Part shown: piece after piece, positions 1 through 64,000 of the stretch | Position numbering within the stretch: position 1 is the stretch's first letter | Layout: each line of letters starts with the position of its first letter | Source of the DNA: Macrostomum hystrix | Lineage: Eukaryota; Animalia; Platyhelminthes | Direction of reading: 5' to 3' | Assembly: GCA_950097015.1 (NCBI GenBank) | Contig: CATNEN010000012.1 | Location: 2,542,001-2,606,000, forward strand | Length of the DNA stretch: 64,000 nucleotides | Notes under the pieces: model-generated | Told to the model about the DNA's origin: nothing | Database searches by the model: none | Seen by the model: the letters and a program-made list of their open reading frames with translations, nothing else | Position numbers and translations under genes: made by a program

Positions 1-1302
1 GACAATATTTGACAATAATTCAAAAGAGTACCCACTTGTCAATTACTTAATTACAAAAAAAGTTTTGTAACTTTTACAGCATGAATGAAATTAGTTTCAG
101 TTTATTATTCGAGTTAGATCTGTTTACACGAAGCTATTAGAAACACATTAAATTAAAAATGCCCCCAAAAGTTGATTTTAACAAACATGCTGAACGACTT
201 AGATTTACCATTTATAATCAATAAGCTTAGGAAGGCTAGACCCATAAAATTGAGTTTTTATTCTTTTTTAGTACTAAAGCAAATGTTTAAAATAGTTTTT
301 TATTAGGACGATTTCTTGTAAAAGTAAAAGCGTTCGTGGTGCTGCGCTTGTGAGTAGCGCACTTAGTCTTAGTCTCACTTCGACTCAGTGGCAGTGGCCT
401 CCTGGTTGTCCTGTTGCGATAATGCAGTTTACCAGGTTGAACGATTGTAAGGTAGAACCAATTAGCAATTGGTGTTATTTTTCGTTTGGATTCATAGCCA
501 TTAGTTTTTTCTAAAATGCTGAAATTTATGATTGCAAATACTTGGGGCTCTTCACTTGCAACCTGCCTCTGTCTCCGAGTTGCTCATTGGCATAGGAATC
601 ATGAAACATAAGTGTTGACCCAAATAATAATACTTTTTAAGTTTTGATAAAATGCACCTCCAGTAAGCCTAATTACAAATATTCCTAACTGTAATTGTAA
701 TTAGTTAGGCCTACTGCGTTTTTTCTCACAGCCTCTGATTTTAAGTTCCACTGTAACTATCAATTTGGTTAGGCCTATAGGAATTTATGGATATGAAGCT
801 TTTTAGACAAAAGTTACAAATACAGATGTTTATGGGAACTTAAGTTTCTTGTATCTAGTTTCATATATTTATAATTATAGTTCTTAAGTAGGCCTATAGA
901 TTGCACTGAAGTGAGAAAAACAAACAAGTTTTAACAATTGGTTTCCAATTTCTAACTATATTGAAATATATGAAGGTTATGGAAAGCTTCAGGAATTCTT
1001 TAGTTAAAAATATGGATGTGCATATAGATACAGCATTGGTGTGACAGAGGGAATCAGAAAAAAATGCTGGAGAAAAAAACACAGCAAAAAATTCCTGCTT
1101 AGGAGAGCACAAGACTGTTTTTTGATAAAGTGGCATTAATAAGTACTAGAAGTATATTTTCGCATGTACAATTTGCAAATACAGTGAAAATATTTGTGAA
1201 GACATTCCAAAAGCAAATACATGCAAATGAATGAGGGAATAGTCACAGACTTAATAAATAGTTGCTTGTCAAATAGCAGAGGCTAATGTATTAAGTTCAT
1301 AC

Positions 1303-1980
1303 TTCATTGCTTGGCCTCCAATTTGCACTTCTTCTTGGCCAGTTTGTTCTCTGCCTTATCCAGATTCTTCCTCTCCACCTGCAGGGCCAGCATCTTCTAC
1401 TGGTATTCACTTAGCAAGGCATTTGCCTTTTCCGATTCCATTTCAAGCAGCCACTTCTTTTCCCGAATCTTTGTCACCTTCGAATCAACATCTTTTGTAT
1501 GGCTTGTACTGGCAGCCTTTGAGCAAGTTGGTCCTTATGCAGCTCCTCTTCTCTCTGCATGCGCCTTTTCTGGGCAGCCAGATTTTGTTGGGCATTGAAT
1601 CCTTCAGCAATGTAATGGTCACCAAAACCTCCACCTCTATCACTTGCAAATTCAACTTGTCAGACTTGCATGTGTCACTACTGACTCAAGCTGCTGGCTT
1701 GAAAAATGAGTCAATTGGCTTCGCTGACTGCTTGTTTGATTCCATGCCTGAATCCCACTCTGAGCTTATACTTCTCATCATGCTTCTTAGACTACGCATG
1801 GTTTTCAATGGCACCAAACCTAGCTGAGCCAATGTGCAAAGTTTTAGAGCACAGTGTGCTGATTGCACTATGACAGTCCTTGGTATCGGATTGCAGCCAA
1901 ATCTTGCACTTCTGATCATTGACCACGCGACTGCGCCAGGCTTCAACAAACTTCGTAGCTCGCTGCTTTGAGAGAGACAT
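1303..1980 (-). pseudogene. Decayed transposon-derived ORF: BED-type zinc-finger-like N-terminus plus coiled-coil C-terminus
   Basis: The minus strand reads MSLSKQRATKFVEAW..KIWLQSD..AISTLCSKTLHIG..AIENHA*SKKH, a W..C-x2-C..H-x4-H BED-like pattern with one Cys lost and an in-frame TAG. A downstream segment reads KIREKKWLLEMESEKANALLSEYQ*KMLALQVERKNLDKAENKLAKKK. There are multiple stops. Confidence 0.45.
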
Positions 1981-2214
1981 GCTGCAAGTGGATATACGAG
2001 GGGTGTTTCAAAAGTTTCCGGACTGACGTCACCATTTTGAGTTGAAATGGCCAAATCACTTGAAATTTGATATGCAATTGCAATAAGATTATTTTTATTA
2101 TGTCCTAAAATTTCAGCGCAATCGGATTAACTGATCAAAAGTTGTAATGAATTTTGCATTAAACATCAAAAACAACAAATACGATTTTTGGATTTCAGTT
2201 TCAAGCGATCACTC

Positions 2215-3345
2215 CTAATCACTGTCAGAGTCACTGATACCGTCGGCTGTGTCGCGAGGCTGACAGCTTGCGCGCTCTACGTACTCGCCTTCGATGGAGA
2301 TGCACTTCTTGTAGCGCTCAATTAGCGCGTTGAAGCCAGCCTCCCAGAATTCAGCCTTCAGCTGACTAAGCGACTGATTGGTGGCATTGATGACTTCGTC
2401 ACGAGTTGAGAAGATCTGACCACGCAGAGGCATCTTCATCTTACCGAATAAATGAAAGTCAGCAATGGCGAGGTCAGGACTGTAGGCAGGATGATTTAGC
2501 AGGCGAAAGCCGAGCTCCTCCACCTTCGCCTTTGTGCTAGCAGCAGCATGAGGTCGCGCATTGTCCCAAAGAATAAACGGTTTCTGACGCATTATGCGGC
2601 GCTTGCTCAAAACTGCACTTCGCAGGCGATTCAGCTGATCCATTACGTAATCTGAGTTGATAGTCTGACCTTGTGGAACATAGTCAACCAGCAGCACTCC
2701 ACGAGCATCGAACCACACAGTGCACATCACATTTCGAGTCCAGGATGACTTCATTGCCTTCTGATGAGGATGGCGCCCCTTGGGTCCCCAGTGCATTGTC
2801 TGCTGCTTGGTTAACGGCTGGAACATGGGCAGTACAGTCTCATCCATCGTGATGGTCAGCTCCTTGAACTTGGTGTCTCCAAGCTCGTCCTACACTGCCC
2901 AATTCTCCAGCGCGCAACGCACTCTTGCCTTCTTGTGCTCTTCTGTAAGGTCACGTGGCACCCACTTGGCGCAGATCTTCGACCATCCTTCGCGTTTCAG
3001 AATGCGCCAGACAGAAGCGTAGGGTATGTCAAACTTGCTCTCTATTTCACGTAGCTTTGCCGATGGATTCTCTTCCAGGTAGGACAGCACAGCAGCGGCT
3101 GTGCCGGCGTCCGTACTGGAGCGTGGACGGCCTGATCGTGGAGCATCAGCAACACTAGTCGCACCTCCAGCAGCAAGTCGGTGATGGTCAAACACTTGCG
3201 ACCGACCTAACGCGTAGTCACCGAATGCTTGGCATGCCTCTGCAAACGTATGCGTCGCTGTCTTGCCTTGACATTGACATGCAATGATGAAGTGGCGCTG
3301 GCTGTGTTTTGACCCAAAGTCCGCGGAGTTGGTCGGTCGACTCAT
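2215..3345 (-). pseudogene. Mariner transposase interrupted by one in-frame TAG (2890-2892)
   Basis: ORFs 2890..3345 and 2215..2847 are in the same frame, separated by TAG plus 14 sense codons. Motifs: HTH region, RSGRP, WVPRDL (=WVPHEL), MDET, WDNARPH, YSPDLAIADF. There are 34 residues between the second and third Asp. Confidence 0.93.
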
Positions 3346-3501
3346 TTCAGAACGGTAGAGCGTAGTAGGCTGCTAAAAATCTTATTCGTTTTGATGCGGC
3401 TTTAAGCTGCTAAAGCCGCATCGCAGTTGTCTAATGTGTCTATGGCTAAAACTGATGTGTCATCGAGAGAAACTTGTAAGCTCGGTATCGATCAGTATCG
3501 A

Positions 3502-3752
3502 TTCATTTATTCGGTAAGATGAAGATGCCTCTGCGTGGTCAGATCTTCTCAACTCGTGACGAAGTCATCAATGCCACCAATCAGTCGCTTAGTCAGCTGA
3601 AGGCTGAATTCTGGGAGGCTGGCTTCGACGTGCTAATTGAGCGCTACAAGAAGTGCATCTCCATCGAAGGCGAGTACGTAGAGCGCTCAAGCTGTCAGCC
3701 TCGCGACACAGCCGACGGTATCAGTGACTCTGACAGTGATTAGGAGTGATCG
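3502..3752 (+). pseudogene. Inverted duplicate of the transposase C-terminus (part of the long inverted repeat)
   Basis: ORF 3519..3743 matches the last 74 aa of ORF 2215..2847 except FDV/FNA and ERSS/ERAS. Confidence 0.9.
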
Positions 3753-4645
3753 CTTGAAACTGAAATCCAAAAATCGTATTTGTTGTTTTCGATGTTTAAT
3801 GCAAAATTCATTACAACTTTTGATCAGTTAATCCGATTGCGCTGAAATTTTAGGACATAATAAAAATAATCTTATTGCAATTGCATATCAAATTTCAAGT
3901 GATTTGGCCATTTCAACTCAAAATGGTGACGTCAGTCCGGAAACTTTTGAAACACCCCTCGTACATAGATGCATATAGTCCTTAAATAGCCATTCTTCTT
4001 TCTCTTTTGCCATTCACCATTCAAAAAGAGTTGCAATTGGATCTATCATAGCCTTTTATCAATGATGAAATCAGTTCTAATAAAAGTGTACATACATACT
4101 ACATACACTTATAATACCTAGGCCCCTACATAAATAAATTCTAGGTAAAATACCTACAGAATACATGCATACCTAGTTATGCCTCCGAAAAAGGAGATAA
4201 AAAACCAGTTAACAAAATCATTCTTGTACAACTCCTTTTCAACACCAATGATGCATTTAGACAACATATTCATTAGTCAATGTAAAGACAGTTAAAATAT
4301 AAAAGCCTGATGAGGCTCTCAAACAGAAAATGGGATCACTACACTGGAGTAACAAAAAATTCAAGAATAAAAAAACGTTGAAACAAACACAGAAATGCAC
4401 AAAATCAAAAAATATTGTTAACTTGTTATTGCATTGGCTAAACGTATTAGGCAAACAACATGATAGTTGTGTGCCAAGATATTATGGTAGTCCAAATGAA
4501 AAAGTTACATTGCTCCTTGCCTTATCTAAAAAATGAAATAAAGTAACAAAAGTTCTTTGACTAGGCCCTTGACTTAGCGGCAGGGAGCCTCCATGACGGA
4601 CGCATGCCGCCCATATCGCTAACCCCTGGTTGACTAGGCCCTACA

Positions 4646-5250
4646 ATCCTAGTCATTTAATCAACTAGGTTTATAGCAACAGATTCTTATAATTGGTCAC
4701 TTTGTCAACTAGCCAATCAGGATTTAGGAGACCTATAAAGTTTGATACTTTCTCTTGTGGTCATACATGTTTTACACTGTGAATGTAGAAGCCAGTGTAT
4801 GATATATTTGGGCCTATTTATTCATGATTTATTTTTTTATGTACATGATTATAACAATTATAATACCTCTTTTTTAATGACTTTGATTAAATAACCTTGG
4901 TTACTATATCAGCTAGTCAAAACAAAGAAAAATCCAACAAGAATGTCATTTTGTCTAGCAACTGACATTTTGGGAGACCCAATCTTTAGGCACTTTGTCA
5001 ACGTATTTGGTAAAATGGCAGTTGACAAAATGACTAGCTAGCACCCATAGTTACTTGCTTAATGAAGAAAAAGTAGCCCTTAAATTTGTTGACATTCAAG
5101 GCATTGTATGTTTCATGGTAGCTCAGGCCTAGCTGGGTGCTGATCATTTGTTAATTCCTGCCATTTTATCAAATAAGTTAGGCTAACAAAGTTACTAAAG
5201 TGTTGAGTCTGTCCCAATATGGTAATTGATGAAATGACTAAGCTAGTCTA
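4646..5250. mobile_element. Possible degenerate MITE/foldback relic built on a CTAGTCATTTTGTCAAC-like motif
   Basis: Motif variants occur forward at ~4651, ~4706 and ~4990, and inverted at ~5021 and ~5226. No clear target-site duplication (TSD). Confidence 0.3.
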
Positions 5251-5896
5251 CTAAATAATGAATGACTAACTAATAAAAATTAACAAATTAATTAACAAAT
5301 TGACATAATGATATAAACAGAGTAGCAGACTTTCATGCATTTTTCATTTAAATTATTCTTTCACAAATTATAATTTTGTATTGGGCAAACTAACTTTTTG
5401 TCTGTTGATTATGCCATCCATATTGTGGATAGTGTGGTGTATGCCAGACATCTCTAGCATATAGAAACTACTATTTATTTATTTTGTTTAAACTGACATG
5501 CCTTCTAACTAAATTAGTAAATACCAGGTACAAATATTTTCGAAATAATATTTAACATATATAGTCAGATGAATATTTGTCACAAAGATGTTGATATGTT
5601 TTTAAAAAATATAATTCTATGCTTTTAAATGCTATTTTTATTACTTATTCTGCAATGATATCCTATTTAGATTATGTAAAAATAAAAGAATGATTTGGCC
5701 TCTATTGTTGTTAAATTATTATCATATTTTCACTTGATTTAAAATTTATATTTTCCTAATAAAATTCAAGGCAGTAATTTATATTGTATAATCTGAAGTA
5801 TGAAGTGCTGTGACCAACAGTTGCTGTGCCACTGTCTGTACATCTGACCCAAAACCCCAAAATTTGCAGCTAGCTTAAGGACATTAATTCCACAGC

Positions 5897-7123
5897 ATGG
5901 CAACTAGCAAAGGCCTGAAGATATTGGTTGGCTGCAAGCGTGTCATTGACTACGCTGTGAAGGTTCGCGTCAAACCAGATCGCACTGGCGTTGTCACTGA
6001 CGGTGTCAAACACTCAATGAATCCATTCGATGAAATCGCCGTCGAAGAGGCCGTCCGACTCAAAGAAAAGAAGCTAGCCTCGGAGGCCGTGGCCGTGTCT
6101 GTTGGCCCGCCCCAGGCCCAGGAAACTCTGCGCACAGCCCTGGCCATGGGCATCGACCGGGCCATTCACGTGGAGATCCCCCTAGCTGAGCTGGAACGGC
6201 TGCAGCCTTTGCACATCTCCAAACTGCTGGCCAAGGTGTGCGAAGCTGAGAAACCGGATCTGGTCATCCTGGGCAAGCAGGCCATCGATGGCGACTGCAA
6301 CCAGACTGGCCAGATGCTTGCCGCCCTGCTCGACTGGCCTCAAGCCACCTTTGCCTCCAAGATCGAACCCAGCAGTGTGAGTGACTCGATTTGGCATACT
6401 GCCTGCCTGCCTTTCCGGCCTGCCCTTACTATACTACTGCCTGACTGCCCTTCCTGTACTACTACCTGACTGCCCTTCCTGTACTACTACCTGACTGCCC
6501 TTCCTGTACTACTACCTGACTGCCCGTCCTGTACTACTGCCTGACTGCTCTTCCTGTACTACTACCTGACTGCCCGTCCTGTACTACTGCCTGACTGCTC
6601 TTCCTGTACTACTACCTGACTGCCCGTCCTGTACTACTACCTGACTGCCCGTCCTGTACTAAAACCTGGCTGCTCTTCCTGTACTACTGCCTGACTGCTT
6701 ATCTGGCCTGTCCTACCTGTGCTACTGCCTGTCTTTGGCCTGTCCTTCTGTACCACTGCCTACCCAGCCTTGTCTCTTTAAGTATCTAATTAGCGTGGAC
6801 CCACCCGTGCCGTACAGGACTCCAAACAGGTTCGCGTCATTCGCGAAGTAGACGGCGGCCTAGAAACGGTGGAAGTGTCAGTCCCAGCCGTTGTGACCAG
6901 CGATCTGCGCCTGAACGAACCCCGCTACGCCACTCTGCCCAACATCATGAAGGCTAAGAAGAAGCCTCTAACCAAGATGACCCCAGACCAGCTGGGCGTT
7001 GACCTCAAGCCTCGTCAAGAGGTTGTCAGCGTTGACGATCCGCCTGTGCGAAAGGCCGGAGCCAAAGTCGAATCGGTGACAGATCTGGTTGGCAAGCTGC
7101 GCGAGAAGGGCCTGGTTAAGTAG
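5897..7123 (+). CDS. ETFB: Electron transfer flavoprotein beta subunit; exons 5897-6376 and 6818-7123; 261 aa
   Basis: Contains [60 protein letters not shown] and [22 protein letters not shown]. The phase-0 GTGAGT...TACAG intron is 6377-6817. Confidence 0.97.
6431..6700 (+). repeat. ~25-bp minisatellite (CTGACTGCCCTTCCTGTACTACTAC) in the ETFB intron
   Basis: Tandem copies read directly. Confidence 0.9.
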
Positions 7124-7555
7124 GATTTAAAAATACGTCCAGTTTTATTCCCATATTAAACTATTAGTTGATGCTGCCCGTTGTTTGTTTGCCTGTTACC
7201 CAATACAAAGGAGAAAAATATGTGATTAGTTAACATTCTTCATTTGGCCATCACTGTTTCATTTATTAGAGTTGCGTATTGATCACTTAGAGGCTCGTTG
7301 ATATTTAAATTTGTTATGCTCTGTTATAACACTGCATGAGATGCTTTTAAATTTTATGGGCAAAATATAGACAGACTACAGTATCCTTTCCCTTTCTAAG
7401 ATAACTGGGCTCGACTGTCACCTCATTGCGATAGCGACGATCGAGTATAGACAAGTCCAATAAACCTGTCTCATGTACTTGTGTTTTAAACTTCCCACTT
7501 CCTCCAATACTGGCTCATTACGCCTACTCTCTCCCTATGTGAAGCCACCCATCAC

Positions 7556-8230
7556 CCTCATTTTCTCTCTCCACCGTGTGCAGCACCAACAACCCCATTT
7601 TCTCTCTCCCCGTGTGCAGCACCAACCACCCCATTTTCTCTCTCCCCGTGTGCAGCACCAACCGCCCCATTTTCTCTCTCCCCGTGTACAGCACCAACTG
7701 CCCCATTTTCTCTCTCCCCGTGTGCAGCACCAACCACCCTATTTTCTCTCTCCCCGTGTGCAGCACCAACCACCCCATTTTCTCTCTCCCCGTGTGCAGC
7801 ACCAACCACCCCATTTTCTCTCTCCCCGTGTGCAGCACCAACCGCCCCATTTTCTCTCTCCCCGTGTACAGCACCAACTGCCCCATTTTCTCTCTCCCCG
7901 TGTGCAGCACCAACCACCCCATTTTCTCTCTCCCCGTGTGCAGCACCAACCACCCATTTTCTCTCTCCCCGTGTACAGCACCAACTGCCCCATTTTCTCT
8001 CTCCCCGTGTGCAGCACCAACCACCCCATTTTCTCTCTCCCCGTGTGCAGCACCAACCACCCCATTTTCTCTCTCCCCGTGTGCAGCACCAACCACCCCA
8101 TTTTCTCTCTCCCCGTGTGCAGCACCAACCACCCCATTTTCTCTCTCCCTGTGTGCAGCACCAACCACCCCATTTTCTCTCTCCCTGTGTGCAGCACCAA
8201 CCACCCCATTTTCTTTCCATGTGCAGCACC
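7556..8230 (+). repeat. 36-bp minisatellite (ACCAACCACCCCATTTTCTCTCTCCCCGTGTGCAGC), ~18 copies
   Basis: Period 36 read directly. It explains the 12-aa periodic ORFs in all frames. Confidence 0.95.
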
Positions 8231-8818
8231 CACCACCTCAATTTTCCTTTCTAGGCGAAGCCACCCCATTTTGTGTAGCAAATTAGTATAGTTTTTTATA
8301 CGAAGTTCTTGTTTACTTACCTCTAACAGTTAGTCAGCGCAGCCAATTAAGGTGGAAAGAAGTTCTAATCTTAGGATTTTCGTATCTTTGGTATAGTAGC
8401 GTTTATATACTTTAATTTCGAAACTTCATCCTTATTTAGTAATTGATCGCTTAAAGTTAAAGTATTTTGTGCACAATAAAACGGCAGTGATTAGTCGTTT
8501 ATTAATAGAACTTGTCTGGCATCTGCTACGTTAATGGCTACCAAAATCTTAGTGAACGCTTTGATTGATTTACTGTTGTTATTTTACGTTTAGCATCGAT
8601 TTCTCTCGCCTAAAACTGATTTGTGTTTGCCGGTTGCCGCTCCGCCCCGTGCTGGGCATATACGCTCGTATAATTAGCAAGAAAAAATGCTGTTTGAAAT
8701 AAACTATGATCCTATCATGTAATTCTTCTTGTCGAACTTGCAAAAACATGTCTCGTTTCTATTTTTTAATTACTTGATAGCTATTTGGTTAGGTGAGATT
8801 GGTGAGAGACAGCTGACA

Positions 8819-8880
8819 GGCTGCGTACGGCAGTTCAGTCCATGGACTGGGGGTGCCACACCCGTCCTCAATTATACCCA
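8819..8880 (-). mobile_element. SINE 3' fragment (same family as 23537-23708 and 63838-64000)
   Basis: GGCTGCGTACGGCAGTTCAGTCCATGGACTGGGGGTGCCACACCC..TCAATTAT aligns with 63845-63900. Confidence 0.65.
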
Positions 8881-8929
8881 TTGAGACTTTTAACCATTTA
8901 ACTTTGCTTTAGTATCGACCCGCCAGTTT

Positions 8930-8975
8930 CTATTGGCTGAAAGCTGTCACGTGATAGGCAATTTCGTCCAATAGC
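8930..8975 (+). promoter_or_regulatory. Candidate NSA2 promoter: ATTGG/CCAAT boxes around an E-box (CACGTG)
   Basis: CTATTGG ~8930, TCACGTGA 8947-8954 and CCAAT ~8968 lie about 100-140 bp upstream of the first coding exon. Motif match only. Confidence 0.35.
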
Positions 8976-9070
8976 AATCAATGCGGGTAGTTGTTGCTAA
9001 TAGGAATGGCAGGATGATTACAAATTTCGCCCATAATTAATGCCCTTTATTTCGTCCGGCCAACCCGCAG

Positions 9071-11566
9071 CCGCAGAACGAGCACATCGAGCTTCACCGG
9101 AAGCGGCACGGCCGCCGGTTCGATTATGAAGAGAAGCAGCGCAAGAAGGAGGCCAGGCAGGGCCGGCTGCGCTCTAAGAAGGCGCGCACGCTTCGCGGCC
9201 TGAAGGCCAAGCTGTTCAATAAGGAGCGCCACAAGGAGAAGGTGCAGATGAAGAAGACACTCAGGGCTCACGATCAGCGCGACACGAAGCAGCGAGCGGA
9301 CGATCAGGCTGTGCCGGAGGGAGCCAAGCCGGTGTACCTGCTGGATAGGGAGGACCAGACTAGGGCCAAGGTCCTGTCTAATATGCTCAAACAGAAGCGA
9401 AAGGAGAAGGCAGGCAAGTGAATTTCACCTTCCAGTGCTTACAATCCTCCCCACACTCGGGAACAGCAGCCTCCCCACACTCAGGAACAGCAGCCTCCCC
9501 CCACTCAGGAACAGCAGCCTCCCACACTCAGGAACAGCAGCCTCCCACACTCAGGAACAGCAGCCTCCCACACTCAGGAACTGCAGCCTCCCCCCACTCA
9601 GGAACAGCAGCCTCCCACACTCAGGAACAGCAGCCTCCCACACTCAGGAACTGCAGCCTCCCCCCACTCAGGAACAGCAGCCTCCCACACTCAGGAACAG
9701 CAGCCTCCCACACTCAGGAACTGCAGCCTCCCCACACTCGGGAACAGCAGCCTCCCACACTCGGGAACAGCAGCCTCCCCACACTCAGGAACTGCAGCCT
9801 CCACACTCGGGAACAGCAGCCTCCCACACTCGGGAACAGCAGCCTCCCCACACTCGGGAACAGCAGCCTCCCACCCAATCGGGAACAGCAGCCTCCCCAC
9901 ACTCGGGAACAGCAGCCTCCCCACACTCAGGAACTGCAGCCTCCCACACTCGGGAACAGCAGCCTCCCCACACTCAGGAACAGCAGCCTCCCCACACTCG
10001 GGAACAGCAGCCTCCCCACACTCAGGAACTGCAGCCTCCCACACTCAGGAACAGCAGCCTCCCACACTCAGGAACAGCAGCCTCCCCACACTCGGGAACA
10101 GCAGCCTCCCCACACTCGGGAACAGCAGCCTCCCCACACTCGGGAACAGCAGCCTCCCCACACTCGGGAACAGCAGCCTCCCACACTCGGGAACAGCAGT
10201 CTCCCACACTCGGGAACAGCAGCCTCCCACACTCGGGAACAGCAGCCTCCCACACTCGGGAACAGCAGCCTCCCACACTCGGGAACAGCAGTCTCCCACA
10301 CTCGGGAACAGCAGCCTCCCACACTCGGGAACAGCAGCCTCCACACTCGGGAACAGCAGCCTCCCACACTCGGGAACAGCAGCCTCCCCACACTCGGGAA
10401 CAGCAGCCTCCCACCCAATCGGGAACAGCAGCCTCCCCACACTCGGGAACAGCAGCCTCCCCACACTCAGGAACTGCAGCCTCCCACACTCGGGAACAGC
10501 AGCCTCCCCACACTCAGGAACAGCAGCCTCCCCACACTCGGGAACAGCAGCCTCCCCACACTCAGGAACTGCAGCCTCCCACACTCAGGAACAGCAGCCT
10601 CCCACACTCAGGAACAGCAGCCTCCCCACACTCGGGAACAGCAGCCTCCCCACACTCGGGAACAGCAGCCTCCCCACACTCGGGAACAGCAGCCTCCCCA
10701 CACTCGGGAACAGCAGCCTCCCACACTCGGGAACAGCAGTCTCCCACACTCGGGAACAGCAGCCTCCCACACTCGGGAACAGCAGCCTCCCACACTCGGG
10801 AACAGCAGCCTCCCACACTCGGGAACAGCAGTCTCCCACACTCGGGAACAGCAGCCTCCCACACTCGGGAACAGCAGCCTCCACACTCGGGAACAGCAGC
10901 CTCCCACACTCAGGAACAGCAGCCTCCCACACTCAGGAACTGCAGCCTCCCACACTCAGGAACAGCAGCCTCCCACACTCAGGAACTGCAGCCTCCCACA
11001 CTCAGGAACTGCAGCCTCCCACACTCAGGAACTGCAGCCTCCCCCCCAATCGGGAACAGCAGCTGTAATTCAATGTCGCACTGTACATTACAAAATCGTG
11101 ACCATCCCGAATCCTGTCTGTCGCAGGCAAATGGGATGTGCCCATCCCGAAGGTGCGCGCCACATCCGAGGCTGAAGCGTTCCGCGCCCTCCGATCCGGC
11201 AAGTCGAAGCGCAAAGCCTGGAAGCGGATGGTCACCAAGGTCACATTCGTGCCCGACGGATTCACTCGCAAGCCGCCAAAGTACGAGCGCTTCATCCGGC
11301 CAACTGGCCTTCGTTTCAAGGTCGCTCACGTGACACACCCGGAGCTGAAGGCCACATTCCAGCTGCCACTGCTAGGAGTCAAAAAGAATCCAACATCTCC
11401 GCTGTACACCAGCCTGGGCATCATCACCAAGGGCACAGTGATCGAAGTGAATGTGAGCGATCTTGGCCTAGTGACCCAATCCGGCAAGGTTGTGTGGGGC
11501 AAGTATGCTCAGGTGACCAACTGTCCGGAGAATGACGGCTGCATCAATGCCGTGCTGCTCGTTTAG
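9071..11566 (+). CDS. NSA2: Ribosome biogenesis protein NSA2; exons 9071-9413 and 11127-11566; initiator Met not contiguous
   Basis: [27 protein letters not shown]...[26 protein letters not shown]|[12 protein letters not shown]...[32 protein letters not shown]...[11 protein letters not shown]. The phase-1 intron 9414-11126 has an AG|GCAAGT donor. Confidence 0.96.
9449..11062 (+). repeat. 22-23-bp minisatellite (CACACTC[A/G]GGAAC[A/T]GCAGCCTCC) filling the NSA2 intron
   Basis: About 70 units, including a 540-bp higher-order duplication. Confidence 0.95.
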
Positions 11567-11954
11567 TTCTTAAGAATTAAGAAGCTTTTAATTAGTTGGT
11601 TCACGGATGCCACAAAAATTAGCAGACTACTATCAGTAGGATGGCTAGGTTATAAAAAAGTATTGGAAATGTGTAAACATGAGCCAACAATTTGATCAGC
11701 TTCTTAATTGGCCAACCCTAAGGATGCGATTTTTGAAGCATTTTCCATTGTGTACCATCTGCCCTGTCTGAATAATTGTGCGGCGTTAATGATTGTTAAT
11801 CACAATGAAAATATATGAGCAATTGTACGTTTCAAATTAAAATAGGCAGTAGGAGAGAGCCTGTTTCAGCCACCGAAGTCCACGTGGCGATGCGTAATGA
11901 ACATTTACAATGGCTTCCTGTCTTTTGGTTCACTTCGTTTGCACATTTCAGTAC

Positions 11955-12680
11955 TTCATCAGTTTGTTCAACAGATATTGCAGACTTTCACCAGTTTGTT
12001 CAACAGACATTGCAGCATTTCACCAGTTTGTTCAACAGACATTGCAGCCTTTCACCAGTTTGTTCAACAGACATTGCAGCCTTTCACCAGTTTGTTCAAA
12101 AGACATTGCAGCATTTCACCAGTTTGTTCAACAGATATTGCAGACTTTCACCAGTTTGTTCAACAGATATTGCAGTCTTTCACCAGTTTGTTCAACAGAC
12201 ATTGCAGCATTTCACCAGTTTGTTCAACAGACATTGCAGCCTTTCACCAGTTTGTTCAACAGACATTGCAGCCTTTCACCAGTTTGTTCAAAAGACATTG
12301 CAGCATTTCACCAGTTTGTTCAACAGATATTGCAGACTTTCACCAGTTTGTTCAACAGACATTGCAGCCTTTCACCAGTTTGTTCAACAGACATTGCAGC
12401 CTTTCACCAGTTTGTTCAACAGACATTGCAGCCTTTCACCAGTTTGTTCAACAGACATTGCAGCCTTTCACCAGTTTGTTCAACAGACATTGCAGCCTTT
12501 CACCAGTTTGTTCAACAGACATTGCAGCCTTTCATCAGTTTGTTCAACAGGCATTGCAGCATTTCATCAGTTTGTTTAACAGACATTGCAGCATTTCATC
12601 AGTTTGTTTAACAGGCATTGCAGCATTTCATCAGTTTGTTTAACAGACATTGCAGCATTTCATCAGTTTGTTCAACAGCT
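11955..12680 (+). repeat. 32-bp minisatellite (TTGTTCAACAGACATTGCAGCCTTTCACCAGT)
   Basis: Period 32 read directly; ~22 copies. Confidence 0.95.
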
Positions 12681-13539
12681 TTCATCAGACTTTATGATGG
12701 ATTACAGCGTCAGTCTGTTTAAAAGTCATTACAGCCTTTCATCAGACTGTTTGTGGGGTGCAATAGCCTTCTTCAGTCGATCATAAATTAATACCTGCAT
12801 AATCCGTGCATAACACCTTTCTGCCATCTGCCCTTGTACAGAGGTCAGATGGCTGGAAGCCGTTGAGGGACTGTGGCACTGTCCTTAGTACGAATTTTTA
12901 TTGGCCCTTTTAAACTCTGCCGCTCGCTATCCAATTTAAAACAAGCGCCGCTGTTTCAAGTTCAGGTGGGGAAATTTAATTTGTAGATTTTTATAGTCCA
13001 CCATTTTTATGATTTTTAAGGCCCCCCCACAAAGCAAAATCACCGCCCACACAGTTGCTGCTGCTTCTCATTTGGTTAAATCGAAACACAATACCGGCCC
13101 GCAGCAATTTGTGTTTGCACTAAAAATATGGACAGACAGGTATATAAAATATCCTATTCCCTCTAGCCTTGATCATGTGACCCGAGTCTAATGGATATCC
13201 CATCTCCTTTACATCCCGACCTATTCCATTCAAGTGGCCGATTCATTTTTTGCCTAAATTCCCTTAACTCGTCTTCTTTATCTGCGAGTGACCTAGCCCA
13301 GCTTCGCAAGCGGCACATTTAACTTGCATCTTATCTTGGGATACAGTCTCGTTCATCTGTCAGTCACGATGTAAAATGCTTTTTTTAGACAAAATATCGG
13401 TTGGCCAAATAAGGACGACTAATTTTGGATGACAAATTTTGCCACTAAGGACAACTGCACAGATTTCATGACATTATTTCGGCCGTTTAACAGCTTATAG
13501 GCATGCCCAACTGTTAAATCATTTTAGACCCGTTCGATT

Positions 13540-14005
13540 TCTTGTATCTAACAGCTCTTGTCAAAAAGTATTTACAGCATCTAACATATCCTATCTAACA
13601 GGTTCTGTCTAACAGGTTTTACAGTATCTAACAGCTCTTGTCTAACAGGTTTTACAACGTCTAACATATCTTATCTAACATGTTCTGTCTAACAGGTTTT
13701 ACAGTATCTAACAGCTCTTGTCTAACAGGTTTTACAAAATCTAACAGCTCTTGTCCAACAGTATTTGCAGTGTCTAACAGCTCTTGTCTAACAGGTTTTA
13801 CAAAACCTAACAGCTCTTGTCCAACAGTATTTGCAGTGTCTAACAGCTCTTGTCTAACAGGTTTTACAAAACCTAACAGCATTTGTCCAACAGTATTTGC
13901 AGTGTCTAACAGCTCTTGTCTAACAGGTTTTTTAGCGTCTAACATATCTTATCTAACATGTTCTGTCTAACAGGTTTTACAAAATCTAACAGCTCTTGTC
14001 TAACA
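13540..14005 (+). repeat. 33-bp (66-bp dimer) TCTAACAG-based minisatellite
   Basis: TCTAACAGCTCTTGTCTAACAGGTTTTACAAAA and variants. Confidence 0.85.
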
Positions 14006-14220
14006 GTCGAAGACACTGAGTGCTTCAAACATCTAAAGTAACAGGTTCTGCAGCTTGCAGCAAATCAACTGAAAGTATAGCGTAGTGACCAGTTACCCAG
14101 GCCTTATTTTTCCTAGCAGCAATGTCCCAGTACCACGCGATTCCACCGTGTAGCTAATATTAGGGAGTGCAGATAAAACTGAATAACTCCCAGGGGCCTT
14201 GAGAGGCCAAACTGGTATCC

Positions 14221-15586
14221 GTGCAGTGTGTGTGTCCTGAACTGTGTGCAGTGTGTCCTGAACTGTGTGCAGTGTGTGTCCTGAACTGTGTGCAGTGTGT
14301 GTCCTGAACTGTGTGCAGTGTGTGTCCTGAACTGTGTGCAGTGTGTGTCCTGAACTGTGTGCAGTGTGTCCTGAACTGTGTGCAGTGTGTGTCCTGAACT
14401 GTGTGCAGTGTGTCCTGAACTATGTGCAGTGTGTGTCCTGAACTGTGTGCAGTGTGTCCTGAACTGTGTGCAGTGTGTCCTGAACTGTGTGCAGTGTGTG
14501 TCCTGAACTGTGTGCAGTGTGTGTGTCCTGAACTGTGTGCAGTGTGTGTCCTGAACTGTGTGCAGTGTGTGTCCTGAACTGTGTGCAGTGTGTGTCCTGA
14601 ACTGTGTGCAGTGTGTGTCCTGAACTGTGTGCAGTGTGTGTCCTGAACTGTGTGCAGTGTGTGTCCTGAACTGTGTGCAGTGTGTGAGTCTTGAACTGTG
14701 TCCAGTGTGTGTCCTGAACTGTGTGCAGTGTGTCCTGAACTGTGTGCAGTGTGTGTCCTGAACTGTGTGCAGTGTGTGTCCTGAACTGTGTGCAGTGTGT
14801 CCTGAACTGTGTGCAGTGTGTGTGTCCTGAACTGTGTGCAGTGTGTCCTGAACTGTGTGCAGTGTGTGTCCTGAACTGTGTGCAGTGTGTGTGTCCTGAA
14901 CTGTGTGCAGTGTGTGTGTCCTGAACTGTGTGCAGTGTGTGTGTCCTGAACTGTGTGCAGTGTGTGTCCTGAACTGTGTGCAGTGTGTCCTGAACTGTGT
15001 GCAGTGTGTCCTGAACTGTGTGCAGTGTGTCCTGAACTGTGTGCAGTGTGTCCTGAACTGTGTGCAGTGTGTCCTGAACTGTGTGCAGTGTGTCCTGAAC
15101 TGTGTGCAGTGTGTCCTGAACTGTGTGTAGTGTGTCCTGAACTGTGTGCAGTGTGTCCTGAACTGTGTGCAGTGTGTGTCCTGAACTGTGTGCAGTGTGT
15201 CCTGAACTGTGTGCAGTGTGTGTGTCCTGAACTGTGTGCAGTGTGTCCTGAACTGTGTGCAGTGTGTGTGTCCTGAACTGTGTGCAGTGTGTGTCCTGAA
15301 CTGTGTGCAGTGTGTGTGTCCTGAACTGTGTGCAGTGTGTGTCCTGAACTGTGTGCAGTGTGTGTGTCCTGAACTGTGTGCAGTGTGTGTGTCCTGAACT
15401 GTGTGCAGTGTGTGTCCTGAACTGTGTGCAGTGTGTGTCCTGAACTGTGTGCAGTGTGTGTTTCCTGAACTGTGTGCAGTGTGTCCTGAACTGTGTGCAG
15501 TGTGTGTCCTGAACTGTGTGCAGTGTGTGTCCTGAACTGTGTGCAGTGTGTGTTTCCTGAACTGTGTGCAGTGTGTCCTGAACTGT
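14221..15586 (+). repeat. 21-25-bp minisatellite (GT)nCCTGAACTGTGTGCA with a variable GT tract
   Basis: Constant core plus a variable dinucleotide tract; ~60 units. Confidence 0.95.
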
Positions 15587-16634
15587 ATGTCCAAAACGGC
15601 AGTCGATAAGGGCAGTCCTGAGTACAAGATTTACAGTGCAAAGATGACACACACATTTACAGTTTATTCCCAATAGCCCCCGGTTTCTGCACAAACTGTT
15701 TATACTAAATTGGGCCAATGGTCGACAGAAATCAGGCCTCGCGGCGGTGTCGATGACTCACATAGGATAAAATTTGACCTGCAGGGAAACTTTCGCAGTT
15801 ATCAGCTGCCAACAACGCCCACCCAGTGGTAACTGAAATAATCGCCTTGTTTCAGCCGCATCGGCCTCTTCAATTTTAACGGCAACAGCTGTCGGTTTGA
15901 ATTTAGCCACTACAGCGCTGGGTAAACAACACAGCCAGCAACAGCGCGGAGGCGGCCATCGTCTGAGTGGGCAATTAGGTGTTTTTTAAATATACGCCGT
16001 TCCGCCACAGTGCGCACATGTTCAGCTGGTAGGGTTAATGGGCGGCGATGGGGTTAAGTAGCATCCTGACCCCTTGGATAGCTCCTGACTGAAGGAGCGG
16101 CCAGTATTCGAGTGCAGCCGTTCGCTACTTCAAATATGGGAGAAACTGCATACATACTCGTAATTTTTACTCCCTAGTCTTCAGGTAAGGCTCGATTTGA
16201 CAACTATAGTCTGTTGCTATGCAGCCTGGGCGCATCCTCTGATCAGTAAACCTGTAGCTGACTTGCTACAAATGTTGCTAGTTGAATCCAAGAGTTGGCA
16301 AAAGCTAGAGCTTGTTTATTTAGTTTTGTCGTGGGGTTACATTTAAGTCTTAACCGGGCGACTGTACCTAACGATAACAAGGGTCATAGACAATAAGCGG
16401 TAAGGGGGGGAATAAAAGTAGCATTTGAATCTTTAAATATTAAGAGTTAAAAGAAAGAAGTGAATTTGCTGCTACAAACCATATCTGCGGAAACCAGGCC
16501 TAATTAGGCCCGGACCATTATCCAAATGTAAGTCTGCTTAGTTTAGTTTGTTGCTAACCCGCTAAAGTTGGCTGGCGAACCCTTCAGGCAAGGGATTCAG
16601 AGCATGTCGAAAAGGCCGAAGGAAAAGTTATTGC

Positions 16635-17798
16635 TGCAACCAATTGAAGTATCATGAGACAGCAGTTGCAACCAACTGGAGTTTCATGAGACAGCAGTTG
16701 CAACCAACTGGAGTTTCATGAGACAGCAGTTGCAACCAACTGGAGTTTCATGAGACAGCAGTTGCAACCAACTGGAGTTTCATGAGACAGCAGTTGCAAC
16801 CAACTGGAGTTTCATGAGACAGCAGTTGCAACCAACTGGAGTTTCATGAGACAGCAGTTGCAACCAACTGGAGTTTCATGAGACAGCAGTTGCAACCAAC
16901 TGAAGTATCATGAGACAGCAGTTGCAACCAACTGGAGTTTCATGAGACAGCAGTTGCAACCAACTGGAGTTTCATGAGACAGCAGTTGCAACCGACTGGA
17001 GTTTCATGAGACAGCAGTTGCAACCAACTGGAGTTTCATGAGACAGCAGTTGCAACCAACTGGAGTTTCATGAGACAGCAGTTGCAACCGACTGGAGTTT
17101 CATGAGACAGCAGTTGCAACCAACTGGAGTTTCATGAGACAGCAGTTGCAGCCAACTGAAGGATCAGGTAGCAGTTGCACGCAGCCAACTGAAGGATCAG
17201 GTAGCAGTTGCAACCAACTGAAGGATCAGGTAGCAGTTGCAGCCAACTGAAGGATCAGGTAGCAGTTGCAGCCAACTGAAGGATCAGGTAGCAGTTGCAA
17301 CCAACTGAAGGATCAGGTAGCAGTTGCAACCAACTGAAGGATCAGGTAGCAGTTGCAGCCAACTGAAGGATCAGGTAGCAGTTGCAACCAACTGAAAGAT
17401 CAGGTAGCATTTGCACGCAGCCAACTGAAGGATCAGGTAGCAGTTGCAACCAACTGAAAGATCAGGTAGCATTTGCACGCAGCCAACTGAAGGATCAGGT
17501 AGCAGTTGCAGCCAACTGAAGGATCAGGTAGCAGTTGCAACCAACTGAAAGATCAGGTAGCATTTGCACGCAGCCAACTGAAGGATCAGGTAGCAGTTGC
17601 ACGCAGCCAACTGAAGGATCAGGTAGCAGTTGCAACCAACTGAAAGATCAGGTAGCATTTGCACGCAGCCAACTGAAGGATCAGGTAGCAGTTGCATGCA
17701 GCCAACTGAAGGATCAGGTAGCAGTTGCAGCCAACTGAAGGATCAGGTAGCAGTTGCAGCTAACTGAAGGATCAGGTAGCAGTTGCAGCCAACTGAAG
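16635..17798 (+). repeat. Composite minisatellite: 32-bp unit (16635-17150) switching to a 29/33-bp unit (17150-17798)
   Basis: Both units share GCAGTTGCA[A/G]CCAACTG. The tails differ (GAGTTTCATGAGACA vs AAGGATCAGGTA). Confidence 0.93.
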
Positions 17799-18187
17799 AC
17801 CAGAGAATTTCTCCTTATAAAGAAAGCATTTAATCCGTGTATATATGGGTCCATTCTAATGTGTTTGGTTAACTTTCCCGTCGTTTATGACATTAAGCAA
17901 GCGCAGCGCCACGCGTTCAATGCACGTCTGCAAAGCCGACGCGGTGAACTGTCTGCTAACGGACAATAACGCACTGATGAACCATGGACCGCTCTCATTG
18001 GCTGGTTGGCAAGGCTCCAAAGCGTTAGGCCTCGCCGATCGGCCCCCTAAAGCTTGAAGATAATAATTAAGGGGCGAAATCTCGAAATCAGCCTTCCTTT
18101 TCATGTTTCCCCTTCCAATCTCCTCCCAGATCTGCTAGGCACTGATTCGAAGGTCAAACAACTCTGCTTTTTAACAGCTTCAAGGAC

Positions 18188-21100
18188 ATGAAGGCCAATT
18201 CACCTCCTCCAGCGCTGCTGCTGCTGCTGTTACTGTTACTGCCGGTGAACTCAGCTTTCTGGCTGTCGGCGCCTGACGATTCTAGACAACAGCAACTGTC
18301 GCTGGAACTGACTCAAACTGTTCTGCGACACCGCAAAGTGATCAACATCAGGGATGTCATTGACAGGCAGCTTCTGTACACACTGGGTACCTCTCGGTAA
18401 GTTGCTGGGCCACCTGTTCAAGCTTTAATAGCTTTTAATCGTGCACTGGAAACTAAAGTTCAGCGCATTAATAAATGTGTTTCTGTAATTACTGCTGCAA
18501 CTGCTCCCTGATCCTTCAGTATCTGATACCTTATGGGGCTGCAACGGCTCCCTGATCCTTCAGTATCTGATACCTTATGGGGCTGCAACTGCTCCCTGAT
18601 CCTTCAGTATCTGATACCTTATGGGGCTGCAACTGCTCCCTGATCCTTCAGTATCTGATGCCTTATGGGGCTGCAACTGCTCCCTGATCCTTCAGTATCT
18701 GATGCCTTATGGGGCTGCAACTGCTCCCTGATCCTTCAGTATCTGATGCCTTATGGGGCTGCAACTGCTCCCTGATCCTTCAGTATCTGATACCTTATGG
18801 GGCTGCAACGGCTCCCTGATCCTTCAGTATCTGATGCCTTATGGGGCTGCGACTGCTCCCTGATCCTTCAGTATCTGATACCTTATGGGGCTGCAACTGC
18901 TCCCTGATCCTTCAGTATCTGATACCTTATGGGGCTGCAACGGCTCCCTGATCCTTCAGTATCTGATGCCTTATGGGGCTGCGACTGCTCCCTGATCCTT
19001 CAGTATCTGATGCCTTATGGGGCTGCAACTGCTCCCTGATCCTTCAGTATCTGATACCTTATGGGGCTGCGACTGCTCCCTGATCCTTCAGTATCTGATA
19101 CCTTATGGGGCTGCAACTGTTCCCTGATCCTTCAGTATCTGATGCCTTATGGGGCTGCAACTGCTCCCTGATCCTTCAGTATCTGATACCTTATGGGGCT
19201 GCAACTGCTCCCTGATCCTTCAGTATCTGATACCTTATGGGGCTGCAACGGCTCCCTGATCCTTCAGTATCTGATACCTTATAGGGCTGCAACTGCTCCC
19301 TGATCCTTCAGTATCTGATACCTTATGGGGTTGCATTTAGATTGCGACTCGGCCACACTGCTCCAAGTCAAAAGAGCTCTTGTACACTTGAAGCAGTTGC
19401 TTGACGCACTGTTGTCTGGGTAATTGGTGGTGCCTTCGAAATCAACTAACCAGCTGTCAATAATCTTTCGCTGGCGGTAGATGGCTTAAAGAATTGCTGC
19501 TTTGATCATAATCGTCGCACCGGCGTGTTGTTGACTGCCTGTCTGTGTCGCACTGTCTCTAAAAAAGTACACAGTCAATTGTGTGCCCTCTGATTTTGTC
19601 GCAGGGGGTCGCTGGACATAAAACACGGGTTCTCGTGGTCTCTGTCTGGTCTACTGGTCCATGTTCCCTGCCTCGGTTTACAGACAGGCAACAAACTAAA
19701 AAGAAATCGGCGGTAGACAAGGCCTCTAGCCCTCTCTACAATGTCATCATTTTCAACTTGAAACTCGGCGCCGCTTCGCATGACTGACGCTGCGGCGTCA
19801 CATGACGCTGTAAAATCATCCCCATCCCTGATAACTGACAGTCGCTATGGGGATATCACTGGGCAACGTGAGGCCTTTGTCAAGACGGCTACAACTGGGA
19901 GGAGGGGCGAATGAAAATGGGACATGACCCACTCGAAATCGTATCTCAGCACCATTCGGCTTGTCATGCCAGTGTAATTTAGACGGTTATAACACACGGG
20001 GTTGCGTTCTGTCTATCCTTTCGGCCTGCCTTTTACTTTCTCTTTCATCTTTTCAACTTTTCTTAAGCGGTCTGGCTTAAACGGACGCCGCCGCCACCGC
20101 CACTCGACTTTGGCCATCCAAACCTGGTGGCAAATTCTATAAAGATAGATAACACGGAGCCTAGTTTCCCTTCGCTCCTCCCAAATCCCTCCTCTATGGC
20201 TCCTACCTCGATCTGTGTTTCGTCTCGGCGTAAGAGGAAAGGCCGCTTGTTTCAAAGTCACGAGGGGTCGCATTTCATAAAAGCGGGGCAGCCAGCTGGA
20301 CGGCTTCTGTTCCGAGGAGGTCGTCGGCTAATTTTTCGAATTAGACGCTTAGTACCGGATTGTAAATGCGGGTCAGGATAGTTCAGAACAGAAATTAGCC
20401 GGCGATTCAATCGCGCACGTAACTATATCACTGCACAACTGCAGCCTGCAGCGGCATTCGGCGGTTGTCTGAACGACAGACGGGACAAACTGGGCCAGAC
20501 ACAGCCGAGCCGAGTTCGAGTTCTGCGCAAGCCGGGTGTTCCGCAGACCCATATTGGCCTGGATGGGTTTGGAGAGGATTAATAGTGCGCACTAAATGGT
20601 CTCGCCATCCAGGGATAATGGTGTCGCGCAGATAACGGTTTAGTTAGTTTTTAGGCGGACAGGTGATGGGGTGGATAAGTAACTGTATACAAATGGTGTG
20701 CTGCACTATACTAATGAAAATGGTTTCGCTTCCTGACTCTGGGATGACAGATGTTGCGGATCTTCCTACAGGTGCTTTGACTTTTTTTTCACCGTACTAT
20801 TTTGAATGTTCTTGACTGAGCATTTCCGTAAAAGTTAATGCATTTATCTTAGTGTCCAGTTAGCTTATCAGCCTATCCAATTCTTCTAAAGAACTATTGG
20901 TCACCTAAAATTTCACTTGCTTGCTTGTGTCAATGTGCACAACCTGTCAGCTTTTGTTCCTGTCAGTGAAGACGATCCGTCAGTTTCAGGTCCATTGTGT
21001 GCTCTAGTCTTGTCAGGGAAGACAATCCGTCAGTTTCAGGTCCATTGTGTGCTCAAGTCTTGTCAGTGAAGACGATCCGTCAGTTTCAGGTCCATTGTGT

Positions 21101-24100
21101 GCTCAAGTCTTGTCAGTGAAGACAATCCGTCAGTTTCAGGTCCATTGTGTGCTCAAGTCTTGTCAGTGAAGACAATCCGTCAGTTTCAGGTCCATTGTGT
21201 GCTCAAGTCTTGTCAGTGAAGACAATCCGTCAGTTTCAGGTCCATTGTGTGCTCAAGTCTTGTCAGTGATGACAATCCGTCAGTTTCAGGTCCATTGTGT
21301 GCTCAAGTCTTGTCAGGGAAGACAATCCCTGATTGGTGCATTAGTCAGCTATTATCTTGTCAGCTATTATCTTGATATCTTCTCTATTTTTGGCCTTTTG
21401 CAATGTGTTCTTCTCACCGCTGCACTGAGTGCGAATGTCCGTGTAATTAGCGAGCCTTTCCTCATAGTACTTTGTTTGTAAGAGCTTAAAGCCCTAGATT
21501 TTTGTCTGCCGCGTGTTTCTCGTCAGTACACGAGATGCCAGCAACTGCAGCCTTTTGTCCTTTTCTAATTCCTGTTGTCCGTCTGGTGCTCGTTTTCTCT
21601 GATCGCGCACCCAGCTACCGGCATCATCAGCCGTGTCAATCCAATGTCTCACAAGCGCAAAAATATTTCGTCGGATACGGAACAAGGCTTCACATTTTTT
21701 ATCAGCCTGTGGCGCTTCCACTACATTTCTATTCTGACCACGATGGCAAAAAACTGCTTCATACCGCAATCAACCTAACGTGCCAAGTATCGTTAGGTGC
21801 AAACGAAACACCGGCCCGTGCACTGCTGCCCACCCCAGCCTCCTCCACAGAAGCCGCTCGGTTCGCCTTTGGAAGTTTTCCCAAGCCTAAACGCATGCAT
21901 TTGAATTGCGGAAAATAGGGCTGCTACAGGTGGAAAAGAAGATTTAGGCACTAAGTTAGTGCAGCTTATAACGAGGCTGTACTATCAGTTACTCTCTCCG
22001 TCTCTGACTCGTTTGTCTATATCCTTTACCCCATTTATTTGGCTACACCCTCATGGCCTTCGCCGTTCCTTAGCTTCCCCTCCTGGGAGATGGAGGCGAG
22101 AGGAGGGCCTGTTTGGCAGGATGAGGCAAGTGTTGGCCGAGGCGCTGATGGAGATAGATATAGATGCTGATTAGAGGGCCAGAAAGACTTCACCTCGCAG
22201 GTTCCAAGCGGTGCCGCCAGGCCTAGCAAGTATAAATTGGACGCGCCGTGTGCAGTCGGGTCGGCCACTCGCCGGCTCGCCGCGGTTCAAGCGGAGGTCG
22301 AAGCCATGGGGGTGGCACAACTGTATGAAATGCCAGTCCTGTTAGTTTAGGAAGGCATCGAGGCGCCAAGAAAGCGTTGAAGTTGAGCGTGGGAAATTTG
22401 GGATAGAACGAGGCAAAATTCTCACCAAGGTGAGATAAAACTAAATTGATAGCCGGTAAACAGCGAGGCAGTGTGAAAATAGAAGAACAGGCGAAGGCAG
22501 GTGCGCGACCTAGGATAGATGATATTCTAAGCGTTGAGTTTAAATTGGTGCCGGTATAATTTTTTTGTATTTTAACAAAAGAAATAATTGAAAATCATGC
22601 CTTATTAAAAATTGGCTATCCTTTGCAGTCCTGACGAGACAAGACAGATTGAGGAAAGAAACGGGAAGATAAAAATAGGAAAAAACTGATTAAACTGACA
22701 GGCAGCCGAATATATCCATGCAGGATGCTAGCCAACAATGGTTATAGGCAGATTAGCGCTTCGAGGGACAGAGAAGGCCGCAGAAATGGGAAGGAGCCCA
22801 GACAAGTAGATTAGGAAGCCAATTTCGACAACAATCCTAGTTTAGGAGCCGCACTGTGAAAACCGAGCTTGAAGTGCAGGAACATAGCAGACTTATTAAC
22901 CTGATGTTAATTGTAAAACCCTTGCATAACAAGGCCGCGTTGCACCACGCATTGTTTTCGTGATCGGAGAAAAGTGCAGATGCGAAAAGTTCTCCAGTTT
23001 GTTGCTTTCGCTGTCTGCAAATAATTTCTTGTCTTGTGTCAACTAGTTGACCATTGTGCGTGAAGCTGCAGACGGCTCCTGGGTTATAACACTGAAAGTA
23101 AATGGCCCTCATGCAGGGTTTCTGTAAATTACCGCACTACACTTTCTGACTTTTGCCGCTAATTAGTCAAACAATTCGAATGCAGACTGGGGTTAAGTGG
23201 CCTCAGCCAGTGTCAGTATAGTCGATAATTAGAGCTACAATCGTGTCCTTCATCAGGCCTTCCATCATTTTCCCAATCCGGCACCAACGAATAGTTCGTT
23301 GGGTGCTTTTCGGCAAACAAAACCATGTCTAGGAATACTACGAGCTACGAGAATACTGGAAACATGGATCAGTGGAGAATTACAGTAAAAAATCCAATTA
23401 TTTTCGCAAGACACTTGGGGGCCACGTTTAATTTCAATTTTATTGACTAGTGAAATAAAATGTTTCAATAAAAAGTTCTTTCCATTTTCGCTTAAGCTTA
23501 GTTGTTTGTCTGCCTGTTTTAGATTGTAAACAAAATGGTTGGACTCCACTGGAACTACAAGTGTATTTGTGTCCTTCATTAAGATTTACCTCTGCATTGC
23601 TTCATTTTACCCAGCTGTTAAATGGGTACCAGCATCAGCTGGGATACTTGAAGGTGGGTGTGGCGTCTCCCAAAGTCCAAGGACTGAACAGCCGCACGCA
23701 GCCTTCAGATGCGTCGCGCAATAGCTGCGACTGTGCTGTCGGCTGCACATTCGAAAATATTTTCCCTTAAGTTTCGAAAAGAAAACTTCCTTGCCATTGA
23801 GGCTATTCTAGTCCAGAGAATGGTGGTTGGGCGAGAGTCTTAATTGCAGAGCCAGCTGTAATTAAATAGCCAAAACTGCTGCAATATAACAAAATAGAAT
23901 TGAATTAAACCTTACCGTGATGCAGGCACGAGCAGTTCGTGTTTGAGAGCTCCAACGAACTGCCGCCCTACCTGTTCGCCACTGTTGTGCCCTGCCTGTC
24001 GCCAATTGAGTTCGAGTTTCGCAAATTCGCCGGCTCGTCCACCGCCTCTCGGCCAGTCAAGTCGCGATCGCTGGACCCTGAGTTCTTCAGTTCCGATGGA

Positions 24101-27087
24101 GAGGGTGAGAGGCTGGGCAATTAGTTGCGTTAAAATTACCCTTTGCGAGCGCATCGATGACTTGTTTTCACTACCACTTCAGAGGCCAGCCTCCGCGACA
24201 ACCAGCACCTGGTCAGCCGGCACAGCGCCACCCTCCGGCTGGAAACCGCGAGTACGAAGGCGCTCAGCATTCGCTTAGGCGCATTCGGCAACTACACAGC
24301 AGCGATGCGACGCCTGGGCAGCACGAAGGCGCTCATCAAACTGTCCACTCGCTATCCTAGCATCGAGCTGGGCACCAGCCGCTACAACCTGCAGGTCTGC
24401 GATCCAGGAGGCAGTGAGACCACGTCTCAAGTAGTCAAAATACGTGTCAGCCACCTAATGTCTGCTGCTCGCCAGTTGGACAATCGGCTGTTCGTGTGCA
24501 TCGTTGTTAACTCGATTCGACCATTGCACCAGTACTGCGCTGCTCAAATCGGCTTAGGCGGAGTGCTGCCCTACCCACACGAGGGACTGCTTGAAGGAAG
24601 CGAACGCTACGTCTTACCTGTTGATACGTATGCCTACAACTGTACGAGCTATACCAGCCTGTGGAGCCAGGAGCCTCTGGTGAATGTGTCGCGCATTTTA
24701 GCCAGTCGAGATCCCAGTAGGCTTTACATCAATGCCTTCCTGGTGTGGCCGGGCTCTGGTGAGTGCAAAATGCTTGGAAATCTGTCCTGAAAATCTGGAA
24801 AAACAAATAATGTAGTCCTAGGACATAGGGAACTTCAAAAGTTCTTATCAAAGCCCTTCAGAAATTTTCGTCATTTTCAGGTTGAGTAAGGGACAATATC
24901 GTGTAGAGAAATGTAGCATGCTGATTGAGCTCTAGAAGAGTAATAAAAACGAGTACGGCAATAAGCCTTATCAGCTTCGATACAGGTGCTGTAGCTGGCA
25001 CCGGCAACCCATATCTTATTCGTAGTTAGATCTCCTTAAATGCTGTTTTCTTCAAACTGATGAATCGAGAAGGATTAAGCTACGATCCTCGCACTCCCGT
25101 GTCCATTTAGATGGCCAAGCCGAGTCCGTGGCCTGGCAGACGTCCACGTACTACAGAAAGGATCCTAAGACTGGGGCACCTCAATCGCTCGTCTCCTGCA
25201 ACCAGCAGTTCTACGTGGAATCTACCACTGAGCTTCTGCCAGTGCCAGGAACTGAGAATGGAGTGTACGAGGCCGCAGTGTCCGTCCAAATGCCGCCGAA
25301 CACATCGCTTCTGGTGCGTCCATCGCGTCTGGACATGGTTGGCTCAGCCTATCGAGTGGAGATCACACCGTACAGCGGCCAATCAGATTCGTTCGCAGTC
25401 AATGCGGCCAACTTCAGTTGCAACGACTCCGTCTGGGCCTACGGCGGCGTTGTCTGCGGACGGGACAAACTGCACACCTGCCTACCTGGCGACAATGAAG
25501 CCTGTCGCTACGACAGCGTTAGACTTATCATCCGGTTAGAGCACAAGATCAAGAACAGAGGCCAGCCCGGGCATGGGCCTACCAGGCATCGGAGAGACAG
25601 TAAGTTACTATTACAATACCACAGTAAGCTCCTTTTTATAAACGGATTTTCAGGCATTAGTTTTACGTGATGACATTGTCCTTCCCTTTATGCCGCAGTT
25701 GCTGAGAGGTGGTCGACGCAGCCCCGCCAGGTGCAGTGGCAGTTTGTTCATCTAGCGAACGCGCAACGCCAGGATGTTGTGCAGCCCAGAATTGGTCGCG
25801 TCGATGAGGCCATCCAGCTGCTAAAGGTGCTGTGGCAAAGCACTGAAATGATCCGGGTTGGGAGGATCGGCTCAGATTCCGATGCCCACAGAGCTCAGGT
25901 ATGTGCATTACATATTTATCATTCTTGAGCACATAGTAGTTAGTGTCTTAGTGTTGCATTAAAAGTTAGTATCACTAGTCACGGGAACAGAGTCATAGTC
26001 ATGGGACAATAGACTTACGTATGTACAAGTACTAATTAAACATAAGTAAACGTAATTAGTCAGTAAAATGTTTACTTTATTGAGAACGAGGTCGTCGCTA
26101 GCTTTGTCTCCCCTTATTTACTTCATGAATTGACAATGTGCTGAATTCAGCCACTGCCAACTTCTCTGGCCCTAACTTCAGGTGCGCCGACGCCAGAAGA
26201 CCTTGCAGGTCTGCAACGCGACACTCAATCATCCGGTATTCCACAGTTCAAGCGAGCGCCTTATCCAGGAATCGGCCAAGTGCTACAAGAAACTGCTACA
26301 GCTGCATATGCATGCACCGTCACAGTGCAACACGAGTACTTCACCCTTCCGGGTGCAGATAGCTTCACTGAATACTTCGATGTTCACGGCGCCCTACACG
26401 CCCGCATCCAACGGCTACCTGTGCTTGGTGTTCGAGCTTCGACTGGTCCTTCCATTGCAGAATCGCATTAAAAAGCTGCGCGAAACTCACGGTGATACCT
26501 ACCAGTTCAGTAAAGCTTACAAAAGAATCGAGCGCCACGTTGAGACCCGCCTTCTTTCCACCGTTTCCACCCTGGAGCTCCCAACCAATGAGAACCAGGG
26601 TTTTGGAACACTCACGAGCGACTCGCAGCAGCAACTCAGACGAGTCCGGCACCAGATGATGCACTTTGAAAAAGATGAACCGATCGAGTCCATGGAACTA
26701 ATCTATAAGAGCCAGAGTGCGCCAGGTAACAACCATCCGGACTTCGCCCCGCGCATCGGTGAAGCCAGTCTAAACCGGCTGGACCCCGGCGGCAGCCGTA
26801 TGTTTGCCATCTACATTTATGCCATACCTAGCGAAAGGCTGCGTAGAGTCAAGGTTGCGCTGTCGCTCTTCGCGTTTCGGCTGCACAGTCTGGACGAGAT
26901 GCAACGCATCGAGTACAACTGCGAAAGTTATAGGAGACTGCGCCAAGATTGGAAGTGGCAGAAACGTCAGCGGAGGCAAGAGAAGCGGCGTCAGAGGAAG
27001 CAGAAACGACGCCAACAAAGACAGAAAAACCGGCGTCGAAGGCCTCAGAGAAAGTGGAGAGAACTGGAGGAGCCGTACCTGGGCTGA
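18188..27087 (+). CDS. Secreted NDNF/Nord-like protein, ~888 aa; exons 18188-18396, 19605-19712, 23926-24104, 24183-24758, 25111-25599, 25699-25898, 26182-27087
   Basis: Begins with a Leu-rich signal peptide. All six GT-AG junctions are phase-compatible and the total of 2667 nt is one ORF. LFATVVPCLSPIEFEF, LFVCIVVNSIRPLHQYCAAQ and LYINAFLV resemble NDNF motifs as recalled (TVTPCDAPLEW, YCVVINKEHNFKSLCAVE, YYFDVFVV). The family call is unverified; exons 3-7 are firmer than exons 1-2. Confidence 0.6.
18496..19335 (+). repeat. 44-bp minisatellite in intron 1 of the NDNF-like gene
   Basis: GCAACTGCTCCCTGATCCTTCAGTATCTGATACCTTATGGGGCT, ~19 copies. Confidence 0.95.
20955..21325 (+). repeat. 50-bp minisatellite, ~7 copies
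   Basis: TGTCAGTGAAGACAATCCGTCAGTTTCAGGTCCATTGTGTGCTCAAGTCT. Confidence 0.92.
23537..23708 (+). mobile_element. tRNA-type SINE copy with a CORE/Meta-like central domain
   Basis: B-box-like GGTTGGACTCC followed by TTGTGTCC..CCCAGCTGTTAAATGGGTACCAGCATCAGCTGGGATA..GGACTGAACAG. This is the reverse complement of 63838-64000. Confidence 0.65.
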
Positions 27088-29734
27088 CCTGCAGACTTGC
27101 TTAGATTCTCGGCCACTGCAGATGACCGAAAGTCTATGTGGGAAACACAGGTTTTACAATGCCCTCTCTACAATGTCGATTCATCTTAAACAGTTCAGTG
27201 GGATCGCGATAGCATTTTTGTTAGAATATGCACAAATATATTTTCTATAGCCAGGGCCTATTTCTATGGGAAAGTAACTATAGAACGAAAACAGTCGTTA
27301 TGAACTCGAGCTCTGTAGTAAGGAAGATAATCAGTTCGCAGTGTACTTATAATTTGGGTTTTGACTGTCTTTCTGGGCGAACCTATAGTTTCTGCAGGAA
27401 ACTTTTTGACGTCCAACTCAAAATACTGGACCTAAATAGATTGTGTTTTATATAGACTAATGCTCAATGCGACCAGCCTAAAAAGAATCGGAACTATTTT
27501 GTCCCAACAATTATCCACACTTCAGATAATTCACTAGTCGTTTTATCTTTGTTTTTTCATTGATTTTTATTGACTCGCTCTTAGCACTCTGTCTACACAT
27601 CCTACCTGTAAGCTCATATCTCGGTGCTTCTTTGAACCTCATTATAAATTGACCTCATTTTATCTGAACCTCAAAAGCGAATGGCCCAATTTTGCCTCAT
27701 ATCCTTTGCTAAGCCTGCAGTTGTGCCCTTCTAATTTTTGAGATTGCTATATATGTATATGTATAGTGTGCAGGTGTTTTCAAAAACTGACTACTCATGA
27801 CCAGTAGTCTTAGTTGATAAATCTATTTTTGGTAAACTTGAAGCCACTTCTTAAGCACAGGTTTAGGGGCTAATTGATCGGCATGATTTTAATCCATCCA
27901 GTAAAATTATTCTACACCCACAAGCTATTTTTTCTGCCGTGATCGTTTTTCCATTTGTCATTATGATTCTATTCAGTGCTTCAAAACTAAATAGACTTAC
28001 ACATGGATATACAGTTTACCATGAATTTCCTATAAATAAATTAGACAAAACTAGAATATTTAATTACAATTCAAGCTTTTGTGTGTCATCGTATATCAAA
28101 TAGCTATCAAGTCGTTTGCAATGGCTTTTTATATTACTTTAATGTTAACGTACTTTTTTGTTTTGTTGTAGCGGCTCGCCATTTTTGTAGCGCAAAAGTC
28201 AATAAAAAAGCCGTACAATTGTTCTCCGTACAATTTAAAAAAGCGACTAGATCCGCAATTTGTTTCTCACCTCGACGCTGCATGCCACACGCAAGTGTTG
28301 CTACGACCCCACCCCATTCTAAAAACCTAGTAAAACCTATTCGATTTCATTCATTTGTCAGTCACTATAGAAGGAGAAAGATTCGGCATTTATAAGTTCG
28401 CTCGCGGCTAGTAATTTAGTCGATGATTGAGTCGATTATTTCTGTTTCTGCTATAATTGCGTTAACCCGCTATTTTTTCTATTGCTATGTTACGCAAATG
28501 GCGGACCAAAATTTGACTGCCTCGAACAGTGTTTTGCTTAAATATAAAGAGTTTAATAATGCTTTTTTCGAAATCGAAATTCATTTCGAACATAATTGTG
28601 TCGAACCGAAAATTTAATTTCAAAATTGTACCTTTTTAATTTTGCAGAGTTTCTTGCAAACTACTAACAGTAAGTAGAAAGCATAATCAACTCATTCGGG
28701 TGCTGGTGCCCATAGCCCTCGTGCAACTGTTTTCTTATCTAATAATTTTCCCAGCCCATTCAACATTACCTTTGAGACCCCTTTTTCCTGAGATCTTGAA
28801 TAATATCTTAGAGACTCTACTCGATATATATTGAATTTCGAGTAAAATTAGGCAAAAAGGACAGCCTTTTTATTTCGAAATTCCTCGACTGACCTGTAGG
28901 CTTTACCATTATCCTTAAGTATATCACCAAGTGCGGAACTGTCAAACCCTCTAATTCAGAAATAGAAACATTTCCGAACATAATTTGATTGTGACGAGCT
29001 TTTTGCTTTTGTCTATAAGCCATATGGCTGATTGTGGTATTTAAACTGACTGATTTGCTAATTATGTATCATTCATTCTACTGTAAGTAGGCTTGTTAGT
29101 GTTTGATGTACTATTCTCACGTAAACTTTCTACTTTTGATTTTTCTGTAAATTTAACCTTGGAAGGGAAGGGATCGAGCGCTTGGAAGGGAACGCTTGGA
29201 AGGGAACGATATTTGTTTTAGGAAAAAATTTTCTTTGACTCGCCATAAAAAACTCATTGAGTGATCACTATGGCGGGTTTAGACATTTTTTATGAATTTT
29301 TGTCATTGATGTCAACCCAAAATAAAACTTACGCAAAAATATCTTCTGCCACTGTTTTAAGAAGTTAGAATGATTGGCGAAATCACTCCACATTGACTCA
29401 GGCCTAAAAATATTATTGTATACTAACCCTGCTCAAGAGATCGACACAAAAATTGTTGAATAAAATTTAATGTTACTAATTCAATCTTGCTAATGATTAA
29501 AGAGAAATATAATTTAAACTTCTGTGTTGAGGATTAATTATCAAGCGACGTGTATATTTAGTAGTTCGAAATTAGAAAGTTTAGTAGTTTGGATTTTATC
29601 TATGCATTTAAATTCATCTTTGATCATCATAACTATCTATGGGTCTAAATGAGAAAAACTTGAGCATCACGCCACGCCGAGCCATGCTAAGCCACGCCTC
29701 AACTTACGCACGCGTGCACATGGGCACAATAAAT

Positions 29735-29802
29735 CTAAAAATAGAGCCAAGAAAAGCTCTCGCGGTCGCAGAAACACGCCAGCCGCCCCAATCTAAAAAT
29801 AG
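29735..29802 (+). promoter_or_regulatory. Two MEF2-consensus sites (CTAAAAATAG) upstream of HSP90
   Basis: Exact 10-mers at 29735-29744 and 29793-29802 match YTA(A/T)4TAR. Confidence 0.5.
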
Positions 29803-29818
29803 CATACTGCGGGTTTCC

Positions 29819-29899
29819 CTTCTAGAATTTGAATTCTAGAATATTCTAGAACAAAAAGGAAATCCTAGGATTTTCCAAGACCGTACAAATGTATATATA
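29819..29899 (+). promoter_or_regulatory. Heat-shock element array plus TATA box of HSP90
   Basis: Four perfect alternating nTTCn/nGAAn pentamers at 29833-29852 and two more at 29819-29828. TATATATA at 29892-29899, ~110 bp before the ATG. Confidence 0.88.
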
Positions 29900-30009
29900 C
29901 AGCTATCCTGCTCCACACAAGGATTCACTGAATTTTAAACACGTTGCCTTCACGCTTAAGCGTTTACTAAACGTATTATTATAATATTCACGTTAAAGCA
30001 GACGAAGTC

Positions 30010-32740
30010 ATGACTGAGACCGAGGTCGAGACTTTTGCCTTCCAGGCTGAGATTGCTCAGTTGATGAGCTTGATCATCAACACTTTCTATTCAAACAAGG
30101 AGATCTTCCTTCGTGAGCTTATTTCTAACGCCAGTGATGCCATCGACAAGATCCGCTACCAGAGCCTCACGGATTCTTCCGTTCTGGACAGTGGACGGGA
30201 TCTACATATCAAGATCATCCCGAACAAGAGCGACAACACTCTGACCATCATTGATAGTGGTATCGGCATGACCAAGGCTGACTTGGTCAACAACCTTGGT
30301 ACCATCGCTCGTTCTGGCACGAAGGCCTTCATGGAGGCACTGCAGGCTGGCGCTGACATCAGCATGATTGGTCAGTTCGGTGTTGGCTTCTACTCTGCTT
30401 ATCTCATTGCTGACCGGGTTGTTGTTACATCGAAGCACAACGACGACGAGCAGTATGTCTGGGAGTCTTCTGCCGGCGGTAGCTTCACTGTTCGGCCAGA
30501 TCATGCTGAGCCACTGGGCCGCGGTACCAAGATTGTTCTCTATCTAAAGGAGGACCAGACCGAGTACATCGAGGAGCGTAAGGTTAAGGAGATCATCAAG
30601 AAGCACTCGCAGTTCATTGGTTATCCAATCAAGCTTGTCCTCGAGAAGGAAAGGGAGAAAGAGGTAAGCTTAATTAACAATTATATACTTAAAAGGTTTC
30701 AATATGAAAGGTCAAAGATCGTATTTGTCTCATTTATTTTTACGGATTTAGTCGCACTTTTCTTAAAGCAAAGGTTTATCCATCAATGTAAAAACAACCC
30801 TGTAGCAGTGCCAGAACCCAACCCATTAAAGTCCAGCTCAACGTTAACCAGACCTGAGATAACAGTAAGATTAATATAATGGCCATTAAACAGCTTAATA
30901 CTGATAAATAAATAATATTAATCTTCAGTGAATATTAAGAGAAAAAGTAAAAATTAAATTTCAATGGAAACTCAACTTCTCTAGTAAGTTAGCAAGAGTT
31001 ATCTACTATTTTTTAGACGGAGCACTTAAATTCTGCTTTATACTTATTCTTGCCATTCACGTAAATTTTTCTTTTTTTTCTATTAAATTAGGTCAGTGAC
31101 GATGAAGCCGAGGAAGAGAAGGAAGAGAAGAAAGAAGACGAGGCTGATGCCGAGAAGGAGAAGCCGAAGGTAGAGGATGACCTAGATGAGAATGACGATG
31201 ACGAGAAGGGTGACAAGAAGAAAAAGAAGAAGATCAAGGAGAAGTACATCGACGAGGAAGAGCTGAACAAGACCAAGCCCATCTGGACAAGGAACCAGGA
31301 CGACATCACCCAGGAGGAGTATGGAGAGTTCTACAAGTCCCTGACAAATGACTGGGAGGAGCACCTGGCTGTGAAGCACTTCAGCGTCGAGGGCCAGCTG
31401 GAATTCCGTGCTCTCCTGTTCGTGCCAAAGCGTGCTCCGTTTGATCTGTTCGAGAACAGGAAGAAGCGCAACAACATCAAGCTATACGTGCGCCGTGTTT
31501 TCATCATGGACAACTGCGAGGAGCTGATCCCGGAGTACTTAAACTTCATCAAGGGTGTTGTTGACAGCGAGGACCTGCCGCTCAACATCAGCCGCGAGAT
31601 GCTCCAGCAGAACAAGATCCTCAAGGTCATTCGCAAGAATCTCGTCAAGAAGTGCATGGAACTGTTCGACGACATCGCCGAGGACAAAGAGAACTTTAAG
31701 AAGTTCTACGAGCAGTTCGGCAAGAACCTAAAACTGGGCATCCACGAGGACAGCACCAACCGCAAGAAGCTGGCCGACTACCTGCGCTACCACTCCACCA
31801 GTTCTGGCGACGACTGGACCAGCCTGAAAGACTACGTCAGCCGCATGAAGGAGAACCAGAAGGACATCTACTACATCACTGGCGAGTCCAAGGATGCCGT
31901 GGCCCACTCAGCCTTCGTTGAGCGCTTGCGCAAGCGCGGCCTCGAGGTGCTGTACATGACCGACCCCATCGACGAGTACGCCACCCAGCAGCTGCGCGAG
32001 TACGACGGCAAGAAGCTGGTCTGCGTCACCAAGGAGGGCCTTGAGCTGCCGGAGGACGAAGACGAGAAGAAGGCCTTCGAAGAGAAGAAGGCTTCGTTCG
32101 AGCCGCTGTGCAAGGTCATGAAGGACATCCTGGACAAAAAGGTGGAGAAGGTGGTGGTGTCCAACCGCCTGGTCGACTCACCCTGCTGCATCGTCACATC
32201 GCAGTACGGCTGGTCCGCCAACATGGAGCGCATCATGAAGGCGCAGGTGAGCTTTAGGAATTAAGTGCTTTAGATTTCTTATTTTTATTTCTTTATTATT
32301 TCGAAAATGAATATAAATTTTACATTAGCGTCAAAAGTACATTTTCGACATTTTCGAATTCTCCGATTTCCCATTCACAGGCCCTGCGCGACTCCTCCAC
32401 GATGGGCTACATGGCGGCCAAGAAGCACCTGGAGATCAATCCCGACCACTCCATCTGCCAGATGCTCAAGCAGCGCACCGAGGCCGACAAGAACGACAAG
32501 TCCGTGAAGGATCTGGTGCAGCTGCTGTACGAGACTGCCTTGCTGTCGTCCGGCTTCGCCCTGGAGGATCCGCAGGTGCACGCCACCCGCATCCACCGCA
32601 TGATCAAGCTGGGCCTGGGCATCGAGGAGGATGAAACCACCGAAGCTTCGGCCGCTGGTGAGAGCGCCTCGTCATCCATTCCGACTGAGGTCAGCGGCGA
32701 CGCCAACGCCGATGACGCCAAGATGGAGGAGGTCGACTAA
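30010..32740 (+). CDS. HSP90: Cytosolic heat shock protein 90; exons 30010-30663, 31092-32246, 32381-32740; 722 aa
   Basis: [63 protein letters not shown] and a C-terminal MEEVD. Two phase-0 GT-AG introns. Confidence 0.99.
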
Positions 32741-33744
32741 ACAATGAATTGTGACGCAGTTGCTAATGGTTGACTATTCATGTTAGAGGGCGACGGCGTT
32801 TTTGACTGCATTTAGCCACGAGCGCCCTTTGATGTCACTGACAGGCACGCAAGTAGAGGGTTCCAGCCTCGCGTTTGTCACCCGGTCATGCTAGTATAAT
32901 TATCTTTTTTTACTTTGTGTGCGCGAGTGGTGTAGTAATGCGTCTATTCTTTACTCCGGGTTTAAATTCCACTGCTGCTCTGTGGACAGCACTCACAATT
33001 ACACAACAGTTCTCAAATTATTTAAATCACTGAATCTATAGCCTACTCTCGGAGTAATTAATATTCCTTTACTGTGCGAAACTCGATAAAGTTTTTTATA
33101 ATAACTCCTAAAAGACGGGCAACTAATAGTTCTATTTATTCAGATTATTCGTCAGCTCTTTTTAATGTCAAACAATAATACGGAAACCAACTTTTTTACT
33201 TAGTCTTTATGACATTGTTCGCAGCTCTACAACGCTTTTGTGCAAAGTAACTATTTGTCGATCGGAACAACACTGATATGAAAGTACAAGGCTGACGGTT
33301 TAAACATTCAAATATAATCAAATTTCCATCTACGAATCTACAAAAAAAACTTTTTGATTTCTTGAACGTTTTATTGTTTCTTTATTGACCTGTAACTACG
33401 TTGCGTTGTTTAAATGAGAAAAAAGGCAAGTATTTAGTATTCGGTTTTAGACTTCCACGAAACATCTTAGAGCTTTAGGCAAGCTTAATACACCACTTAT
33501 GTCTGCGTAATCTAATCTAAAGTACTGATGCATTTTCTCCCGAGTCATGAATCGAAAAAACGCTTGTGTATCGAAAATAATTTTGATAATGCCTTCAAAT
33601 TAGGAGATTAGGCTAATCTATTGGGCTTACGTGTACTTAGATTTGCCGAAATTCGCCTATATTTTGTTTAATTTGTGATAGCAGTAAATTTCGGATTACA
33701 GAATAACCTTTCTTTTCGTGTAATTATATATTCGATTGGGATTC

Positions 33745-33930
33745 TAGGGAGTTAGGACTTCAATTAGGATTCTCGGGTATTGAGGATTTTAGTCGAGATT
33801 CGCGGAATTAAGATTTCGATCAGGATTTTCGGGGAATTAGGATTTCAATCTGAATACACGGAATAAGGATTTTCGGGAAATGAGGATTTTAATTGCTTTT
33901 CGCGGAATTATAATCTCAAATAGGTAATTG
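33745..33930 (+). repeat. Degenerate short repeat (GGAATTAGGATTT-like)
   Basis: Recurring diverged motif. Confidence 0.45.
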
Positions 33931-34665
33931 GGAATACAACAAACCGAGAGTTTGTCAAACATAATTTCTTCCGCGCTCAGGAGTTATGCCTGAGAGGATT
34001 AGCAAGTTTAGTGGCAAGGACTACTAAGGTAAGATTCAAGTGGTCATTGAGGCCTAGTCAGGTCGTTTGAATAACTGACTTAACGTCGGACTATGGGATC
34101 GTAGCCTACGTCATGCCAAAAACGCAGACAACAAGTGCAGAGCACGCACACTATTAGCTTGTAGGTAAGCTGCCCTTCAGGCAAGCTGAGATCCACAAGT
34201 GAGACCAATTTAGGTGTTATTCATAACAAAAAGAAATCAAAACTATTGATTTTCAACCAACTAAAAACAGCACAAATATTTTTATGTTATTCATTGATTG
34301 CACTAATGGCATTAGTTGTATTTTTAGTATATTTAATACGATTAAATAATTATATTATATAGGCGTGCTTGGGAAATTCAGCTTTCTTAAAAAATGTTAC
34401 ACTAGCCAAGTAGCGACAGAAAACGTCCTCTTGTTGCGAAAAATCGCATAAAAAACTAGTGAACAAGCAAAATTAGGAAGAGTGCTCAATTATAGTTTGT
34501 ACAAGTTCAGTATATAGTCTAGATGAAACGATAAAAACGGTTTTCTTGCTACGAATTTTAGGACGATTTACGTTTAATACGTATGTAAAATCAAAGCACT
34601 TGGCATGCCATATTGATTACTATGTAGCATTAAAATAACATAAATAACAGACAGGAAATACTGGG

Positions 34666-34970
34666 GTGAGGACTAGGGAGTGAGGTGGCTGGCAGTTAGG
34701 GGTAGGGAATCAGTGTGAGGACTAGGGAGTGAGGTGGCTGGCAGCTAGGGGTAGGGAATCAGGGTGAAGACTAGGGAGTGAGGTGGCTGGCAGTTAGGGG
34801 TAGGGAATCAGGGTGAAGACTAGGGAGTGAGGTGGCTGGCAGTTAGGGGTAGGGAATCAGGGTGAGGACTAGGGAGTGAGGTGGCTGGCAGTTAGGGGTA
34901 GGGAATCAGGGTGAAGACTAAGGAGTGAGGTGGCGGGCAGTTAGGGGTGGGGAATCAGGGTGAGGACAGC
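34666..34970 (+). repeat. 49-bp G-rich minisatellite, ~6 copies
   Basis: GTGAGGACTAGGGAGTGAGGTGGCTGGCAGTTAGGGGTAGGGAATCAGG. Confidence 0.92.
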
Positions 34971-36495
34971 GAGTGTGGCGGCTGTAGACGAGACAAAGGA
35001 GGCTCACTGCACTAGTTATCAGAGTTAAAAGCGACAAAACAAACCGTTGTTTTCTGTAGTCGAAAAAACAAAAAGAACTTTAAGCTGACGTCGGAAGGTC
35101 AAAACGAGAGCAATTTATACAGACATTAAGTTATAATATTAGAAAATAAACAGCAGAGTAAAGAAGTACATTTGAAGCGACAGTCGTGTGGTTGACTTAA
35201 TGAGTTCAGTGGTCGAGGTTCTTAAACAATAATTTGTGCGTGGACAATTAAAGCATCGAGTATATTAAAATCTGATAACTAGCTAAAGCGCATGACAACC
35301 GATTGATTTTGTAGTCCCATTGTACTACTATTACGACGCAGGCAAAGCAGCAAGTTGGTTTTGTGCATTTTTTGCTGTAGAAAAATGACATTAAAGTAAA
35401 ATAATAAAAAACAGGGCTAGGAGGAAAGTGGAGTAAAGTAAAAATACAGAAAACGCAATCAAAAGTACAACAGCAGCATGGGAGATGAGAGTGCATCGAG
35501 CATAAAAAACTGTTGCGCCACTGATGCAACCAAGCCTAAGCAGCTGCTGCAGCGAACAATAGATTTCTCGAACCATTTTTTTCGGCGAATTATTTTCTCC
35601 AAGAAAAAAAATGCACAATAATTTTGCCTTCTGCCTTTCGCGATTCGGGAAAACAAACCAACAAAACTAGAAATAAAACTAATCATTTCGATTCATCATG
35701 AACAGAAACGCAAGTGCTTAATGTGTTTTGCATTTTGTTATTCGTTGGAAAATAGCTACCCACAAGCATGTGTAAAAATGTTCTGCAAAAAACGTTAAAA
35801 AAACAAAAAGCTACTATGTTGCTACTTGCTAGTAGGCAAGTGAGAACGCGTGTGCCGGTAATCGCAAGGAGAAAAATGTTCTAACACACGAGAAACACGC
35901 AATTAATTATATAAGGATAGATGCAGCACTGAAATTTGTAGTATTCATAGTCACTAAACGACAACAAAAACAATAGGGTAGCACAAATGATACAGAAATC
36001 AATGGCTTGCTCTAATTAGTTCAATGCAATTCAATTCAATACAGTAAAAATACACAATTAAGCGAGATTTTCAACGGCGATAAAAAACCTAATCGGATCG
36101 ACAATTCTTTGCAGATTGAACTCTTCTAGACAATAATGCCCTACTAGGATGAAAGTACTTTAACGTTTGGAAAAAGTACACTTCAAAAGACAGATACCAA
36201 GAAGCAAGACGGGTGTTAAAAAGAAGGATTGAATATGACTGACCCTAACATGTTTAACAGAAGAATAGGTAGAGAGAGAAAGCTGCCATCTTATAGTCAC
36301 CATATTTTTCTAACCAGTTGTAAAGTACATCGTGCTAACTACATGCTACTACTACACTTGTAAGTTTTATTAAGGCTTAGAAATTGAACAGTATCATGAT
36401 TGTGGAGACAAAAACTGGTAACTTTCTTAGGACAAAAAAGCACAAACAGATTGTTTACGTTATTAGGCAACGCAATCGATGACGTCACCAGAAAT

Positions 36496-36640
36496 TCAGA
36501 CTGGATAATCCCCACGCCTGGCAGATCGCTGCTGCTGCTGCTGCTGCAGTTGCTGGTGTTGCTGATACGGCAAGTGCAGGCCGCTTGGGTTTCCGCTGCC
36601 TGGCGGGTAGGGCGGCGGAGCTCCCGGGGCGCCTATATCG

Positions 36641-36676
<36 letters not shown>

Positions 36677-39600
36677 AGGTGATGGTGACCAGCCAAGCCG
36701 CCAAACTGACCGCTAGGTATGGCATAGTCGGTAATGCTTCGCATCTTCGGCACACCAGGTGGCGGCGGTGGCAGCTGCTGCTGCTGCTGCTGCTGATGCA
36801 GGCCCGGCTGAGGGCTGAACGCGCGCCCGCGTGGCAGCGAAGACGACGAGACGGAATTGGCAGAGCCGCCGTAGCGCGAGGAGCCTCCGGCGCCGCCGCC
36901 GCGATGAAGAGACGCGCTGCTGCTGCCCTGTCGAGTTGGCGTGGATTCCCGATTCCCGGCAGCTGCCGACGCGGCTGCGGCTCCGGCGGCGCCTCCGACG
37001 GCGATTGTCGAGCCGGCGCCGCCACCGCCGCTGCTGCTTCCGGTGCCAGTTCCGGTGCCAACTGTGTGTTGGGAAGGTGGTGGTGGCACAGCAGCAACTC
37101 CGCCGCCGTTCATGCCAACAAGGTCCTCTGGGTGCTCATAGATTTCGCCTGTTAGAAGTTCAAATTTAGCTTTTTAATTAATTATTTGACACGGCGAGTG
37201 AAACAAATGCAATCAAACTGAAAAGTACACATGCACTAAAAACTCCAGCAAGTACTACTTACCGTGGTGGCCGCGCAGGTGATGATGCTGAGGCACCGGC
37301 GGCGGGGGCGGTGGCAGAGTGTCCTCCTCCGGCAGGCTGTTGTCGACCTCCTGGAAGTCCGTGTTAGTCGACCGGTCGCGCATGACGGGCGGCGTGCCGA
37401 GCTGGGCGGAGCTGCCGGCTTCGACGCCGACTCCTGACAAGCCGACGCCGCGCTGGCCGGCGCTGCCAGGCTGACGGCGTCGCTTGCGTCGATGATGCCG
37501 ATGCTGCGGCTGCTGTGAACCGGCTGCAGTCTGCGTGCCTCCGTCAACCATGTAGAACTGCTGCTGTCCGCCTGGCGTTTGGGCGTAGATGTCATGCTGG
37601 CTGAAGTAGGAATAGACGGACTCATTGTCGGCCGGTCCGCCTACGCCAGGATTCATCACCTGCTGCATGCCGCCCAGGCGTTGAATAGAGCCGCCGTAGC
37701 CGCTGCCGAATGTGCCGCCACCCTGGTGATGGTGATGATGCTGCGGATGATGCTGCTGCTGTTGCTGCTGAGGCTGCATCTGGTGGTGCATGTGCTGACC
37801 GTAGGTTGGACCCTGCGAGCCACCGCGATAGTACAGGGTCTCATTCTGCTCGTTGAAGTCGTCTGGCTCGCTCTCGTGGATGGAGCCTCCGCTAGGTGGC
37901 TCCCGCTTGCTGAGGGTGCCACCACCGTGGGCCTGCTGATGCTGATGCTGGAGCATCTGCTGTTGCTGCTGGCCGTAGTACAGCTGCTGCTGGCTGCCGT
38001 GCTGCAGGTAGAGCTGCTGCTGACTGCCGTGTTGCTGACTGCCGTGCTGCTGGTAGAGCTGGTAGGGACTGGCCTGCTGCATATGCGGGTGCTGCATCTG
38101 CTGCTGCTGCTGCTGCTGCTGGCCATAGTAATCCAGCATCATGGAAGTCTGCTCCATTGGGTAGCCGCCATGCGATCCAACCGTCGGGTAGCCGCCGTAG
38201 GTGGCAGCGACCGCCGCCTGCGGCTGCTGTTGATGCGCCAGATGACCGCCTTGAAGCAGAGATAGGCTGAAATTGTTGTGCGAATTCTGCAACTGTTGCT
38301 GCTGCTGCTGATGCTGCAGACTGCCGTGTCTGTGAAGCGAGGCCCGATTGATCAGCTTAGCTGGATCCTTGTAGGTGGCGGTCATTCCCGGCTGCATCTG
38401 GGAGGCTGCGGGATTCAGGTATTTGGTGCAACCAATTAGTACAGCAAAAGTGCAAACACCCATAGACAACAGCAACAAAGTTTTAAGAACATTTGAAATT
38501 TGAAATGTGGTTACAGCCAGGAAAATGTAGCCAAATTCGGCAGAGCCTTACCATAGGTGAAAGTGTTGCTCCAGGCTTCATCTGAGCGCGCAGTGAAAAC
38601 AAAATGGGAGAGGAGGGGCGGGCGGACACACTGGTGAGGCGGATCTTGCGGTTAGGCAGTTAGAATTAATCAACGGTGATAGAAGGCACTTTTTGTTGTT
38701 AACTATGCCGTACAACTAATCCAATCAATGTGAAAATCAAGAAAACAATAAGCACACATTAACGACTTTTTAGCAGCTAAAACTATTACTAAAGTTGTAA
38801 TAACAGTAAAAGTACAGATACTTAAAATATAACTAAGGCAGTGTTAATGTCAGATTGGCTTATTATGTTGTTTGTTTAGATCGCGTTAGGTGTCATTTTG
38901 TTGATGGGGTTGGGTGGTGTCATTTTGTTGATGGGGTTGGTGGTGTCATTTTGTTGATGGGGTTGGGTGGTGTCATTTTGCTGATGGGGTTGGATGGTGT
39001 CATTTTGCTGATGGGGTTGGATGGTGTCATTTTGCTGATGGGGTTGGGTGGTGTCATTTTGCTGATGGGGTTGGTGGTGTCATTTTGCTGATGGGGTTGG
39101 TGGTGTCATTTTGCTGATGGGGTTGGGTGGTGTCATTTTGCTGATAGGGTTGGATGGTGTCATTTTGCTGATGGCGTTGGTGGTGTCATTTTGCTGATGG
39201 GGTTGGTGGTGTCATGTTGCTGATGGGGTTGGGTGGTGTCATTTTTAGGAGGTTGGGTGTCATTTTATCGGTGGGATTGGGTGTCATTCTTTATGGGTTT
39301 GGGTGTCACTTATTGCGTCAGCTGTCATTTTAGTAAGAAAAGTTTCAGGATATTAAGAAGAAAATTAAACATTCAGAAAAGTAAACAGTAATATATAGCA
39401 AAGCCAAACTCACTGGGCTGCTGAATCCGCTGGGACTTGTCCCTCCGACTGCAATAAGCGCACAAGCAGATGACAATGAGCACAACTATAAGGGTCAGGC
39501 CGCCCAGGCAGCCCAGTATGATGTACATGTACTGCAGCGACTTCTTGCTATTCTTTCCCTCATCCAAGCTGGGATCCACGGGTCCGAGGCGAAACTGAGC

Positions 39601-42600
39601 CGACGAGGAAAGCTTGGAGCGAAGATTGTCACCGCCGGCGAAGGGGGCGAGGCGGGCGAACATCACAGCCTGGTAGGTGAAACCAGGGCTCAGACGATCG
39701 TGAATGAAATACTGCCTGGCGGTGCCGTCGCTAACGTTGTAGGTTGTGTAGCCAGCCTTGCCATTCTCCCGCAGCAGGATGGTGAAGCCGAGCACGCGGT
39801 GGCTGGGGTCCGACTGATAGTCCCACCTGGGTAATGGGGCAGTCAGTTTATGGACGGTTTGGCATGGCCGATTGGGGCATGGCAGGCAGGCAGCTTCGAC
39901 AGATGGACAGGCACATTGACAGACAGGCAGATTGACAGACAGATTGACAGATTGATAGACAGACAGGCAGATTGACAGACAGATTGACAGACAGGCAGAT
40001 TGACAGACAGACAGACAGATTGACAGACAGATTGACAGACAGATTGACAGATTGATAGATAGACAGGCCGATTGACAGACAGATTGACAGACAGACAGGC
40101 AGATTGACATACAGATTGACAGACAGGCAGATTGACAGACAGACAGACAGATTGACAGATATTGACAGGCAGACAGACAGACAGATTGACAGACAGACTG
40201 ATTGACAGACAGGCAGATTGACAGACAGATTGACAGACAGGCAGATTGACAGACAGGCAGATTGACAGACAGGCAGAAAGATTGACAGACAGACTGATTG
40301 ACAGACAGGCAGATTGACAGACAGGCAGATTGACAGACAGGCAGAAAGATTGACAGACAGGCAGATTGACAGACAGGCAGATTGACAGACAGACAGACAG
40401 ATTGACAGACAGGCAGATTGACAGACAGGCAGATTGACAGACAGGCAGATTGACAGACAGACAGGCAGATTGACAGACAGGCAGATTGACAGACAGGCAG
40501 ACAGATCGACAGACAGGCAGATTGACAGACAATTGACAGACAGATTGACAGGCAGACAAATTGACAGACAGGCAGATTGACAGATATTGACAGGCAGACA
40601 GACAGGTAGATTGACAGACAGATTGACAGGCAGACAGATTGACAGACAGACAATTGACAGACGGGCAGATTGATAGACAGATTGACGGACAGGCAGATTA
40701 ATAGACAGACAGGCAGATTGGCGGACAGGCAGATTGATAGACAGACAGGCGGACCCAGATCAATAAGCCCAAATATTCGAAGCAGGATTTAACTTACTTC
40801 AAAGGAAACTGCAGCGTACTGGGGACGTCAGTGATTCGCGGCTGATTGTCAATAATGTCCAGGAATCTGACAAGTTTGCCCCAGGCAGTTTTCCGCTCGG
40901 TGGCCTCGTCACGCAGCTTGTAAGCCAAACGAAAGCGATACTCCTTGCCTACACTGGGCCGGTGCCACAGGAAAAAGTACTTCATCTGGTTTTTTGGCTC
41001 AGCGCGCCCGATTTGAGCATCGGACAATGCAGCAGCGGATGGGGGCTGAGGGATCTCCCGCACTTCCACTATAAAGTAGAGAATGTTGCTTATGTAGGCC
41101 TCGTTGCCTTCGAGGGTCCAGCTGACGTTTACAACCATGTTGTAGCCGACTTTCTCCGCTGTTGGCGGCGACACGACTGAGATGGGAGGCAACAAAATTG
41201 ATTAGGAAAAATACTCTGGGGAAGCTGGAAGCCTAGCCATGGGATCTGGGCAAGCTGGAAGACTAGCCATGGGATCTGGGGAAGCTGGAAGACTAGCCAT
41301 GTGATCTGGGGAAGCTGGAAGCCTAGCCATGGGATCTGGGGAAGCTGGAAGACTAGCCATGGGATCTGGGGAAGCTGGAAGACTAGCCATGTGATCTGGG
41401 GAAGCTGGAAGCCTAGCCATGGGATCTGGGGAAGCTGGAAGACTAGCCATGGGATCTGCAGGGGAAGCTGGAAGACTAGCCATGGGAACTGGGGAAGCTG
41501 GAAGACTAGCCATGGGATCTGGGGAAGCTGGAAGACTAGCCATGGGATCTGGGGAAGCTGGAAGACTAGCCATGGTATCTGGGGAAGCTGGAAGCCTAGC
41601 CATGGTATCTGGGGAAGCTGGAAGCCTAGCCATGTGATCTGGGGAAGCTGGAAGACTAGCCATGGGATCTGGGGAGGATGGAAGACTAGCCATGGGATCT
41701 GGGGAGGCTGGAAGACTAGCCATGGTATCTGGGGAAGCTGGAAGACTAGCCATGGGATCTGGAGAAGTTGGAGGACTGAGGTTACTGATTTGGAGATGCA
41801 GGGTCAGAGTAAGCCGGCAGCGCACTCACTGATTGCATCACCAGTTCGCGGCTCAGCATCCGGTAGGCCGCCAGCTGCGCCAGACGGTCCCACAGAAGCT
41901 GCTGCCGCGCTTAGTCTCGGAGCGTTGCGATCAAGCAAGGCGCCGCTCACTGGCGGAAGCTGCCTAGTTGCGGGTTCGCTTCCAGATAAGGCGGAAGAAG
42001 AAGCCAGCTCGACAGGCGGTGGCGGCGGCGGCGGCGGTAGGTCAGCTGAGGTGAGTGAAAAAAAAATAGAATTGATAAATTCGTGACACTACTTGCAGTA
42101 AGGAGATAAGCTGGAGCAATATAACTAGTGAGAGATCGGCACACTCACAAGTCACAGTCTCTGAGCGGAGCAGCAGCGTGGCGCTGGCCGTCGCCCATTG
42201 GTCGGCGCTGTCGAAGGCAACGCATTGGACAATGCCGCGCATGCTGGGCTCGAAACGTCGCACAATGAGACGAGAAGCTGCGAGATGCATTAAGGCAATG
42301 TAGGTTTATTTACATACTAATTAACAGTTGTTATAATAAACAGGATAATAATCAGCTAATTAATTGTACAACTTACTGCCAACATCAGACGGTTCTGCAA
42401 AAGGAGAATTAGAGAAAATATTTTTTAACTAGTTAATCACTGAATTTGTCGCACAATCTGTGAACAAGATAAGGTCTTATTAGCCGTACATTATTTCTAG
42501 TAAGTATTCAAGTAAGTGCCCCCTGAAGCATGTGGGATACCAGTAAGTCCCTCCTAAGGCCAGTAAGGGATCTGGGATGCCAGCAACGGATCTGGGAGGC

Positions 42601-45600
42601 CAGTAAGGGATCTGGGAGGCCAGTAAGGGATCTGGGATGCCAGCAACGGATCTGGGAGGCCAGTAAGGGATCTGGGAGGCCAGTAAGAGATCTGGGAGGC
42701 CAGTAAGAGATCTGGGAGGTCAGTAAGAGATCTGGGAGGTCAGTAAGGGATCTGGGATGCTAGTAAGGGATCTGGGATGCTAGTAAGGGATCTGGGAGGT
42801 CAGTAAGGGATCTGGGAGGTCAGTAAGAGATCTGGGAGGTCAGTAAGGGATCTGGGATGCTAGTAAGGGATCTGGGAGGTCAGTAAGGGATCTGGGGGGG
42901 TCAGTAAGGGATCTGGGAGGTAAGCAAGGGATCTGGGAGGTCAGTAAGGGATCTGGGAGGTCAGTAAGGGATCTTGGAGGCCAGTAAGTCCATACTCAAG
43001 CATCTGGGAGGCCAGTAAGTTCCTACTCAAGCATCTGGGAGGCCAGTAAGTCCCTCCTGAGGATGGGCAGCCGCATGCATTCATAATTATCCATTTTGGC
43101 TCACCCTCAATGGAGAAACCGGCACTGGTGGCCGGGTCGATTTGTCTGCCGTTATTGAACCAGATAGGCCTGCGCCTGTCGTTGCCAACCAGTCGGCAGA
43201 CGAAGCTGCCAATGGCGTCCTGGTTGTCAAGGGAGACATCCAGAGGCCTCACAACTATTGACAGTTTCTCTGAGGATTGAACAAGGTGGCTGTTGTTATT
43301 CAATTAGACGGATCGAAATATTACCTATCGCTACTTCCTGACAATCCAGGTAGCAACTTACGCTTCACGGCAATATTGAAGACCTCCAGTTTCTTTTCGT
43401 CGCGCATATGACCAGACGAGGTAAGATCCGGCCTATAGGACACGCGGCAGGCGTAGGAGCCTTGGTCAGCCAGGCCGATGCCGGTGAACTGCAGCAGGCC
43501 GAACTCGCGCAGCTCGCTAGCCGAGGCGGGCAGTTGGCGCCGGCCGGAGTCGCGCAGGTAGGACACCTCGGCGATCGGCGAGGACTCGGTGATGCACGAA
43601 TAGCTGGCATTGTCGCCCTCCATCAGGGTGAGGTCGCGCGGGGCCGGAGCGGCTACCGTCTCCGGATATCTGGCGGTGACAGCGTCTGTAATTCAGTGCG
43701 GGGCGTGCGGAGATGCGAGATTAGTGACAGGGCCCTACTGACAGCGGATGCGAATGGAAAGGCAGTATTTGGGATGTGGAGCGATGAGAAGGCAGTAGGT
43801 GTAATGTGGAGCGATGAGAAGGCAGTAGGTGTAATGTGGAGCGATGAGAAGGCAGTAGGTGGAATGTGGAGTGATGGGAAGGCAGTAGGTGGAATGTGGA
43901 GCGATGGGAAGGCAGTAGGTGGAATTTGGAGTGATGGGAAGGCAGTCGATGGGATGTGGAGTGATAGGAAGGCAGCAGGTGGGATGTGGAGCGATGGGAA
44001 GGCAGTAGGTGTAATGTGGAGTGATGGGAAGGCAGTAGGTGGAATGTGGAGTGATGGGAAGGCAGTAGGTGGAATGTGGAGTGATGGGAAGGCAGTAGGT
44101 GGAATTTGGAGTGATGGGAAGGCAGTAGGTGGAATGTGGAGTGATGGGAAGGCAGTAGGTGGAATGTGGAGCGATGGGAAGGCAGTAGGTGGAATGTGGA
44201 GTGATGGGAAGGCAGTAGGTGGAATGTGGAGTGATGAGAAGGCAGTCGATGGGATGTGGAGTGATAGGAAGGCAGCAGGTGGGATGTGGATTCATGGAAA
44301 CATAGCGTTAATTAAAGCAATCATTTAAAAAACTGCAACTGACACGCTTCATAATAGTGAGCTAGAGACAACACAACGGCGACAGAATCAGCTTAGCAGT
44401 GTATCGACTGACGTCGAATTTCTATAACACAGTCCCATGAATAATCAAATCAAGGTGACAACAGACCCTGAATAATCAAATCAAGGTGACAACAGACCCT
44501 GAAGAATCTAATCAAGGTGACAACAGACCCTGAAGAATCTAATCAAGGTGACAACAGACCCTGAAGAATCTAATCAAGGTGACAACAGACCCTGAAGAAT
44601 CTAATCAAGGTGACATTAGACCCTGAAGAATCAAATCAAGGTGACAACAGACCCTGAAGAATCAAAGGAGAAATCAATATTTGTATCTTGATCACTATAT
44701 ACAATTATTAATTCCGATTGAAATAAAAAGTGCAATAGACAACAACTGTAAGTTACACAACTTGATTTTTCTTGTATAAAATAGACAACAACATTTGATG
44801 AATTGACGAATCATAGTTAGTTAAAATTATCTGCTACAGCTTAAAAACTAGTTTACCTGGAAAACCGGCAATATGTTCTACAAAGAAATAGATTGAATAT
44901 TTGAATTTTTAAAACTAAAGTAAGAATAAATAATACCGCGATATACCTTTAGGGAAAATAGTATGAAAATTCTTAAAAACAAAACTCAAACAAAAGATTG
45001 CTAAATATTTTGATTTTAGTTTTTTATCGAAACAAAAAATATTTTTTTTGGAATAATAAGCCGAGGCAAACGCAGTTAGTTTAAGTAGGATATGAGCGCG
45101 TGACTAAGAAATATATGAAGTTAATCACTACAATATGTTGACGGAATAACCAAGACAGGGGTGCCTTACAGGTTAGTGAGAAGACAGGGGTGTCTTACAG
45201 GTCAATGAGAAGACAGGGGTGTCTTACAGGTTAGTGAGAAGACAGGGGTGTCTTACAGGTTAGTGAGAAGACAGGGGTGTCTTACAGGTTAGTGAGAAGA
45301 CAGGGGTGTCTTACAGGTTAGTGAGAAGACAGGGGTGTCTTACAGGTTAGTGAGAAGACAGGGGTGTCTTACAGGTCAATGAGAAGACAGGGGTGTCTTA
45401 CAGGTTAGTGAGAAGACAGGGGTGTCTTACAGGTTAGTGAGAAGACAGGGGTGCCTTACAGGTCAATGAGAAGACAGGGGTGTCTTACAGGTTAGTGAGA
45501 AGACAGGGGTGTCTTACAGGTTAGTGAGAAGACAGGGGTGTCTTACAGGTCAATGAGAAGACAGGGGTGTCTTACAGGTCAATGAGAAGACAGGGGTGTC

Positions 45601-48600
45601 TTACAGGTTGATGAGAAGACAGGGGTCTCTCACAGGTCAATGAGAAGACAGGGGTGTCTTACAGGTTAGTGAGTAGACAGGGGTGTCTTACAGGTTAGTG
45701 AGAAGACAGGGGTGCCTTACAGGTTAGTGAGAAGACAGGGGTGCCTTACAGGTTAGTGAGAAGACAGGGGTGTCTTACAGGTCAATGAGAAGACAGGGGT
45801 GTCTTACAGGTTGATGAGAAGACAGGGGTGTCTTACAGGTTGATGAGAAGACAGGGGTGTCTTACAGGTTGATGAGAAGACAGGGGTGTCTTACAGGTTG
45901 ATGAGAAGACAGGGGTGTCTTACAGGTTGATGAGAAGACAGGGGTGTCTTACAGGTTGATGAGAAGACAGGGGTGTCTTACAGGTTGATGAGAAGACAGG
46001 GGTGTCTTACAGGTTGATGAGAAGACAGGGGTGTCTTACAGGTTGATGAGAAGACAGGGGTGTCTTACAGGTTGATGAGAAGACAGGGGTGTCTTACAGG
46101 TTGATGAGAAGACAGGGGTGTCTTACAGGTTGATGAGAAGACAGGGGTGTCTTACAGGTTGATGAGAAGACAGGGAGTGGTGCCTAGCAGGTCGATAAGA
46201 AGAAAGGTAAAATTTTTGGGTCAATGAAAGTGTTATACATTCATACAGCTTTAGGGAGCGACTTTAACAGTGGACAACAACAAGGCCGACTAAGGGATTT
46301 TATGGCTGCGAAAATTCAACACTGTTCTATCGTATACTATACACTGTAGAGCGAGGGGTACAGAGCATGCGCTTGAAGGTTTATAAAAAGTGACCTAGTT
46401 CTGCAATAATTTTATTAACTAATGGCTTCATTTTGCAAGTTGACAGACTGAATTATTTGTTATTCGTATTGTTGTTCAAATATAAATTAATGTAGGTAGT
46501 CGTTAAACTTTAGGACGAGTCTAAACTACTACTGACACGCATGATACATGGCTTGCTCGAAACTCAAGTATATTTTGCAAATAAGTGAAAAATTAAAACA
46601 AAAACTTTTTTGATCAAACGAACTTACGTTGCACGATGAGTTCCGTTTGAACAGGCGAATAAACTGTCTGCCTAGTGATAGGATTGGTTGCTAGGCAACC
46701 ATACAGCTTGCCGCCGCCGTCGTCAAGCAGCACTTTGCCGATGATGAGTGCGAATGAGCCTGTTGCGAGGCGCACAACTCGATATCGATCTGGGGATAAT
46801 TGCAGGTAGGCAGGAGAGCATTCGCTTGTTTATTTGGCTTCTTAATGAAGGCTTAAACATTGTGACAGGTAGTACATGATAATTTTTATAGCTGACAATA
46901 AACAGGAATACCATTTTTGGGGTTATTCACACTGAATAGGAATAGCATTTTTGGGATTATTCACACTGAATAGGAATACCATTTTGGGATCATTCACACT
47001 GAATAGGAATACTATTTTTGGGATTATTCACACTGAATAGGAATACCATTTTTGGGATCATTCACGCTGAATCGGAATACCATTTTTGGGATTATTCACG
47101 CTGAATCGGAATACCATTTTTGGGATTATTCACACTGAATAGGAATACCATTTTTGGGATTATTCACACTGAATAGGAATACCATTTTTGGGATTATTCA
47201 CACTGAATAGGAATACCATTTTTGGGATCATTCACACTGAATAGGAATACCATTTTTGGGATTATTCACACTGAATAGGAATACCATTTTTGGGATTATT
47301 CACACTGAATAGGAATACCATTTTTGGGATCATTCACACTGAATAGGAATACTATTTTTGGGATTATTCACACTGAATAGGAATACCATTTTTGGGATTA
47401 TTCACACTGAATAGGAATACTATTTTTGGGATTATTCACACTGAATAGGAATACCATTTTTGGGATTATTCACACTGAATAGGAATACCATTTTTGAAAT
47501 TATTCACACTGAATAGGAATACCATTTTTGGGATCATTCACACTGAATAGGAATACTATTTTTGGGATTATTCACACTGAATAGGAATACCATTTTTGGG
47601 ATTATTCACACTGAATAGGAATACCATTCTTGGGATCATTCACACTGAATAGGAATACTATTTTTGGGATTATTCACACTGAATAGGAATACCATTTTTG
47701 GGATCATTCACACTGAATAGGAATACCATTTTTGGGATTATTCACACTGAATAGGAATACTATTTTTGGGATTATTCACACAGAATAGGAATACCATTTT
47801 TTGGATCATTCACACTGAATAGGAATACTATTTTTGGGATTATTCACACTGAATAGGAATACCATTCTTGGGATCATTCACACTGAATAGGAATACCATT
47901 TTTGGGATCATTCACACTGAATAGGAATACCATTTTTGGGATTATTCACACAGAATAGGAATACCATTTTTGGGATCATTCACACTGAATAGGAATACCA
48001 TTTTTGGGATTATTCACACTGAATAGGAATACCATTCTTGGGATCATTCACACTGAATAGGAATACCATTTTTGGGATCATTCACACTGAATAGGAATAC
48101 CATTTTTGGGATCATTCACACTGAATAGGAATACCATTTTTGGGATCATTCACACTGAATAGGAATACCATTTTTGGGATCATTCACACTGAATAGGAAT
48201 ACCATTTTTGGGATCATTCACACTGAATAGGAATACCATTTTTGGGATCATTCACACTGAATATAGTAGGAATACCATTTTTGGGATTATTCACACACAC
48301 AGAATAGGAATACTATTTTTTGGGATCATTCACACTGAATATAGTAGGAATACCATTTTTGGAATTATTCACACTGAATAGGAATACTATTTTTAGGGAT
48401 TATTCACACAGAATAGGAATACCATTTTTGGGATCATTCACACTGAATATAGTAGGAATACCATTTTTGGGATTATTCACACACACAGAATAGGAATACT
48501 ATTTTTGGGATCATTCACACTGAATATAGTAGGAATACCATTTTTGGGATTATTCACACTGAATAGGAATACCATTTTTGGGATTATTCACACTGAATAG

Positions 48601-51600
48601 GAATACCATTTTTGGGATCATTCACACTGAATAGGAATACCATTTTTGGGATCATTCACACTGAATATAGTAGGAATACCATTTTTGGGATTATTCACAC
48701 TGAATAGGAATACCATTTTTGGGATTATTCACACTGAATAGGAATACCATTTTTGGGATCATTCACACTGAATAGGAATACCATTTTTGGGATCATTCAC
48801 ACTGAATAGGAATACCATTTTTGGGATTATTCACACTGAATATAGTAGGAATACCATTTTTGGGATTATTCACACTGAATAGGAATACCATTTTTGGGAT
48901 TATTCACACTGAATAGGAATACCATTTTTGGGATCATTCACACTGAATAGGAATACCATTTTTGGGATCATTCACACTGAATAGGAATACCATTTTTGGG
49001 ATCATTCACACTGAATATAGTAGGAATACCATTTTTGGGATTATTCACACACACAGAATAGGAATACTATTTTTTGGGATCATTCACACTGAATATAGTA
49101 GGAATACCATTTTTGGAATTATTCACACTGAATAGGAATACCATTCTTGGGATCATTCACACTGAATAGGAATACCATTTTTGGGATCATTCACACTGAA
49201 TAGGAATACCATTTTTGGGATCATTCACACTGAATAGGAATACCATTTTTGGGATCATTCACACTGAATAGGAATACCATTTTTGGGATCATTCACACTG
49301 AATAGGAATACCATTTTTGGGATCATTCACACTGAATAGGAATACCATTTTTGGGATCATTCACACTGAATATAGTAGGAATACCATTTTTGGGATTATT
49401 CACACACACAGAATAGGAATACTATTTTTTGGGATCATTCACACTGAATATAGTAGGAATACCATTTTTGGGATTATTCACACTGAATAGGAATACCATT
49501 TTTGGGATTATTCACACTGAATAGGAATACCATTTTTGGGATCATTCACACTGAATAGGAATACCATTTTTGGGATCATTCACACTGAATATAGTAGGAA
49601 TACCATTTTTGGGATTATTCACACTGAATAGGAATACCATTTTTGGGATTATTCACACTGAATAGGAATACCATTTTTGGGATCATTCACACTGAATAGG
49701 AATACCATTTTTGGGATCATTCACACTGAATAGGAATACCATTTTTGGGATTATTCACACTGAATATAGTAGGAATACCATTTTTGGGATTATTCACACA
49801 AAGAATAGGAATACTATTTTTAGGGATCATTCACACTGAATATAGTAGGAATACCATTTTTGGGATTATTCACACACACAGAATAGGAATACCATTTTTA
49901 GGGATCATTCACACTGAATATAGTAGGAATACCATTTTTGGAATTATTCACACACACAGAATAGGAATACTATTTTTTGGGATCATTCACACTGAATAGG
50001 AATACCATTTTTGGGATCATTCACACTGAATATAGTAGGAATACCATTTTTGGGATTATTCACACACACAGAATAGGAATACTATTTTTTGGGATCATTC
50101 ACACTGAATATAGACTTAGGAATACCATTTTTGGGATTATTCACACACACAGAATAGGAATACCATTTTTAGGGATCATTCACACAGAATAGGAATACTA
50201 TTTTTGGGATTATTCACATCGAGCAGGAATATATTCTTTGGGGTAATCCAGTATTTGGTTAATGAAAGCTAAAGAAACTTCACATAAAAGCGATGAAAAT
50301 TTTAATTATTCATTAAAATTCAAAGTACAACAGTTAACAAAGAATGGCTGCATGCTGATAAGGACTTTTGGTTTTGTTTGCAATAAATTGATCCCGGCAA
50401 AAATGGTTTTGAAAGCGATAAAAAAACACGGACGCTGTTCAATACAATTATGGAATGGAATATTTGAAATTGAATAATCGAGATCAAGCCAGGTTTATAT
50501 AAGTACTTTGTAGTTCAATGCTTTAACAGTTTCAAATAGGTATTTCAAATAGCCACATTTTATTTTTTTCTGTATCTCCTAAAATATTCAACCAATCGCC
50601 ATAAAATCCAGAGCACGGGCTAAAATATTCAACCAATCGCCATAAAATCCAGAGCACGGGCTGAAAATTTCCGCTCCATCCGATGAAACACCTTCCAGAA
50701 TCACTAAACATCGGCATCGTCGGGATATTCAACGATTCTCGTCGGTCTGTATCCACGGCGAGGCCACATTTATTTGGGGCGCGGCCGCGGAGGGAAGGCT
50801 TGGGGGCTGGTCGTGCAATTCACGCCATTGAGGGCAAACCTCCAAGGCACAGTGATAGTTGTACACTGCCTGACGATGAGAAAGTCAGGGCAGATGTACA
50901 CACCTGTGTGAGTGTGTGCCTGCGTACAGTATCTGTGTGCGTGTGTGCTCAGGTGTCAGCGAAATCGGCCTTGTGTCACTAAATGATCACTAAATGTGTC
51001 ACTATATGGTGGACTTTCACGAAAATCGGTCATTCGGTTTGGGAGCTACTGTGAAGTGGGCAGTTGGTATTTGAAATTCCCCTCGTGGTGTTTCGCCAGG
51101 GGGAGGAAATAGTGTGATCTTTCTGCTGTTAAGAGAAAATGCGCTTGAAGAAGAAGCCCCACAAAAAATCCTAAATTATCCCCTCTCTAAAAAACCACAA
51201 AAGTCGACGACACAAACGGCAAAAGGAAAATATTTAACAAAAAGTAAAAATGGGAAGCAAGGAAATTCGTTTAACTACATTTAGACAATGAAATAGTTGC
51301 GTTAAACTAATCAGACAACAGGGCGTGGCCGATGGCGACTGAGCAAGTCACGGCGAATAACTTACCTCGCGTGGTTCGGCTAGATAACACTGTCAGGGTT
51401 AGGGGATAAGAAATTACATGCTATTGAAATACAATAGGCTTTGATGAGCGCCTTGCCACAATCCTGGACATCAGTCACTGGCTCATTGCTGTACCGCTGC
51501 TTAATGATTTAAACTTAACTAGAAGACATGACAGGAGGATAAGAGGAAGGGCCAGAGGAAGGATAAAGGAAGGATAGAGGATAAAGAAAGGGTAGAGGAT

Positions 51601-54600
51601 AAAGGAAGGGTAGAGGATAAAGGAAGGGTAGAGGATAAAGGAAGGACAAAGGAAGGGTAGATGATAAAGGGAGGATAAAGGAAGGGTAGAGGATAAAGGA
51701 AGGAGAGAGGATAAAGGAAGAGTAGAGGAAGGATAGAAGGAGTGGTAGAGGAAGGATAGAAGGAAGAGTAGAGGAAGGATAGCAGGAAGAGTAGAGGAAG
51801 GATAGAAGGAAGAATAGAGGAAGGATAGAAGGAAGAGTAGAGGAAGGATAGCAGGAAGAGTAGAGGAAGGATAGAAGGAAGAGTAGAGGAAGGATAGAAG
51901 GAAGAGTAGAGGAAGGATAGAAGGAAGAATAGAGGAAGGATAGAAGGAGGAGTAGAGGAAGGATAGCAGGAAGAGTAGAGGAAGGATAGCAGGAAGAGTA
52001 GAGGAAGGATAGAAGGAAGAGTAGAGGAAGGATAGAAGGAAGAGTAGAGGAAGGATAGAAGGAAGAGTAGAGGAAGGATAGCAGGAAGAGTAGAGGAAGG
52101 ATAGAAGGAAGAGTAGAGGAAGGATAGAAGGAAGAATAGAGGAAGGATAGAAGGAAGAATAGAGGAAGGATAGAAGGAAGAATAGAGGAAGGATAGAAGG
52201 AAGAATATAGGAGAGATAGAAAGAGTAGAGGGGAGATAGGAAGGGTAGAGGGGAGATAGGAATTGATTGCAGTGAAGATACACATGGCAGGGAAAATATT
52301 GCTGAGAGAATGAACAAGGCCCGATTGGGAGAAGGATATGAAGTCAGATACTGTGGAAATACGAGCGTAGTTCAAGGAGGGAATGGAGAGTAGGGAATGC
52401 ATAAAAATCCCAAAATAGCCAGACAAAGTTAAACTCACCCAGCGGCGTCAATGGCGCACCATTCACCGTAAAGGTGACATCGGCCGGTGGCACGGAATGC
52501 GGCGGCCGGCATTCAATTTGAACTTTGTTGCCCTTCAGGCATTCCTTCTGCTGGCGCGTTGGCCCAGCGTCACTGAATGGCTGGATTTCTGAATTTTCCG
52601 AGTGAGGAAATGGTTAGATTTTAAAGCGAAACTAAATGTTATTGCAATGCACTGTCACAACCAAACATTACAGTCCACAGTCACTAACCAGCATTACAGC
52701 CCACTGTCACTACCCAGCATTACAGCCCACTGTCACAACCAAACATTACAGTCCACAGTCACTAACCAGCATTACAGTCCACTGTCACTAACCAGCATTA
52801 CAGCCCACTGTCACTACCCAGCATTACAGCCCACTGTCACAACCAAACATTACAGTCCACAGTCACTAACCAGCATTACAGCCCACTGTCACTACCCAGC
52901 ATTACAGCCCACTGTCACAACCAAACATTACAGTCCACAGTCACTAACCAGCATTACAGCCCACTGTCACTACCCAGCATTACAGCCCACTGTCACAACC
53001 AAACATTACAGTCCACAGTCACTAACCAGCATTACAGCCCACTGTCTCTACCCAGCATTACAGCCCACTGTCTCTACCCAGCATTACAGCCCACTGTCTC
53101 TACCCAGCATTACAGTCCACTGTCACTACCCAGCATTACAGTCCACTGTCACTACCCAGCATTACAGTCCACTGTCTCTACCCAGCATTACAGTCCACTG
53201 TCTCTACCCAGCATTACAGTCCACTGTCTCTACCCAGCATTACAGTCCACTGTCACTACCCAGCATTACAGCCCACTGTCACAACCAAACATTACAGTCC
53301 ACAGTCACTAACCAGCATTACAGTCCACTGTCACTAACCAGCATTACAGCCCACTGTCACTACCCAGCATTACAGCCCACTGTCACAACCAAACATTACA
53401 GTCCACAGTCACTAACCAGCATTACAGCCCACTGTCACTACCCAGCATTACAGCCCACTGTCACAACCAAACATTACAGTCCACAGTCACTAACCAGCAT
53501 TACAGCCCACTGTCACTACCCAGCATTACAGCCCACTGTCACAACCAAACATTACAGTCCACAGTCACTAACCAGCATTACAGCCCACTGTCACTACCCA
53601 GCATTACAGCCCACTGTCACAACCAAACATTACAGTCCACAGTCACTAACCAGCATTACAGCCCACTGTCACTACCCAGCATTACAGCCCACTGTCACAA
53701 CCAAACATTACAGTCCACAGTCACTAACCAGCATTACAGCCCACTGTCTCTACCCAGCATTACAGCCCACTGTCTCTACCCAGCATTACAGCCCACTGTC
53801 TCTACCCAGCATTACAGTCCACTGTCACTACCCAGCATTACAGTCCACTGTCACTACCCAGCATTACAGTCCACTGTCTCTACCCAGCATTACAGTCCAC
53901 TGTCTCTACCCAGCATTACAGTCCACTGTCTCTACCCAGCATTACAGTCCACTGTCACTACCCAGCATTACAGTCCACTGTCACTACCCAGCATTACAGT
54001 CCACTGTCTCTACCCAGCATTACAGTCCACTGTCACTAACCAGCGTTACAGAAAATTGCAGCTTTTAATGTACAGCATAAAGACTACTTGAAAATACAGT
54101 AAGAATAAGAACAGTAAGAATTTTTTCTACGAACCCACCGATAATCTTCACTTGAAATGGCGAACCAATCAGAGCAAATTTGCTATTGGTAACAGCCTTG
54201 CAGAAGAACTGATACTCGGCCAATTCCGATGCCGATTCCACTAGTTGAGTCTGGACTTCGATACCGTTGCTAAGGCAACGCACGCCGGGCCCGATAACGC
54301 TATTGTTGGGCACAAATAGGATCTTATCGGCAGAGCGGCGCCTGTAGCCGCACTGGAGAGCCGAGGTGCTGCCGCGCACTGTGCAGCCCAGAAGAACTGT
54401 GGAATTCGCTCTGACGTACGTCAGCGGCTCCGGCTGGCTGGCCAACTCGGGCATCACTGCAACGGGGTGGGTGGGTGGCCAGAACAACTAGTTTTTTAGG
54501 CATATCAAGTTTATTCTACCTCGTTTTGAATTTATCACATGCTGCCGAGACTGACAAATATGTGTAGTTAGATACTTCAGATATTCTGCTGCGATACCCT

Positions 54601-57600
54601 CTAATTCAGATACTCTGCTGCGATACCCTCTAATTCAGATACTCTGCTGCGATACCCTTTAATTCAGATACTCTGCTGCGATACCCTCTAATTCAGATAT
54701 TCAGCTACGATACCCTTTTCTGCGGTTCTATTTGGATAGCACAGAATCCCTTAGAACAATTGTAAATTCGCTAAGGTCAAATTTTAGCTTTCTGAAGCCT
54801 AATTACGACACTGTTACTGTACATGATATATCATGAGCTCACTAAGCTATAATTGTTGCAGTTTTCAATCAAATAAAGTCACCTAGTCAGTAGTTAATAC
54901 TCTATAAAATCTAAGATAAGTGATATTGAGCGTCAGTTGACACCTGTTTAGATTATTAAAGCGTGAAATGTAGAAATAAAATCCGCAAGATCGACGCCCT
55001 GGCAGTTAAAAATCTAGTTTAACGATAAGACACATTTACAGCTGTACTATGACCGCAAATGAAATCTTTGGAACACAGGCAGTAAATGGTGTCATTGTCA
55101 GTCAAATACACAGCAGCATACCATGCGCGTCTGTGCACTGAACAGCCTATTCAACTTATTCACTAAATTAATATGAAAAACTGACATTGCGCCCGAAGAT
55201 TAGAGAAATGAAGTCTAGCTTGAGGATCTGGGAGGTTAGGTGGGATAATCTAGCTTGAGGATCTGGGAGGTTAGGTCGTATAATCTAGCTTGAGGATCTG
55301 GGAGGTTAGGTGGGATAATCTAGCTTGAGGATCTGGGAGGTTAGGTGGGACAGTCTAGCTTGAGGATCTGGGAGGTTAGGTGGGATAATCTAGCTTGAGG
55401 ATCTGGGAGGTTAGGTGGGACAGTCTAGCTTGAGGATCTGGGAGGTTAGGTGGGATAATCTAGCTTGAGGATCTGGGAGGTTAGGTGGGACAGTCTAGCT
55501 TGAGGATCTGAGAGATAGGTGGGACAGTCTAGCTTGAGGATCTGAGAGATAGGTGGGACAGTCTAGCTTGAGGATCTGGGAGATAGGTGGTACAGTCTAG
55601 CTTGAGGATCTGAGAGATAGGTGGGACAGTCTAGCCTGAGGATCTGGGAGATAGGTGGTACAGTCTAGCTTGAGGATCTGAGAGATAGGTGGGACAGTCT
55701 AGCTTGAGGATCTGAGAGATAGGTGGGACAGTCTAGCTTGAGGATCTGAGAGATAGGTGGGACAGTCTAGCTTGAGGATCTGGGAGATAGGTGGGACAGT
55801 CTAGCTTGAGGATCTGGGAGATAGGTGGGACAGTCTAGCTTGAGGATCTGAGAGATAGGTGGGACAGTCTAGCTTGAGGATCTGGGAGGTTAGTGGGACA
55901 GTCTAGCCTGAGGATCTGGGAGATGGGTGCCACAGTCTAGCGTGAGGATCTGGGAGATGGGTGCCACAGTCTAGCCTGAGGATCTGGGAGATGGGTGCCA
56001 CAGTCTAGCGTGAGGATCTGGGAGATGGGTGCCACAGTCTAGCCTGAGGATCTGGGAGATGGGTGCCACAGTCTAGCCTGAGGATCTGGGAGATGGGTGC
56101 CACAGTCTAGCCTGAGGATCTGGGAGATGGGTGCCACAGTCTAGCCTGAGGATCTGGGAGATGGGTGCCACAGTCTAGCCTGAGGATCTGGGAGATGGGT
56201 GCCACAGTCTAGCCTGAGGATCTGGGAGATGGGTGCCACAGTCTAGCCTGAGGATCTGGGAGATGGGTGCCACAGTCTAGCCTGAGGATCTGGGAGATGG
56301 GTGCCACAGTCTAGCCTGAGGATCTGGGAGATGGGTGCCACAGTCTAGCCTGAGGATCTGGGAGACAGGTGGGACTGTCTAGCTTGAGGATCTGAGAGAT
56401 AGGTGGGACAGTCTAGCTTGAGGATCTGAGAGATAGGTGGGACAGTCTAGCTTGAGGATCTGGGAGGTTAGGTGGGACAGTCTAGCCTGAGGATCTGGGA
56501 GATAGGTGGGACAGTCTAGCTTGAGGATCTGAGAGATAGGTGGGACAGTCTAGCTTGAGGATCTGAGAGATAGGTGGGACAGTCTAGCTTGAGGATCTGG
56601 GAGGTTAGGTGGGACAGTCTAGCTTGAGGATCTGGGAGATAGGTGGGACAGTCTAGCTTGAGGATCTGGGAGGTTAGGTGGGACAGTCTAGCCTGAGGAT
56701 CTGGGAGATAGGACAGTCTAGCCTGAGGATCTGGGAGGTTAGGTGGGACAGTCTAGCCTGAGGATCTGGGAGGTTAGGTGGGACAGTCTAGCTTGAAGTT
56801 CTGGGAGATAGGTGGGAGTCTAATTGAAAACTAGGGACATTGAATATCTTGAGTTATCTGATAAGGCGGTGTAAGTTAAGCTTTTGTGAGACATGGATCG
56901 AATGTAAAGGATCTGGTAGTGACAGTTTATCATAAATTGAAGAGGCTGATGAATCAACCTAGTCACGCTGGATTTCGGGATCCTTCAGCTCTAGACAGAT
57001 GCCGCAGAAGATTTGCATTGGACAGTAGGAGACTGGTGATGACGCATCGCATTTGTGTAGTAGTATGCGGCAGCTACAGAACTGCCAGACATGATTAATA
57101 ATCGGACCAGAATACAAGAGCCATAGTCGAGGCGTCAAGAAGTTAGCTGAGCGCGAACAAGACGCATATAGGAAGCTAAACTAGTAGGAGAGGAAGAAAA
57201 TCCCCTTGAGATGGGCTCGAGAAGTTGATGAAGAGTTGAGCACGGAACTCGGGACTACATATAGATCTATACGGTCTAGACTCTAGACTCTAGACTATAG
57301 GGAAATCAGCAAGTGAGAAGGCGAGCAGGAATTCAATAAAAACACTCGCTACGGTGGAGGGGGCCCACAACCAAATCTACTGAAAATATGAGCCAGAATC
57401 TCAACTACTCTCACACGATACACACAAGTTAGTAGAGCGCTTCCATTTGAACCTCTTTCCTTTCCTAATTCATTTTTTATTTTAAAAGCAGAATAGAAAG
57501 GAAAATAAAATGGCTGCAAGAACAATTCTAGACGGACAGCTGCCGGGAGCTCCAAATTTAGGGTTTACTGTTCTTTTCTTGCACGAATTATCTAATCTCG

Positions 57601-58539
57601 TTAGATTTAGCATAGCAGCGAGTGTCTGTGCTCATAGCTCATTGTACTATGGCATAAACTGTAGCCTATAGCTGACACAAACAAATTAGATTAGCTAAAC
57701 TAAGGCCTACCCAGTGCTTAACTAGACTGTTAGGATAAGAGGGTTAAAAAAGAGAAGAAACGATCAGGTGTCCCTGAGGAGATCGACTCAACTGCCTGGT
57801 AGGTATTACGTAATATACAGAGCATTAGAAGCGGTTATATAAGGCAGCACACTTTTTTTCTTCCAGCTCTTTTTTCTCCTCTCTCTCTCAGCCTCCCGTT
57901 TCTCCATCTTTTCATTGTCTGCTTTGCCTCGATTTGAAAAAAGGGCCGTAAATCTTTGCATTTTAAATTAATGAAAGTCGAGCAATTGTCACGCAAAGCA
58001 CCTTTTCATTAGTGAGGTGAAGATAATAACATTTTTTGTCTTACGAGCGAATAAGCTTGAAAATGAAACAAATTACAGAAACTTGAATGATTACAGCGGT
58101 TTATTATAGACCAAATCTAATTAAGAGGAGTAAAACTAATGCACATTAAGGCTTAATTAAGTAGGCTTAATTTTTTCCTGTACCATCAATCGGCAACATA
58201 AAGGGCAAGCTAGTATTAAGTGTTTTTTTTCGCGCGCTTGTGAATGAAAATTGAAAAAGGCGATTTAAAACGAATGCTGCCTGGAAAGAGTTGGTTACTG
58301 TACACTAGCTGGCTAGAAAGAGAGAGAGAGAAAGAGCCAGAAGGAAATAAGTTAGGAGAGTGGGCGAAAATCGTAAAAGCCGGATTTACAATCGAGGCTA
58401 CACAGACTCGTGTAGCCTATTATTACTATGGCTTTAATGTATTACGCATGTTGGTGTGTGCAGATCCAGCACCATCCGAACAAACAACCACCCCAACCTC
58501 ACTAGTGATGCACAATTGCAGCAGCAGCAGCAGCAGCAT
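36496..58539 (-). CDS. Ihog/CDON/BOC-family Ig-FN3 single-pass receptor (4 Ig + 2 FN3 + TM + long low-complexity tail)
   Basis: Phase-compatible exons: 54139-54456 (Ig1), 52439-52588 (Ig2 start, IECRPPHSVPPADV), 43362-43685 (Ig3), 43105-43269 + 42149-42277 (Ig4), 41830-42045 (linker), 40798-41176 (FN3-1), 39414-39826 (FN3-2 and TM MYIILGCLGGLTLIVVLIVICLC), 37263-38405 and 36496-37148. The signal exon 58446-58539 and the small exon 51366-51420 are tentative. The second half of Ig2 is unresolved. The TM and Ig2 motifs resemble CDON/BOC as recalled. Confidence 0.72.
38888..39245 (+). repeat. 26-27-bp minisatellite (GGTGTCATTTTGCTGATGGGGTTGG..)
   Basis: Intronic tandem array. Confidence 0.9.
39900..40750 (+). 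repeat. GACA/GATT/GGCA compound microsatellite
   Basis: Lies in the intron between the FN3 exons. It explains the SVCLSIC ORFs. Confidence 0.92.
41215..41765 (+). repeat. 30-bp minisatellite (GAAGCTGGAAGACTAGCCATGGGATCTGGG)
   Basis: Within intron 41177-41829. Confidence 0.93.
42560..43050 (+). repeat. 20-bp minisatellite (GGGATCTGGGAGGTCAGTAA)
   Basis: Intronic tandem array. Confidence 0.92.
43762..44290 (+). repeat. 30-bp minisatellite (GGAATGTGGAGTGATGGGAAGGCAGTAGGT)
   Basis: Intronic tandem array. Confidence 0.93.
44440..44665 (+). repeat. 31-bp minisatellite (AATCAAATCAAGGTGACAACAGACCCTGAAG)
   Basis: About 7 copies. Confidence 0.9.
45152..46175 (+). repeat. 29-bp minisatellite (GAGAAGACAGGGGTGTCTTACAGGT+TAGT/CAAT/TGAT)
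   Basis: About 35 copies; the variant classes are polarised along the array. Confidence 0.95.
46903..50220 (+). repeat. 34-bp satellite (GAATAGGAATACCATTTTTGGGAT[T/C]ATTCACACT) with longer variants; 3.3 kb
   Basis: Largest array in the window. Longer variants accumulate in the right half. Confidence 0.96.
50579..50665 (+). repeat. 41-bp tandem duplication
   Basis: AAAATATTCAACCAATCGCCATAAAATCCAGAGCACGGGCT x2. Confidence 0.85.
51540..52260 (+). repeat. 23-bp purine-rich minisatellite (GAGGAAGGATAGAAGGAAGAGTA)
   Basis: The strand is nearly all purine over ~700 bp. Confidence 0.93.
52648..54048 (+). repeat. 26-bp minisatellite with 78-bp trimeric higher-order units
   Basis: CAGCATTACAGCCCACTGTCACTACC and variants. 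Confidence 0.94.
54578..54715 (+). repeat. 29-bp minisatellite (CTAATTCAGATACTCTGCTGCGATACCCT)
   Basis: About 4.5 copies. Confidence 0.85.
55214..56815 (+). repeat. 34-35-bp minisatellite (TCTAGCTTGAGGATCTGGGAGGTTAGGTGGGACAG)
   Basis: About 46 copies with a homogeneous central variant block. Confidence 0.95.
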
Positions 58540-59744
58540 CCACGCCTTTTCGCAACAAGAAAGCAGGAAAGGAAGGAAACAGACGGAGGACAGAAAGAGG
58601 ATTGGACGCAATGGGTGGGCCGAATGAAATGGCTTAGCTAGAGGCCGGGGGCTGCTGAAGTACATTTGCGCACACAACATAATGTCAGTGGACAGGGAGA
58701 CAGAGGAAATTGATTTTGGCACACAGTAGACTAATAGAGTAAAATATTTGGGAGAAAAAGGAAGAAAATAATCCCTAGGGCAGGGATGTAATAAGGAAGA
58801 CATCTGAACCTGAAGACGAATGGCTATATCAGTTGAAGGTAATTTCTGAATCCAGCGAGGGCCTCGGTCTGTGCTTGGGGACAGAGAAATCAGCGGAGTG
58901 GGGAGGGGCGGCAAGTTAAAATCAGGTGGGAAGGATGAGTGAGGATCAGAGGCAGATAGGGTGGCACCGATTGATCCCATGGGGACAGAACAGTGCGCCA
59001 GGAAAGGTGAATCGATAGGCTAACAGAGATGAGCAAAATCAGGCCTTAATTTAAAGTCCTCTCTCTGGGATTGACAAAGCTGTCAATTTTTTGTCAATCT
59101 AAAATCTAAGAGGACACTCACACGGATTATGAGATAAAATATGTCGAAAACATATCCCGTCACGATTCGAATCAATCGCGGAGGAAGAAAGGAAGACAGA
59201 CAGATGAAGCACCGATAAGAAGCCTGGGATGAAAATGTACTTTTAAGTCTAGTTAAACAAGGGCTTGTTAGTTAATGTAGGCAGATGCAAAACAATTTAG
59301 ATTTGTTTAATTGAGAAACAAGAACAGCTCACCATATTGAGCAGCTGAGCTGGTAATTAGTAGCAGAGCTCCAACTAGCAAGCTAACACTGTTGGCGGCC
59401 AAACCAAAGGATGCCATTAGCTAGCGATGGTAAAAATCAATCGATTTTCTCAATTAGTTTCCGGCGACACCAGGGCTTGAGAAGCAGCGTTTATTTGACT
59501 CCGAATAAATAGCACACAACCACTATGCTGCAGATTATTGCATGCCTGCACCAAGCTGAAATGATGGTCAATTTAAATATGCTTTAGATTTTGGATTTCT
59601 TTTAATACGAGCGTACAGTAAGTACAGTCTTGACACGAAACTTTGACATAATATGGATAATTATCTAGTTCAAATAAAATACGATTCTACTGTTCTATAT
59701 TATATAAAACCAATATTAAGTCCTAGATATTGCGCAGCGCTTAC

Positions 59745-59800
59745 AAGCCTGTGTACAGCTGTTCAGTCCATGGACTGTTAACCGCCGCATCAGCTGAGAC
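59745..59800 (-). mobile_element. SINE 3' fragment
   Basis: GTACAGCTGTTCAGTCCATGGACT..CATCAGCTG is shared with the other copies. Confidence 0.5.
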
Positions 59801-60589
59801 AAATATATACTAAAAAGAGCTGATTTAAAAAACTGATTTTTTATGCGTTTGGCACGCCTAGATTATGGAATCCAGAAAATTAGTAGAACAAACAGAAAAT
59901 CTAATATTGAATAACAGCTTCAGTCACTTCAGAAAGCACTTTCGGTTAAAGATTACATAACTGAATAAACACAACCTGTACAGTGGGTAGATTTGTGCAT
60001 GCGTTTCTCTTTGCAAAATTTGAAAGGCTTTGAAAGGCGACAAAGAAATTAGTGGGGTTAAAACAGGAAATCAAGAAAAGGTGTACAGGGGAGTGGCTGA
60101 CCTTGTAGTACTAGATTTAAGGTCAATGAATAGCGGTCGATTGGTAACCAAGGGTCGGGGGTTGGGATGAGACGAGATCGAAGCAATTTAGACACGATAG
60201 AGAGGCAAGAGGTCATTAACAAGCTCTCGGATTTGAGCCTCCAAATCCATTTGATAACATTACAGGGCATAAGATCAAGAAGACAGGGGAGTTTAGAAGC
60301 AGAGATCAAACAGACCAATCTACGAGTTCCGAGTTATCCCCCTGTGTGACCCGGGCCCAGGGTGGAAGTTTTTTCCACACTCTAATCATGCTCTAGTTCG
60401 CTGGCTGGAAAATTTCTTCTCCATCCAAGAAAGCTTCTAATCTTGGGGTTTAAGTGTCAATTACACGAAATTCTATTTCATATAGGTCGCATTTTAGCCA
60501 TATAATACTTTCGATTTCGAAGTTGTGCAGGATTCACACTCGCAGAACCACTGTAACACTTATCTTGAAAGTTCCTTATCTCACCAGTG

Positions 60590-60800
60590 TTTTATCTATT
60601 CTGTATATTCTCTCTCTCGTGTCTCATCGAACCCTAATCTCATCTCTCCCGTGTATAATCAATTCCTTATCTAATCTCTCCCTAACATAATTTCTCCCCT
60701 GTCTCATCTATCCCTTATCTAATGTCCCGCGTTTCTCATCTATTTATTATCTAATCTCTCCCGTGTCTCATCTATCCCTTATCTAATCTCTCGGTGTCTC
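60590..60800 (+). repeat. Degenerate pyrimidine-rich repeat (CTAATCTCTCCCGTGTCTCATCTATCCCTTAT-like)
   Basis: Four to five diverged copies. Confidence 0.6.
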
Positions 60801-63800
60801 ATTTATTAGTTGTCTCAATAACCTCGGGTATCCTTTATACGTGTATATCATCCCTCCCATCTCTTATCTCTTCTTTTCTTATCTTCTCGTTTTACTCCCA
60901 GTCCCATCTTTCCAGGAAATCGAGTCCATCATTATTTTTTTATTGGCTCACGACGCATAAGTTAGCCGATCCCTGGTGTAAGCGCATGATGTAAGCGGTA
61001 AGCGTTATCTATAAACAATATAAAGAGCTTTGGCAGCTCTGTTAGATATGTAACTACTGGTCTTTGCATATAAAAGTGTATCTTAAAAAATTTAGGGGGA
61101 AATAAGAAACATATCAGACATGGATGGAAAACAGGCAAATCCTTGCTTCGGACAGACGCCACAGATATGAGCGAATGCAGATTGCCATGATAAAGTCACT
61201 CCCTCCACATCCAGATCGAAAAATCCCGCGGCAACTAAAAAATACAGCATTGCCGCACACTATCGGGTCAGGAAATAAGATATGGAAATAAGAACAGCAA
61301 CTGGCACTGCCGACACAGTATCCGCAACCGAGTATTCCCTACCTCTCGCCAGTATCCAGTCCGAAAACGCCAAACTGTTCTGCCTCGTATTAAAGCCCCC
61401 GTTGATTTCACAGCCTCCGCGTGGCAATGCCTTGATACAGCGGAGAGGCAGGGTAAGAATGGAACAGAAAGAAAAAAATGCGAATCAAGAGAGATGCTTA
61501 ATACAGGCTGGCCGGGCCGGGTTCAGAATGGAAGAAAATGAGGGCCGGAAACGATCGCATCGAGGACAGAAAAAGACAGGTATAGAGAGACAGAAGGAGG
61601 GGAATTAAATAGAATAGAGGAGGCTTGCCAAAAATGAATGTTCCTTGGCAGCGGCTGAAACACTCATTTTCTCTAAGAATCAAGCAGCGAAAAAAGCGCT
61701 AGTCTCTTATTAAACTTGAACTATAGGGGTTCTCCACAAAAAACACTTTTTTGTACTTTTAAAGCCTTTCTACTTGACAAAAAAGCACCACCCGTTTCCA
61801 CTCATCCACCCTATTCCGTCTCTTTTAGGTCTAGGAGTATAAAGACACCCGTTTATATAATAGACGCAAAAAACGTATCGAAGGAGTGGAGGATGGTGTG
61901 GGGAAAAACTCGACGGGCATAGAAGATCATTAACCTTAGTTGCTATGCGCATGTAGAGGTCCGCAAAGCTACTGAAACCACCCGCCTGGCTCATTACTCT
62001 CTATAGCTGTAGATAATATCTCCCCCGGTGTCTCACAGTAATACTAATACGAATTGATAATATTTCTGCACTGGCACATTACTTGGCCACAGTAGAACAG
62101 CAGCCGGTGAAGAGACAATTCTGCTCTTTCCGCTGACTCCTGAGCACGCACAAAGGTGTCTACATCTGCCATGACTTTAGCATTTTCAGACAATCTACAC
62201 TCTTTCTATGCTTGAGGTAGGCCCTGAAGCGCATAAATTGACAACTCTCCCTTTCTGCACCCTAAATAAACGTGGCCTCGCCGCTGAATGGAACTCATGG
62301 AATTTGGTGCGAGAGGTGAATAGAGGTCCAATACTCAACGAATAGCCACCTTTTGGCTATCTTGGAGAGCCATCTTATTATTGGCATTTGGGACTAAGCC
62401 AGCCTATATTAATCAGTAGCTGCAAACAAGTAGGAAGGAAAAATGGAAAAAATGCTCACTGATCACTGCTCAATGATTATATACGATAGCTAACAGGCTA
62501 GATAAAAGTACACCCTGAGAAGAGAGAATTAGGCAAAAATGGGCTACTAGGAAGTATTATATGGGCTGGGTCAGTTTTGTGGCCTAAGGATGCAATGAGA
62601 GTTTGAGATAAGAAAGATAAAGAGAGAATCAGAGCACTCCAAAAATGGATTTTTTCATTCTATGAAAGCAAACAGAAAGCAAGGCGGTGGAGGGGAGTCT
62701 AAAGGCACGGCTACTGGGAACTAATCATAATGCTCTTTAATATTTTATCGACCAGCTTACAAAACAGACTGTATACAGAAATTTGAGACTAACTTGCTTT
62801 AAACAAAATTTCTACAGAAGACAGACACAGCAGCGTTTACACCAGAGATAGATTAAACTGCAGTCCAGCTTGTGAACATATTGCTAAACAGTAAGCGAGG
62901 TCAGGCAGGGAATCTTTGAAGTCGCATACGCATTTTCTCTACCCCATCAGGCAATGCACAAGTTCATCCCGTGCGCATCGCTGCTGCAGCTTAGTCACAT
63001 TTCTAAAAACTGCCTAGCTTTCCCCTCAACCCCCTAACGCAGCAAATAATATCACTAAGGCCATACCGCCCAGCTGGATTTGGGTCTATGGGGCGGGTAG
63101 TATACGTGGGGTGGGGTTGGGTAGGGCCAGAGGGTTCAGTGACGACCGACTATCGAGGCTGAAATCAACTAAGGAAACGAAGAGACGAAAATTTCTAAAA
63201 AAGATAGGTACACAACGAATGCACCAGAATGGGATTTGGGAGGCAAACTGGGCCCTGGGGTACGAAAGGAATGGCCAAAACGAGGATAGTAGATGAGAAA
63301 TAGGACTAACAGGGTAGCCTTGCCTCTTAGAGGCGCAGGATTTTCTGCACCCAGTTACAAGATTACGCCAATGCTAAGAAAGGGTAAAAAGTGCCAAGTG
63401 TGTCCAGTAGCCTAAGACAGTAGCGGAAACTGATGCATCAGCTTGGATCACTTTGAAGCTGCATAGAGAGAGAGGCAGAGAGGGAATAGCATTACTGCAG
63501 CCTAAGCGAAGATGTGTTTACATTACATAGCTTTATAGTTCTAGCAAGTGTATGCACTGAATATAGTAAAATATGTTATGCCAAAGCTAACAGAATCTCT
63601 AAATTACCAGATAAAAAAAGTAGAATGGATTCCTCCTTGTCTTAATAAGGCGATCAATTGCTATAGACTATAGACTGTGTGATAAAAAAATTAAATTCGA
63701 AAAAACACAACTAATAAACTGCATATGCTTTGGATATATAAAATAATTAATTAATAATAATTTATAATTGTTTACACCTGTCCCAATTGGGCCAGATGTG

Positions 63801-63837
63801 TAGCCAACAGCACAGCTGCAGCTATTGCATGGCACAT

Positions 63838-64000
63838 CTGAAGACTACATACAGCTGTTCAGTCCATAGACTAGGGGGCCGCCACACCCACCTTCAATTA
63901 TCCCAGCTGATGCTGGTACCCTTAACAGCTAGGTGAACTGAAGCAATTCAGAGTTAAGTGTCTTGCTAAAGGACACAAATTGTTTCAGTGGAGTTGGGAA
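63838..64000 (-). mobile_element. SINE copy running off the window end
   Basis: The reverse complement reads TTGTGTCCTTTAGCAAGACACTTAACTCTGAATTGCTTCAGTTCACCTAGCTGTTAAGGGTACCAGCATCAGCTGGGATAATTGAAGGTGGGTGTGGCG. Confidence 0.7.

Follow-up and report, generated by a model that had tools for sequence, protein, structure and literature searches.

Work on schistosomes has established that a spliced leader (SL) can bring its own start codon to a flatworm messenger RNA. Cheng, Cohen, Ndegwa and Davis (2006) described the AUG of the Schistosoma mansoni leader as an initiator methionine, according to the passages on that work in PMC12582326, PMC9851317 and PMC5832876. The summary given in PMC9851317 adds that 28% of trans-spliced S. 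mansoni transcripts have the leader AUG in frame and that more than 40 cDNAs require it (Cheng et al., 2006, J Biol Chem); according to the relevant passage of PMC12582326, ATG forms the end of every parasitic-flatworm leader reported.

The Macrostomum leader and widespread trans-splicing in this genus are also already known (PMC5730564, PMC8629364). In Macrostomum lignano, about 30% of genes carry the SL (CGGTCTCTTACTGCGAAGACTCAATTTATTGCATG), which derives from an SL RNA gene of 109 bp that includes a GTAAG donor and an Sm site (PMC8629364). The leader sequence is highly conserved across the genus (PMC10468722) and contains a single ATG, at positions 33-35, which is named as a likely start codon in the passage on the leader in PMC10468722, a paper that covers the genomes of Macrostomum cliftonense and M. 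hystrix. Trans-spliced genes and operons have been counted in PMC5730564, PMC8629364 and PMC10468722, and the start-codon passages of these three papers give no figure for genes that need the leader for their start codon. A literature search for NSA2 together with ‘spliced leader’ found no paper. Here, we describe an NSA2 gene in a 64-kb stretch of Macrostomum DNA (the whole of the sequence analysed, hereafter the window) and compare it with these systems.

The gene was identified exon by exon through PDB and Pfam scans. Exon 1 (9071-9413, + strand), which holds codons 2-115 and the first base of codon 116 and has no ATG of its own, was delimited by its translation, its PDB match and transcript contigs. 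Its translation aligns with solved human and fungal NSA2 chains over the whole exon, with E-values from 1.6e-42 to 4.5e-24; the match to the human chain (8fkr_NF, E 1.6e-42) covers residues 2-116 and aligns the first query residue with chain residue 2, a register shared by three fungal NSA2 chains. Exon 2 (11127-11566, + strand, with a TAG stop at 11564-11566) matches residues 116-260 of human NSA2 (E 1.9e-79) and the Pfam family Ribosomal_S8e (PF01201; 3.1e-32). This end-to-end similarity to the NSA2 of solved pre-60S particles identifies the product as the ribosome-biogenesis protein NSA2 / TINP1, with its Ribosomal_S8e fold. As the two exons together cover human residues 2-260, only Met1 is missing from the DNA of the gene: NSA2 is a two-exon gene whose DNA begins at codon 2. 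The N-terminus in all four solved NSA2 orthologues, yeast and human among them, is MPQNE.

In the genome, the codons CCG CAG AAC GAG (PQNE, 9071-9082) lie directly 3′ of ..CAACCCGCAG, with its AG at 9069-9070, and the sequence around the acceptor reads ..GTCCGGCCAACCCGCAG/CCG CAG AAC GAG CAC ATC.., with the CCG at 9071. The reading frame 5′ of the acceptor is closed by a TAA at 9038-9040 (+ strand), the first in-frame stop upstream of 9071, and a scan of the + strand found no in-frame ATG between that stop and 9071. The string ATGGT is absent from the + strand between 5219 and 11228, so no ATG/GT exists from the stop of the upstream ETFB gene (7123) to 9070. With PQNE directly behind an acceptor, the frame closed by TAA and no ATG/GT in 7123-9070, the claim of an earlier, sequence-only reading that NSA2 has no contiguous start codon is borne out.

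The search for a cis-spliced start exon took in every + strand ATG in 7124-9070, 19 in total, together with any GT or GC donor in phase 0 behind it. Start exons of the form ATG/GC occur in this interval only at 8534 (GCTACC) and 9006 (GCAGGA), and were rejected as both have poor donors; a contig from run X1 (8494-8736) is collinear with the genome across 8534. The only listed candidate near the acceptor is the ATG at 8981, to which we return below.

Transcript evidence came from assembled contigs of four public runs (X1, X2, X7 and X8) from two studies (P1 and P4) under three organism codes, aligned to 8250-9445; such contigs drop rare variants and hide RNA ends, and the RNA label of each run is the guess of the index. 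Ten runs in the run index match 8700-9420, each with 0.39-0.47 of sampled words, which is about the share of that interval taken up by exon 1. Each of the four runs yielded one contig on 9070-9417, and contigs in all four cover exon 1 with 0-1 differences.

At their 5′ ends, the contigs from all four runs carry non-genomic letters, ..CTGCGAAGACTCAATTTATTGCATG. These loose ends are 20-24 nt long (..CTGCGAAGACTCAATTTATTGCAT), agree fully among the four runs (agreement 1) and are followed by G and then CCGCAGAAC, giving a leader that ends in ATG joined at 9070/9071. Overhang plus G is identical to the final 25 of the 35 nt in the published M. lignano leader; the G at 9070 coincides with the last G of the leader and the alignment therefore starts at 9070. 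The ..TTGCAT of the overhang, completed by that G, reproduces the ..TTGCATG with which the published SL ends, and the leader seen here is thus AUG-terminated. Leader and NSA2 RNA are joined at this AG acceptor, at 9070/9071, in four runs and two studies. The sequence-only reading had predicted such a junction between a leader AUG and 9071 and had proposed a search for non-genomic leader sequence ending in ATG at that position; carried out on the contigs, the search found it in every one of the four runs. With up to 3 mismatches allowed, a search of the 64-kb window found no leader sequence, so the leader comes from elsewhere, in trans. At the other end of the contigs, the 3′ loose ends (ATGGGATGTGCCC.. 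and ATGGGATGTGCCCATCCCGAAGGTGCGCGC) occur once in the window, at 11131; as the contigs run on into exon 2 without the intron, they represent spliced RNA.

The trans-splice acceptor (9043-9070, + strand) consists of a pyrimidine-rich stretch, CCCTTTATTTCGTCCGGCCAACCCGCAG, with its CAG at 9068-9070, and the contigs switch from leader to genome at 9070/9071. Its last six bases, CCGCAG, fit five of the six positions of the [T/C]TNCAG motif of M. lignano trans-splice acceptors (PMC8629364). The same CCGCAG (9065-9070) repeats codons 2-3 (CCG CAG) in tandem, the two copies together spanning 9065-9076, and this duplication may be a trace of how the acceptor arose. The second CAG (9074-9076) is a possible in-frame alternative acceptor that would give M-NEH..., and the contigs use the first only.

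The single cis intron of NSA2 spans 9414-11126 (+ strand; CAG/GCAAGT ... TCGCAG/GCAAAT) and is best read as a GC-AG intron. Across the joint between exons 1 and 2 the mRNA contigs read ..GGCAGGCAAATGGGATG and ..GAGAAGGCAGGCAAATGGGATG, and the genome reads CAG/GCAAGTGA at 9413/9414 and TGTCGCAG/GCAAATGGG at 11126/11127. The donor is placed at 9414 because, among pairings that match the contigs, an AG acceptor is found only with a GC donor, which has the classic GCAAGT context; a GT donor at 9418 would need an AA acceptor and was hence rejected. CAG/GCAAGT together with CAG/GC reproduces the contig sequence, as belongs to the GC-AG class (a U2-type minor donor class). Exon 1 thus ends at 9413, at a GC donor, and not at 9417/9418. 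Much of the intron is a tandem array of a 23-bp unit (9450-11063; about 69 copies, 1.6 kb).

The contigs show that NSA2 pre-mRNA receives the Macrostomum SL, the last three bases of which are AUG, by trans-splicing at the CAG acceptor whose final base is 9070. The mature mRNA reads ..UUGCAUG/CCG CAG AAC GAG, with the only AUG of the leader in frame and abutting Pro2, and leader AUG and gene codons together would encode a predicted product of 261 residues (leader Met counted) that starts with MPQNE, as in yeast and human. We hold this account, in which the leader AUG supplies Met1 of NSA2, to be very probable. The leader AUG stands in frame with the conserved ORF, no genomic ATG is able to serve, and the next in-frame AUG after the leader junction is codon 60 (Met60, ..KVQMKK..). 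We infer that ribosomes start at the leader AUG because the mature mRNA holds no other AUG upstream of codon 60, because residues 2-59 are strongly conserved and because flatworm leader AUGs are documented initiators in published work. The context of this AUG, with U at -3 and C at +4, is weak by a vertebrate-style standard and counts against it. A minor cis-spliced or unspliced NSA2 isoform would be compatible with the contig data.

Other origins for the N-terminus can be weighed against the same evidence. The sequence-only reading had itself offered a cis micro-exon, ATGCGG/GTAGTT (8981-8986, + strand; ATG at 8981-8983, CGG at 8984-8986), which would be spliced over an 84-nt intron to 9071 and give MRPQNE. 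On that view, the leader-joined form would be a by-product. This micro-exon is indeed present in the genome, in phase and with no stop intervening, but in each of the four runs 8890-9049 has a contig depth of zero and no joint from 8986 to 9071 is reported, and the contigs therefore lend it no support; in every run, the leader sits on the dominant contig. Its donor, GTAGTT, is a poor fit to the GT[G/A]AG consensus (PMC8629364), the additional Arg would disrupt the M-P-Q-N-E register that the four solved orthologues share, and with CCAAT and an E-box directly upstream, position 8981 may be untranscribed. Taken together, we regard a start in this micro-exon as very unlikely.

Doubts of another kind concern the leader itself. 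If it were added but its AUG, whose Kozak-type context is weak and whose distance from the cap is 33 nt, were skipped, translation would begin at Met60 and yield an N-terminally truncated NSA2; yet residues 2-59 are close to those of human and fungal NSA2, as expected only if they are translated, and flatworm SL AUGs are used according to the passages on them in PMC12582326 and PMC9851317, which leaves such skipping with little likelihood. Nor do the contigs by themselves separate cis from trans, and the leader-like 5′ end might in theory be a cis exon far upstream of the window rather than a trans-spliced SL. That would require a sequence identical to the leader of about 30% of M. lignano genes to derive from something other than the known SL RNA gene and to lie beyond a 64-kb window that holds no copy of it, with ETFB on the same strand just upstream of NSA2, and we judge it extremely improbable. 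The donation of Met1 by a trans-spliced leader remains our preferred reading.

Upstream of NSA2, a promoter-like cluster (8932-8972, + strand), read from the sequence, places ATTGG (8932-8936), an E-box CACGTG (8948-8953) and CCAAT (8968-8972) within 41 nt, some 100-140 nt 5′ of the trans-splice acceptor, in the manner of ribosome-biogenesis genes. It may represent a promoter belonging to NSA2 itself; if so, the outron would measure less than about 100 nt, and transcription may start 3′ of the ATG at 8981. Alternatively, NSA2 might form an operon with ETFB. ETFB (5897-7123, + strand) has its own ATG at 5897 and an intron array of a 25-bp unit at 6420-6698. It ends 1.9 kb from NSA2 on the same strand, and 720 bp of the gap is a tandem array; with that array subtracted, the distance is near the 1 kb that PMC8629364 takes as its operon threshold. 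Neither the promoter nor the operon reading alters the conclusion on the leader AUG.

Between ETFB and NSA2, low-depth contigs collinear with the genome cover 8250-8746 in all four runs. Their source could be a polycistronic precursor of ETFB and NSA2, a long 3′ UTR of ETFB, an independent transcript or carried-over DNA. Further along (8818-8853) lies a 36-nt motif with a 14-nt palindrome, CAGTCCATGGACTG; single-copy in the window, it recurs on both strands in dozens of otherwise unrelated RNA contigs, with a summed depth of up to about 5500, and probably belongs to a dispersed, transcribed repeat as its conserved core. Over 7000-9500, Rfam returned only a chance-level mir-2_2 match (21 bits against a cut-off of 94, E 0.52), and at gathering scores no Rfam family and no tRNA was found in the whole 64-kb window.

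Introns and intergenic spacers in the window are repeatedly occupied by minisatellites: about twenty distinct arrays lie between 6400 and 56800, with periods of 11-66 bp, the largest measuring 3.3 kb (46904-50218), in agreement with reports that the M. lignano genome is rich in tandem repeats. A mariner/Tc1-type transposase ORF (2215-3345, - strand; Pfam Transposase_1 and DDE_3) has another ORF upstream on the same strand. On the opposite strand, a 74-aa ORF (3519-3743, + strand) is near-identical to the C-terminal end of that transposase, and the pair looks like a nested or rearranged element.

The donation of a start codon by a leader has been known as a mechanism in flatworms since 2006, and NSA2 is a further example, with nothing new in principle. 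Its value lies in being a clean, RNA-supported case of an essential 60S-assembly factor whose full translation is impossible without trans-splicing. We think it rather likely that NSA2 belongs to a large class of conserved Macrostomum housekeeping genes whose genomic start codon has been lost and whose translation obligatorily requires trans-splicing. If that is true, trans-splicing would be an essential translational step for hundreds of genes, not an optional modification of the 5′ end, and pipelines that trim the whole leader, including its final ATG, before ORF calling would tend to mis-call N-termini; the authors of PMC10468722 retained the leader ATG to avoid annotation problems. For Macrostomum annotation, the NSA2 case means that models made after leader trimming lose Met1 or start falsely at Met60, and a leader-supplied AUG also matters for the design of transgenes with such promoters.

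Set beside the systems described previously, the NSA2 case shares with the S. mansoni SL an AUG-ending leader, an AG acceptor and an in-frame Met1 for a conserved protein without a genomic start, but involves another lineage (the free-living Macrostomorpha), another leader and another gene. Translation from the leader AUG has been experimentally tested in Schistosoma, whereas here we infer it from the RNA junction and the sequence. The correspondence is closest with SL trans-splicing in M. lignano (Wudarski et al., 2017, PMC5730564; Ustyantsev & Berezikov, 2021, PMC8629364): the 35-nt leader is the same, exact over the 25 nt seen, the acceptor is likewise a CAG, and NSA2 belongs to the housekeeping class reported to be enriched among trans-spliced genes. 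The slORFs of nematodes, Oikopleura and trypanosomes (PMC9851317) similarly have their start codon in the leader rather than in the gene. In the account that PMC9851317 gives of them, many slORFs have a length other than that of the annotated frame or overlap it in a different frame, whereas in NSA2 a canonical AUG from the leader would give an essential protein back precisely its ancestral N-terminus.
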